A DNA stretch of 64,000 nt from an uncultured Gammaproteobacteria bacterium (GTDB lineage Bacteria > Pseudomonadota > Gammaproteobacteria > CAWCPV01), in assembly GCA_963797555.1 (NCBI GenBank), contig CAWCPV010000005.1:160001-224000 (forward strand), given 5' to 3'. The notes under the pieces were generated by a model. It had not been told where the DNA came from and ran no database searches. It saw nothing but the letters and a program-made list of their open reading frames with translations. Positions within the stretch are counted from its first letter, which is position 1. The number at the start of each line of letters is the position of its first letter. A program made the translations under genes and the position numbers. This document shows, in pieces, positions 1 to 64,000 of the stretch.

Positions 1-2370
1 ACGGCCGTCAGATTATAGCCGACGGCCCAGAACAGGTTTCCCCGGACTACGTTGCGCGTTTTCCGGGCAAGCTGGATCGCCATCGGAATAGCGCGCAGGT
101 CGTTGCCCGTGATGATGAAGTCGCTCTGCGACTGAGCAAGGTCGGTCGCCCCCTCGAAAGACAAGGAAACATCCGCGGCGGCCAAGGTGGGCGCGTCGTT
201 TACCCCATCTCCCACCATGAGCACGGTCCTCCCTTCCGCCTGCTGCAGCTTGATCCACGCCAGCTTGTCCTCCGGGGTCAGCGCCCCGACAGCCTCCCCG
301 ACCCTCAGCGAACTCGCCAGTCGATGCACGCTCGCCGCACTGTCCCCGCTCAGCACCGCCAAGCGACGTATGCCCCCGCGCTCAAGGGCGCGCAGCGCTT
401 CTTCCGCGCCAGGCCGCACCTCGTCACGCAGCGCGAATAGTGCCTGAGGCTCGCCCGCGGCGCCGAGCAAGACCACCGTGTGGCCCGAGCTGCCGAGCCG
501 CTGCAGCTTGTCGCGCAGTGCGTCGCTCGACGCCCGACCTTGGAGCACGAACTCCGGTGTCCCCAGCCGCCAGAGCACGCCGTCAATGATCCCGGAGACG
601 CCCCCTCCCGGCAGGTTGCGTACGCCCTTCACAGCCAGTGGGGGCGAGTCAACGCGACGCAAAGCCCGCGCGATGGGATGCTCGGAAGCGCCCTCCAGAG
701 CGCCCGCGACTGCCTGGAGGAACGCCCGCTCGCGGTCTCCGAGCCTCTCCACAGCAACCAACCGCAGGCATCCCCAGGTCAGGGTCCCAGTCTTGTCGAG
801 GGCTACGACATCCGCGTTTGCCAGAGCGTCCAGGGCCGTCATGCGCACCGGCAGGACGCCGCCCCGTGCAAACCGTCCAGCGGCCACCGAGATGGCTACG
901 GGCGTCGCAAGCGCGAGCGCGCACGGACAAGTGACGATCAGCACCGCGATGGTATTGCTCAGGCATGCCGCCGCATCCAGCCACAGCCAGACCAGCAGGG
1001 TGGCTGCCGCCGTCAATAGCACCGCGCCGACGAACCACGGTACCGCGCGCTCAGCGAGTGCGGCCGCGGGGGGACGCGTGCGCATGGCCTGACCCACGAG
1101 CCGCTGTATCTGGGCCACAGTGGATGCATCCGCGCTGCGCACCACCTCGATGACCACCGGCTGGTCGTGGTTGCGCGCCCCGCCCCGGACGGGTCCGCCG
1201 GGTCCTCGTTGCACCGGTTGCGCCTCGCCGGTCAGCAGCGACTCGTCGAAGCTGCTGTAACCCTCCCGGACCACGCCGTCCGCCGGCACGATCTCTCCGG
1301 GACGCACCCGCACGCGCTCTCCCGGCATCAGGTCCACCGCCGCAACGGTGCGCTCGCCACCTTCCGCGTCCAGGCAGCGGGCGCCCGCCGGCACAACACG
1401 CGCCAGACGGTCCAGGGCGGAGGCCGCGGCCAGAACGTCCGCGCAGCTCCAGCACGCGGGCCAGCAGGACGAAGAACACGAACATGACGATACCGTCGAA
1501 GTACACTTGGCCATGCTGGAGCACCGTCGCGACAAAGCTGCCCAGCAACGCGCCCCCCAGGCCCAGGACGATGGGAACGTCCATACCCAGGCGGCGGTGC
1601 CGCAGGTCACGCCAAGCCCCGACAAGAAATTCCTGGCCGGAGTACCCAAGCACGGCCGCGGACACTAACAGGCTGCTCCAGCGCCCGATGACCTCCCACA
1701 GGGGAAGCGGCCCTGCGCCCGCCGGCTCTCCCATCAGGTAGCTGGCAAGAGCGAAGTACATCACCGGCATGCCTGCGAGCCCCGCGAACATCAGCCGCTC
1801 GGCACTGCGTCTGCGCTGATCGGCGGCGAGTTGCTCGCGGTGGGCGGGATCGAAGGGGTGTGCGGTATAGCCAATGGCGGAGATGGCCCGCAGGATCCCA
1901 CTCAGTTCGATACGGCTTGGGTCCCAACGGACTCGGGCACGGTGGCTGGTATAGTCGATATCCGCATCGAGCACCCCCGGCAGCCGCCGCAGGTGCTGTT
2001 CGTTCAGCCAGAGGCAGGCGGGACAGCGGATCTCCTCCAGCAGAAGCTGAGCTTCCCGGGCCGACCCGAGGTCCCGGACAAAGGTGCGCTGGATCTGCGG
2101 GTGGTCATAAAGGGTCAGCCGACTTCCAATCTCCTCGGGGACGGGGGACGTCGGCCGCGCGTTCGAGATCTCCCGGTATCGGTAGTAGTCCTCCAGTCCG
2201 GACTCGACCACGGTCCGGCACACCGCGTGGCATCCGGGACAACAGAACGCCCGCTGCTCGCCGAGCACGTCGAATAGCCAACGGGCTCCCGGCGGAACGG
2301 GCAGGCCGCAATGGAAGCAGCTTTCCAGGCTCGTCGTCCTCCCGCGCCGCCGGAGCGCCGCGGGTCCCCA
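1..2370 (-). CDS. Heavy-metal P1B-type ATPase, CcoI/FixI-like (3' end off window, frameshifted)
   Basis: N-terminal CFHCGLP...FCCPGC, HMA motif CPAC, then TGE, CPC (~920), DKTGT (~790), GDGVND (~205) and NLFWAVGYN at the left edge. Frame breaks near 1430 and near the start; start position approximate. Confidence 0.85.
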
Positions 2371-2376
2371 CAGAGA

Positions 2377-3036
2377 CTACGGGGAAAGGCCCGCGTAGTA
2401 GGCCGCCAGCAAGTCGATCTCCTGGTCGGTCAGCTCTGTCGCCATGAGGCGCATGCGGCTGTAAACGTCGTTGGCGCGCTCGCCGGTCTTGAAGGACTGC
2501 AGCGTCTGCTTCAGGTAAGCGCTGCTCTGAGCCGCCAGAGCCGGCACGTCGATCACGTTCCCTTGGCCACGGCGCCCGTGGCAGTAGGCGCACGCTGGGA
2601 TGAAGCGGGCCCCGTCCCCGCGCCGAACGAGACCGTCGACCTGGCTCGCGTCACCACCCGCCGCCTTCCCCGGAGGAGTGGGCAGTGCAGCATAGAATGC
2701 CCCCAGGTCGGCCATGTCCCGATCGCTGAGCCCCTTCGCGAGCGCACCCATGATGGCGTTCTTGCGGCTGCCGTCCTTGTAATCGCGCAGCTCTTTGAAG
2801 GTGTAAGCGCCGATTTGGCCAGCCAGATGCGGATACGCAGGATTCGCGCTCACGCCCTGCGCGCCATGGCATCCAGCGCACTGCTGTGCCAACTCCTTAC
2901 CCTTGACCGCGTCTCCCCCATCCACCAAGCGCCGGGTCTCCGGCGTCCAGGCCACCAGCGAGGAAGGAGCGGCATAGGCCTGGTGGACGCTCGACACCAA
3001 CAGTGCAGCCAATCCCAGTGTATAAACGTTCTTCAT
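2377..3036 (-). CDS. Diheme cytochrome c4-type
   Basis: Signal peptide MKNVYTLGLAALL; CAGCH and CAYCH; YPHLAGQ and PALAAQ motifs. Confidence 0.9.
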   Translation of the reverse strand: MKNVYTLGLAALLVSSVHQAYAAPSSLVAWTPETRRLVDGGDAVKGKELAQQCAGCHGAQGVSANPAYPHLAGQIGAYTFKELRDYKDGSRKNAIMGALAKGLSDRDMADLGAFYAALPTPPGKAAGGDASQVDGLVRRGDGARFIPACAYCHGRRGQGNVIDVPALAAQSSAYLKQTLQSFKTGERANDVYSRMRLMATELTDQEIDLLAAYYAGLSP

Positions 3037-3038
3037 GT

Positions 3039-4658
3039 TCAGATCCCCCACGCGGTCGGATTGAAGGTCTGCATCATAAAGAACTGCAGAATGGGATAGC
3101 CGTAGTCCACGGCCATGTAGGCCAGCAGCAGCCAATTCCATAGGGCGAAGCCATTCAGCGCGGCCGGCAGCTTGAGCACGGGATGGACCGCCTCTGCATA
3201 CTCGACCTCACGTTTGGCTTCCACCAGACCATTGCGATGGGTAAGGAACAGATTCAGGGCGAAGAGCACGCCGGAGACCAGCAACACCCCTCCGCCGAGG
3301 ACCATGAGCAGGTCAAAGGGCGCCCACTGCGCCACCAAGTCGCTGGCGTAAGGCGCCCAGGCGATGCGCCGGGGCTCCCCCTGAAGACCGTTGATATGCC
3401 AGGCGGTGCTCAGGATGACCATCCCGATGAACCAGAGCCAAATCTGGGTCACGGCCATGGGTCGGGAGGAGAGCTGTCTGCCTGTCAGCTTGGGCCACAG
3501 GTAATAGCCGATGGCGAAGTACATGATCACGGTGGTGCCGGCGAAGATGAGATGGAAGTGAGCCGGCACCCAGGAAGTATTGTGCACCATGGCGTTCATG
3601 GCATAGCTCGCGTTGATGACGCCACCGAATCCTCCCAGGATGAGCATCAGCAGTGCGAGGAGCGCCGCGAGCACCATGGGGTTTCCCCAAGGCAGGGCAC
3701 CGATCCAGCCGAAGAGTCCCCGGCCCCCGCGCATCTTGCCCGCGATCTCGAGCGAGGCGATCACCGTGAACCCGGTGATCAGCGTCGGCACAGCCACCAT
3801 GAAGGTACCGAAGCCATGAAGCAGCTTCCAGCCCGAGGCCTGGAAGGGATCCATGTAGAGATGGTGGAGCCCGATGGGCAGGCCGAACAGCAGCAGCATG
3901 AGGAAGGCGATACGGGCCATCTCGTCGCTGAACAGACGCCCGCCAGCCTCTTTGGGCACCAGCGTATAGAGCGCGATATAGGCCGGAATCAGCCAGAAGT
4001 ACACGATCGGGTGCAGGGTCCAGGAGAACAACGTGCGGGCAAGCCCGGCATCTACAGTCTGGGTCCAGCCCAGCGACCACGGGATCAACTGCAACACGAC
4101 TTCCGACGCGACGCCGGCGCTGGTCCATATCCACAGCAGAGCGTTCGTCGTGTTCGCGAACATGGGCAACGGAACAGGCTGACCGGGATTGGCGCGTTTC
4201 CACCGCACCGTCATCACGATCATGATCAGCACCCAGAACCAGGAGCCGACGACCAGCAGCGCCGCACCGATGTAAAAGGCCCAGTGGGCCTGCAAGGGCG
4301 GGTAGAAAGTGTAGAGCACCGATGCGTGTCCCGTGAGCAGGGGGACGGCAGCCATCAGGGTCCCCACCAGGGCTACCGCGAAGCCCAGCCAAGCCAGCGG
4401 TTTGCCCCAGATGGGCTGGTTCAAGCTGGTCGCGGCAATGTAGTAGCCGAAACCCATGATGAAGAAGGTGGTAAATACGAAAGCCATGAGCACACCGTGG
4501 ATGCTGACCGAGGTGTAGTACCCCATGGCCGATTCGAGGCCGGAGATGATGCCGCTGCGCTCCAACACCTGGTAGAAGCCCAGGAAGGCTGCCGCAAAGA
4601 ACGCGATGACTCCGACCCACAGGTGGGTCAGGGTGAGGGCAATCGGTCTATCGCTCAT
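3039..4658 (-). CDS. cbaA: ba3-type (family B) heme-copper oxidase subunit I
   Basis: 539 aa polytopic; HGVLM, HPIVYFW, GLHH and HFH ligand motifs. Confidence 0.92.
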   Translation of the reverse strand: MSDRPIALTLTHLWVGVIAFFAAAFLGFYQVLERSGIISGLESAMGYYTSVSIHGVLMAFVFTTFFIMGFGYYIAATSLNQPIWGKPLAWLGFAVALVGTLMAAVPLLTGHASVLYTFYPPLQAHWAFYIGAALLVVGSWFWVLIMIVMTVRWKRANPGQPVPLPMFANTTNALLWIWTSAGVASEVVLQLIPWSLGWTQTVDAGLARTLFSWTLHPIVYFWLIPAYIALYTLVPKEAGGRLFSDEMARIAFLMLLLFGLPIGLHHLYMDPFQASGWKLLHGFGTFMVAVPTLITGFTVIASLEIAGKMRGGRGLFGWIGALPWGNPMVLAALLALLMLILGGFGGVINASYAMNAMVHNTSWVPAHFHLIFAGTTVIMYFAIGYYLWPKLTGRQLSSRPMAVTQIWLWFIGMVILSTAWHINGLQGEPRRIAWAPYASDLVAQWAPFDLLMVLGGGVLLVSGVLFALNLFLTHRNGLVEAKREVEYAEAVHPVLKLPAALNGFALWNWLLLAYMAVDYGYPILQFFMMQTFNPTAWGI

Positions 4659-4668
4659 GGGTCTCTCC

Positions 4669-5166
4669 TCACGCGCCCGCGCCCTTTGGAACCACCGTTA
4701 CACGACCCCACATGTAATGGTGGCCGAGCCCGCAGTATTCGTTGCACACGGCGGGATACTCCCCGGGGTACGGAAACTCGGTGGTCACCTCCGAGACGAA
4801 TCCGGGAATGATCATCGTGCTCATGTTGGTCTTCGGGATGTGGACCCCGTGGATCACGTCGAAGCTCGCCAGGCGGAACGTCACCTTGGTCCTCGCGGGC
4901 ACCTTCACATGTTGGGGGTAGAAGCCGTAGCGGGCCGCGACCATCGTAACGGTGACCGAGCCGTCGGGATTGGTCTTCGCGCCCAGCTTGTCTTCCGCGA
5001 ATTCATCGCTGAGATGCAGGCGCGCGGAGTCGATGGTGACCACGTTGCTAGGCGGGTGGATACCCCGCGCGAACGCGGTGAAGAAGATCACGCCGAGCAT
5101 CACAGCGACCAGCAACGCGATCAAGTAGAGACCCTGTTTCTCCAGTCGGTCGACATGTATGGGCAT
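4669..5166 (-). CDS. cbaB: ba3-type oxidase subunit II (CuA)
   Basis: Single TM helix; DVIHG and CNEYCGLGHHYM. Confidence 0.92.
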   Translation of the reverse strand: MPIHVDRLEKQGLYLIALLVAVMLGVIFFTAFARGIHPPSNVVTIDSARLHLSDEFAEDKLGAKTNPDGSVTVTMVAARYGFYPQHVKVPARTKVTFRLASFDVIHGVHIPKTNMSTMIIPGFVSEVTTEFPYPGEYPAVCNEYCGLGHHYMWGRVTVVPKGAGA

Positions 5167-5176
5167 GGCGCTCCCC

Positions 5177-5320
5177 TCAGCTCACCGGGCCGTGGCTCAG
5201 AAACACGCCGAAGTACATGTAGAGCCAGGCGATACCGAATAGAATGATGAATATCAGGTAGATGGTCCAGGTGCCACGACACGGTCCCTTCAGCACTGCC
5301 TTCTCTTCTTCCTCGCTCAT
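5177..5320 (-). CDS. ba3-type oxidase subunit IIa-like single-helix protein
   Basis: 47 aa MSEEEEK...RGTWTIYLIFIILFGIAWLYMYF directly upstream of subunit II. Confidence 0.75.
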   Translation of the reverse strand: MSEEEEKAVLKGPCRGTWTIYLIFIILFGIAWLYMYFGVFLSHGPVS

Positions 5321-5535
5321 TTTTCCGACCTCTCCTAGCCTTGCGACCGATTCGAATATGAGAATATGCGCGACTTCTACTCGCTTGTTTTCGAACGCGA
5401 TCATAGATAACATCCGCACCGGCATCAGTCAACGAGCAAGAACACGGGGGTCTGAGCGCCCCCGCTTGGGCTCCGGCAAGGAGGCGACGTGCCCGCATGC
5501 ATGTGCCCGCTGCGGCGCCACAGAGGGGGACTCCC

Positions 5536-7929
5536 ATGAGCATCCGAAACGCTGTAATGGCTTCCGCGCTCGCGGCGGGAGCGATCGGCTGGGCCGCACA
5601 GCAAACCCAAGCGGGGACCGCTGCCGGCGCGGAGGCTGCGGCCGATAGCCATCGGCCGAAACACGATTACAACATCACCATCAACTACGAGCTCGGCATG
5701 CACTGTACCGGGTTCGACTTCTCTTACTGCTGTGTGCTGCCGCCCTACAACTCCATCCAGAGCCAGGTCGTCAAGACGGCGAGCGGCCCCACCGACATAC
5801 CGCGACTGCTCCGGGCGGACCCCAAGGATCCCACGGTGCTCGTGGATGGCGACAAGCGCATGAAGCTGGCATACGGCCACATTGACAACACCTATTCCGA
5901 GGGGACCAAGCTCGCTTACTGGACGGTGCCCTATGACGTGAACGGCGCCGACGGCAAATACGAGGCCAATGAGGACGTCGCCAACGCATACTTCGACCAT
6001 CTTTACATCTACAAGGATTTGGAGGGGAGCAACCCCAAGGGCACCAGTAAGGACGGCGACAAGCTGTATGTGGGCCGGCAGATCGTCATCAAGCGCGACA
6101 CCGGGCCGACCGGGGCGCCGCTCAAGGGTGGTTACCCGGACTACTCCGGTGAGAAGGGGACCATCGTGTTCACCAAGTCGCCGGTGCTCGACAACGTGCC
6201 TATCGTGCTTACCAACCCCGGCATCTGGGACGCGCTGGGCCTGCCCCTGACACCGTTCTGGGACAGCATGATGATGAAGAGCTCGATCACCGTCGTCGAG
6301 AGCGACATCCGGCCCTATCAAGAGGCGTGGGTCACACTGGTGGACGCCCAGAACGGGCGGCCCGTCATCGACAGCCGTAGCGGCAAGCCCGAAACTTTCA
6401 TCGGTACCAATCCCATCGACATGCCCAATTGTTCCAATTGCCACTCCAACGAGAACGCGAACGGCGACAAGTACTCCCTCTACAAGGCAGAAAAGGGCTT
6501 TTGGAAGGGTCTAGGGGGCGAGCGACTACATCGCCAACTTGAAGGCGACCTCGGTGTCGATCCTGCAGATCCACGACGCCAAGCATGGCACGAACTTCAC
6601 CGCTAAGTACGACCCCAACAGCCGCGCCACTTCCAACCGCCTCGGCCGCGTCCGGTTCTCTGCCAGAAGTGCCACGCCGACAACGTGATCGCTGTTCTGC
6701 AATCGAAGGGCATCGCGGAGGCGGTAACCGGCAAGAAGGCGCCCAAGGACATCCCGCTGGTGCCCCTGTCACAGGCGTTGCGCTATGCCCACCAGACGAT
6801 GCGGCCCCTGCCCGACTCCCAAGGACGTAGCGGCACCTGTGCGGGTTGTCATCCGGCCCATCGCCAGGATGGTTCGCTCGACGGATACCCCGTGACGGCG
6901 AAAGGGCTCAATACGTATGCCAAATCCGACAACCGCGACACCAAGGGCGGCTGCTTCGCGGGACGCGACGTGCACTCGAACCCCAACAAGGACAGGGACG
7001 GGGTCGGCACGCCGGAGCACCTGACGGCCATCGGTCAGTGGCTCCAGGCGAACGTCTCCAAGATCGGCGACGGCGAGCACGGCAAGGGGTTGTGGTGCAC
7101 CAACTGCCACAACCAACTGTCCCGGGAGCTTTACCAGCGCGACCACATCACCCAGGCATTCCGTCAGGAGGGCGAGACGTTACGAAACAAATCGCTGACC
7201 GAGATCGCGAAGGCCCTCGGGGTGACCGAGAACGACTTGGCCGCCAAGTATATGGACCCGAAGGTGGTAATTGATGCGGCAGGCCACGACACTCCCGGCA
7301 AGTCCGGCATCCTGCTCACATGGGCACAGGAGAGGCTCGTCCCCGACATCGCAGTCATCGCTACCAAGGGTGACCAGCCTCTGGTGCACAAAGACGAGGA
7401 CGGAGACCTCAGCGTCACCATATTGTCCGCCGATCCCAAGGTCGATCCCAAGTCCCTCAAGTTACCCGAAGGGGCCACCGGGGCAGTGTCCTACCAGGCC
7501 GCCACCAACGGCCGCGACTACTGGCTGTCACCCGGTGCCCCGCACTGCGCCGACTGCCATGCGGCCCCGTACGTGGAGGGTCAGGGTGGAGTGGCTTTCC
7601 CGATCAATCAGCCCGGGAAATATAGCCTCATGCGTTACTCCAAAGGGCACGCCGGCCTCGCCTGCCAGGCTTGCCATGAGTCCATCCATGGGCTGTATCC
7701 GGTGACGCCGCGCATCGATCCGACCACGTACCGGCAGGCGGCTCAATACAACCCCGACGGCAGCCATGGTCCGCTAGTGTGCGGTGCGTGCCATCAGACC
7801 AACGCCTCCGGGGTACCGCTCATCGCCAAGGGTCTGACGTGGAACGGCAAGCCTATCGACAAGGACTTCGATGCCGCCGTGTCGTGGATGCATGCGAGCG
7901 CGCCGGACTTGGGGGGCAAGATTCCCTAG
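5536..7929 (+). CDS. Secreted multiheme c-type cytochrome (~800 aa, 7 CxxCH), split by two frameshifts
   Basis: Signal peptide, YELGMHC..LPPYN; CSNCH, CQKCH, CAGCH, CTNCH, CADCH, CQACH, CGACH. Reads through if indels at ~6515 (G run) and ~6650 are corrected. Confidence 0.82.
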
Positions 7930-8037
7930 GGCCCATGACACCAGCGCGGCGACGCGCGTCGCCCGACGGGTAAGGGGGCTAGCGCTCCTGTCCCGTTTTC
8001 GTAGGGCGGGCGGCTGAAACCTGGGGGTGATGAACGA

Positions 8038-9327
8038 ATGCTATCGAAAGAGAGGAGTCCCCGGTGCTTCGCCCCGGGCCGTGCAGCCGCCCTAACGGCT
8101 TGCTTGAGCTTGGCGGCCCTACCTTGCCGACTGCCGGCCGCGCAGGTGCTGGCCGTTGTGGGCGGACAAACGGTGACAAGCACGGATCTGGCACAGGCAT
8201 TGGCGAGTGCACCGTTCGCCACGCAGTTTCCCAGCATGGACGAAGACGCTCAGGCGGCTCTGCGGGGGGACATGTTGGTGCGGCTGGTCAACGCCCGGCT
8301 CCTCTACCGGGAGGCACAGGCACTGGGAATCGACAGAACGTCCGAATATGCTCGGGACCTGGACGAGTACCGTAAGGGCCTTCTGTACCAGCGGTACCTC
8401 CACCGAGTACGGGATCATGTCCCAATCCCCAACGATGTCAACGTCTCGATACGGGAGAAGTACAAAGGCGACGCCGACGCTATCGTTGCCGCCCGCGCCG
8501 TTTTCGTCGCCGGGCATTACGAAGAGACCAAGAATGCCAGTCTCGACGAGCTGCGGGCTCGCTACCACGTGCGCACCTACGCATCACGCCTCCTCGGGTC
8601 ACCGTCGCCGGACACCATTGTCGCAGAAGGCGACGGCTTCACAGTGCGTTACTCCGATCTCAGTTCGCCCGGCGCGGCCACCAGTGAGGAAGGGATGTCG
8701 TTGGCGGACCGATTGCAGGATCGGCTGGAGATGTCGCTGGGGGTCAGGGCTGCCCAAGAGCAGGGCGTCGATGTGAGCGTCGCGGTGGAGGAATATGCTC
8801 GCTTGAGCATGGCCCGCCTATTGCTCGCGCGCAAGGAACGCGAGTGGGTACCCGACGACACTTTGCTGCGGATCTACTTCCATGCTCACCCGGAGATAGG
8901 CCGTATCCCGGAACGTCGTCACATCGCCCAGATCGTGGTCGCCACCCGCGCGGAGGCAGAGGCGCTACGCGGCCGAATCTCTAGCGGCGAGGGGTTCTTC
9001 GTCCTTGCCGAGCGGTACAGCATCGACCCATACGGGCGGGCGCACGCCGGTGATATGGGATGGCTTCGGGAGGGGACGGGCATGTCCCAGATAGAGCACG
9101 CGTTGGAGGGTTTAAAGGAGGGCCAAGTGAGCGATGTCGTCGAGACACCGAAGGGCTATCACCTGGTGACCCTCATAGACCGCTTGCCGGAGCAGCAGGA
9201 AAGCTTCGCCGCCGTCCATGACCGCATAAGGCGGGCGGTGCTGGCCGAGCATCTGCCGCAGTATCTGGTACAACTGGCACAACGCTATAAAGTGGACTGG
9301 AAGGTGCCGATCCAAGGCGACGGCTGA
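8038..9327 (+). CDS. PpiC/parvulin-type peptidyl-prolyl isomerase (SurA/PrsA-like)
   Basis: Signal peptide; HIAQIVV..LAERYSID..GDMGW..VSDVVETPKGYHLV. Confidence 0.85.
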   Translation: MLSKERSPRCFAPGRAAALTACLSLAALPCRLPAAQVLAVVGGQTVTSTDLAQALASAPFATQFPSMDEDAQAALRGDMLVRLVNARLLYREAQALGIDRTSEYARDLDEYRKGLLYQRYLHRVRDHVPIPNDVNVSIREKYKGDADAIVAARAVFVAGHYEETKNASLDELRARYHVRTYASRLLGSPSPDTIVAEGDGFTVRYSDLSSPGAATSEEGMSLADRLQDRLEMSLGVRAAQEQGVDVSVAVEEYARLSMARLLLARKEREWVPDDTLLRIYFHAHPEIGRIPERRHIAQIVVATRAEAEALRGRISSGEGFFVLAERYSIDPYGRAHAGDMGWLREGTGMSQIEHALEGLKEGQVSDVVETPKGYHLVTLIDRLPEQQESFAAVHDRIRRAVLAEHLPQYLVQLAQRYKVDWKVPIQGDG

Positions 9328-9333
9328 AACGCG

Positions 9334-9855
9334 TCAACGCGCGTTCAACTGAGGCGCCACGTGCCCCCTGAAGGTTTCGTCCTCGAACGGTCCCTGGCGC
9401 AGGTAGCTCCTTCGTCCATCCCTGCCTAGTACGACGTTAAAGGGCAATGTCTGCTGCGGGTCTCCCCACGATGCAAGCAGGGACGCGGCCTCGGTCGGGT
9501 CGGCCACGAGCACCGGATAATTGATGCCCAGCGTTCGAGCAACGTTTCTCAGCCTTCGTTGCTGATCCAGCCCCACCCCCACCACCTGCAGGCCCTCGCG
9601 GCCGTAGTCCTCCTGATCCCTCACCAAGTCGGGTATCTCATACAGGCAGGGACCGCACCATGTGGCCCAGAAGTTGAGAACAATGACCTTGCCCCTCCAG
9701 TCCCGGAGGTCGTGCCGCGTACCATTGAGATCGGGCAGCGTCAGTCCAGGTACCTCCCGGGCGCCGCCGCCTTCACGCGAGGCGGCACTCGCCGCGGCAC
9801 GGCACCCGATTGCGCCTGCGCTGCCGCCTGACTCACCAGCAGGCACGCCCCCCAC
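9334..9855 (-). CDS. TlpA/ResA-family thiol-disulfide oxidoreductase
   Basis: GKVIVLNFWATWCGPC; start uncertain. Confidence 0.85.
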   Translation of the reverse strand: MGGVPAGESGGSAGAIGCRAAASAASREGGGAREVPGLTLPDLNGTRHDLRDWRGKVIVLNFWATWCGPCLYEIPDLVRDQEDYGREGLQVVGVGLDQQRRLRNVARTLGINYPVLVADPTEAASLLASWGDPQQTLPFNVVLGRDGRRSYLRQGPFEDETFRGHVAPQLNAR

Positions 9856-10016
9856 AGGACGGCCAGCACTCTTGCGTCAGGAATCCGTCTCCGACGCGAC
9901 CAACTCCTCATGCTGCGTCCTTGGCCTGGGACCTTGTACAGAGCCACACACGCACTGGCCGCCCTGGCTGACCGCCGCGCAGTCGCCTGCACAACAGACT
10001 CCGGCCCCCCTCCGGA

Positions 10017-10058
10017 AAAAACGAACGGGCGGCCGTCCGTAGACGGCCGCCCGTTCGT
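10017..10058 (-). terminator. Intrinsic terminator after the OmpA-OmpW gene
   Basis: Perfect 17-bp stem 10021-10037/10042-10058, UACG loop on the minus strand, followed by a T run. Confidence 0.85.
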
Positions 10059-10077
10059 CGTCAGCGCGAACGCGGAG

Positions 10078-11203
10078 CTAGAACCTGTACCCGACACCCG
10101 CACTGATGGCCCACGGGTTGACCCCGAGATCCAGGCTGCGAGTCTGGCCATTGGTCTTAAGCTTGACCGAGGTGTCGATCGAGAATGTAACGCACATCGA
10201 AGTTGAGGAACCAGTCGTGGTTAACCGCGAAGTCGACGCCGAACTGCCCCGCCGCACCCCACGAGTTGCTGGCGTCGACCGAGGTGGGACCACCCAAAGC
10301 CGCATTCAGACTGTTTGTCGCATTTTCGTCCCAAAAGAACGTGTAGTTCACGCCCACGCCGAGGTAAGGCCGCACCACCCCGCCGGCGTTGAAGTGATAC
10401 TGCAAACTGAGGACGGGCGGCAGTTGCGTTATCGTCGCGACCGTACCCAACGCGTTCAGGCTGCCCCCGCCCACGATGTCGTGGTGGAAGGGCACCGCGC
10501 CCAGCAGCTCGACCCCGATGTTGTCCGTCAGCATGTAGGTGAGGGTGAACGTGGCCGACGAAGCTGGATCCACCTGCAACTGAGCGCCCGCGGGCAGGCC
10601 CTGCACGTTGCTGGTATCGCTATTGGGCTTCACATACGTGCCCGTGAGCCGAACCAGCCAGCGGGGCAGTGGCGCCGGCGGTGGCGCTGGCGGTGGCGGT
10701 GGCGTGTATTTGACGGTCTCCTTGATCACCAGGATCTGCACTTCGGCTCTACGGTTGGGCGCCAGGCACTCGATGAGCTGGGCGCGACCGCGTACGCCTT
10801 CGCAACCCACTACCGGGTCGGCCTCACCCATCGCCTTCGCCTCGATCTTCGAATCGGGAATCCCGTGGTCCACGAGATACGCCTTGACGGAAGCGGCGCG
10901 CGCCTGGGACAACCTCATGTTGTACGCATTGCTGCCCAGGCGGTCGGTGTACGCCAGAACCCGGACGTCGTGTGCCTCCTTGTAATGTTGCAACTTCGCT
11001 ACGACTTCGTCGAGCTTCTGCTTGCCTGCCGGTTTCAGGCTCGCCTTGTCGAAATCGAAGTGGGCATCCGCCTGCAGCGTGATCCTCTCCTGAACCACCT
11101 CTTCCTTCATGGGCTGGTCCGCTGCAGCCCCCGCAGCCAAACCGAGGGTCGAGTAACTGGACACCGCGGCCACCGCGGTGTACGCCCATAAGCGTTGTTT
11201 CAT
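10078..11203 (-). CDS. OmpA-like peptidoglycan-binding domain fused N-terminal to an OmpW beta-barrel (frameshift ~10180)
   Basis: Signal peptide; FDFDKASL..YTDRLGS..LSQARA..NRRAEV; Pro linker; LPPVLSLQYHF, VRPYLGVGVNYT; C-terminal GVGYRF in the shifted frame. Confidence 0.85.
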
Positions 11204-11540
11204 TGTCTGTTCCTCCTTCTCAATGTTGTAGGGTGGCGGTACGTCGTGCCCCGGCGCATACTTCTGTTGTATTTCCGTCCTGGCGCGTATCGTAGTGTAC
11301 TGCATGAGTTGCAAAATATCCAGATACCGTATGGGTAGACTTGGTGCTCGTCGGACACGACTCCCGTTCCGGGGCCGTGCCGGACGCCACCGAGTCCCAC
11401 CGCCGGCGCGGTCCTCTCGCACGCGGGTGCGTCCATTATTTCGGAGAAATGCGGATCATCGTTGAAGTCCGCATCGAATTTCACTAGCATTTGTGTACTC
11501 GTCGCACATCCGAATCTACCGCCTGCTTCAGGATCCTTCC

Positions 11541-12135
11541 ATGGCCGACCGAACGGCCACCGTTACCCGCCAGACCTCAGAGACCCGAGTCGAGGTGATC
11601 CTCGGCCTCGACGGGTGCGGTAGCGCCGGGCTTGAGACGGGGATCCCCTTCCTGGACCATATGCTGGACCAAGTCGTGAGACACGGGATGCTGGATCTCA
11701 GAGTGAAAGCCTCAGGGGATCTCCACGTTGACGCCCACCACACCGTCGAGGACATCGGTATCTGCCTCGGGCAGGCACTGGTGCGCGCTGTCGGAGACAA
11801 GACGGGCATCCGGCGTTATGGTCACGCTTACGTGCCGCTGGACGAGACACTGGCTCGGGCGGTGGTCAACGTCTCCGGAACATCCCAGTCTTGAGTATCA
11901 CGTCCATTTCCCCAGGGCGCGCATAGGCGCCTTCGATGTGGATCTCGTCCGCGAGTTTTTCCAAGGTTTTGCGAACCACGCACAGGTGACCGTGCATATC
12001 GACCTGATGCGCGGCCGCAACGCTCACCACATCGCCGAAGCCGTGTTCAAAGCTTTCGGGCGCGCGCTGCGCATGGCGGTGGAACTGGATCCCCGTATGC
12101 GGGGGGCATTGCCGTCCACCAAGGGAAGCCTGTGA
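11541..12135 (+). CDS. hisB: Imidazoleglycerol-phosphate dehydratase (frameshift ~11880)
   Basis: [35 protein letters not shown]. Confidence 0.93.
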
Positions 12136-12160
12136 GCCGACGCATTCTCCGAGTTCCTTC

Positions 12161-12808
12161 ATGAGCACGGTCGCGGTGATAGACTACGGGATGGGGAACC
12201 TCCGCTCGGTAACCAAGGCGCTGGAGCACGTGGCCGAGAGCACCCGAATCGTCGTGAGCGCCGAACCGGCCGCGGTCATGGCAGCCTCGCACGTTGTTTT
12301 CCCTGGAGTAGGAGCGATCCGGGATTGCATGCACGAGTTGCATCGCTCCGGTCTTGACGAGGTGGTGCGCGAGTGCGCTCACACGAGGCCCTTCCTGGGG
12401 GTCTGTCTTGGGCTGCAAGCCCTGCTCGAGTTCAGCGAGGAAAACCAAGGGACACCGGGTCTGGGGGTGCTTCCGGGTACCGTGCGGCGTTTCCCGGACC
12501 ACACGGCAGATCGTGGCGGTACGGCGAAGCTCAAGATTCCCCACATGGGCTGGAACGAGGTCCATCAGGCATTCCAGCACCCGCTATGGCACGGTATTGC
12601 TCAGGACAGCCGCTTCTATTTCGTCCACAGCTACTACGTCGAGCCGCGCGACCAAGCGCTGGCGGCGGCCACCACGAGTTACGGGTTGGGCTTTGCCTCT
12701 GCCCTCGCCCATGGCAACGTGTTCGCGGTGCAGTTCCATCCGGAGAAGAGCCAGGATGTCGGGCTCACGCTCCTACAGAACTTCTTGAGGTGGGACGGCG
12801 CCTCCTGA
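12161..12808 (+). CDS. hisH: Imidazole glycerol phosphate synthase, glutaminase subunit
   Basis: DYGMGNL, GVCLGLQ, PHMGWN, QFHPEKS. Confidence 0.96.
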   Translation: MSTVAVIDYGMGNLRSVTKALEHVAESTRIVVSAEPAAVMAASHVVFPGVGAIRDCMHELHRSGLDEVVRECAHTRPFLGVCLGLQALLEFSEENQGTPGLGVLPGTVRRFPDHTADRGGTAKLKIPHMGWNEVHQAFQHPLWHGIAQDSRFYFVHSYYVEPRDQALAAATTSYGLGFASALAHGNVFAVQFHPEKSQDVGLTLLQNFLRWDGAS

Positions 12809-12968
12809 ATTCGGAACAGTCGGCTAGGACAGCGGTCGCGCCTGATTTCACAGCGACTTGCTTAAGATACCAAGCACTCCAACAGGGAGAGCACCTCTGG
12901 CTTGACGACCTCGCCGCACTGCGGCCGCAGTCCACGACGGTCCATCGCCATCCCCCGAGGAACATGAG

Positions 12969-13706
12969 ATGTTGTTGATCCCTGCCATTGACCTCAAAGA
13001 CGGCAAATGCGTTCGCTTGCGTCAAGGGCGCATGGAGGAGGAGACGGTGTTTTCGGACGATCCCGTAGCCGTCGCTACCCGCTGGGTCGAGGCCGGAGCC
13101 GAGCGCTTGCACATCGTGGACCTGAACGGTGCGTTCTCGGGGCACCCCGTAAACATCGATATCGTCCGTCGCATCGCCAGCGAGCACTCCCACATTACGC
13201 TGCAGGTAGGCGGTGGAATCCGCGACGAGGAGACCATCCAGACTTATCTGGACTCGGGCGTCCGTTACGTCATCCTAGGTACCAAGGCCGTCACCGCGCC
13301 CCACTTTCTGAGCGACGCCTGCCTGGAGTTCCCGGGGCACATTCTGGTGGGCCTGGACGCGCGCGATGGAAAGGTGGCAGTGGACGGTTGGTCCAAGCTG
13401 TCGCACCACGGCATCCTCGACTTGGCGAGGCGGTTCGAAAGAGATGGGGTGGAGGGCATCATCTACACCGATATCGCTCGCGATGGCATGCTGACCGGCT
13501 TGAACGTGCAGGCGACCGTCCATCTTGCCCGCTCCACGAAGCTACCTGTCATCGCCGCCGGCGGCGTCGGAAGCCTGGATGACATCCGAGCCCTCTGCCA
13601 GGCGTCCGGAGACGGGGTGGTAGGGGCTATACTCGGACGGGCACTGTATAGCGGTAACGTGGACTTCACAGAGGCACAGAGGCTTGCCGCGGAGTGCTCC
13701 GGCTGA
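12969..13706 (+). CDS. hisA: ProFAR isomerase
   Basis: [24 protein letters not shown]. Confidence 0.96.
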
Positions 13707-13708
13707 AC

Positions 13709-14479
13709 ATGGCGCTGGCAAAACGCATCATCCCCTGCCTCGATGTAGACCAAGGCCGCGTGGTCAAGGGGACGCGCTTCCTGGAGATCCGCGACGCGGG
13801 GGACCCGGTGGCGGTGGCGGCGCGTTATGACCGGGAAGGCGCGGACGAGCTCACTTTTCTGGACATTACCGCGAGCGCCCATGGTCGCGATACCATTCTC
13901 CACGTCGTGGAGAATGTCGCTGTCCAGGTGTTTATCCCGTTGACGGTCGGTGGAGGGATCCGTAGCCTTGGCGACATACGCCGGCTGCTGAACGCGGGAG
14001 CCGACAAGGTCGCCATCAACACGGCCGCTGTCACGAACCCCGAGTTCGTTGGGGAGGCCGCCGCACGCTTCGGATCCCAATGCATCGTGGTGGCCATCGA
14101 CGCCAAGCAGGTAGCGAACGATCCGGCGCGATGGGAAATATTTACGCATGGCGGCCGCAAGGCCACCGGCATCGACGCCGTCGCCTGGGCATCGCAAATG
14201 GCGCAGTTTGGCGCAGGGGAGATCCTGCTGACCAGCATGGACCGGGACGGCACGCGCATGGGTTTCGATCTCGCCCTGACCAGAGAGGTCAGCGACGCGG
14301 TGGCCGTGCCCGTCATCGCCTCCGGTGGAGTGGGCACGCTCGATCACTTGGTCGAGGGCATTGTCGAGGGAAAGGCGGACGCGGTCCTCGCCGCCAGCAT
14401 ATTCCATTACGCCGAATACACCCTGCAGCAGGCCAAGCGCCACTTGGCCACGCATGGTGTAGTGGTGCGCCTGGTGTGA
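13709..14479 (+). CDS. hisF: Imidazole glycerol phosphate synthase, cyclase subunit
   Basis: [26 protein letters not shown]. Confidence 0.96.
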
Positions 14480-14483
14480 CGGC

Positions 14484-14876
14484 GTGAATACTTGGCTGGA
14501 TCAGGTCAAATGGACGAAGGACGGTCTGGTACCCGTCATCGCCCAAGATGGGGCGACAGGAAGGGTGCTCATGTTCGCCTGGATGAGTCGTGAGGCCCTT
14601 AGCTTGACGGCTCAGGAAGGCCGGGCAGTGTACTGGTCGCGATCCCGCAACAGGCTGTGGCGCAAGGGCGAGGAGTCGGGTCATGTCCAGCGCGTGCGGC
14701 GCATCGCCCTGGACTGTGACAATGACGTTGTCTTGCTGACGGTGGAGCAAGAGGGCGGTATCGCCTGCCACACCGGGAGGCAGAGCTGTTTTTTCCAGCA
14801 ACTCATGAGCGATCGTTGGGTGACGGTGGACGCCGTGCTCAAGTCGCCGGATGCCATTTACCGGGCGAGGGAATAG
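14484..14876 (+). CDS. hisI: Phosphoribosyl-AMP cyclohydrolase
   Basis: [24 protein letters not shown]. Confidence 0.95.
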
Positions 14877-15191
14877 ATCTTGGAGGGGCCTTACGGACGC
14901 TGACGACGGTTTTCGAAGAGCGCGAGGGTGGCGCGTCCGGGATGTCGTGTGTCACCCGCCTGGATGCGCTATCCAAGAAGATCGGCGAGGAGGCATTTGG
15001 AATTGGCCATCGCCGCTAAGGACCCCGATCCCGAGCACATCGTCCGCGAGGCTGCCGACCTCTGGCTCCATACGTAGGCGGTACTCGCCCGTCTCAACCT
15101 CCGGCCCGAGTTGGTTCTTCGCGGGCTGGAGCGGCTCTTCGGTACGTCCGGGCTCGACGAGAAGGCCACACGTACCCGACACACTGGGTGA
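14873..15191 (+). pseudogene. hisE: Degraded phosphoribosyl-ATP pyrophosphatase
   Basis: KKIGEEA, IAAKD, EAADLWLH, FGTSGLDEKA recognisable; no ATG, frameshift ~14998, in-frame TAG at ~15075. Confidence 0.8.
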
Positions 15192-15259
15192 GCCGTCGGT
15201 TCCTTGTGGGGGGCCACGCGTGCCGCCTTTCAGCCAGCCCGGCCTATAAGGAGGAAGCT

Positions 15260-15598
15260 ATGCCTGAGGGTTGTCTCTTCTGTAAGATTGCGCGTGGCGA
15301 CCTTCCGTCGGACTTTGTCTACGAGGACGGGGATGTGGTAGTGTTTAAAGACATCCACCCCAAAGCTCCCGTCCACCTCCTAGTCGTTCCCCGTCTGCAC
15401 ATCCCAAGCCTGGAGGACTTGCAGGTCGGGCACGACGCCCTGATCGGTCGGGCCGTCCGCCTGCTCCCGGAGTTGGCCCAGGCACACGGCCTGAGGGACG
15501 GGTTCCGCACCGTCATTAACACCGGGCGCGGCGGCGGACAGGAGATATTCCACCTGCACATCCACCTGCTGGGCGGCGGACGCCTGCCCGGGTTCTGA
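15260..15598 (+). CDS. Histidine triad (HIT) nucleotide-binding protein
   Basis: [15 protein letters not shown]; RBS AAGGAGG. Confidence 0.93.
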
Positions 15599-15615
15599 GA
15601 CGACTGGAGGTCGTG

Positions 15616-15846
15616 ATGGGTATCAGTATCTGGCAACTGCTGATCGTTTTCTTGATTGTTGTGGTGCTATTCGGGACCAGCAAACTCCGCAACATCGGCG
15701 GCGACCTAGGCGCCGCGATCAAAAACTTCCGTGAGTCCATGCGCGAAGGCGAGCAATCAGCCGGTGACGCCGAGCACATCGAGCAGAAGGAACAGGGGCG
15801 CGTGATAGACGGCGAGGTCACCGGCCGACGCAAGGAGAAGGTGTGA
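15616..15846 (+). CDS. tatA: Tat translocase TatA
   Basis: [24 protein letters not shown]. Confidence 0.95.
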
Positions 15847-15850
15847 TGCC

Positions 15851-16195
15851 ATGTTTGACATTGGTTTCTGGGAGATCACCGTCGTACTGGTGGTGGCCCT
15901 AATAGTCGTCGGACCCGAGCGATTGCCTGGCCTCGTGCGCACGGTCGGGTACTGGGTGGGCAAGGCGCGCCGCTTCGTAGCCACGGTGAAGGCAGATATC
16001 GAGCGGGAGCTGAACACAGAGGAGCTGCGAAGTCTCCTCGACAAGCAGTCGCGGGAAATGGCGGATCTCCGCGAGATGCTTGACGAAACGAAAGCGGCAG
16101 TGGACGCGAGACACCTCGCCCAGCGCCCTGCGGAGAAAGACCGGTCGCGCACGGATCAGGGCGACGGCCTGCCACCCCATGACCCCCCGCAGTAA
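15851..16195 (+). CDS. tatB: Tat translocase TatB
   Basis: [14 protein letters not shown]. Confidence 0.95.
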
Positions 16196-17090
16196 CCCAC
16201 CTCCCGGCGGGGCCGAACAGTCCTTTATTTCGCACCTGATCGAGCTGCGCAGCCGCCTGTTGCGCAGCGTGCTAACCGTGATTGTGCTCCTGGCCGCCCT
16301 GATGCCGTTCTCCCAGAGGATTTACACGCTGCTGGCGGACCCTCTTATGCGTCATCTGCCAAAGGGAGCGACCATGATCGCTACTGAGGTCGCCTCCCCC
16401 TTCCTGACACCGTTCAAGCTGACCTTGGTCGTCGCTATCGTTCTGGCGATGCCCATGATCCTCTACCAGATCTGGGCCTTCGTCGCGCCGGGGCTTTATC
16501 AGAGCGAACGGCGCATCGTTCTCCCGCTGGTAGTCTCTAGCGCTGCACTCTTTTACCTCGGAATGGCATTCGCGTACTACGTCGTATTCCCAATGGTTTT
16601 CGCCTTCTTTACCTCCGCCGCTCCCGAGGGGGTGACGGTGATGACCGACATCAACAAGTACCTCGATTTCGTCCTGACGCTGTTCTTCGCCTTCGGCGTG
16701 GCGTTCGAGGTTCCCGTAGCGACGGTGCTGCTGGTGTGGGCAGGCATCACTTCACCGGAGGCATTGGTTGCCAAGAGACCATACATCATCGTCGCGGCCT
16801 TCGTGATCGGTATGCTCCTCACCCCTCCGGACGTGATTTCGCAAACCTTACTAGCCGTGCCCATGTGGATGCTGTTCGAGCTCGGGGTAGTGCTCAGCCG
16901 GTGGCTTCTGCGGACTCAGCTCCAAAAAGCAACGCATCCGGCCTCTTCCGGTGCCGTTCCCGACACGGATCTGGATCGCGAACTGCAAAGTATCGAGCTC
17001 ATAGAGCAGCAGTTCGCGGAAGGCCCACCATCGGGTCGGCCACCCGGTGACCCGAACGGCGGACACCGGCCGAATGACGGCTCGCCCTAA
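16179..17090 (+). CDS. tatC: Tat translocase TatC
   Basis: [27 protein letters not shown]. Confidence 0.95.
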
Positions 17091-17265
17091 CGGAGGACGT
17101 TACGTCCAGTCACGTATTCGCCCTATGGCGAGCAGAGCGGCCCCGAGTGCGCGTTACCCTGCTCAGATGCCGCTCCTGGCATTCTCGTACGCCAACTCCT
17201 TGGCGCTCATGGGCGTCCACCGGCGAGCTTGCTAGGATAGTCCCTGGGGTATAAACAGACCGGCG

Positions 17266-18492
17266 ATGGAACCACTTTACGGTCGGCGCGTATTGGTCGG
17301 CGTGACCGCCAGCATTGCCGCATACAAGAGCTGCGAGCTGGTTCGGCGTCTACGCGATCATGGCGCCGAGCCGCGCGTCGTGCTCACCCCCGCGGCCTCG
17401 GAGTTCGTCGGTACCGTTACCTTTCAGGCTCTGAGCGGGCAACCTGTACGGGTGCTGCTGCTGGATGCGGAGGCCGAGGCTGGCATGAACCACATCGTCC
17501 TCGCCCGGTGGCCCGAGGCCATCCTGGTGGCGCCGGCGACCGCGGATTTTTTAGCCCGGCTCGCCCACGGCCTGGCCGATGATCTGTTGACAACCCTGTG
17601 CCTCGCGACTACAGCGCCGCTCGCCGTGGCTCCGGCCATGAACCACCAGATGTGGGTCAACCCCGCCACACAGGCCAATTGCAGTCTGCTGCGCGAGCGC
17701 GGGATCACCGTGTTGGGCCCGGCGGAGGGAGAACAGGCCTGCGGGGACACCGGCACCGGTCGCATGCTGGAGCCCGAACTGCTGCTGCAGCATCTAGCAC
17801 GAACGCTGTCTCCGCAGTACCTCACGGGGCTACGGGTGCTGGTCAGCGCCGGCCCTACCCGAGAGGATATCGATCCGGTTCGTTTCATCAGCAACCGCAG
17901 TTCCGGGAAGATGGGGTTCGCCATCGGGCAGGCCGCCGCCGAGGCGGGCGGCGACGTGACTCTCGTGACAGGACCGGTAGCACTTTGCACGCCAGCCGGA
18001 GTACACCGTGTGGACGTCCAGAGCGCGTCCGAAATGCGCAGAGCGGTTCTGTCCCGGGTCCGTTCCAACCATATCTTCATCGCAGCGGCCGCTGTGGCGG
18101 ACCACGTCCCGGAGCACCGCGCGGACCACAAGCTGAAAAGGACACCCTATGGCCTGGATCTCAGCCTCGTCCCAGCCCCCGACATCCTGGGGCAAGTCGC
18201 GGGTCTTCGGCGCCGCCCCTTCGTCGTAGGATTTGCAGCCGAGACCGAAGATCTGCAGACGCGCGCCCGAGCGAAGCTGAGGGCGAAGGGGCTCGACGTA
18301 ATAGCCGCCAACTTGGTGGGTACCGAAGGGACTGGCTTCGAAAGCGACGAGAATTCCCTTACGGTGCTGTGGGATAACGGAAAGCACGACATTCCGCGCG
18401 CCTCCAAGCTTGCGGTAGCTCGGGAACTCGTGCAACTGGTCAGTGATCGATACCGTGAGAAGAAAGGTTCAGATCAAAATCCTGGATCCTAG
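17266..18492 (+). CDS. coaBC: Bifunctional PPC decarboxylase/synthetase
   Basis: [38 protein letters not shown]. Confidence 0.96.
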
Positions 18493-18913
18493 GCTCGGTA
18501 AGGAATTCCCTCTGCCACGGTACGCTACGGAAGGTGCCGCAGCATTGGATCTACGCGCCTGCCTGAAGTCCGCCCTGCGCATCGAGCCCGGAGAGACGCA
18601 TTTGATCCAGAGCGGTGTGGCTGTGTACATCGCTGACCCCTCGCTCGCCGGCGTACTGATCCCACGGTCCGGGTTGGGCCATCGCCACGGCATCGTCTTG
18701 GGCAACTTGGTGGGCCTCATCGATTCAGACTACCAGGGCGAGATCTTGGTCTCTTGCTGGAACCGTGGCCGCGAACCCTTTACTATCCAGGTAGGTGAGC
18801 GCATCGCTCAACTGATGTTGGTCCCCGTTGCAAAGGTGGACTTCGACATCGTAGCGGAGTTTGCTGCCACCGCTCGCGGCGAGCAGGGTTTCGGCCATTC
18901 GGGCCGGCATTGA
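18455..18913 (+). CDS. dut: dUTPase
   Basis: [26 protein letters not shown]. Confidence 0.96.
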
Positions 18914-18972
18914 GAGAGAAACGAGTAGTCATCGGGAAGCAGACTGGTCAGAGGGCGTGGCAATCCGCCGCG

Positions 18973-21444
18973 ATGTGTCGGTTCCCACTGCTCTATGCGC
19001 TACTGGCCCTGGCCGCGTGCGGCGGCGGTTCCCAGGCGGTCCCTGGCGCACAGGCGGGCAGGGAGCGAGGGGCGGCAACACCCCCTCAGATTGCGTCGGT
19101 CGCAGACGCGCTCGCGCGACGCGTCCAGGGCCTGCGGGAGGAGCTACGGATCCACACGCTGGACGGGCGCGTGCGCGACGCATTACGCAGCCAACGTCCG
19201 CAGGACGTAGCTACCGCTGAGCGGTCTCTGCGCGGGAGCCTTCCGCAGGCCATCGCGGTGCGCGTGGTGGGGCGCGATTGGATGCGGCTCCTGCCGAAGG
19301 CAGGCCCGAATCTGCACTTGGCGGACATCGACATGGTACGGCGAGCCGAAACCACCGGGCATCCGCCTCCCGCGGAGGTCCATCGCATTGGCAAGCCGGA
19401 CGCACATGTCACCCTTGTCGAGCCGGTGCTGGACGCAAGCGGAGAGGTCCTCGGGGCCATCGTCGCCGCCTGGCCCTGGACACTCTTTCGGGAACCGTTC
19501 GATGACGCGAAATACCCACAGGGACTGGGCCTCGTTCAGACCGTCGGAGGTCGGGACGAGGTGGTCATCAAGGGAAGGAGCGGACTGCGCCCCGGGGTGC
19601 GAACCGCCGCCCTGCCAGTCCCGGGCGCTGCCTGGAAACTCACGTACTGGCGTGCTCCCCCGGGCACGTCAGCGGACAGATTGGCAGCGGACTTCGTGGG
19701 CGGAGCACTCCTCCTGGGAGGCATCCTGTTCGGGGTCTGGGTCGCGCTGCGGCGTCGACAACGTTCACGCGAATACGTCGCGTGGCCGCGCGCGGGCGGC
19801 GACCAAAACGCGCCGCTGACGTTGGATCCCGCCGCCAGTTGCCACAACCAGGCGCTGGTCGATTCCGAGCCACGCGCCTCGGAGCAGCTACCCGGCGAGC
19901 CAGTGGCAGATCTCGAGGCCAGCCCGATTGAGGTATCCCATGGCAATGGCACCCGAGGTGCCGAAGTGTTGGAGGTCCTTGCGAGCGATAAGCCCGCAGC
20001 CAGCGGCGACGGGCGCGTTCCGGCTTCTATCTTCCGCGCCTATGACATTCGCGGCGTGGTGGGACAAACCTTAACACCGTACATTGTCTACGAGATTGGT
20101 CTGGCCATCGGCAGCGAAGCCCAGAAGCTCGGGGAACGACGCATCGTCGTTGGTCGCGATGGACGCCTGTCCGGGCCTGGCTTGGTGCGAGCGCTGGTCA
20201 ACGGTCTCAAGACCTCCGGCATGGAGGTACTGGACATCGGGATGGTGCCGACGCCGACCCTCTATTACGCCAGCGAACAACTACGCATCCCGTCCGGGGT
20301 TATGGTCACGGGAAGTCATAACCCTCCGGATTACAATGGCCTGAAGATCGTGCTCGGGGGTGAAACCTTAGCCGAAGCCGGTATCCAGCAGCTCCGGCAG
20401 CGCATCGAGACCCGAGATCTGCAATCAGTCGCACCCGTCGATGGATCATCCTCGAGCGGACCCCTCGGGACCGATGTTGGGCCCCTCGGATCGAATGTCA
20501 TCGCCGAATATGTGGGCAGAATACTAGACAAGGTCGTCATGGCCCGGCCCCTACGCGTGGTCGTGGACTGCGGGAACGGCGTCGCAGCCTTAGTGGTTCC
20601 GCGGCTGATCCGTGCCATGGGGTGTACGGTCGTCGAGCTGTTCTGCCAAGTCGATGGGCACTTTCCCAACCACCACCCCGATCCAAGCCAGCCCGAGAAC
20701 CTCGCCGCGTTGATCGAAAAGGTCTCTTCCGAAGGAGCGGATCTCGGTCTCGCGTTCGACGGCGATGGGGACAGATTGGGGGTGGTGGATAATCAGGGCC
20801 GGATCATCTGGCCAGACCGTCAAATGATGTTGTATGCGGCAGACGTGTTGACCAGGCATCCGGGCGCGACCATCATTTACGATGTCAAATGCACGGCCAA
20901 CCTCGAAGGGGTGATCCGCAACCGGGGCGGCCATCCTCTGATGTGGAAAACCGGACACTCCCTGATCAAAGCGAAGATGCGCGAGACAGGTGCTTTGCTG
21001 GCGGGAGAGATGAGCGGCCACATCTTCTTTCGCGACGACTGGTACGGCTTCGACGACGCCCCGTACGCCGCCGCCCGATTGCTCCAAATCCTGGGCCGCC
21101 AGCCCCACACCCCGAGCGCGGTGTTCGCCGCGTTGCCAGACGCCGTCAACACACCCGAGATGCGGATAGAGATGGCGGAGGGCGAGCACTTCGCTTTCAT
21201 GGACCGCGCGCTCGCGACGGTGGCCGCCGAGCCAGACCGGTGGTTTGCGGGTTCGGATATCACCACCATCGACGGGTTGCGTGTCGACTTCAAGGACCGC
21301 TGGGGCTTGGTGCGAGCCTCCAACACTACGCCCTCTTTAGTCCTGCGGTTCGAGGCCTTCAAGCCGGAGGGACTAGAGCAGATCAAGCGGACCTTCGGGG
21401 CATTCCTGCAAGTACTGGACCCTTCGCTACGCTTGCCTTTCTGA
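18973..21444 (+). CDS. algC: Phosphomannomutase/phosphoglucomutase with long N-terminal exported/TM extension
   Basis: FRAYDIRG, TGSHNP, DGDGDR, GEMSGH, RASNT; N-terminal LAAC lipobox and TM helix. ORF open from 18910. Confidence 0.9.
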   Translation: MCRFPLLYALLALAACGGGSQAVPGAQAGRERGAATPPQIASVADALARRVQGLREELRIHTLDGRVRDALRSQRPQDVATAERSLRGSLPQAIAVRVVGRDWMRLLPKAGPNLHLADIDMVRRAETTGHPPPAEVHRIGKPDAHVTLVEPVLDASGEVLGAIVAAWPWTLFREPFDDAKYPQGLGLVQTVGGRDEVVIKGRSGLRPGVRTAALPVPGAAWKLTYWRAPPGTSADRLAADFVGGALLLGGILFGVWVALRRRQRSREYVAWPRAGGDQNAPLTLDPAASCHNQALVDSEPRASEQLPGEPVADLEASPIEVSHGNGTRGAEVLEVLASDKPAASGDGRVPASIFRAYDIRGVVGQTLTPYIVYEIGLAIGSEAQKLGERRIVVGRDGRLSGPGLVRALVNGLKTSGMEVLDIGMVPTPTLYYASEQLRIPSGVMVTGSHNPPDYNGLKIVLGGETLAEAGIQQLRQRIETRDLQSVAPVDGSSSSGPLGTDVGPLGSNVIAEYVGRILDKVVMARPLRVVVDCGNGVAALVVPRLIRAMGCTVVELFCQVDGHFPNHHPDPSQPENLAALIEKVSSEGADLGLAFDGDGDRLGVVDNQGRIIWPDRQMMLYAADVLTRHPGATIIYDVKCTANLEGVIRNRGGHPLMWKTGHSLIKAKMRETGALLAGEMSGHIFFRDDWYGFDDAPYAAARLLQILGRQPHTPSAVFAALPDAVNTPEMRIEMAEGEHFAFMDRALATVAAEPDRWFAGSDITTIDGLRVDFKDRWGLVRASNTTPSLVLRFEAFKPEGLEQIKRTFGAFLQVLDPSLRLPF

Positions 21445-22347
<903 letters not shown>

Positions 22348-22349
22348 TA

Positions 22350-23020
22350 TCACCGCCTTGTTTCCCCCTCCTCCAACGTCAGTTCCTCCAGACGATGAAG
22401 ATCCTTGGCGTATTTCTTGTCCACGTCCGCTCGCTTGCGCTCTTGGATCTCAATGAACTCGACACTATTCTGGATTTGCGTCCGGGTCGCCTCCATCGCC
22501 GTGAGAAGTGCGTCAGGGACAGCTTCCGCGCGGCGCTCGCGTCCGGCCGCTTCGCCCAGCAGTTGCGCCAATTGCACCTTGAGCTTGGCAATCTGCACCT
22601 CAGTCGCACTGACCTCAGCGTCCATTGCCGCAATCCGGCGATCACGGACGGACTTCAATGCTTCTACCGTACCGAAGGTTTGACGGAGGAAATGGTCGTA
22701 GCTAGCCTGTTGGTCAGCACGCTGTTTGGCCTCATCCGTGTCGGCAGCATCTCCCACCTTACCTCGTGGCGAAGGCGCCTCCGGGCGGATGGTCTTGAGT
22801 GGCACCGCTTGCGGGTTGAGGATCTCCCGTTCCAGTGGGGCGGCGTTGGGGGGTAGACTGTCGCCATAGTGGATCTGACCGTGGTCGTCTATCCATTTGA
22901 GCAGTTCCCCACCCGACACGGTCGGAAGAAGCGTAAGCTCCAGCCACAGCGTGAGGATCGCTCGCCAGAGTGGGAAAACGCGGATACCAAGGCCACAGCA
23001 CAGCCGTCCTGTGCGGTGCT
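22350..23020 (-). CDS. DUF4124-type secreted coiled-coil protein (start uncertain)
   Basis: LLKWIDDHGQIHYGDSLPP followed by a coiled coil. Confidence 0.7.
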
Positions 23021-23026
23021 CGGCGC

Positions 23027-25558
<2,532 letters not shown>

Positions 25559-25597
25559 CTAGTGTTGCCTAGTCAGATTAGGAGTCTCCAAGCTCAT

Positions 25598-25613
25598 TGT
25601 TCCACGTGGAACA
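25598..25613. promoter_or_regulatory. parS centromere site
   Basis: Perfect palindrome TGTTCCACGTGGAACA. Confidence 0.9.
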
Positions 25614-25634
25614 ACTGATTCGCCATCATCATGC

Positions 25635-26738
25635 TCAAATCCGCATCGGCATGACAACATAGCGACTGGCATCATCGCCAGGCGTTTGGACCAGACAACT
25701 GCTGGCGGAATCCAGCAGCGTCAGCCTTACCTCCTCTGTACCGATTGAGCCGAGCACATCAAGGAGATAGTTGGCATTGAAGCCGATTTCCATCTCGCCC
25801 GCCTCGTAACAGACTTCCAACTCTTCTTCCGCCTCCTCCCGCTCTAGGTTGTGAGCCGATACCGTCAATCGCCCGGGCTTCAATTGGAGGCGCACCGTGC
25901 GGGACTGATCGCTGCTGAGGATAGCAACGCGAAGGAGCGCATTCCTCAGCGCCGAGCAGTTCGCCGTCAGAATCTTGTCATTGCCAAGCGGGACGACCCT
26001 CTCGTAATCGGGGAACCGCCCATCCACGAGCTTGGACGTAAATGTCAAGTGCGGCAGCGAGAACCTGATCTGATGCGTTCCCGCCCGAATCTCCACACGC
26101 GCCTCGGTGTTCTCCAGAACGCGGAGTAACTCCAACACCGCCTTACGCGGGACTATTAGCTGTAGTGGCTCGTCGAGCGTCAAGTCGACGCTCAGATCGC
26201 ACATGGCGAGACGATGCCCGTCTGTCGCAACGACCCGCAGGCGCCCAAGCGAGACCTCCATTAGCAACCCGTTCAGGTAATACCGCACATCCTGCTGGGC
26301 CATGCAGAAATATGTGCGGTCCATCAGGGAACGCAGATCCTTTTGCGCTAAAGCCACTACCGTGCCCTCGCCGGACTGCTCGCTACGGGGAAAATCTTGG
26401 ACGGGCAGGGTCGTCAGGCTGAACCGACTCCTCCCCGAACGCAGCACAGCCCTACCGGACTCTGCCGTTAACTCTACCACAGCCCCTTCGGGCAAGGCCC
26501 GAACGATCTCCAGGCACTTGCGCGCGGGTAGGGTGCATTCCCCCGCTCTGGCCTCGCTAAGCGGTATGGAGATGGCCACCCCTACTTCGAGGTCTGTGGC
26601 TTGCATCGTCAAGGAGTCAGCGGCCACTGATAGGAGGGTGTTCGCCAATATTGGAAGGGTCTGGCGACGTTCCATGATGTTGTTCACGAGCTGCAACGGC
26701 CGCAGCCACTCCTCACGCGGTATGCTTAGACTTATCAT
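25635..26738 (-). CDS. dnaN: DNA polymerase III beta clamp
   Basis: TLPILAN, ATDGHRL, GRFPDY, YVVMPMRI. Confidence 0.98.
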   Translation of the reverse strand: MISLSIPREEWLRPLQLVNNIMERRQTLPILANTLLSVAADSLTMQATDLEVGVAISIPLSEARAGECTLPARKCLEIVRALPEGAVVELTAESGRAVLRSGRSRFSLTTLPVQDFPRSEQSGEGTVVALAQKDLRSLMDRTYFCMAQQDVRYYLNGLLMEVSLGRLRVVATDGHRLAMCDLSVDLTLDEPLQLIVPRKAVLELLRVLENTEARVEIRAGTHQIRFSLPHLTFTSKLVDGRFPDYERVVPLGNDKILTANCSALRNALLRVAILSSDQSRTVRLQLKPGRLTVSAHNLEREEAEEELEVCYEAGEMEIGFNANYLLDVLGSIGTEEVRLTLLDSASSCLVQTPGDDASRYVVMPMRI

Positions 26739-26966
26739 TAAACTAACTTCAATATAACTTGGAATTGTTATTATAGATCCATGTTTGTCACGAGAGAACT
26801 AGGGGTTCTCTTTGCCCAACAAGTAGTTATCCTTTGAATTATCCTGTGGATAAGCTGGTATACACGGTGCCTGGCCTGTGGGTAACTATGGAACAAGGAA
26901 TAGCCCTATAACGGGCTGTTGTGGTCCTCAACAGGCTAGGCGGAGTTCCCAGACTGGATATCCCCA
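26739..26966. other. Probable oriC (dnaA-dnaN intergenic)
   Basis: AT-rich 26730-26790 with 13-mer-like GATCTATAATAAC on the minus strand; DnaA boxes TGTGGATAA 26845-26853 and TGTGGGTAA 26877-26885. Confidence 0.7.
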
Positions 26967-28301
26967 TCAACTGCTGAGTATCTTCCACAGGTTGCTGAAG
27001 TCCTCCGCGACACGCGTATCACGCTCTTTTAGTTCGGTGATCTTACGGCAGGCGTGTAGCACGGTGGTGTGGTCGCGGCCTCCGAAGGCGTCCCCAATCT
27101 CGGGGAGGCTATGCTCGGTCAGTTCCTTGGCCAGTGCCATGGCCATCTGGCGGGGCCGAGCGAGTGTCCGGACTCGGCTCTTGGAGAGCAGATCGGCTAC
27201 ACGAATTTTGTAATATTCGGCCACGGTCCTCTGGATATTATCCAGGGTGACAAGCTTGTCTTGGACTGCGAGCAGATCCTTGAGAGACTCCTTGGCGAAC
27301 TCCACCGTGATAGGGTTGCCGGTAAACTGGGCGTTGGCTGCGACGCGCCGCAACGCTCCCTCCAGCTCCCGGATGTTGGAGCGAATGCGTTTGCCGATGA
27401 AGAAGGCCACTTCGCTCGGGAGCTTGACTTGAGCGAGGTTGGCCTTGCTCATAAGGATCGCCACTCGTGTCTCGAGCTCCGGAGGCTCGATGGCGACGGT
27501 CAACCCCCAGCCGAATCGCGACTTCAAGCGCTCTTCTAGACCGTGGACCTCCCGAGGATATCGGTCGCAGGTGAGGATGACCTGCTGCTGGCCTTCCACC
27601 AGGGCGTTGAAAGTGTAAAAGAATTCCTCTTGACTGCGTTCCTTCCCTGCAAAGAACTGAATGTCGTCGATGAGGAGCGCGTCTAGAGACCGGTAAAAGT
27701 GCTTAAAGTCGTTGATCGTGTTGTGCTGTAGAGCCTTGACCATGTCGGCGACGAATCGCTCTGAGTGCATGTATGCGATACGACGCGCAGCGTTCAGAAC
27801 ACGAATTTGGTTCCCCACCGCATGCATTAGATGGGTCTTGCCGAGGCCGACACCCCCATAGATCAGTAGCGGGTTGTAGGCGTCCCCGCTGTTCGCGGCC
27901 ACCTGCTGACACGCGGCATGTGCGAGCTGGTTGGATTTTCCTACCACGAACGTGTCGAACGTTAGTTGGGGATTAAGGCTACTGTGCTGTGCGAACGCTG
28001 GGGTGTTGGGCACGCGCACGGTAGCGGGTGGTGCGGTTGGGTCAGGGAAACTGCTGGACGCCCGGCTACCTACCTCCACGACGACATGGATCGTCTCGCC
28101 CCGAACGCCCGACGCGACCTCCGCTATCTGCGGAAGGAAGCGTTCGCTGACCCAGTCCACCACGAAACGGTTGGGAGCTAGCAGACGCAGTCGCGTCTCC
28201 TCCTCAACCGCCTGCAGGGGTCGGATCCAGGTATTGAACTGCTGCGGGGGCAGGTCCATCTCAAGGCGGTCGAGGCACTTCTGCCAGAGCGTCTGACGCA
28301 A
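26967..28301 (-). CDS. dnaA: Chromosomal replication initiator
   Basis: [35 protein letters not shown]. Confidence 0.98.
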
Positions 28302-28337
28302 GTTCTTAACCCTTGGCTACGGGGCGCGGGTGGTTCC

Positions 28338-28369
28338 AAGTGTATACTGCGGACTGGGTCTTATCCACA
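28338..28369 (-). promoter_or_regulatory. DnaA box overlapping the putative dnaA promoter
   Basis: TTATCCACA 28361-28369; minus strand TGGATA-17 nt-TACACT. Confidence 0.65.
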
Positions 28370-28405
28370 AGCACAACGCTGTGCACGGTTCCTCTCGAAG
28401 TGCCC

Positions 28406-28560
28406 TGTCAGCGGTCATTCGATAATCCCCACTTCGGGTCACTGAATTTTCCCCACCCTTCCTTTTCGAGGAGGGTAGTTCATGTTGCAAGCAGTAGAGG
28501 TGGTGAAGTCAGTCACTATGCCAGCCCCGGTAGCTGGTAGAGTAGAGAGCTGGTTACTGA
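28406..28560 (+). mobile_element. IS21-family left end with decayed istA start
   Basis: TGTCAGCGGTCA start; tandem repeats ggtcattcgataatccccac/ggtcactgaattttccccac; RBS and ATG at 28482. Confidence 0.6.
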
Positions 28561-28562
28561 TG

Positions 28563-30062
28563 CCGTGGCGACCTGCTCGCGCACCGGCAAGTGCCGCATC
28601 CGCTGCATCAAGTCGCGCAGGCGGGTCAGACTGCGCTGCAGCCGAGTCTTCTCGGTCCGCAGCCCCACCTTGGAAGTGGCCCTTTTGGTTGCGCGTGCAG
28701 TAGAGGGTAAAGCCCAGGAAATAAATGGTCTCCGGGCGTCGCCTCCCTCGCTTGCTCGCATGCGTCTGGGCATAACGACCGAACTCGATGAGCTGGGTCT
28801 TGCTCGGCTCCAGACTCAGGCCGAACTTCCCCAACCGTTTGCCCAGGGCCTCCTGGACGCGCAGGGCATCCTCCCGGCATTGGAAACACAGCACGAAGTC
28901 GTCGATGTAGCGCACCAGGTAGGCTTCGCCCCGCAACCGGGACTTGACCACCCGCTCGAACCACAGGTCGAGCGCATAATGCAGGTACACGTTGCGAAGC
29001 CCCACGCTGATCGACCCCCCTTGCGGTGTCCCCTCCTCGTTCGGACGGCTTTCCCCGGCTTCCAGGATGCCCGCTTTCAGCCAACGCCGTATCAGGCTCA
29101 ACAGGCGCGGATCTCCGACTCGATGCTCGACGAAGCGGAGCAGCCATCCGTGGTCCAGACTCCCGAAGAAGTTCTTCAAATCCGCCTCCAGCACCCAGCT
29201 CACCTTGCGCCCAGCAACCACCTCTAGTAGAGGGTGGCCAGAGCGTGGTGAGGGCTCAACCGAGGTCGTCCACCGAAGGAACACGGCAGGAAATCCGCTC
29301 GTAGATGGCGGACAACACCTGGGCGGCGCTGCGCTGGAGCGCCCGGTCGGCGACACAGGGCACGCCCAGGGGGCGCTTCTCCTGCTTGGCCTCACTTGGG
29401 GATATACACCCGCCGGATGGCCGGTGCACGATACCCCTGGCGGTGCACGGCCTCGAGCATGGGCTCAATCCAGGCCTCGAAGCTCTCCTTCGCCACCGTC
29501 TGGCCATCGACGCCAGGGGCCGAGTCGCTCGGGATGTGACACAGATTCTCCCACACCCGTCCCCCCGTGATATGGCGGGCCAATGAGGTGAAGCGCAGCT
29601 TCGACTTACACCGAGCTTTCGCCGCTATTCGTTCAAGTCCCGTTGCCATGAGGGGTTGCTCTATCTCTTTGCATAGAAGACCGTCTCCTCCCACTGTGTG
29701 GAGCCCATGTTTCCCAAGAAACGACTCACTCTCCGCTGGCCGCTTCCCCCTGTGGCCGGCTCTCCCGGCCTCCGAGTACTATCGGCCAGTCTGACTTCCG
29801 CCAGACTCATCGGGCCGTCCTCGCATGGTTAGCTTGTCGGACCCTACAAGCCTCCGCTTGAACCCGACGGATCTCCCTTGTTCGCATGAAACCCTTCGAC
29901 GCCATGCCGGCGGTACAAACCCCGGAAGCACCCCAGGACACTCGCCAATGCGCGCCCTGGGATTTCGCCTTCCCCATAGAGAGACTGGGTCGGCTGCTTC
30001 GACCACGTTCGATTTCGGGGGCTATGTTCCCGTTCACTTTCGTTCCGGCCTACCGTGACTCG
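28563..30062 (-). mobile_element. Group II intron remnant (class-E-like RT, ATG 29649), truncated at both ends
   Basis: SAPGVDG, RRVYIP, RPLGVP, EADLKNFF, GTPQGG, YIDDF, FLGFT; frameshifts and a deletion; domain I-like RNA upstream; no D5/D6. Confidence 0.88.
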
Positions 30063-30163
30063 GGCATCACCCAAAAGTAACTGCTCCGCAGCTGCTCGAA
30101 AGTCTCGGAATGCCGCACCAATACTGGCTTTCAGCGATTCATGGCCTCGGTCAACTGCCGAAT

Positions 30164-31717
30164 TTAACGTGAAAGAAGCCGGTTTTTGGGCGTGACGGAG
30201 CCTGGCCGATGAGGGCCATAGGAGGGAGGGGGTGAAGGGTTCAGGCGGCGGCTGGCAGGAAGCCGTAGCGGCTGAGGGCCTTGATCCAGCGTGGGGCGTT
30301 GCGTTTCACAAATAGGGCTTCATAGTCAGTGGCCGAATCCCGGTAGTGTTGGCCGCGCGAGAGCATGCAGAAGATGATACGCAACATCTTGTGGGCCAGA
30401 GCGATGATGGCTCGTTTGCGGCCGCGGCGCACCACCAGAGTCTGGAGCTTCGTCTGCAAGGCGCAGCGGGTACGGCTTGCGGCATGGGCGAACTCGCACA
30501 GCAGACGACGCACATAGGGGTTGCCCTTGCGGGTGCGCCCCGATTGGCGCTTGCCGGCCGACTCGTGGTTGCCGGGGCAGATACCCACCCAGGAAGCGAG
30601 CCGCTCGGCATGACCGAAGGCGCTCATGTCGCTACCGATTTCCACCAGCAGCATGGCGGCACCGATGACATTGACCCCTGGTAGGGTCTGCAACAACAGC
30701 AGGCTGTTGGCCTCCTCCTTCAGGCCTTCGAGCAAGCGAGCATCGAAGCGGGCGATGCGGGCTTCGAGCTCCTCGATGTGGCGCATCAATTCATCGAGGA
30801 CGAAGCGATGAGACTCGGTCAGGTCCCCCTGCAGGGCATCGAGCAGCTCCTCGCGGCTCGCCTTCAGCCGGCGGCTGGCCAGGGGGAGGACCTCGTGGGC
30901 AGCAGCCCCCTGGATGAGGGCTTTCAGCATGGCACGGGCCGACTGGCCGTGGATATCGCTCACCACCACCCCCAGGCGGATGCCACCATCGGTGAGCACC
31001 TTGTGCAGCCGGTTCTTCTCCGAGGCAGCCAAGCCCACGAGCTTCTGTCGCTGCCGGGCGATCAGGCGCAGCTCGCGCAGTTTGGCCTTCGGCACGAAGG
31101 AGGCGCGCAACAGAGCGGCGCGAGCCAACATGGCCAGCCACTGGGCATCGCCGATGTCGGTCTTGCGTCCCGGGACCTGCTTGACGTGGCGGGCGTTGAC
31201 CACCTTGGCTTGGATGCCGTGCGCCTTCTAGGGCTGCGTAAGGACTTTTCCAGTAAATGCCGGTGCTCTCCATGACCACCTCCTCCGGGCGAAATCCCGC
31301 GCACCACTCCGCGAACGCCCGGCGGTCTTTCTTGAAGGCACCGAATTGGCGTTGCTCGATGTAGACTTGGCCGTCGGCCTCCTCAAGGATGGCACAGGCG
31401 GTCACTTGCCCCTGATGCACATCCAGACCGATGACACGCTTGAAGATCGCTACCAGTTCCATGTCGTCTCCCGTCGCAATACACTCAAGAGATGGGAGAC
31501 GGCGGGTGCCGGACCGAGTGAGCCTGAAGGCGGCAAGCCGCCGACGGCCTGTTTAACGTGCGCTCTGTAGGGAAGCAATCCGGGGTACGAGTCGGTCCGG
31601 CGGGTCACGTTAGGTTGCGGGGTCGAGCCGCCAAAAACTTGCGCGACCTCTTCCCGCCGTCTCCCACCCCACAGCTTCTTTCATCCTCTGGGGTGGCGCC
31701 AGACGCAATGATTGTTA
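30164..31717 (-). mobile_element. IS110-family element (transposase 30241-31462, frameshift ~31225)
   Basis: GLDVH, MESTGIYW, PGRKTDIGDA, ESAGK; TAA core at both junctions; long 5' non-coding end. Confidence 0.92.
31490..31714 (-). ncRNA. Candidate IS110 bridge RNA
   Basis: 14-bp outer stem 31493-31506/31653-31666; internal 8-mers identical to the target and donor junctions (see findings). Confidence 0.7.
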
Positions 31718-31719
31718 GG

Positions 31720-32110
31720 TTGAACCCCTCCGACTCCCAATACGGCCCGTTGCGACTTCGGTTGCCCTTATACGCACCGGCTGACCTTCCTCTCCAGCCA
31801 CCGCATTGGGCCTCCCGCACTTGACTCGCGTATCTTCCGTCACATGCCGCCCCTGCTACCCCGGGAGACCCCAGACCCGCTTCCGTTTGCTCCAGGACCT
31901 AAGGTGGCAGCCTTCCCCATCTGACCAAAAGGTCGGCGTCTCCAACTCGATGACGAGGCTACTTCTAGGTTCGCCCGCGCTGCGGCCTGCAACTTCGCCC
32001 TCGGGGAACTCACGACCTCCGATTGCTCGGACGCCGCTCCCCGGTGCTACCAAGGCGAACGGACAATTCCTCAGACGGGACTTCAACCCGCTAGATACAC
32101 AGCCGTTATC
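31720..32110 (-). mobile_element. Group II intron domain I fragment (no ORF)
   Basis: Minus strand gataacggctgtgtatctagcgggttgaagtcccg...ggggaaggc...ggcatgtga...gggagtcggagggg, resembling IIB intron 5' RNA. Confidence 0.7.
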
Positions 32111-32169
32111 GAAAGACCGTGCTCATTGGCGCAACAGAGTGGGTGGAATGCCTATCGCCGGGCGCCGCG

Positions 32170-32360
32170 GAGCGATACGTGACTCTCGTGGAGGCGCTGC
32201 TGCAGGAAGCAGCCGCCGAGGAGGTGGCCTCCAAGACCGCCAAGCACATCAGCATGCGCACCAGCCTCGCCCGCTTTCCGTTCGTGAAGAACCCTTGGAG
32301 ACTTTCGATTTCGGCCACCAACCCTCGCTGGACAAGAAGCTAATCCACCAGCTCGCTGCG
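32170..32360 (+). pseudogene. IS21 istB fragment
   Basis: LARFPFVK-PLETFDFGHQPSLDKKLIHQLA. Confidence 0.75.
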
Positions 32361-32655
32361 TGGCTCCTGCCGTGCCCGGCCCAAGCAGGTGCTCGTCCAC
32401 CCCTTCCATCCCAGGGCCCGTGAGTTCCTCTGCGACGCTCACCAGCCGGCACAGAGGCAGGATCTTTATTCTCGCGTGCGAGCCTCTGCCCGATGCTCGC
32501 GCTGGGCGTGGCAAGCGCCATCGCATTGCGCGGTCACCGCCGATGCCTTACACACCCAACGCTAGACGGCACGCTAGCAACGAAACCGTCGATAAGGGCC
32601 ACGCCCGCCCGGAAGTGCGGTGCCTGTCCACCTCCACCGAGACGGACCCAATGGC

Positions 32656-32684
32656 TTGACAGAGGGGGTTATCTCCGATACTTT
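32656..32684 (+). promoter_or_regulatory. sigma70 promoter of the rpmH operon
   Basis: TTGACA-17 nt-TACTTT about 55 nt upstream of rpmH. Confidence 0.6.
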
Positions 32685-32737
32685 TGCAGGTTTGCAGATC
32701 CCGTCATCACCCACCATAGGGATCAGGGCGCACCCCA

Positions 32738-32872
32738 ATGAAGAGAACGTTCCAGCCCAGCATCTTAAAGCGTAAACGCACTCATGGTTTCCGCGCCCGC
32801 ATCTCTACCAAAGCCGGCAAGGCCGTGATCAGCGCGAGGAGGGCGAAGGGCCGCAAACGGCTTAGTCCGTGA
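32738..32872 (+). CDS. rpmH: 50S ribosomal protein L34
   Basis: [44 protein letters not shown] (below ORF-track cutoff). Confidence 0.97.
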
Positions 32873-32882
32873 CCGGTCCCCC

Positions 32883-33248
32883 TTGATTCAAGGCCGGCAG
32901 CGTTTTTCCCGGCGCCTGCGTCTCTCAGGCGGGGTAGATTTTCGGCGTGTCTTCCGATGCCCATGCAAGGTGGGCGACGCGGCGGTTGTTGTGCTCGCGC
33001 GTCCCAATGGTCTTAGCTACCCTCGGTTGGGCTTGGCCGTTGGTCGCAAGGCCGTGCATGCAGCAGTGACGCGCAACCGTCTCAAGCGACTGATTCGAGA
33101 GAGCTTTAGACGCCACCAAAGGACACTGGGTCACTTGGATATCGTGGTGTGGGTGCGCAAAGATCTCGTCGATCCGGTGGCCACCACCTTTGGGCATACC
33201 TTGGACGGCTACTGGCAGCAGTTGGTCCATCGATGCGGCGGAGTGTGA
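32883..33248 (+). CDS. rnpA: RNase P protein component
   Basis: [26 protein letters not shown]. Confidence 0.95.
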
Positions 33249-33469
33249 TAGTGCTGCTGGAAGCCTACCGCCTCGGAATCAGCCCGTGGCTCGGTAGTCA
33301 TTGTCGCTTCTACCCCAGTTGCTCGCACTATGCCAAAAGTGCCATCGAGCGTTTTGGTCTGCTCCGTGGTGTGTGGCTAGCGTTGCGCCGCATCGGCCGT
33401 TGCCACCCCTGGCACGTCGGCGGCTACGACCCAGTCCCCGAGAACCATAAGAGCCAGAGCCATGGATAA
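33233..33469 (+). CDS. yidD: Membrane protein insertion efficiency factor
   Basis: [25 protein letters not shown]. Confidence 0.95.
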
Positions 33470-35081
33470 CGTGAGGCTCCTGCTGTTCATCGCGCTGGCC
33501 TTCGTGCTGCTGATGATATGGCAGGCGTGGGACCAAGATTACGGGGCACGGCGCGCTGGGCCGGCACAAACGAGTGCACCGCCGGCAGCGAGTGCCGAAG
33601 TCCCTGCACTGCCCAAGGGGGCTCAGGCTGCTGGGACGAGTATTCAACAGTCGGAGTCTGAACAGACTATTCGGGTAGTGACGGACGTGCTGGACCTCGA
33701 GATCGGAACGCGCGGAGGCGACCTGCTCCGCGCGGAGCTACGGAAGTATCCCGTGTCCGTGCGGGAGCAACATCAGCCCGTTCGCCTCTTGTATGACCGC
33801 CCGCCCCAGTTGTTTATCGCGCAGTCGGGCGTACTAAGCGCGACCCCCTCTCCAAGCCATCGGGACCTGTATACGGTCGATCATAAGGAGTATCGCCTAG
33901 AGGACGGCCAGAGCGAACTGAAGGTCTCGCTGCATTGGCGCGGTCCCTCAGGTACGACGGTGGACAAGATTTACAGCTTTCGGCGGGGTAGTTATGTGGT
34001 CCGCTTGACGCATGTTCTACACAATGACGCGGTACAGCCCTGGTCAGCGAGGATCTACGGACAGTTTCAGCGCACCGAGGGCGCCGCGCAGTCGGATTCC
34101 GGCTTTATTCACACGTTTACAGGAGCGGCGTTCCACACCACGCAGGAGCGCTATCGCAAGGTCACGTTCAGCGAGATGGGCTCACACGAAGTCGACCTGG
34201 ACTCGAACGGCGGATGGGCTGCCATCTTGGAGCACTACTTCGTGACGGCATGGGTGCCGCCGGAGGGTGGCGACAGTCGCTTCTACGCGAGGGGCCTGGA
34301 CGGGGGTCGGTATCTTGTTGGTGTGATCGCGCCTTTGGTGACCGTACCGCCAGGCCAAACGTCCTCGCGGGAGATGAAGCTGTATGTGGGGCCGAAAGTG
34401 CAGAGCCGCCTCGATCATGTCGCGCCAGGACTTGAACTTACTGTCGATTACGGCATCTTTTGGTTTCTCTCGCAGCCCCTGTTCTGGCTACTGCAGCACA
34501 TTCACGGGGTGGTCGGTAACTGGGGTTGGGCGATCGTGATACTGACCGGCCTCATCAAGTTGGCTTTCTTCCACCTTTCGGCGACAAGCTACCGGTCCAT
34601 GGCGAAGATGCGCCGTTTGCAGCCCCGAGTAGCGGAGCTGAAGGAACGTTACGGCGATGACCGCCAGCGCATGAGCCAGGCCATGATGGAGCTCTACAAG
34701 CACGAGAAGGTCAACCCCTTGGGGGGATGCCTCCCGATCGCGGTCCAGATACCCGTATTCATCGCCTTATATTGGGTGCTAGTCGAGAGCGTCGAACTGC
34801 GGCAAGGTTCGTTCATTGGCTGGATCAAGGACCTTTCTGTCCCGGACCCGCTTTACGTCCTTCCGGTGCTCATGGGAGTAACCATGCTGGTTCAACAGTG
34901 GCTCAACCCCGCTCCCGTGGATCCCCTCCAGAAGAAGGTTATGATGGCCTTGCCGCTTGTTTTTACGGTATTTTTTGCGTTTTTCCCAGCTGGTCTAGTG
35001 CTTTACTGGACCACTAACAACGCGCTCTCCATTGCGCAACAGTGGCATATCACCCGTCGGGTCCAACACTCCGCGCGCTGA
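33462..35081 (+). CDS. yidC: Membrane protein insertase
   Basis: [25 protein letters not shown]. Confidence 0.97.
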
Positions 35082-36430
35082 CCGAGCAAGACACCATTGT
35101 AGCCGTTGCGACTCCCCGAGGCTTCGGAGGGGTGGGTATCGTGCGTCTCTCTGGGTCAGCGGCGGAGGCCGTGGCGAAGTCGATGCTGGGCCGCCTTCCG
35201 GCTCCGCGAATGGCCCTTTACGGGGCCTTTCGGGGCCCAGACGGTGCAGTGCTCGACTTCGGCATCGCTCTGTACTTTCCGGCACCCCGGTCCCTGACCG
35301 GAGAGAACGTTCTAGAGTTGCACGGTCACGGAGGTCCGGTCTCTCTGGATATGTTGGTGCGGCGGGCTGTAGAGCTGGGTGCCCGACCTGCTCGCCCTGG
35401 CGAATTCAGCGAACGTGCGTTCATGAACGGTAAGATGGACTTGGCTCAGGCCGAGGGCGTGGCGGACCTGATCGCGTGCACATCGGAGGAGGCGGCGAAG
35501 AGCGCCATGCGCTCGCTCAGCGGCGAGTTTTCGGGACGGATCCGCGCGATGGGGCAGAGCGTGCTTGCGTTGCGGGCGGAAGTGGAAGCCAACCTGGACT
35601 TTCCTGAGGAGGACTTGGATACCGGGTGGGTCCAAAAGTTGGCAGAACGCCTAAAGGCCTTTCAGGCCAGTCTGGGGCGACTGCAGGCGTTGGCCGGACA
35701 GGGGGCCCTGTTGCGCGAAGGCATGACCGTGGTCATCGCCGGCCCCCCGAATGCTGGAAAGTCAACGCTGCTGAATGCCTTGGCGCAGCGGCAGACGGCC
35801 ATCGTGACGGAAATCCCCGGGACGACGCGCGACGTGCTTCGGGAGTGCATCCACATCGATGGGATGCCGCTGCACGTGCTGGATACGGCGGGTCTGCGGG
35901 ACACGTCGGATCCCCTGGAGAAGGAGGGCGTTCGCAGGGCTTGGCAGGCGATTTCGGAAGCTGACCGGCTCCTGTTGGTAGTGGACGATACGGTTGGGGC
36001 TGGGGACAATGAACGGGAAATTTGTGAACACTTACCGCCGAGGCTCGGGGTGACGGTAGTGCGGAACAAGGTTGACCTTAGCGGGCGTCCGTGCGGTCGA
36101 TCCCGTGGGCCGGTCGGGGTCGGGGAGGAGGTGGCGCTCTCAGCAGCCACTGGAGAGGGACTGGGCTTCCTGCGGCAGCATCTCAAGGAATGCGTTTCAT
36201 ATCAGGGCGCCGACGAAGGGGTGTTCATGGCACGGCGGCGGCATTTGGAGGCGCTCGACCGCGCCCAGGCTGCTGCTGCCGCCGCGTGCGATCTGGCGGT
36301 GGCGGGATCTTGGGAGCTAGTCGCGGACGAACTCCGCCTGACGCAGCAGGCGCTGGGCGAGATCACTGGTGAGGTGAGATCGGAGGACGTCCTGGATCGC
36401 ATCTTCTCGACGTTCTGCATCGGGAAGTAG
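35078..36430 (+). CDS. mnmE: tRNA modification GTPase (start uncertain)
   Basis: DTIVAVATP, GPPNAGKS, DTAG, FCIGK. Confidence 0.96.
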   Translation: MTEQDTIVAVATPRGFGGVGIVRLSGSAAEAVAKSMLGRLPAPRMALYGAFRGPDGAVLDFGIALYFPAPRSLTGENVLELHGHGGPVSLDMLVRRAVELGARPARPGEFSERAFMNGKMDLAQAEGVADLIACTSEEAAKSAMRSLSGEFSGRIRAMGQSVLALRAEVEANLDFPEEDLDTGWVQKLAERLKAFQASLGRLQALAGQGALLREGMTVVIAGPPNAGKSTLLNALAQRQTAIVTEIPGTTRDVLRECIHIDGMPLHVLDTAGLRDTSDPLEKEGVRRAWQAISEADRLLLVVDDTVGAGDNEREICEHLPPRLGVTVVRNKVDLSGRPCGRSRGPVGVGEEVALSAATGEGLGFLRQHLKECVSYQGADEGVFMARRRHLEALDRAQAAAAAACDLAVAGSWELVADELRLTQQALGEITGEVRSEDVLDRIFSTFCIGK

Positions 36431-36537
36431 ACTTCTCAAAAGCGACTAGCGACTCGGTTAATGGAGTTGTGTCGGCGCGTTGGCTGTCCCTGGACACTGA
36501 AAGTCCTAAGCAATTGCTGTGCAGCGACAGAGCGGAC

Positions 36538-38535
36538 TCAGGGGCGAAAAGCGCGAACGAGGCGCCCCAGCCGTCGCTGCCAGAGAGGGCGCTGAACGCA
36601 CCTATAACGTAGGGCGACGTAAATGCGGATAATCAACTGCACCATACGCGCATGGCGGGGGACAGTTTGACCGACGCGGCGGGCATAGGCCAGAGGACCC
36701 TCGTTTGGAGAGCGCGGGATCCCTCTGCGCGCCAGCTTCGCGCAGAACTGCCGGTACAATTCCCCAAGGGGGTCCGGCGTTTCCCGGACGGGCGAAAAGC
36801 GGGCGACCAGTACGGCGAGCCCGAGGGTCATAGCGAGCACCAGCGCTATCGTTAGACCCTGCCACGTCACATCGGGCCAGCCGAGACTGCCGAAGAGTTC
36901 CCGCTGCAACTGAGGACCGTAGCCCAGGATCCAATGGTTCCAGCCGTTGTTTACGGCATCCCAACCAAGGCGGAGATTGTCCGCCGCCCACTGCCAGAAG
37001 ACCATTTCGGGCAGGCTACCCCGTGCGGAAACCCCCTGAAACCGCTCCATGCCGAGCTCGATGCGCTCGGGGGCGACGGCTGCCGTGGGGTCGACACGGA
37101 CCCATCCTTGGCCGGCAAACCAGACCTCCGACCAAGCATGCGCGTCACGTTCCTGAACGATGAGGTAGCCACCCAGGGGATTATAGGTTCCGCCTTGATA
37201 GCCCGTGACGACGCGGGCGGGAATCCCGGCGGCGCGCATCAGCACTACGAAGGCTGTTGCGTAGTGCTCGCAATATCCACGGCGAGTATCGAAGAGGAAC
37301 TCGTCCACGGGATTGCTCCCCAAACGCGGCGATTCCAGCGTGTAGACGAAGGACTGGCGGCGAAAGTAGGCGAGGGCCTCCTGAACCACCGCGGTTGGCT
37401 GCACCCAGGTCCGTGCCCACAGGGCGCCCAGTTGGCGCGCGCGCGGGTTGTAGCCGCTGGGCAGTTCAAGGCCAAGAGAACGTTCCGAGGGGGTGAGCGA
37501 ACCGGTTGCGTGAGATAGTCGGGAAACGAGTTGATAGAGGGAGCGTTGCTGGACCGCGTTTCGCGCGAGGAGCTGCAGATCGGACGTGATCTCGGTACCC
37601 CGCGGCGCTGCGACGGGTAGCTCGAGCGGGAACAGCCACCGTCCCTCGTGAGGCTCGATGGTCACCGTGTAGTGGATAACGGGTGCGGAAGGATCGACGG
37701 GTGGGGGGGTGCCTTTGGGAGTTGAACGTGTCCAGCGACGACCATCCGTGCGCCAGAATACGGGACCGCGCCAATAGAGCATGGCAGGGGACGGCGTGCT
37801 CTCCGTGAATTCAACCCGGAAGGCGACGGCATCCGATTGGCTCAGTCGGCTGATTTGCCCCGGGGCGAGTTCGTCGCTCAGTCCTGTGAGCCCGCGGTAA
37901 GCATCTGTCGGTAAGCCCCAAAGGGGGCCCGTGACCCGAGGGAAAAAGAGAAACTGGGTGCAGGCCAAGGGGATAGCATAGAGAAGCATACGTGCGGCGA
38001 GCCGGACGGCGCCCGCAACTCCCAGTACCTGACGCAGGTCGTTGGCGGAGACGAGGGACGCCGTAAGCAGCAAGACCGGTACGGCCATGTAGATAGCCAT
38101 CAGAATCGTCTGGGAATAAAGAAAATTGGTAATGGCCAGGAAATATCCCAGAAACACCGCGACATATAGGTCTCTTCGCGCACCGACCTCCAGGAGCTTG
38201 AGCCCGACCATCAGGATGAGAAGCGCAACGCCAGCGTCCCGGCCCGTGAGCGTGTGGAAGTTGGCATAGACGGCGGCGAGCGTGACGCTGACTAGTAAGA
38301 CGCGCGTGAGCCGTCGGGGGAGCGGCTTCCGGTACCGGCCCAGGATGGACCGCCAGACGCCGGTGACTAGGGCAAACAGCGTCACCCACCACGGCAGATG
38401 GGCTGCGTGCGGTGCCACCACGGTGGTTAGAGCGCAAAGCAGACCGGCCAACGTCGGCGGCCTCGTTACGTCAGGGGCGTCAGCGGCCAACGGGGCTGTC
38501 GAAGAGGGCGAGAACCCGGAGACATCTCGAACCAT
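36538..38535 (-). CDS. DUF3488/transglutaminase membrane protein (TgpA-like)
   Basis: Multi-TM N-terminus; GYCEHYA, PARVVTGYQGG, AHAWSEVW, DPT. Confidence 0.9.
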   Translation of the reverse strand: MVRDVSGFSPSSTAPLAADAPDVTRPPTLAGLLCALTTVVAPHAAHLPWWVTLFALVTGVWRSILGRYRKPLPRRLTRVLLVSVTLAAVYANFHTLTGRDAGVALLILMVGLKLLEVGARRDLYVAVFLGYFLAITNFLYSQTILMAIYMAVPVLLLTASLVSANDLRQVLGVAGAVRLAARMLLYAIPLACTQFLFFPRVTGPLWGLPTDAYRGLTGLSDELAPGQISRLSQSDAVAFRVEFTESTPSPAMLYWRGPVFWRTDGRRWTRSTPKGTPPPVDPSAPVIHYTVTIEPHEGRWLFPLELPVAAPRGTEITSDLQLLARNAVQQRSLYQLVSRLSHATGSLTPSERSLGLELPSGYNPRARQLGALWARTWVQPTAVVQEALAYFRRQSFVYTLESPRLGSNPVDEFLFDTRRGYCEHYATAFVVLMRAAGIPARVVTGYQGGTYNPLGGYLIVQERDAHAWSEVWFAGQGWVRVDPTAAVAPERIELGMERFQGVSARGSLPEMVFWQWAADNLRLGWDAVNNGWNHWILGYGPQLQRELFGSLGWPDVTWQGLTIALVLAMTLGLAVLVARFSPVRETPDPLGELYRQFCAKLARRGIPRSPNEGPLAYARRVGQTVPRHARMVQLIIRIYVALRYRCVQRPLWQRRLGRLVRAFRP

Positions 38536-39397
38536 GGACCTCCCCGAGGTTCGGGGAAACCATGATGCCCGGCAACCGCAAGCCGTAGCGCGTCGACGCG
38601 GCCTCGGCTTGTAAGACCCAGCGGCAGAGGGCGGAGAGGCGTTGCTCTGTGTCACCGGAGAGCATGTCCCAATCGAGCCACAGCTCGTCCTGGCGGCCGG
38701 CAGCAAAATGTTTGACCAGAACTTCGTCGCTTCGCGCGAAAGCCTTCCAGCAGATGCGACGAGGGGAGTCGCCGGGACGGTATTCCTGGAGCCCGGCGAA
38801 ATCCTCGTCGCGTCTCTCGGTTGCTCTGGAAGCCTCGCTGCTGGAACTGCTATGAGGCAACGGTGACGTGCCCTCGGGCCGGGGGTAGACCACGCAGCGG
38901 AGGTCTAAATCGACGTTTGCCCAGGCGCGAAAGAGCCCCAATGGGAAGGTGGTACAAAGGGTAATTGGTCCTGGGCAAAGGTATCCGCGTGCGGATGTTG
39001 GGGCAGCGGCTGTGAGCCAGGCGGTGGCGTCGGCGGGGACGTCGGTTGCGACAAGCTGGTCGGTGGGGAATCCTACGCGCAAGGCATAGTGAGGAGCGCG
39101 ACCGAAGTTTTGCAGGAGGATCGGAAAGTGGGCAGTTTGCCCAGCATACACCGGGGATGCGGCGCCTTTCCCCACGGAGAGGCCCACGAGGTTTCGGTAG
39201 GTCGAGATCATGGTTGTGAGGCCAAGGCTGGCCAGCAGGAACGTGAGGAGGTGTCCGAGGCTGCTGTTGTAGTTAATGGAGCCGACGAGCATAACCAAGA
39301 GGAGCCCGCCGTAAAGCAGCCCCTGGGACGTTGGGACGATGAAGATCTGTTTGCGCGAAAGGTGTACGGTAAGTAGCGAAGTCGTATAGTCCTCCAT
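38480..39397 (-). CDS. DUF58 protein
   Basis: FPLGLFRAW, DFAGLQEYRPGDSPRRICWKA. Confidence 0.9.
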   Translation of the reverse strand: MEDYTTSLLTVHLSRKQIFIVPTSQGLLYGGLLLVMLVGSINYNSSLGHLLTFLLASLGLTTMISTYRNLVGLSVGKGAASPVYAGQTAHFPILLQNFGRAPHYALRVGFPTDQLVATDVPADATAWLTAAAPTSARGYLCPGPITLCTTFPLGLFRAWANVDLDLRCVVYPRPEGTSPLPHSSSSSEASRATERRDEDFAGLQEYRPGDSPRRICWKAFARSDEVLVKHFAAGRQDELWLDWDMLSGDTEQRLSALCRWVLQAEAASTRYGLRLPGIMVSPNLGEVHGSRCLRVLALFDSPVGR

Positions 39398-39434
39398 TTG
39401 GGGGGCTCGGACGGCACCGGCCCGGCCTTATTAG

Positions 39435-39450
39435 CGTTCCACGTGGAACA
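39435..39450. promoter_or_regulatory. parS site (one mismatch)
   Basis: CGTTCCACGTGGAACA, intergenic. Confidence 0.85.
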
Positions 39451-39471
39451 TCTGCCTCTCGATCCAACGGG

Positions 39472-40392
39472 TCACGGCACGGCTACTTCGTTCAATAACA
39501 TGGCCGGTGAACTACGGTGCGTCCCAGCACCCGTCTGATGCACTGGGACCAAGCGGTGCGTGACTATGCTTGAAAGGATCGCCTGCACATCCTCCGGTAC
39601 CACATAGTCACGCCCGCCCAACAGAGCCCATGCCTGAGACGCCATGCGCAACGCTAGGCCGGCCCTCGGAGATAACCCGCGACGGAACTGCCCGGAATAT
39701 CTGCTGAAGTCCAGTAGTGCCCTAATATACCGAATCAGCGCGTCACCGACGTACACCTGGCTGACCGAGCCCTGCAGTTCCATTAGGATCTGTGGGTCCA
39801 GTGCTGATTCAAGACCCGCCAGCAGGGCGCGACGTTCTTGACCGGAGAGCAGGGTACGCTCGGCCTCTGTGTCGGGATAACCCAGCTCAATCCGCATGAG
39901 GAACCGGTCGAGCTGGGAATCCGGAAGCGGAAACGTACCCGCGTGGTCGGATGGATTCTGCGTTGCAATCACGAAGAAGGGATTAGGCAGAGGGCGGGTC
40001 TGCCCCTCGATGGTTACCTGACGCTCCTCCATTGCTTCCAGCAGCGCACTCTGGGTCTTGGGCGTGGCCCGGTTTATCTCGTCGGCAAGGACTAAGTGGG
40101 CAAAGATCGGTCCGGGATGGAACCGGAAAGCTCCTGCCGTTCGGTCGTAGATCGAGACCCCAAGAATGTCGCTGGGCAGCAGGTCGCTGGTGAATTGTAC
40201 CCGTTGAAAACTCAGACCTAGCACCCTAGCGAGGGTGTGTGCGAGAGTGGTCTTGCCCATCCCGGGAAGATCCTCGATCAGCAGGTGACCGCCGGCCATG
40301 ACGCAGGTCAGGGCTAAGCGGAGTGCCTCCTCTTTGCCGAGGATGATCTGACCGGCTTGGGCCAGTGCCCGATTCAAAATGGCTGCGGACAT
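39472..40392 (-). CDS. MoxR-family AAA+ ATPase
   Basis: PGMGKT, QFTSDLLPSD, DEINRA, ATQNP. Confidence 0.95.
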   Translation of the reverse strand: MSAAILNRALAQAGQIILGKEEALRLALTCVMAGGHLLIEDLPGMGKTTLAHTLARVLGLSFQRVQFTSDLLPSDILGVSIYDRTAGAFRFHPGPIFAHLVLADEINRATPKTQSALLEAMEERQVTIEGQTRPLPNPFFVIATQNPSDHAGTFPLPDSQLDRFLMRIELGYPDTEAERTLLSGQERRALLAGLESALDPQILMELQGSVSQVYVGDALIRYIRALLDFSRYSGQFRRGLSPRAGLALRMASQAWALLGGRDYVVPEDVQAILSSIVTHRLVPVHQTGAGTHRSSPAMLLNEVAVP

Positions 40393-40548
40393 GAAGAAAG
40401 CACCGCGAAAGCCCGCGCACAGGCTACTTTAAGCAAGGGACGCCAAAAGAACCAACGCAGGGCAGGGCGGAAGCAACGGCGTAGGGTTACCGTAGTCGCG
40501 CCACGGCATGAGACGGGAGAGCAAGACTTGTGGTCCTGCCGGTGTTGG

Positions 40549-41728
40549 TTAGGCGCGCGTAAGGCTATACCCTCGCAGGTTGCGCGCAAATTCTCCGAGT
40601 GCGCCGACACCCGTCGCCTCGGCTTGACGACACCAGTCATGCAGGGATTGCACCATGGCCTCGTGTGTCGTCGCGGAACGCTGCCACAGCGCCTGGAGCC
40701 GCTGCTTGAAATGATAGACGGTGCGCAGCTTGCTGCTGGACGCCAACACCGTCTCCAACTCCGCCTTGCTCTTCTCGTCGAGGAGCGCTTCGCTGCGGAC
40801 CAGCCAGCTACGGGCACGGCGATACACCTCGCGACAGGAGTCGTCCGCCCGCCGTAACTCCTCCTTGAGCACCGGGACGATTACGTGGCGGGCATAGGTC
40901 GCCATGACCTGAAACCGGTGGGTCGCGATGGCTGCGACCGCGTCGGTGTCCAATATGCCTTTGTGAGGTAGCACCAATGGGTCCGGTGCGACGCGCTTGA
41001 CGTGGGCGAGTCCGAATGCCTGCAGTATCCGGATGTAGAGCCAGCCGATATCGATCTCCCACCATTTGGAGGAGAGGCGGGCAGAACTGGCATAGGCATG
41101 ATGATTGTTGTGGAGTCTCTTCGCCCCCGATGATGATGCCCCACGGAACAATGTTGGTGGATGCGTCCGCAGTTTCGTAGGTGCGATAGCCCCAGTAGTG
41201 ACCGACCCCGTTGATGACACCCGCGGCCCAAAAAGGGATCCACGCCATCTGCGCTCCCCAGATTAGGGCGCCGGGAAGCACGCCGAACAGCACCAAGTCA
41301 ACAAAGAGCATGAGGAGGATCCCGGCCATCTGATGCGCAGAGTAAAGGTTGCGCTCCAACCAGTCGTCGGGCGTCCCGCGGCCATATTTTGCTAGCGTTT
41401 TCTCCTGCGCAGCGGTCGCCTGATAGAGACTTACCCCTCCCCATAGGACCCGATTGAGCCCGAGGATTTGAGGGCTGTGGGGATCCTCCGCAGTCTCACA
41501 TTTGGCATGGTGCTTGCGGTGGACAGCTACCCACTCGCGCGTGATCATGCCTGTGGTCAGCCATAGCCAGAAACGGAAGAAGTGGCTTGCTAGCGGGTGT
41601 AGCTCGAGGGCCCGATGCGCCTGGTGACGGTGAAGAAAGATGGTGACGCTGGCGATGGTGATATGGGTTAGGACTAGACCGACGACGACGTAGCCCCACA
41701 GGGACAGGTCGAGAATACCGTAAGCCAT
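40549..41728 (-). CDS. desA: DesA-type delta-9 fatty-acid desaturase (frameshift ~41118)
   Basis: His boxes HRHQAH, HRKHH, HNNHH; C-terminal helical extension. Confidence 0.88.
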
Positions 41729-41952
41729 GCAGTTTACCTTCTTGGATGCAAGACTGAGTGGAACCAAGTGTTCTCTGGCGAGTGCTCGGCGGCTCCCAGA
41801 AACTCTGGGCACAGCCAAAGGACGCGGCTATATTACGGGAAAGGCAAAGGTTTGTCGATGTGGTGTTGCGAGGAAATAAATTGTCTGGACTTGTAGCACG
41901 CGATCACGTGATCTGTCCGGTTGGTCGACCTCCCGGCAGGCGACAGAACTGC

Positions 41953-43093
41953 TAGTGCAGTGTCTCACAAATAGCTATGCACAGATCTGCTCCATCCGGT
42001 TTCGGGCCGCGACGATCTTGCGCAGGATGTCCTCGCCCTTGGCGTTCCAAACATAGCGCTTGGGGTGGGCGTTACGCTCAGCGAGAAAGGCGATGATAGC
42101 CTCGGCGAGCGCCTTGACGGAGCCAAAGCTGCCTTCGGCGAGAAAATCGCCCAGATCGCGGAAGAACCGCTCGACCAGATTCATCCAGGACGAAGAGGTG
42201 GGGGTGAAGTGCAGGTGCATGCGCGGGTGCTTCGCGAGCCACGCCTTGACCGCCTGATGCTTGTGGGTGGCGTAATTGTCGAGGATAAGATGGAGGTCGA
42301 GGTCCTGGGGGGTTTCCCGGTCGATGCGGCGCAGAAACGCGAGCCACTCCTGATGGCGGTGCTTGCGCGCCAGGGCGGTGGTGAGCTTGCCCTCCAAGTA
42401 GTTGAGCGCCGCGAACAGGGTGAGCGTGCCGTGACGGATGTAGTCGTGGGTGCGCGTCCTGAGGTGACCGATGCCGAGGGGCAGCCCTGGCTGGGTGCGC
42501 TCCAGCGCCTGCATCTGGGTCTTCTCGTCGCAGCAGAGCACGACCGCCTTCCAGAATTTCGCCTCAAAGTGCTTGTCCTTGGACAGCTTGAACTGGCGGT
42601 TCAGGTGCGGCTTGATGTCATTGGCCGCCCACAGCCGCTGCACACTCGCCTTCGAGATGCCCGCGGCGGCAAGCCATGGTGCGGCAGCTCCAGCGCCCCA
42701 GATGCGCCGGCGGCTTACCGACCGTCTCCAGCACCCGCCTCACCTTCGCCTGCGAGAGCCTGGGCTTGCGCCCTCGTCCGGGCGCATCCGCCAGCCCCGC
42801 CAAGCTCCGCTGCCGATAGCGCCGGCACCACTGCCCGACGCTCGCCCGCGTGGTGCCCAGCTTCGCGGCGATGGCCTTCTGATCCAGTCCTTCAACAGCC
42901 AGCAGAATGATTCTCGCGCGCTGCCGATCCCGAACTGCCACCGTGTGCGAACGCACTCGACGCTGCAGCTCTTGCGCCTCTTCTGGCAATACCTCCAGGG
43001 ACATCCTCCTCATGGCTCCCGCCTCCCAGTGCCCGTACTTCCAGTATGGCACCAGTCCGGCATAAGTAAAGGCATTTGTGAGACACTGCACTA
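41953..43093 (-). mobile_element. IS630-family element, frameshifted transposase 41975-43013
   Basis: Perfect 20-bp TIR tagtgcagtgtctcacaaat in CTAG contexts; DEKTQ, DNYATHK, WMNLVERFF. Confidence 0.93.
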
Positions 43094-43108
43094 GAGGAGA
43101 TCCGGCCG

Positions 43109-43335
43109 ATGAGGTTCGAGGAAGCGTATGGAGGTTGGCGGCAGGGGGCGGCTGAGGCAAGAGGAGGGGGCCAGGCTCCAGCGTTTTCGCCGTTACATTG
43201 ACCGATGTGAGGATGAAGGGCTGGACGGACTCATCGGCAAGCGGCTGTCGCAAGTCTCCCATCGTCGGGCGCCGGTCGATGGGGTCCTGAGGCTGACTGA
43301 GCGCTATGCCAGGCGGCATTTGGGCTGGAACGTCA
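43109..43335 (+). pseudogene. ISNCY/IS1202-like transposase 5' fragment
   Basis: MRFEEAYGGW..FRRYIDRCEDEGLDGLIGKRLSQVSHRRAPVD..GWNV. Confidence 0.7.
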
Positions 43336-43430
43336 TCGCGCCGGGCCAAGCTCGGCGCATCTTGCGGGGTGAGAGATGACGCGCACCCTGAAGTGCTGGT
43401 AAAGCTTGGATAGCGGATGCCGAGGGTTTT
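43336..43430 (+). mobile_element. Internally deleted 5' fragment of a group II intron related to the one at 59787
   Basis: tcgcgccggg start; tgacgcgcaccctgaagtgctggta and gcggatgccgagggtttt shared with 59946-60008. Confidence 0.75.
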
Positions 43431-43480
43431 AGCGTGAAAGAAGCCCGTTTTCGGCGCACGGGGCCTGACCGATGAAGGGA
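43429..43480 (-). mobile_element. Orphan IS110 right end
   Basis: Minus strand tcatcggtcaggc..ggcttctttcacgctaa, similar to 30164-30213. Confidence 0.7.
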
Positions 43481-43501
43481 TCTGGGTGAGGCGGCGCGCG
43501 G

Positions 43502-44147
43502 TCAGTACTCGACGATGCCCCATCCCTCGCGCAACGCCATCTGGCGCAGACGCCGGTCGGGGTGCACGGCCACTGGTATGCCCACACGGTCGAGTAGCGG
43601 CAAATCATTGTAAGAGTCCGCGTAGGCCACGCACTCTTCCAGCGGTACCTTCAGCTCGGCGCACAGTGCAAGCGCGCTCTGCAGCTTCCCATCGCCGAAG
43701 GGATGGACAAGGGGAGGACAGCCGATGAAAACCTCGTCCTGCTGGGCGCACTGCGTCGCGCTGAAGGCCGCCACGCCCAGTTGCGCGGCCAATGGGCGGG
43801 CGATAAAGTCCGGCGTGCCGGTCAACAGCGCCACCGGCTGGCCCGCCCGTTGGTGCCTTCTGATGCGTTCCAGCATGCTAGGCCGCACCCGCTTGCTGAG
43901 GTCTTGGTGCACGAACTTGGCCGCCATCTCCTCGATTGGCCCCACGTCCAAGCCCGCGAGGTAGGCCTTGTTCTTTTTGCCCACCTGCGTCCCGTACTTG
44001 GGCCACCACAGGGCATAGAAGGCGAGCGCCGACGCGACCTGCTGTGCGCCCAGGTAGCGGGCCTGAATGAGGTATCTTACGAACCGGCGTTCGGAGCTAG
44101 AATCCCTCCAGCAAGGTGCCGTCAACGTCCATCAGGACGCCGCCCAA
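43502..44147 (-). CDS. HAD-IB family phosphatase (frameshift ~44105)
   Basis: MDVDGTLL, LLTGT, K, YADSYNDLPLL. Confidence 0.85.
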
Positions 44148-44148
44148 T

Positions 44149-44781
44149 CTAACGGGTTCCGCGCGACGGCCTGGACGAGACCAGTATTCCCTCGGAGAGC
44201 ATAAATTCGAGGACCACCGGTACGCCCCGCAACAGGCAGACGGCGACCGACGCGGAGACCAGAGTGAGAGTCACCGCGTGGAGAAGGGGCGCCAAGTCGC
44301 TCCAGAAGAGGGGAAACAGCGCGGGCCACGGTTGGATCAGGAAGACCCAGCCGAATGTGACCGCCTTGATCACGCCGTACAGCGCACGCATGAGCCGCCC
44401 CGAGACAAGAAACCGGCCCACAGGGGTGCGCATCATGCTGAACGCGCTCTGCCCTTGGGCTGCGCCCTGACAGCGCACGGAGTCGACGACCAGACTGCGG
44501 GTGATGAAGACGATGGCCACCCACACCGGGATGAGCCCCAGGTGGGCCAGTACGACCCACAGCACATTTTCCACCACGCGGTCCACAGCAATGTCGAAGA
44601 TAGAGCCGAAGACCGATGATTCCCCGCGTCTTCGGGCTACATATCCATCCACTGCATCCAAGCCGATGATGAGCACCAAAAGCGGCATGTCGAGGAGTTG
44701 CCAGAGAGGGGGGGCTTGGTAGGCCATAATCACCAGAACGAACAACAGCAGGAAGCGGCTAAGCGTGACCAGATTGGCCAT
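44149..44781 (-). CDS. CDP-alcohol phosphatidyltransferase
   Basis: ANLVTLSR, DAVDGYVARRRGESSVFGSIFDIAVDR. Confidence 0.9.
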   Translation of the reverse strand: MANLVTLSRFLLLFVLVIMAYQAPPLWQLLDMPLLVLIIGLDAVDGYVARRRGESSVFGSIFDIAVDRVVENVLWVVLAHLGLIPVWVAIVFITRSLVVDSVRCQGAAQGQSAFSMMRTPVGRFLVSGRLMRALYGVIKAVTFGWVFLIQPWPALFPLFWSDLAPLLHAVTLTLVSASVAVCLLRGVPVVLEFMLSEGILVSSRPSRGTR

Positions 44782-44926
44782 ATCTACACGGGGTCCCGGT
44801 GCGGCGTGACGCTGATTATATTGGTTTCGCCTTGGAGCCGACAAACGACGTACTAACGCTTGCCATCCTCGTTGCTCGCTGGTTACGGGTATGATTCATG
44901 ACCAGATCTCTGTGACGGGGTGTTCG

Positions 44927-45241
44927 ATGAACCAGTCCTACTACCGGTATCACGTCTTCTTTTGCACGAACCAAAGGCAGGACGGGTCCCAGTGCTGCCA
45001 GAACCGCAATGCGCGGGCCATGCGCGATTATGTCAAGCAGCGGGTCAAGGCGCTAGGAATGGGTCGGGCGGGCGGTATACGCATCAACATCGCAGGCTGC
45101 ATGGACCGTTGCTCCGAGGGGCCGGTGCTCGTGGTGTACCCGGAAGCGGTCTGGTATACGTACGTGGACCGAGAGGACATCGACGAGATCGTAGAGGAGC
45201 ACCTTGTCCATGGACGTGTCGTCGAGCGGCTCAGGATCTGA
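44927..45241 (+). CDS. Thioredoxin-like [2Fe-2S] ferredoxin
   Basis: HVFFCTNQR..CC..GCMDRCSEGPVLVVYPEAVWY. Confidence 0.92.
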   Translation: MNQSYYRYHVFFCTNQRQDGSQCCQNRNARAMRDYVKQRVKALGMGRAGGIRINIAGCMDRCSEGPVLVVYPEAVWYTYVDREDIDEIVEEHLVHGRVVERLRI

Positions 45242-45409
45242 GTGCCCAAGCGTCCCGGAGGCGATGGGCCTCACCAAGTCCTACCAGCGGGCGCTAGGAA
45301 GTTGGGGAAGACCGTCCTGGGTTATGGGGCGCCCGGCAATCTTCTGTTGCGGGATCTGGCCGAACAGACGATGCCGTGCTTCCTCCACCGCCCCGTCAAC
45401 CTGGGGGAG

Positions 45410-47150
45410 TGGCAATGGCACGGAGCCGTCGCTCCGAGCGCCGGCGATGCCGCCTCAGGCGCTTGTATTTCGCCTGTGCCCAACAGGCCAAACGCTCGTC
45501 GAGATAGCGAAGCGTCGGGTAAAGCGCCGATGGGTAGTAACGACCGTAGTACGTCAGCCAACCCCGGATGACGGGATTGAACATCCGAGCCAGGTCGTCA
45601 ATCCGCTTGTCCACCCGGCAACCGAGCTGCCAGTCACGAATCGCTTGACGCATGCGTTTTGCGGCCCGGTTGCTGACCGCCGGGCTGAAGTTGACGAAGT
45701 ACTTTCCCCAGCGATTCTTCGAACGCCGCGACCGGAACGTATAGCCGAGGAAGTCGAATTTCTCGTTGGGGTAGTGGCCCCGTCGGTCGTCATCGTTGCA
45801 GTAGACAATCTGCGTCTTCTGCGGATGCAGCTCCAGCCCGCACTCCGCAAACCGCCCCTGCAGCACACGCTTCAGCCATTGCGCCTGCGCTTCGCTCACA
45901 CAGTGGCAGAGGATATCATCGGCAAATCGCTCGAACGGAATGTGCGGATGGTGTTTCGCCATCCACCGGTCGAACGCATAATGCAAGAAGAGGTTCGCAA
46001 GCAAGGGGAAATCACGGACCCCTGCGGCGTCCCCCGCTCCCGGGGCTCCAGGGTGCCATCAGCCAACTGCACGGGGGCTTTCAGCCACCGCTCGATGTAC
46101 AACAGCACCCAGCGACAGTCGGTGTGCTTCTTCACCGCCTTGAGAAGCAGGTCGTGCGGAATGGTGTCGAAATAGGCCCGGATGTCCAGGTCGAGCACCC
46201 AGTCATAGCGCCAGCAACGCTCACGCGCCACGCCCACGGCGTCCAACGCCGACTTCCCAGGCCGGTACCCATAGGAGTCCGAATGGAAATGCTTCTCCAA
46301 CTCGGGCTCCAGGTACCCCTTCACCACCGCCTGCGCAATGCGGTCCGCGACCGTCGGGATCCCCAACGGCCTCGTCCCACCCTCTCGCTTGGCGATCTCC
46401 ACACGCTTCACCGGTGGCGGAAAGTAGCTGCCTGACGACAATCGATTCCACAGCTTGTAGAGGTTGTTTTCCAAATCCTCCTCAAACACCTCTATCGACT
46501 GCTCGTCGACACCAGCCGCTCCCCGGTTTGCCTTCACCCGTTTGTACGCTTCCCAAACCCAACGCTTGGGAATACAAAACGGCTTTGCTTTATCCAAAAG
46601 GCTCCTCCCGTTTCCGGTTGACCTTCCGATAAGACCGGACAGTGCCGCCCCTTTGCTCCAGCCCCATTACAGGACCTTCAACGCTCCTACGGGCGGCTCC
46701 GCCCCTGTGCCCCGCCTCGGTACTCTGGCTCTCGTGGGGCTGCCACTTGAGCGGCTCCCTTCACATCGGGGCGACAGGTTCCCACGTTCCACACAAGAGC
46801 CTGAACCAAGGTCACGCCGCCTTCGTGCCGGAGGCCATCTGGCCAGTCAACAGGCTCCCGCCAGACTCATCCCAGGTTAACGACTACCCCCTGGTTTCGA
46901 CCTCGTCCCTACGCTTTCGACAGCTCATCGACGGTTCGCTTGCGCTCGTCTCCTTGGCCCACACCTGACAAAGTCTCGCCCTGCCTTTTCCTCGACGCTC
47001 ACCACCCGGACTCTTGACCCGCGCAGCTCGAGGCGGTTTGAAGCCTGCACCTGCATGCCGGCTTCGAGGGGCCTGCCCTCATCTCTCGTGCAGCATGGCT
47101 GCTCCAGTGTGCTCAATTCATAAGCACTCCTTCGCGCCTTCGTGGCGCAC
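45410..47150 (-). mobile_element. Class-D-like group II intron (RT 46597 to ~45410, frameshift ~46005), 3' end lost
   Basis: 5' GTGCG at 47150; KPFCIPKRWVWEAY, GTPQG, FADD, RGWLTYY; no D5/D6. Confidence 0.92.
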
Positions 47151-47220
47151 TGTCGTCGATGTAGCGCACCAGGTAGGCTTCGCCCCGCAACCGGGACTTG
47201 ACCACCCGCTCGAACCACAG
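47151..47220 (-). pseudogene. Class-E-like RT fragment (LWFERVVKSRLRGEAYLVRYIDD), the 5' exon of that intron
   Basis: 47152-47220 is identical to 28898-28966. Confidence 0.9.
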
Positions 47221-47230
47221 ATCCGGAACG

Positions 47231-48760
47231 TGTCAACAACTTTGAGACACGGGTGGTTGGAAACTAAGTTGTCCATTGCCGCCATCTCGCATTGGCCGAG
47301 CGTGTTGGCTTGCTCGAGGAGCAGGGTACTGGTCGTGGGCAGATCCTGCTCGGGGACTATCGGGTTGATGGCGACCAGCTTGGGGGGCTGGGCTGCGACT
47401 GGGCGCCCCCGCACGAAGCGCTCGGGATGTGCCTGGTGGGCGGCATCGAGCGCCGCCTGGCGCACCGCCAAGAGCTCCTTGACCCGTCCGTGAAACACAT
47501 CAGCCGGCGTGAACAGGGCGAGCCCCGAATGCTGATGGTGGTGGTTGTACCAGTCGAAGAACTCGGTGCACCAAGCCCGCCCCTGCTCGAGACCTCGGAA
47601 GCGACCGGGAAAGTCCGGCTGGTACTTGAGGGTCTTGAACTGAGACTCGGAGAAGGGATTGTCGTTACTCACCCTGGGGCGGGAGTGAGAGGGCTCCACC
47701 TTCAGCTCCGCCAGGAGGTCGAGAAAGCCCCGTGCGGTCATGGGGGCACCGCGGTCCTGGTGGACCCGCAGGCTGCGTGGCTCGATGCCATGGCGATGGA
47801 TGGCTTCTGCCAGCAGTTGTTTGGCGAGTGCACTGTTCTCGCGGGCCGCCAGCCAAGCCACCACGAAGCGGCTGTAGAGGTCGAGCACCACGTAGAGATT
47901 CAGGAACACCCCTCGGCTCAGGGTGGCGAGCTTGGTGATGTCCCAGGTCCAGACTTGGTTGGGGGCGCTTGCCTCCAAGCGCGGCACGGGATGGTGAGTT
48001 TTGGGGCGCACGGCGCGCCGCTCGCCCGACTCTGCGGATTCGGCCAACAGCCGATGCATGGTGCGAACAGAACACAGATACCGCCCCTCGTCCAGAAGCT
48101 TGGCGTAGACCTCAGCCGGGGGCTGGTCGATGAAGCGCTCCTCGTGGAGCACCTCGAGCACTTCCCGGCGCTGCGCCTCGCTCAGGCGCCGTGGGCTACA
48201 CCGTGGACCGCTGGCAGGCCGAGTAACCCGCGGTCGGTGCCGATAGAGTGTCGCCCGCGCAAGCCCCAGGGCCGCACAGGCGGACTTGAGCGGCACCACC
48301 GGGTCACGCGCTTCGAGTGAAGCGCACTCATGGCACGTGCTCGCTCTCGGTGGCCGCCAACAACTCCTGGGCTTTTTTTGGAGCTCAAGGAGCTTCTCGG
48401 CGATGAGGAGCTTGCGCGTGAGGATCGCCTTGTCGCGCTCCAGCGCCTCGATGCGCGCCGGTCCTTGGCATCCTTGAGCGCCTTGCGACCCGGCTTCCTG
48501 GGTGCGAGCCCGGCCTCGCCTTCACGCTCGAGCTGCACACGCCAGGCCGCCAATTGGGAGCTGTACAGCCGCTCTCGACGCAGCAGCGCCGCCAGTGCTC
48601 CACGCTCAGTGCAAGCCTCGGCCTCGGCCAAAAGACGTTGCTTGTCCTCGGCCGAGAAGCGCCGATGCAGCCCCCGATCATGCTCAGGGTTGGCTACCAC
48701 CTCAGTACCACTTCCAACTGAAACAGGCTTGGGCATGACATCCTCCAGTCCGCCCTCGAA
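47231..48760 (-). mobile_element. IS3-family element (orfA from 48736, orfB rve), left end interrupted
   Basis: TG-starting end at 47231; WTWDIT, HQDRG, DNPFSESQFKTLK; A7G slippery run ~48373-48379. Confidence 0.88.
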
Positions 48761-48766
48761 TCATCC

Positions 48767-48967
48767 TAACGATCATTGCGTCTGGCGCCACCCCAGAGGA
48801 TGAAAGAAGCTGTGGGGTGGGAGACGGCGGGAAGAGGTCGCGCAAGTTTTTGGCGGCTCGACCCCGCAACCTAACGTGACCCGCCGGACCGACTCGTACC
48901 CCGGATTGCTTCCCTACAGAGCGCACGTTAAACAGGCCGTCGGCGGCTTGCCGCCTTCAGGCTCACT
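48767..48967 (+). repeat. Second copy of the IS110 non-coding left end (candidate bridge RNA), no transposase
   Basis: Near-identical reverse complement of 31516-31717. Confidence 0.92.
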
Positions 48968-49814
48968 GGGGTATGGACGCTGGTCGGGAAGCCCCGCGGG
49001 CGCGCCGCAGGATTCGGAAACCCGGCGGTGGGCGTAAGCGACAAAAGGAAGCAGGACGAGACGCTGCTTTCGGATCTGGATCGACTGCTCGATCCGGTGA
49101 CCCGAGGCGATCCGATGTCGCCGTTGCGCTGGACTTGCAAGAGCACGACCAAGCTGGCGGCAGAGCTTCGGGACAGGGGGCATCGGGTATCGCAGGCGAC
49201 GGTGTGGAGACTGCTCGATGAGCTCGGCTACAGTATGCAGTCCAATCGCAAGACCCGAGAAGGCTCGGACCATCCCGATCGCAACGCGCAGTTCGAGTTC
49301 ATCGGTGCGAGCGTGAACGATTTCCTGGGCAGGGGTCTGCCCGTGGTCTCGGTCGATACCCAAAAGAAGGAGCTCATCGGGCGGTTCAAGAACAGTGGCC
49401 GAGAATGGCAGCGCAAGACTTTGTCGACCAAGAACTCGGCAAGGCCATCCCCTACGGGGTCTACGACATCGCTCGCAACGAAGGCTGGGGAAGTCGCGGC
49501 ATTACCCACGACACGGCGGAATTCTCCGTCGAGACCCTGCGGCGTTGGTGGTACCGCATGGGCAGCCAAGTCTATCCCCGGGCCTCGGAGATGCTGATCA
49601 CCGCCGACGGGGGTGGCAGCAATGGCGCCCGAGTCCGGTTGTGGAAGCTGATGCTGCAACAGCTTGCCGACGAGCTAGGCATCGCTATCCACATCAGACA
49701 CTTTCCGCCTGGAACGAGCAAGTGGAACAAGATCGAGCACCGCATGTTCTGTCACATCACCGAGAACTGGCGTGGCCGTCCCTTGACCAGTCAACTGGCG
49801 ATCGTGTCCTTGAT
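48968..49814 (+). pseudogene. ISAzo13-family transposase fragment
   Basis: RGDPMSPLRWTCKS, SVDTQKKE, PYGVYD, TADGGGSN, SKWNKIEHR. Confidence 0.88.
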
Positions 49815-50975
49815 TGCGTATTCCACGCAAATCGATCGCCTGGTCCACGGCAAAGTGATCACCCAGACCGGTGAAACCGATCGGTGGTCGGAGCGAAGCG
49901 ACGCAGGGCCGTTCACTTTTACTGCAACTGAGCGGTTTGGGTCAAGGGTGAGCGTTTCTTTCGCATCGAGTCTCCTTTGAGAGTGAGCTTGTAGGCGTTG
50001 TGGACCAAGCGGTCCAGGATGGCATCGGCGAGCGTGGGGTCGCCGAGGCGCTCGTGCCAGTGCTCCACGGGGAGCTGACTGGTGACCAGGGTGGAGCGCA
50101 GGCCGTGGCGGTCATCGAGTAGCTCCAACAGATCGCGGCGGTGCTCCTCGGTCAGCTTGGCGAGCCCCCAGTCGTCGAGCACCAGGACATCCACTTTGGC
50201 AAGGCTGGTAAGCAATGCTCCGTAACGCCCATCGCCGCGGGCGAGCGAGAGGTCCTGGAGCAGTCGCGGCAGACGCTGGTAGAGCGCGCTGTGGCCTTCT
50301 CGGCACGCCTTGTGGGCGAGTGCGCAGGCGAGATAGCTCTTGCCCACCCCCGTGGGACCGGTGATCAGCACATTGAGGTGCTCGTCCACCCAGCGGCAGG
50401 AGGCGAGAGTGGCCATCAGCGCCTTGTCCAGCCCCCGCGGGGCGCGGTAGTCGATGTCCTCCACGCAGGCGCTCCTCGAAGCAGAGCGCCTCGATGTCCG
50501 GGGTATGCTGTTGGTCCTGCCTTCAGCATGCCGTTGAGCCGCAGGGCGGAGAGTTTCTCTAGGGTGGGATGAGTGAGCATCTCGGAGGTCCTCTTCAGTG
50601 GTAGTACTCGGGGCCGCGCAGGTTGGGATGCGCAGGCGTCGCGGCGGAGCCTTCGCAGGCGGGCAGGCCCTGGCGGTCCAGACCGTGGTGCAGGATGGCC
50701 TTGAGGCTCTTGAAGCTCAGGCCCCCGATGGCGAGCGCCCGCCGGCAGGCGGCCTCCAGGCGCTCGGCGCCGTAGTCTTTGCCCAGGCGCATGATGCCCA
50801 GACACGACCGAAAGCCCTGTTGGGGGTGGGGGCGGCGGGCGAGGATCGCCTCCACCACCTGGGCGGTCGCCGGTCCGGTCTTGGCCGCCCAGCCGATGAG
50901 CCGCTGCGGGCTCCAGCCCGCGTATTGCCGATGGGCCTGGGGCATGTGCTCGGACAGCGTGGTGTGGCGGCCTGG
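49815..50975 (-). mobile_element. IS21-family right part: istA C-terminus (50595-~50975), istB (49919-50580, internal deletion), right end
   Basis: [11 protein letters not shown]; [20 protein letters not shown]; TGCGTATTCC end with repeats. Confidence 0.9.
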
Positions 50976-50994
50976 GTGGGGACTTCGGCGATGG

Positions 50995-51690
50995 CTCGGG
51001 TCGGGGTGCGGTATTGGATGCGCACATGGGTGTAGTGCCCGTCGATGTGCCGTTGGAAGTGCCGGGCGAGGAAGCTTGAGCCGTTGTCGGTCACCAAGAA
51101 CGGGGGCTTCGCCAGGGGTCCGTGCAGCCGCTCGGCTTCGGCGCGGGCGCTATCGAGGGCGGCGGCGACCTCCGGCGCGCTGTAGCTGGCCGTGAAGTGA
51201 CAGGCAAGCAGGTAACGCGAGTAGTAGTCGATGACGGTGACCGCGTACCACCACCCGTGTCCCGGGATGTGCAGATAAGTGACATCGGCCTGCCACAGCT
51301 CGTTCGGCTTGGAGGGCAGCAGCTCGAACAGACGCGCCGCCTGATACAGTGCCGCTTCGCGTACCCGGCGCTTTTGCAACAGCCCGGCGGCCTTGAACAC
51401 CCGGTAGACCACCTTGTTGCTCACTGCCAAACCCTGGCGACGCGCGACTACTGCGATACGCTTGTATCCCCACCACGGGTAGCGTTCGGCCAGGGCTCTT
51501 CAGGCACTGGCTTCGGCTTGCGCCCAGGCTTTTTGGGCTCGGTGGCTCGCCCTGCATACCACACCGAGCGGGCAATGCCCAAGGCTCTCAGCACCCCAGA
51601 GAGCCGAGCCACAGGATTCGCCGCGCAGGCCTCCGTGACCATGGTGCGCACCGCCTCGGTCAGCTCGAGCCGCCCGAGAGTTGTTTTAAA
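50995..51690 (-). pseudogene. IS3/IS481-type rve transposase fragment
   Basis: PNELWQADVTY, IDYYSR, TDNGSSF. Confidence 0.82.
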
Positions 51691-51842
51691 ATCCGGTTGG
51701 CGATGGTGGAGCTCGCACTACAGCCTCGCCCCTCATCCCACTCTCGCCACTTGAGACGTTCATGTTATTGTGCATAGGTGCCTAAGCTCTACCAGGGCAG
51801 CCCTCTCAGGCTGCTGAATTCCATGCGCTTGCAAGGTGCAAC

Positions 51843-52075
51843 TCCCACAGCACCCCGCATGCGGATCCGCACGGGGCGCTTCCTTCGGATGGTAAAGGGT
51901 CACCCGAGGATGACGACCTCCAACGCTGGCTACGGCACGAACCGCCAAGACCGTTTCACCCGGTCGGGTGCGCCTACGGCCGTTGAGGCCCTCCCGTCTC
52001 TCTCGTTGCCGAAGGTTCGGGCCTTCACCGTGTCCTACCCATGACGGGGGCGTTTGGCGTTACGCCCTCGACTGA
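51843..52075 (-). ncRNA. ORF-less group IIC intron remnant (approx. D2-D5)
   Basis: Minus-strand D5 gaagcgccccgtgcggatccgcatgcggggtgctgtggg with CGC triad; D3-like ggtgaaggcccgaac upstream. Confidence 0.68.
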
Positions 52076-52189
52076 GAGCCTGTGAATTTATCGAATCTCG
52101 GCTGCTCGGGTGAGAAAAATCGCTGCTCACGGGGAAGATGCCGAGAGAATATTAGCGAACCATGATACAGCTCTTGATGTGCTCGGGGG

Positions 52190-54142
52190 TCAAACTTTGA
52201 CAGGAGCTACGCACATGGGTGCTGCAACACGAGGCGCGACAAGGGTTTGCCGCATTGCAGCAAAAGAGGCGTGTATCTAGGCCCTCAGCGCAGATCGAGG
52301 ACCGGTGGGGGATTCTTGATTCCGAGTGCTTTCAGGCGCTTAGCGGCTGCCGGAGTCGGTTCGGTGACCTGCCAGACGGTGCCATTGGGGCTCAACAATT
52401 GTGCGAGCTTGATGTGCTTGAGGTCATCGCGGAGGTTGCGCCAGGTGTCGGCGCAGGCGTGCTCGGCCACCCGCTCGAGCAGCAGGGCCAAGACGCTCAG
52501 GGCCACGTGGGCATGGATGCGGTGCACCGCCCAGTGGTAGACGGGCCGAAGCTTCAGCCCGCTCTTCAAGGTGCGCCACGCCTCCTCCACCCGCGCGAGC
52601 TGCTTGTAGCCGAGCGCCAGGTCTTCGGGGGAGAGCGTGTCGTCGTTGCTGGTGACCACGAACTTGCCATCCAAGCGCGCCTCGGCCTTGATCCTGGCGG
52701 GGTCGAGCAGGGGATGGCCGGTGGCGCTACGCTTCAAGTAGCGACCGAAGCGCCCACTGTTGAGCAACGCACAGGCCCGCTTGCTCTGGCCCTCGCCTGG
52801 ACTCTCGCGCAGGCTCGCGAGCTCTGCCTCCAGTTCCGTCAAGAGCTCGGCGCGGTGCGCTCGGCTGCGCTCGGCCTCCTGCGGGTTGTGGCAGACGATG
52901 TAGCGTCGGCGCTGCTCGCCGACCACGACCTCCTTCACCCGCAGGTTCTGCGCGACCGGATGGTAGCGCCCGGGACGGGCGAGCACCTCGCGGGTGACCT
53001 CATCGCCGCGGCGCATGGGCACGCACACGATGTACTTGCCCCCACCGCGGGCGAGCGCTTGGAGGTTGGCCTGCGAGACCATCCCGGCATCGCCCACGAA
53101 CAGACAGCGCGAGAGCTGCCAGCCCTTGAGATCGCGCTTCACCTGCTCGACGGTGCGGACATCCACCGTGTTGCCGGGGAACACCCAGTGGCGCACCGGG
53201 AAGCCGTCGCGGGTGACCGCGAGCCCGACCACGATTCTCGCGCGCATCGCCGCGCCCGTTCTTGCTGTTGCCGCGCTTCCTCGGCGCCGCGTACGGCTTG
53301 GCCCCTCTGCCGCCGCGGATCCTCGCACAACATCGTCCGGCCCCACCCCTCGGTCCTCCTCATCGACCTCGAAGTGCAGGCTGGTCGTGTCGTAGAAGAC
53401 GAGATCGACATCGAGGTTCAAGAGGTCCGCCAAGCGGAAGTAGATGGCCCGCTCGATGGTCGCCTTCTCGGTTTCCAGGAAGTCCATCGCCCGGTACAGA
53501 TGCTGCAACTCCAGTCGCTCGGTCTGTCCGATGCGCACCTCCTCGGCTAGCCACTGGCTGAAGCAGTAGAGCTTGGAGGCCGGAGCACAGGCGCGGTTCG
53601 CCACCATCGCGAACAGCGCCCGCTCCACCGAGAAGTCGAAACGGCGTCCTCCGACGACCTCCTCGATCACTTCGGCGATCCCAAGGCGTGCCCACAGCGC
53701 CTCCAGCACGTAGACCTCCCCGTAAGGCCAGGCGTTGACCACCTGCCAGCCCGGGTGCTCGGCCACGATGTCCTCGGGCGCGGCACGGCGCAGGATGCTC
53801 CGAGCGAGCCGGCGCAGCCGCTCGGTCACCTCGGGGGCTTCGGCACGCCCACAGTTATAGACGATGCGCGTCTCGGAGCGGCCCTTGTCCGGGTTCCAGA
53901 CGCTCTCGGCGAGCTGCAGGTGGGTGATCACCGAGCCGTCGGCGCGCTTCTGGTGGGTCTCGCGCAAGTACATGTGCGCAACTATACATGCATCACTAAG
54001 TACACATCAATGACAAGCTAACATTCCATGTATCTATGCATTTGGCGGCATGCGAGCGCCCGCTCACCGCTAACCCGTTGATCCGCGGAACCCCGAACTC
54101 AACGTCCACCCCATCGATGTATTGGTAACTGTCAAAGTCGGG
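52190..54142 (-). mobile_element. IS1634-family element, transposase 52285-53973
   Basis: VFYDTTSLHFE, GNTVD, VGDAG, VEEAWRTLK, LRPVYH; inverted ctttgacag ends. Confidence 0.9.
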
Positions 54143-54505
54143 CCTGGGCAAACGGTTGGGGAAGTTCGGCCTGAGTCTGGAGCCGAGCAAGACCAAGCTC
54201 GTCGAGTTCGGTCGTTATGCCAGTATGCGAGCAAGCGGGGGAGGAGGCGTCCTGGGCTTCACCTTCTACTGCACGCGCAACCAAAAGGGCCACTTCAAGG
54301 TGGGGCTGCGGACCGAGAAGACTCGGCTGCAGCGCAGTCTGACCCGCCTGCGCGACCTGATGCGCCGGATGTGGCACTTGCCGGTGCACGAGCAGGTCGC
54401 CAACTCAACCGGGTGTTACGGGGCCACTTCGCGGACTCAGACATCGCCGGGAACTTCCGGGCCTTGCAGCAAGTGCATCGGTTCGTCGAACGGTACTGGC
54501 ACAAG
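54143..54505 (+). pseudogene. Class-E-like RT C-terminal fragment
   Basis: GKFGLSLEPSKTKLVEFGRY..GFTFYCTRNQKGHFKV; near-identical to 28570-28850. Confidence 0.85.
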
Positions 54506-54589
54506 GGGTCACCCCCACCCGGTCCAACTCCTTCCTGCTCACACTCAAGACCTCCTCTGCCAACGCCTAACCCCCACGGTTGCCACCAA

Positions 54590-54641
54590 AAGGGGACATT
54601 TCTACCTTGCACAGGGGGGACATTACTACGTTGGACTAACG
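54590..54641 (+). mobile_element. ISNCY/IS481-like right end
   Basis: Tandem ggggacatttctac/ggggacattactac repeats. Confidence 0.5.
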
Positions 54642-54824
54642 CCGGCGCCGGAGGGTCTTGCCGCTTGTACGCGGCTTTGGTATAAAGATCAACCCGCGGT
54701 TTGTTCGCGGTGGGTCTCCGTGGTGGGGAAGACCCTGACGAGACGATCACCGGGTCGTGGTGTTATGTTTTTCGCCGAAAAACTCGACGATCCTGAAACG
54801 GATACGGTTGGAGAGGAGCACACT

Positions 54825-55010
54825 ATGTCACTGGGCATCTATCTCTACCTCACAACGACGGTTCTGGCGGGCAACTTCATCCTGTCTACGATGTGCAGTC
54901 CGTTCTGTTCTCCCAGACAGAGGAACGTCCTGCGCAGCCTGTTCGCCCTAGGGCTTGTCGGCGTGACTAGCCTCGGATACTCACTGTACGGGGCAGATCT
55001 CATGCACTGA
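54825..55010 (+). CDS. Small two-TM hypothetical protein (61 aa)
   Basis: RBS GAGGAG, ATG, two hydrophobic segments. Confidence 0.5.
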   Translation: MSLGIYLYLTTTVLAGNFILSTMCSPFCSPRQRNVLRSLFALGLVGVTSLGYSLYGADLMH

Positions 55011-55123
55011 TCATCTCACCCCTGCGCCACGGACGGCTCTCGACATCTCTTGGGGGTTGTGAAACCGAGCCCCGTTACGTGCCGACTGTGGGTGCGGGCC
55101 GAGGAATGAACGTCGGCGCCGGC

Positions 55124-55678
55124 TCAGTGGGTATCCAGGCGCCCAAGTTCTTCTACGATCATAAGAACCAATTGTTTGCCCTGAGCCGTCATCCCCTTGG
55201 AGAGTCTGTCGGGGTCCCGCTCCCCGTTGATCAGGGGCCGGATGGCGGCACCCAGGCGGGACATGTCCCCAGGCACCTTGCTCGTCTGTTCTGCCATTCC
55301 GGCAACGATTTGCAGGGCTTTGCTGTTACCGCGCGCCGCCGCGTGGATCGCCGCGGCCAAGCCGGGCGCGGCGAGTGCGGGATCCGGCTCGAAGCGGGGG
55401 TCCGGCAGCGCGGATGGATCCTGCAAGCCCTGCAGGATCGCCTCCGCGATGACGGTGTCCTCTTCATCCAGTCTGCTCAGGACTGTTCGATCCCTCGTGC
55501 CAGCGAGGATCAGGCGGATCGCCCCTACCAGTTCCGTCCAGCCGTTGTCCGCGGAGAACTTCAGCGCCTTTTCGATCTCTGGCCGCAGTTCGGGTCGGTG
55601 ATACGCCATGACTACGCCGTGGACCAGCCAGGCGTGGGCTTGGAGTATCTGCTGCCTCTTGTCAGGGAAGTGCGGCAT
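55124..55678 (-). CDS. Hypothetical helical protein
   Basis: 184 aa with internal repeat IRLILAGTRD/IRPLINGERD. Confidence 0.7.
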   Translation of the reverse strand: MPHFPDKRQQILQAHAWLVHGVVMAYHRPELRPEIEKALKFSADNGWTELVGAIRLILAGTRDRTVLSRLDEEDTVIAEAILQGLQDPSALPDPRFEPDPALAAPGLAAAIHAAARGNSKALQIVAGMAEQTSKVPGDMSRLGAAIRPLINGERDPDRLSKGMTAQGKQLVLMIVEELGRLDTH

Positions 55679-55767
55679 TCACGGGTTGTCTTTGGCAGGT
55701 CGATGGCAACATCGAAGGCCCGGATGCCCGGAGACGACGGTGCCCCTCAGTGCGCCTCCGCGGGTAG

Positions 55768-56871
55768 CTAACTCCGTGACCCGCGCAGATGCGTGACGGA
55801 TACCAACGCTCGAAACTCCAACGACTCGCCGTTACGCCATACCTCTAACTTGACCTTGGTACCGATGTTGGACAAACCGATCCGATTACGGAGATCGGCT
55901 GCACCACGCACTGCGTGTCCGTTAACTGCAAGAATAACGTCACCGATGCGCAGCCCGGCCTGAGCACCCCCGAGCCCGCTCTGAACTTGGGTGATGACGG
56001 CGCCCTGCGCTGGTCCGATGCCGAGCGAGCGGGCCATATCCGGCGTTACGGAACGTACCGCGATGCCCAGCCGACCGCGGCGCACCGTACCGTCCGTGGC
56101 CAACTGCCCTACTACCGCCCGCACCATATTAATCGGTATGGCGAAGCCGATGCCCACGTTGCCACCCGCCGGAGCCAATATCGCTGCGTTCAGCCCCACC
56201 AGGTTACCACGCAGATTGACCAACGCACCGCCAGAGTTCCCGGGGTTGATCGATGCGTCCGTCTGAATGAAGTCCTCGTACCCATCGAGCCCGAGCCCAC
56301 TGCGACCAAGAGCGCTGACGATCCCGGAGGTTACAGACTGCCCTAGTCCAAAGGGACTGCCGATGGCGACCACGAAATCCCCGACTCGAAGACTGTCCGA
56401 ATCCCCAAGAGGAATGGCAGTCAGTCTATCGGCTCGGATCATAAGCAGGGCGATGTCTGTGTCCTTGTCCTTGCCGACGAGCTGAGCAGGGAGCTTCCGC
56501 CCGTCCTGCAATGTGACAGTGATGTCACGGGCATTCTCCACGACATGGTAGTCGGTGACAATGTAGCCCCGCTCGGTATCTACGATGACGCCTGACCCCA
56601 GACTCTGGGAGTTGAGTTCGCGGCCCCGCTCGGGGGCATACGGATAGCCGAAACGCGGACTCCCAAACATGGGATACTGTGGCAGCGCAACATACTCCCA
56701 GTCTCGGGCTGCTACATTGACCACCGCCGGCAAGACTTTTTCCAGCATCGGGGCCAGGGTGGGCATCTCCGCGCCGGAACTGGCGGGTACCGCGCCCAGC
56801 GCCGCGTTGGTCGACATCCCCGCCGGCAGGGCCGTCACCAAGGCGACGACCAATGCAACGAGTCGGTTCAT
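55768..56871 (-). CDS. DegQ/HtrA serine protease with one PDZ domain
   Basis: GSGVI, DIAL, QTDASINPGNSGGAL. Confidence 0.93.
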   Translation of the reverse strand: MNRLVALVVALVTALPAGMSTNAALGAVPASSGAEMPTLAPMLEKVLPAVVNVAARDWEYVALPQYPMFGSPRFGYPYAPERGRELNSQSLGSGVIVDTERGYIVTDYHVVENARDITVTLQDGRKLPAQLVGKDKDTDIALLMIRADRLTAIPLGDSDSLRVGDFVVAIGSPFGLGQSVTSGIVSALGRSGLGLDGYEDFIQTDASINPGNSGGALVNLRGNLVGLNAAILAPAGGNVGIGFAIPINMVRAVVGQLATDGTVRRGRLGIAVRSVTPDMARSLGIGPAQGAVITQVQSGLGGAQAGLRIGDVILAVNGHAVRGAADLRNRIGLSNIGTKVKLEVWRNGESLEFRALVSVTHLRGSRS

Positions 56872-56878
56872 GGCAGCG

Positions 56879-57382
56879 TCAGCCCCGTTCCACCGGTATG
56901 CGTCGGAGGCCCGCCTCCTGCGCCTTGGGTAAAGTAATCTGGAGCACTCCGCGCTTGTAGCTGGCACGTGCGCCTGTCTCCCGCACTACCGTCGGCAGAG
57001 GAATCGCGCGCTCGAACCTGCCGTATGCGCACTCCAAGACGTGGTAGCGGCCGTCCTCGGCGCTTCGCTCCATGACCTTCTCTCCGCGGACCACCAGCAT
57101 ATCGCCCGCCGTCTGGATCTCGAAATCGTCGCCCCGCATTCCGGCGATCTCGAGCTTTACCACGATGTCCGAGCCCTGCTCAATGACTTCCGCCGGCAGC
57201 AGTCCCCAGCGCACCGCGCTCTGCGTTACTTGGTCGTTCGCGGATTGTGCTGCGCTGCGGCGGTTCGAGGGCTGGAAGTGCGTGAGAGCATGAGCAGCCC
57301 GGGATCGGAGATGGCTCCAGCCCTCCGCCAGCGTCTCCCAGGCCCGTGTCAACCCCTCCCGCAACTGACTCAAGGTTGCCAT
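56879..57382 (-). CDS. Hsp20 small heat-shock protein
   Basis: ECAYGRFERAIPLP, YKRGVLQITLPK. Confidence 0.92.
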   Translation of the reverse strand: MATLSQLREGLTRAWETLAEGWSHLRSRAAHALTHFQPSNRRSAAQSANDQVTQSAVRWGLLPAEVIEQGSDIVVKLEIAGMRGDDFEIQTAGDMLVVRGEKVMERSAEDGRYHVLECAYGRFERAIPLPTVVRETGARASYKRGVLQITLPKAQEAGLRRIPVERG

Positions 57383-57566
57383 TGCGCTCTTCCTTCTGTA
57401 CCGATGCAGGCACCCGGTCGGTGTGCCTATGGGCCCCCGCTCCACGCTCGCATTGCGTGCGTGCGATGCCCTCTCGCTTATTCAGTATAGCCCACTGCAG
57501 CGCGGCTGCCCGAGGTTCCCGCGGCAAGGGCACAGACGCTCGCGCTGCGTCCGCCAGCGCACCCAG

Positions 57567-57878
57567 TTACCCCTCATCTTCCAGTGCACTCAACCGGCTC
57601 CTCAAGACCCGCAGCTCGTCCAGCAGTTCCAGCGCCAGGGCGACACCAGCCAGGTTGATGTGTAGGTCACGCTGCAGCCGAATACTCATGAGTAAACGCG
57701 GCAGCTCATTGGCCGGAAAGTGCCACGTCATCGGTGAGGAGCCGAGCGGGTCGAGCAGGCCTTCCTCCACCATGGCGATGAGGTCCTCGGCACAAAGACC
57801 GCTGATGCGGCACATGTCGGCCAGACTGAGGACTACGCCCTCGTCAAGGACCACACCGGTTATGAGCGTAGTGGTCAC
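57567..57878 (-). CDS. cbpM: Chaperone modulator CbpM
   Basis: MVEEGLLDP, RLQRDLHINLAGVALALELLDE; directly after cbpA. Confidence 0.9.
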   Translation of the reverse strand: MTTTLITGVVLDEGVVLSLADMCRISGLCAEDLIAMVEEGLLDPLGSSPMTWHFPANELPRLLMSIRLQRDLHINLAGVALALELLDELRVLRSRLSALEDEG

Positions 57879-57879
57879 G

Positions 57880-58827
57880 TTACTCGTCAAGCTCGGCTCG
57901 CGGGTTGAATGGCATAGTACGGGCCATGGTCCGATAGAACTCTCGCTTGGCGTCGCTGTCGGCCGGTGGGGTGACGATCTGCAGGACGACATACTGGTCG
58001 CCCGGTGTTCTGCCGGGCAGCCCACGGTGGCGCAGCCGCAGCTTCTGCCCCGAGCGAGCGCCCGGTGGAATCCTCAGGTGCACCTGTCCTCCCAGGGTGG
58101 GAACTGCAATGCGGGCGCCGAGCGCGGCCTCCCAAGGCGTGACTGGAAGCTCGAAGCGCAGGTCCCTCCCGTCCACACGGTACTGAGGGTGGGGTTGGAG
58201 GTCGACTTCCAGATAAAGGTCGCCCGCGGGTCCGCCCCCGAGCCCCGGACCGCCCTGGCCCGGCAGTCGGATTCGTTGCCCCTGTGTGACGCCGGCAGGG
58301 ACACGGATCTGCAACGAACGGGGACGCATGATGATCCGTCCCTGATCGTCCATCTCCGGAACCTGTAAGTGCACAGTCCGGCTAGCCCCGTGGTATGCGT
58401 CTTCCAGAGTGAGGGAGAGCTTCGCGTGCTGGTCATCGCCCGGTGCCCTGAAGTGCGTGCGTCGTGCGCCTCCATGGGCAGTATCTGCGTCCCGTCCGAA
58501 CAGCGCTTCGAAGAAATCGCTGAAATGATGCGCCCCGCGAGTGAAGCCCCCTCTGCCGAAGTCGACCTCGGCCTCCCATCCCGGCGGGGGCCGGAACTCG
58601 TGGCCCGCCCTCCACTCGGTGCCCAGTTGTTCATAGGCGGTGCGTTTCTGCGGGTCCTTGAGGACCTCGTAAGCCTCCGCGACCTCTTTGAAGCGAGCCT
58701 CCGCGTCCGGTTCCTTGCTGACGTCGGGATGATACTTGCGCGCAAGCTTCCGGTAAGCTCGCTTGATTTCGTCCGGCGAGGCCTCGCGAGGTACGCCCAG
58801 TATCTGGTAGTAGTCCTTGTATTCCAT
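57880..58827 (-). CDS. cbpA: DnaJ-class protein CbpA
   Basis: MEYKDYY, HPD, no Zn finger, [14 protein letters not shown]. Confidence 0.92.
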
Positions 58828-59049
58828 TGAACGGTATCAGCGGGCGCTTCGTGCGAGAGCCTCTGAATACACCTGCCGCGCGCCCTGATGGCGGCGTCGC
58901 GCGACGCTCGCTCGTCGCCTATCTACATTCATAATGTCTCGGCCCTTTGCCCCTGCAGCCTCGCTTTCCGCCCGCTCGCGACGATTTCACCACAGGCTCT
59001 GACATAGAGGGCGGCATGGCCGCCGCCCCCTGCTGCCAGCCGCAGTTTG

Positions 59050-59502
59050 TTAGTCAGACGACTCGACGGAGATCTTTCGGGGCTGCACCCGCTCATGCTT
59101 GGGGATCACGACCTCCAGTACGCCGTTCCTAGTCTTTGCGCTAATCCGGTCAGCTTCGGCCGTGTCCGGAAGCGTAAAACGCCGATAGAAGGTCCCGCGC
59201 ACCCGCTCCATACGCGTGTAGCCCTCGCGCTCTTCAGTGGCCTCTTCGGCGCGCTCACCCTTGATGGTCAGTACTCCGTTCTCCATGGTGATCTCGACGT
59301 CCTTGGGATTGACCCCAGGGACGTTGGCGAATAGGACGAAGCGGTCGGACTCTTCTTTGATGTCGACCGCCGGGACCCACTCGCTGGTCACCACGTTCGA
59401 GACATCACCCCCGCCGCGTGCCAAGCGACTCTCGAATACCTTATTCATCTCGTCCCGGAGTTGGTCGAGCACGCGAAACGGGTCATAGGGGATCAATGCC
59501 AT
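59050..59502 (-). CDS. Hsp20 small heat-shock protein
   Basis: WVPAVDIKE, GTFYRRFTLP, NGVLEVVIPK. Confidence 0.95.
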   Translation of the reverse strand: MALIPYDPFRVLDQLRDEMNKVFESRLARGGGDVSNVVTSEWVPAVDIKEESDRFVLFANVPGVNPKDVEITMENGVLTIKGERAEEATEEREGYTRMERVRGTFYRRFTLPDTAEADRISAKTRNGVLEVVIPKHERVQPRKISVESSD

Positions 59503-59586
59503 GACATACCCTCCATACTAGTAGACAAGAATGGAATGCGACACGACCTTAGACGGCGCCATGACTGCTCCAGGTCGTTGAGCGTC

Positions 59587-59615
59587 AAATGGAGTCGTGT
59601 CGCTGGCGTTTCAAG
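59587..59615 (-). promoter_or_regulatory. sigma32 (RpoH) promoter
   Basis: CTTGAAA-14 nt-CTCCATTT upstream of hsp20. Confidence 0.75.
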
Positions 59616-59786
59616 GCCCCGCGACGACGAGCATCGGCCGCTATATTTGTGCACCTCACGGAACCGGTTATCATGTTGCCAGCAGTGCTGTTTACGCTGA
59701 CTCCCGGCGGCGGCGCCGAGTTGGCTTGGAACGACTGGCCGTTCTTTCCCGCCTCATCTCCAGGAGCGACGTGGAGCTATTCGCTA

Positions 59787-62700
59787 TCGCGCCGGGATAA
59801 GTTCGGTGCGTCTTGCAGGGTGAAAGTCCCCGTCGGGTAAGGGCTAGCCACCCGCCCGTATCGAGTCTTGCGTCTGTGGCGGAGCCGAGGGAGCGGCGAA
59901 CAAGACAGGCGAAGCGTAGACAGAGCATCCTGTAGGCCGTAGGGGTGACGCGCACCCTGAAGTGCTGGTACAGCTTCGAGATAGCTTGTTGCGGATGCCG
60001 AGGGTTTTAACGTGCCCGAAGGCCACACGAAGCAGCCGTGTTGGCGAGGCTGTGGAGGTCCGCCGGAGTCCTCAGGCCGCGGCATGCAGGACGAGATGCG
60101 TCAGAGAACCCGGGAGGCCCCAACGGCTCCTACCGGAGGGAAGCATGGGTGTATGGCATACCGTTATTGAGGCACGCAAGGGGAAACCCCGACACAGGGT
60201 TAGACGGGAGCCTAAGCGCGTATGTGGAAGTCCGGTGCAGGCAGGCGGAGGAGTACTGTCAAAGGGAAAGCCCGCCGCATGCCGTTGGGGAGTCTTATCA
60301 GGCGTAGTACTCTGAGCATGGGAGAGCCATGTACCTGGGGAAGGACCTGACGGAAGTACGTAGCCTGCACAGGCCCCTCGTGCCGGACGGAGTCGGGCCG
60401 GGTCCACACGAGCCAACCTTCTTGCGGGCGATAGCCACCAAGGCGCAAGCCTGTCAGCAACATCGGTTTCAGGACCTCTGCCGGTGCCTGGACGCCGAGT
60501 TCCTGCGGCACTGCTGGGGCGACCTCAACCAGGATGCGGCCAGTGGGGTGGACGGGGTGACGGCGGCCGAGTATGCGCAGGACCTGCATGCCAATATCCA
60601 GGCCCTGGCGGAGCGACTGAAGACCAAACGCTACCGTGCCCAGCGGGTACGGCGTGTCTATATTCCCAAGGAGAACGGAACTGAAAGGCCGTTAGGCATC
60701 CCGGCGCTGGAGGATAAGCTGGTACAGCTCGCCTGTGCCAAGCTGCTCGTCGCCATCTACGAGCAAGACTTCCTCGCATGCAGCTATGGGTACCGACCAG
60801 AACGTGGCGCATTGGATGCGGTGCGAGAGTTGACCTTTGACCTGCAGTACGGGGTCTATGGCTATGTGGTAGAAGCCGACGTCAAAGGTTTCTTCGATAA
60901 TCTCGACCACGACTGGCTGTTGGAGATGCTGCGGTTGCGCATCGACGACCGGGCCTTTTTGGGACTGATTCGTCAATGGCTGAAGGCCGGTATTCTGGAG
61001 ACCGACGGAGTGGTCATGCATCCCGAGACCGGCACGCCGCAGGGCGGCATTGTCTCGCCGGTGCTGGCGAACGTGTACCTGCACCATGTGCTGGACCTGT
61101 GGTTCGAGCGGGTGGTCAAGGCCCATTGTCGTGGTGAGGCACTGCTGTGCCGCTACGCCGATGATGGTGCGCCGCGAAGGCGCGAAGGGGTGCTTATGAA
61201 TTAGGCACACTGGAGCAGCCATGCTGCACAGGAGATGAGGGCAGGCCCCTCGGAGCCGCCGTGCAGGCGGAGGCTTCAAACCACCCACTGTTGCTGCGTT
61301 CAAGAGACGTGGTGGTGAGCGAGTGAGGAAACGGCAGGGCAGGACCCTGTCAGGTAAGGACCGAGCAGTCGAACGCAAGTGAACCGCTGATGACGTGTCG
61401 AAAGCTTGAGGCGCGACGTCGAAACCGGGGGGGAATCGTTACTCCGGGATGAGTCTGGGGGGCACCTGTCTACTGTCCAGACGGCGTCCGGCATGGAGGC
61501 GGCGAGAGTTCGGTCCAGGCTCTTGTGCGGAACGCGGGAACCTGTCACCCCGATGCCAAGGGAGAAACGCGAGTGGAAGCCCCACGAGCGTGAGAGTACC
61601 GATGCGGGGTACAGGGACGGAGCAACCCGTAGTAGTGATGAAGGTTCTGTAATGGGGCCGGAGCGAAGGGGTTGCCCTATCCGGCCTGAGACGGGGGAGC
61701 AACCAGTGATGGGAGGACTTCTTTGAATCGGGCCAAGCCATTTCCCATTAGCAAGCGTCAAGTGTGGGAAGCCTATCAACGGGTGAAAGCCAACCAGGGA
61801 GGGGCGGGCGTGGACGAGCAAAGCCTGGCTGAGTTTGCGGAGGAGCTGGAAGATAACCTCTACAAGCTCTGGAACCGGCTGGCGTCCGGGAGCTACATGC
61901 CCCCACCGGTCAAGCGCGTGGAGATCCCCAAGGCGGGCGGTGGAGTCCGGCCGCTGGGGGTGCCCACCGTAGCGGACCGGATCGCCCAGACGGTGGTCAA
62001 GCAGACCTTAGAGCCGGTGCTGGAGAGCCATTTTCATCCTGACTCCTACGGCTACCGGCCGGGCAAGTCGGCGTTGCAGGCGATTGGGCAGGCGCGCAAG
62101 CGCTGCTGGCGCTACGATTGGGTGGTTGACCTCGACATCAAGGGCTTCTTCGATAGCATCGACTGGAAGCTGCTGATGCGCGCGGTGCGCCACCACACTC
62201 AGGAGGCTTGGGTGCTGCTCTACATCGAGCGCTGGCTGTGCGCCCCGGTGCAGATGCTGGATGGGACGCTGCTCGCGAACCTGTTCCTGCACTGTGCCTT
62301 CGACGCGTGGATGCAGCGGCACTACCCGCACATCCCGTTCGAGCGCTACGCCGATGATGGTCTGTGCCACTGTCGAACCAAGGACGAGGCTGAACACCTC
62401 AAGGCCGCGCTCAAGCGGCGCTTTGCCGCGTGTGGGCTAGAGCTGCATCCGCAGAAGACCCGCATCGTCTATTGTCAGGATGACGACCGACGGGAGGCGT
62501 ATTCGGACACCGCCTTCGATTTCCTGGGGTACACGTTTCGTCCCCGGCGCTCGAAGAACCGGTGGGGTAAACCCTTCATCAACTTCACCCCGGCCATCAG
62601 CAACCCGGCCGCGAAGGCGATTCGCCAGCAGGTGAGGCGCTGGAAGTTGCATCTGCGCAGCGACAAGGACTTGGAGGGCTTGGCGCGGATGTTCAATGCG

Positions 62701-63360
62701 GTGATTCGCGGCTGGGTCAACTACTACAGCGCCTACTACAAGTCGGGGCTGTATCCGACCCTGAAGCATTTGGAGCGCAAGCTCATGCTGTGGGCGACGC
62801 GCAAGTTCAAGCGCTTGCGTGGCCACCGCCGGCGGGCGGCTCAATGGTTGGCGCGCGTGGCGCGTCGGCACCTCGGGCTGTTCGCCCATTGGCTGCTGCT
62901 CTATGGGCAGGCTGGATAGGAAGAGCCGGATGAGCGGAGACGTTCACGTCCGGTTCCGTGAGCGCCCAGGGGGGCGGTTCCCTTGGGCGACTCGACGGGT
63001 GTGCGCCTTCCGCTACCGGGACGATGCCGGGCGGTTCTACCGGGTGCTGCCGAAGCGGCTGGAAAAATTCGGCCTGCAAGTGGCGCCCGAGAAGACCCGG
63101 CTCTTACGCTTCAGCCGATTCCACCCGAGCAGGAAGCGACCCTTCACCTTCTTGGGGTTCGAGTTTCTACTGGATGCCTGACCGACAAGGTGTAGTGCGG
63201 GTGAAACGGCGCTCCGCCCGCAAGAAGTTGCTGGCGGCGTGCCGGCGCATCAAGACATGGATCAGGGACCACCGGCATCCGCCGGGGCGCGAGTTCTTTG
63301 CCGGCCTGAACCGCAGGCTGCGGGGGCACTACCACTACTATGGTGTTCGGGGCAACTCGG
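59787..63360 (+). mobile_element. Outer class-E-like group II intron of a twintron (RT 60329-61166 plus 62997-~63360), 3' end displaced by IS110
   Basis: 5' RNA with gggtgaaagtccc; EBS1/EBS2 pair with the upstream exon; RT SGVDG, GTPQGG, YADD resuming in frame as GVCAF..EKFGL..FLGF. Confidence 0.92.
61167..62996 (+). mobile_element. Inner class-D-like group II intron, complete RNA, RT 61723-62919 lacking the PQG motif
   Basis: GTGCG start; D5 gagccggatgagcggagacgttcacgtccggttc; D6 ending actcgAC. Confidence 0.95.
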
Positions 63361-64000
63361 CTAACCCTCCTGAGCAACCCAATCCCGCGCGCGGGCCAGG
63401 TGTTCTGGAAGAAACGCCGATGAGGTACAAGGTGAGCGGCAGCGCCGAGATGACCGACACGTCATGGGTGCGAGCCCGCGGCGTTAGCCGACGCCTTGGT
63501 GCGAGCTCGTCTCTGAGCATGGTCCGGGAATCGTCGGTGACATGGGTGAGCGGCGCGAGCCGCATCCCGTTTGAGAGATCGAGGCCGTTCCTCAACGATA
63601 GTGGAGCAGGCCATGGCGATGCGCAAGCGAGAAGAGGAGGTTTTTCCCAACGCGGCGGCGGTGGAGGTAGGGGCATCGAGTCACTGGGTGGCAGTGCCTG
63701 CGCATCGCAGCGATGCCCCGGTGCGCGAAGTCGCTACGATGACCGATGACCTCAACGCCCTGGCCGACTGGCTACTCGCCTGCGGGGTCGATGGGGTGGC
63801 GCTGGAGTCCACTGGGGGGTACTGGGTCCCGGTGTACGAGGTGTTGGAGAGCCGCGGCTTGAAGGTGTGGCGGGTTGATGCGCGGCAGGTGAAGTACGTG
63901 CCGGGGCGCAAGAGCGACGTGCAGGACTGCCAGTGGCTGCAAAAGCTCGTGAGCCATGGGCTGCTGCGCGCAGCGTTGCGACCCGCGGCTCACCGAGCAG
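63361..64000 (+). mobile_element. IS110-family element (non-coding end, transposase from 63613, runs off window)
   Basis: PNAAAVEVG, LESTGGYW, PGRKSDVQDCQWL. Confidence 0.9.

Follow-up and report, generated by a model that had tools for sequence, protein, structure and literature searches.

The two inner group II introns found in the window, meaning the whole 64,000-nt stretch of DNA analysed, very probably belong to a large class D clade whose RNA guides are set to the DNA encoding motif 5 of reverse transcriptases (RTs). We surveyed relatives in the best 80 of more than 580 matching stretches from species genomes and in the best 80 of more than 550 from metagenome contigs, loci that are partly related to one another and not independent. 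The strict site was defined as T[AT][CT]NNNGA[CT]GA[CT]+1, with a chance of 1 in 16,384 per site. Among the best 80 of more than 580 stretches from species genomes, the 5′ end was mapped in 60 and the strict [YF]xDD+1 ending was present in 33. Six more loci of this sample showed a degenerate or N-masked site (L026, NADD; L029, YADG; L035; L039; L093; L094, DADD), and in 8 of its 20 loci without a mapped 5′ end the 3′ exon fitted the profile of RT sequence just past motif 5. Two of these six loci are not in RT genes: L029 interrupts a methyltransferase-like gene (CMAS), and the 5′-exon frame of L094 had no Pfam match. Within the best 80 of more than 550 metagenome stretches, 30 loci were strict, joined by L138 (WADD), L168, L210 and ten with an RT-type 3′ exon. 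The first-pass annotation had proposed that the lineage is specialised on the RT site, and this proposal survived the refutation check set for it beforehand, with totals at motif 5 of 47/80 (best 80 of more than 580) and 43/80 (best 80 of more than 550). About a third of the relatives in these two best-80 samples are not at the RT site (29 elsewhere and 4 unclassifiable in species genomes; 32 elsewhere and 5 unknown in metagenome contigs). Relatives sharing the YxDD+1 site occur in many phyla.

We then compared the guide loops of 35 RT-site introns, both window copies included. EBS1 reads AGUCGUU in 28 of these and EBS2 reads GCGUAG in 30, and mean pairing with the exon is 6.66/7 for EBS1 and 5.31/6 for EBS2. 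The earlier assignment of GCGUAG to the EBS2 position thus extends to 30/35 introns, and the loops named at that stage are indeed exon-binding sites: the EBS1 loop (61434-61440 in copy 1) caps a hairpin of 5 bp, all of them with compensatory changes, and the loops change with the 5′ exon. At exon position -2 (C for 20 introns, T for 15) the facing guide base is G in 34/35, and at -5 (T for 24, C for 11) it is G in 35/35. Where T stands at -2, 14 of 15 introns keep G, forming a G-U pair, and A occurs in copy 1 only, so that the A/G covariation read from the two EBS1 loops of the window fails as a pattern of the lineage. Both guide loops differ in sub-lineages with other targets, following the 5′ exon, and introns with other targets form 5.68/7 pairs with their own exon versus 3.57/7 with one another's exons. 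In the Legionella locus L047, inserted at YQDD (GTATCA), EBS2 is UGGUAG. Two observations count against the guide reading: the YIDD site of copy 2 leaves one mismatch with its EBS2 (5/6 pairs), and the EBS2 position of copy 1 makes 4/6 pairs at most with its own exon.

The interrupted genes are themselves group II intron RTs of diverse kinds. TIGR04416 (group II RT/maturase) was matched by 27/30 submitted 5′-exon frames and the GIIM domain by 22/28 submitted 3′-exon frames; relative to the first row of alignment A3, the 5′-exon frames show 21-59% identity. Of 19 loci searched with Rfam, 7 had an upstream host D1-D4 match to RF02001, 6 to RF02005, 2 to RF02003 and 1 to RF01999, and 3 had none; at 9/19 another domain V/VI match follows the inner intron downstream. 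In many hosts the long reading frames either side of the inner intron are still open and join up without a shift (for example 332+164, 277+197 and 283+172 codons). In one S. meliloti pSymA record, a pair of inner copies with 100% identity occupies two different hosts, one RF02005-type (RIVIVRYADD) and one RF02001-type (ELERRGHCFVRYADD), and two further cases of identical or near-identical inner RTs in different hosts within a genome are L055/L056 against L058 and L072 against L075. Such copies point to recent mobility.

In a quick IQ-TREE phylogeny of 75 rows, a weakly supported fork (SH-aLRT 74) divides the relatives into a smaller side of 17 rows with zero RT-site members and a larger side of 58 rows, of which 32 are strict and 5 degenerate, 16 lack a mapped 5′ end and 5 are of other kinds. 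Sub-lineages not at the RT site also lie within the RT-site side (L034, L092 and L063/L068/L070). A rule of self-immunity through the first 3′-exon base (own RT YADD[GAS], with G or C rather than T at +1) was rejected on two counts: G, A and C at +1 occur at occupied sites too, and the RT interrupted by L087 is of that intron's own family type (FERYADD, RF01999 host).

Within the window, copy 1 occupies 61167-62996 on the plus strand (1830 nt), from GTGCGCC at its 5′ end to ACTCGAC at 62996. It shows the features of a group II intron: a GTGCG 5′ end, a D1-D4-type match (RF01999, 61237-61355, 112.7 bits) and, at the 3′ end, domains V/VI (RF00029, 62921-62996, 54.6 bits; Rfam), the match ending exactly where the intron ends. 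The first-pass annotation had called copy 1 complete, which holds for the RNA (RF01999, RF00029) and not for the rest. Its RT/maturase ORF (61723-62919, plus strand, 398 aa) lacks, in alignment with 414-aa relatives, 16 residues of motif 4 covering QERxxGTPQGGVVSP, and for this reason RT activity is doubtful; the EBS2 position (61404-61410, plus strand, from the domain I alignment) has diverged to GCUUGAG from the family's GCGUAGG. EBS1 (61434-61440, plus strand) is AAUCGUU, in the loop of the conserved hairpin and complementary to GAUGAU. A protein identical to this RT (P0002) has precomputed matches to PF00078 (RVT_1) and PF08388 (GIIM) and no other domains. The class D C-terminal motif LX3AX3PXLF[V/A]HW is present in the consensus of 19 relatives as L-xRI-A-RRQ-P-G-LFAHW, from which copy 1 deviates with L instead of P. 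By this motif and the lack of a D/En domain, the sequences place the inner introns in bacterial class D (IIB3).

The host of copy 1 is an intron whose 5′ part (59806-61166, plus strand) starts with GTGCG at 59806 and carries D1-D4 RNA (RF02005 at 59823-60078; Rfam) and an RT frame (60329-61166). The frame runs to CRYADD (TAC at 61154-61156, GCC, GAT GAT at 61160-61165) and a G at 61166. Read from the sequence, copy 1 lies one nucleotide past TAC GCC GAT GAT, and its removal joins 61166 to 62997 in frame (GAT GAT GGG GTG TGC GCC TTC, YADD-G-VCAF), both as first described. For the hosts, which the first-pass annotation called class-E-like, the firm statement is that their RNA matches RF02005. 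The host RT has no endonuclease part, as judged by eye in a 407-aa paralogue. Its 3′ exon (62997-63362, plus strand; VCAF..., X domain) is shifted by one surplus base near 63164, where contigs of public runs X2-X4 have one base fewer, and is cut at 63362, where likeness to the paralogue L111 stops. No second, outer domain V/VI for this host was found by Rfam within the 64-kb window, the host ending at 63362. The start of a transposase-like ORF, IS110-type by eye only, follows at 63614-64000 (plus strand). The host-type loci L109, L111, L112 and L113 of the same genome had no adjoining domain V/VI match in Rfam either, and hence none is called intact.

Copy 2 (45511-47150, minus strand) starts at 47150 and is 3′-truncated after about 1640 nt. 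Its junction reads TAC ATC GAC GAC A followed by GTGCGCC, and the sequence together with an RF01999 match at 46963-47080 (Rfam) bears out its reported place one nucleotide past TAC ATC GAC GAC. Rfam gave no RF00029 match for domains V/VI of copy 2 in the window, and its RT is frameshifted near 46000. EBS1 (46879-46885, minus strand; AGUCGUU) and EBS2 (46909-46915, minus strand; GCGUAGG, complementary to CUACGC) both have the family consensus. Copy 2 is 72% identical to copy 1 and aligns to its positions 1-1596 only; given this low identity and the difference in host, we regard the inner introns as two independent insertions, in agreement with the first reading.

The second host survives as a 5′-exon fragment of its RT (47151-47220, minus strand) that ends in RYIDD plus A, with an IS3-like ORF upstream by eye. 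A decayed intron of the same type at 28540-32084 (minus strand) has the site unoccupied, with TAC ATC GAC GAC T at 28909-28897. It gave RF02005 matches at 31849-32084 and 29920-30020 (Rfam), and a transposase-like ORF (30241-31203) interrupts its RNA domains. The claim that 28897 marks an empty allele of the second host's site was substantiated by flank identity: 28966-28898 and 47220-47152 agree at 69/69 positions, after which 28897 is T and 47151 is A, the base next to the intron being the sole difference in 70 bases. Past the site the empty copy runs on with TTC GTG (YIDD-FVLCF). A second empty site lies in the host 1 paralogue L111 of the same genome, which reads TAT GCC GAT GAT TGG GTG TGC, and an empty-site joint (61165 to 62997 with T between) was found in two contigs of the public soil run X4.

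The base beside the intron is G for copy 1 and A for copy 2 and is T in both unoccupied paralogues, which counts against the homing reading. The idea that insertion itself alters base -1 was dropped for copy 1, whose last 46 exon bases derive from a diverged copy. Among relatives with a base other than T at -1, the residue that follows YADD is I, V, L, T, A or R, as natural host variation would also produce. Between 59787 and 61165, host 1 and L111 differ at 7 of 1379 bases, 6 of these within 61121-61156. Host 1 is a mosaic relative to L111 (1 mismatch in 1334 bases over 59787-61120, 7 in the 46 just before the intron, 91% identity in the 3′ exon), so at least one step in the history of copy 1 was recombination and not retrohoming. 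Other RT genes in the source genome have intact YxDD codons with no insertion.

Both host RTs are broken, and both window insertions are fossils. They are immobile now because both inner RTs are defective, the EBS2 of copy 1 has diverged and copy 2 is without domains V/VI; with both copies defective, no activity is demonstrated in this genome. The two dead insertions, in dead hosts, lie amid insertion sequences and adjoin dnaA.

Directly observed are where the introns insert, their complementarity to these sites, the shift of both loops with the target and the identical inner copies in different hosts of one replicon. We propose the following explanation beside them. The clade consists of IIB-like introns with an RT/maturase that lacks an endonuclease domain. 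EBS2 GCGUAG would pair with C-UAY-GC, a stretch that opens with the final base of the Arg codon, takes in the whole Tyr codon and closes with two bases for Ala. The third Ala base would stay unpaired between the EBS2 and EBS1 targets, and EBS1 AGUCGUU would pair with GAY-GAY-U. Since a G would face the synonymous pyrimidine of each Asp codon, either spelling would be accepted. Under this EBS1/EBS2 pairing rule, the spliced intron RNA would reverse-splice one base past the YADD codons. The predicted targets are RT genes of other group II introns of several classes and the predicted outcome is a twintron; intact members such as the S. meliloti pair would insert at TAYGCNGAYGAYT sites. By analogy with papers on RmInt1, retrohoming would proceed by reverse splicing into DNA at replication forks, with no second-strand cleavage. 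The anatomy implies that the host RT could be produced only once the inner intron has spliced.

Mis-joining of contigs at repeated RT sequence, which would make the junctions assembly artefacts, is exceedingly improbable. The assembly has 20 contigs and 84.6% completeness, intron copies are repeats, and none of the listed pieces from the four public runs compared (X1-X4) bridges the 3′ junction of copy 1; no run contains more than 0.28 of the sampled words, and the uncovered parts are uninformative. A 377-base contig of run X1, however, equals window positions 60873-61249 with zero differences and crosses the 5′ junction, although X1 may be the source sample and the contig is therefore not independent support. 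The junction, moreover, falls at the GUGCG end of the intron and not within shared RT sequence, and the same arrangement is present in records described as complete (Singulisphaera NC_019892 and S. meliloti pSymA) and at the 33 and 30 strict loci. It is also quite unlikely that nesting spreads mainly as DNA, either as a composite twintron or as an inner intron with its flanks, which homologous recombination or gene conversion would copy from one paralogous RT gene to another through the conserved YADD-coding sequence, the shared site then reflecting a few old insertions. Such a process would fit the recombination boundary between host 1 and L111 immediately 5′ of the intron, and mobility of the composite element was considered for Thermosynechococcus elongatus twintrons in passages of PMC2882425. 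Yet hosts of the same or a near-identical inner intron are very unlike (21-59% identity, four Rfam D1-D4 families), identical inner copies sit on one plasmid in hosts of different families, and reverse splicing, unlike recombination, would lead one to expect the guide loops to be complementary to the site and to change with the target, as they do.

Rather unlikely, too, is that the site is kept for a benefit to the bacterium or the inner intron, as a brake on the RT of the host intron by which other introns are switched off. From the anatomy, unspliced transcripts with a split catalytic motif could not yield active host RT, and passages of PMC7306698, citing Qu et al. 2018, propose that group II introns within mobile elements repress them. 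The safe-haven idea, in which introns are a perpetual non-essential homing site (passages of PMC4424553), covers the same facts, however. The long in-frame host frames (332+164, 277+197 and 283+172 codons) equally fit insertions that are tolerated and spliceable.

Inteins and homing-endonuclease introns are selfish elements that sit at the least mutable part of a host gene. There, protein endonucleases recognise DNA, whereas the present lineage would use RNA base-pairing that tolerates G-U at synonymous positions, and here the host gene itself belongs to another selfish element. In Methanosarcina acetivorans, according to Dai and Zimmerly (2003, RNA 9:14), introns reportedly insert time and again at specific sites in other group II introns; M. 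acetivorans, as a control genome, was positive for TIGR04416 in our searches. According to passages of PMC4424553, up to five introns are nested in Methanosarcina, an arrangement termed a perpetual homing site, and class D is among the group II lineages present in archaea. Homing into RT genes of other introns is already published for Methanosarcina; the present case differs in being bacterial, in spanning many phyla and hosts from at least four RNA families, and in coming with a defined guide/target rule. The literature passages retrieved by full-text search do not name the YADD codons as a homing site, and insertion-site supplements (Toro 2013; Waldern 2020) may bear on how new the site is; this lack of mention is not proof that the site is unpublished.

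The Sinorhizobium introns RmInt1, RmInt2 and Sr.md.I1 are class D like the present lineage, without an endonuclease domain and with the C-terminal motif given in passages of PMC4615759. The same passages describe EBS1/2/3 as setting the target of RmInt1, with IBS1 and IBS2 separated by a one-base linker, likewise found here, and name insertion sequences as targets of RmInt1 and its relatives (ISRm2011-2, ISRm17 inverted repeats, IS66 transposase), unlike those of the present lineage. In the S. meliloti record analysed, RmInt1-like copies sit after ...LVF[VI]DE plus one base with an EBS1 different from that of the present family and are 66-68% identical in DNA; no record bears the name RmInt1. 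The best S. meliloti match, at 66.6% identity to multi-copy intron RTs, is a separate RT-site intron. In T. elongatus, where TeI3 sits inside TeI4, one group II family has likewise evolved to use a conserved site within another, and the inner copies are identical while the outer ones have diverged; passages of PMC2882425 place that site between the host ORF's first and second ATG rather than in a catalytic motif as here, and describe ORF-less inner introns that rely on the outer intron's protein, the partners being close kin in one species.

More tentatively, and somewhat short of an even chance, the clade may be a pan-bacterial class D parasite dedicated to other group II introns, its two guide loops reading the invariant R-Y-A-D-D codons, with kin likewise set to transposase genes. 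Skipping the four-fold degenerate Ala position and placing G against synonymous pyrimidines would make unrelated intron classes all targets. Related class D lineages sit in transposase genes, one close to where an IS6-type DDE domain starts (WHxDE) and one in an IS66 transposase (KYxDH), and RmInt1-like copies sit after F[VI]DE. Their guide sequences differ by just a few bases, which suggests stepwise retargeting between enzyme genes of mobile elements.

For the window itself the finding is a fossil record only. For the family, it turns scattered observations of nested introns into a usable, testable rule: AGUCGUU and GCGUAG set against CUAYGC-n-GAYGAYU would explain many RT genes split exactly past YADD and would aid annotation. 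Host breadth would follow from aiming at a protein motif while tolerating synonymous codons through G-U pairs, a design principle for retargetable introns. The lineage also offers a tractable system for asking whether parasitism of retroelements on retroelements limits intron load and, if not yet described, would be a case of natural RNA-guided targeting of a protein motif and not of a single DNA sequence.

Two class D group II introns in the window lie one base after the YxDD codons (RT motif 5) of other introns' reverse transcriptase (RT) genes. An Rfam scan found six group II intron pieces: RF02005 (D1-D4-6) matches at 59823-60078 (+), 29920-30020 (-) and 31849-32084 (-), RF01999 (D1-D4-2) matches at 61237-61355 (+) and 46963-47080 (-), and an RF00029 domain V/VI match at 62921-62996 (+). 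The RT frame of host 1 runs from 60329 (+) to ...LLCRYADD, with TAC at 61154-61156, GCC, GAT GAT at 61160-61165 and G at 61166. Its inner intron, copy 1, begins with GTGCGCC at 61167 and ends ...ACTCGAC at 62996, after which GG completes the interrupted G codon and GTG TGC GCC TTC follows in the host frame (YADD-G-VCAF). The host 2 remnant, 70 bases on the minus strand, ends CGC TAC ATC GAC GAC A and is followed directly by the GTGCGCC of copy 2 from 47150; the same 69 bases are uninterrupted at 28966-28897, then continue with T and TTC GTG (YIDD-FVLCF). All coordinates in the first-pass annotation, which had described both junctions, were correct when checked against the window sequence, and insertion at YxDD codons in the window is confirmed.

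We evaluated the breadth of this site choice among relatives of the window RT, which number in the thousands. The best 120 of 8000 scored candidates had 72-100% identity and were mostly 414 aa long. Nucleotide profiles derived from the window copies and first matches served to map intron ends, and exons were then read, in the best 80 loci (59-83% identity) of a sample with one genome per species. The 5′ end was mapped in 60 of these 80, of which 33 had the strict pattern T[AT][CT]NNNGA[CT]GA[CT] plus one base, another six had degenerate or N-masked forms of it and 21 lay at other sites; the strict pattern is expected by chance at 1 in 16,384 per site. Among the 20 loci lacking a mapped 5′ end, the 3′ exon matched the profile of RT sequence following motif 5 in eight, did not in eight and was uninformative in four. 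Overall, 47/80 species-genome loci and 43/80 metagenome-contig loci (30 strict, with 32 at other sites and five unknown) were located at RT motif 5, in support of insertion at YxDD codons as a habit of the lineage. Exons with both ends available rejoin as [YF]ADD, then F, I, V, L, C, Y or similar, then typical RT sequence such as FVILVKSRRAG or CNIYVRS.

The interrupted genes are predominantly those of group II introns. TIGR04416 (group II RT/maturase) was matched by 27 of 30 submitted 5′-exon frames, and a group II maturase domain was found in 22 of 28 submitted 3′-exon frames. Upstream host ribozymes, scanned with Rfam in 19 loci, were RF02005 (6), RF02001 (7), RF02003 (2) and RF01999 (1), with none found in three, and a second domain V/VI lay 3′ of the host exon in nine of the 19. 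In many hosts the frame stays open both before and after the inner intron (for example, 332+164, 277+197 and 283+172 codons). No clear retron or defence RT host was seen among the 5′-exon frames matched to models, their weaker retron and Drt matches sitting beneath a much stronger group II match.

The sequence basis for this targeting was apparent in two standout loops in the domain I alignment, which lie approximately 238 and 268 bases into the intron. Of the 35 RT-site introns counted for pairing, 30 have GCGUAG as the first loop and 28 have AGUCGUU as the second; over the whole set, the first loop pairs with CUAYGC (-14 to -9; mean 5.31/6) and the second with GAYGAYU (-7 to -1; mean 6.66/7). 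The second loop caps a 5-bp hairpin, and at every one of its five pairs some sequences have both partners changed. Neither pairing includes position -8, where the Ala codon has its third base, and in the consensus first loop a G also faces the Tyr codon's third base. Position -5 has 24 T and 11 C, and all 35 introns place G opposite; at position -2 the counts are 20 C and 15 T, and 34 introns place G opposite. The loops also change with the target: AGUGGUU accompanies GATCAYC, UAUAU accompanies TATATA, GCCCCUU accompanies GTGGGGC, and an UGGUAG first loop accompanies the YQDD site of one locus (L047). Introns at other targets pair better with their own exons (5.68/7) than with each other's (3.57/7). 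One sub-lineage with TGGCAT exons has the first loop AGUGCAA, which pairs at 2/6 positions when the offset is kept at -14 to -9; a shifted pairing was read by eye. Given this complementarity and the target-linked changes, the first loop is EBS2 and the second EBS1, bearing out the guide loops proposed from the window alone. One detail of that proposal failed as a rule, namely the covariation of one EBS1 base (A in copy 1, G in copy 2) with position -2 (T and C, respectively): G is kept in 14 of the 15 introns with T, and the A of copy 1, which may reflect decay, is unique.

At its C-terminus the family consensus has the class D motif described in PMC4615759, and RT and maturase were the only domains found. 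A quick tree placed every RT-site intron on one side (58 rows) of a weakly supported deep fork, spanning Pseudomonadota, Chloroflexota, Acidobacteriota, Planctomycetota, Bacillota, Bacteroidota, Spirochaetota, Myxococcota and others; introns of IS6-type and IS66 transposase genes were on the other side (17 rows). Recent mobility is suggested by one Sinorhizobium meliloti pSymA record, where two 100% identical copies occupy an RF02005-type and an RF02001-type host; comparable identical or near-identical pairs are present in Bacillus sp. OV166 and a deltaproteobacterial MAG. A few sub-lineages on the RT-site side of the tree are now at look-alike sequences, for example TTTGCCGACMATY with EBS1 GAUUGUU. 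Look-alike sites that do not read like RT are found in two sets of metagenome loci (L174, L181, L182, L189, L193, L195, L197 and L203; L192, L194, L205 and L206), where EBS1 has one or two bases changed, with GAUUGUU at TTTGCCGACMATY and GUUUGCU at GACGGGCAAAC; they resemble a gradual, stepwise retargeting from YADD to other sites. In one Burkholderiaceae MAG, two identical introns occupy YADD in an RT gene (L028) and CTACGCCGACGGCA in a methyltransferase-like gene (L029) with a match to the cyclopropane-fatty-acid synthase family (CMAS) in its 3′ part; the latter is apparently an ectopic insertion into a cellular gene at a look-alike site. It and L094, at GACGCTGACGACT outside RT genes with a 5′-exon frame lacking a Pfam match, look like ectopic events driven by base-pairing.

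Several loci showed other arrangements. Class D sub-lineages (L041, L048, L053 and L054; L049 and L071; L092) lie inside transposase genes, one group at WHLDE (around position 10 of the DDE_Tnp_IS240 profile), another at KY[LA]DH|LPLYR (around position 21 of DDE_Tnp_IS66) and one sub-lineage in an rve_3 integrase core. RmInt1-like introns from the S. meliloti pSymA record (L103-L107) follow ...RLVF[VI]DE plus one base (GAYGAR-A), with EBS1 UUUCGUC, a target a few bases away from the GAYGAY-T of the RT-site introns. The DE of this target may correspond to the first catalytic Asp in a transposase of the IS630 type; the one short exon frame scanned (L104) had no Pfam match. An Endozoicomonas MAG (L087) contains a multi-level nest, with an inner intron of 3266 bases, three more domain V/VI matches, a second RF01999 match and a host RT of the inner intron's own family (FERYADD). 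In L164, one intron begins immediately past the 3′ end of another, head to tail. A Shigella sonnei plasmid (L099) carries a 70%-identical RT of the inner-intron family split over two annotated CDS, with the 5′ ribozyme part lost, an adjacent IS2 element and sequence past the 3′ end resembling, by eye, RT after motif 5; among plasmid records, 123 from Shigella and 36 from Escherichia gave similar matches.

Both window copies are fossils. Copy 1 had been called complete, and both ribozyme ends are indeed there, but its RT and EBS2 are not intact: the 398-aa RT lacks 16 residues found in all 18 aligned relatives of 406-431 aa, a block corresponding to RT motif 4 (QERxxGTPQGGVVSP), and its EBS2 loop reads GCUUGAG for the family's GCGUAGG. 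Copy 2 (approximately 45511-47150, minus strand) is 72% identical to the first 1596 bases of copy 1, where the alignment ends, so domains V/VI are missing from it; its RT frame is broken near 46000. Host 1 has one surplus base near 63164, its similarity to a paralogue stops at 63362, and a transposase-like ORF (insertion-sequence type named by eye only) starts at 63614 (+). The 70 bases left of host 2 are bounded upstream by an IS3-like ORF (named by eye), and the "empty" host-2-type copy has decayed too, with a frameshift and a transposase-like ORF inserted in it. A gene with a DnaA-like N-terminus, recognised by eye, lies at about 28300 (-), and this decayed host-2-type intron (28540-32084) is immediately upstream of it; this adjacency places the element graveyard at the border of a likely replication origin region. 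The whole region is a mobile-element graveyard beside this putative dnaA.

Public sequencing runs and a host 1 paralogue (L111) on another contig of this genome bear on the junctions. A 377-base contig from run X1, possibly the source sample, is identical to 60873-61249 with zero differences and thus bridges the 5′ junction of copy 1. In two contigs from run X4, just one T separates 61165 from 62997, representing an intron-less version of host 1, and L111 reads TAT GCC GAT GAT TGG GTG TGC. Host 1 and L111 differ at one of 1334 bases over 59787-61120, then at seven of the 46 bases immediately preceding the intron, and identity in the 3′ exon is just 91%. This jump marks the host 1 copy as a recombinant, with a boundary, from recombination or gene conversion, shortly before copy 1; copy 1, approximately 46 bases of upstream exon and the whole downstream exon derive from a diverged host copy. 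Such an origin of the flanks accounts for the base before the intron being G in copy 1 and T in L111. At host 2, the filled copy has A beside the intron (47151) where the empty paralogue has T (28897), the sole difference in 70 bases; it could be a mutation after insertion, a different donor copy or an integration error at the 5′ junction.

Homing of group II introns into other introns is established. In Methanosarcina, nesting arises when introns enter RT genes carried by other group II introns (PMC1712230), and a review describes repeated site-specific homing that offers a perpetual homing site (PMC4424553); both cite Dai & Zimmerly 2003. In Thermosynechococcus elongatus the insertion falls between the host ORF's first two ATGs (PMC2882425), the commonest neighbours of group II introns in one survey were other group II introns (PMC7306698), and class D introns home into insertion sequences (PMC4615759, PMC5894124). 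Neither the YADD codons as a named site nor a wobble-tolerant guide was found in the portions of the literature examined. The kind of behaviour is known already, the site rule and its breadth possibly are not, and novelty is uncertain. The main proposal, an intron lineage specialised on the YxDD codons of other retroelements, is supported at the level of the whole lineage. The mobility route of the inner introns is inferred, and the host RT would depend on their splicing.
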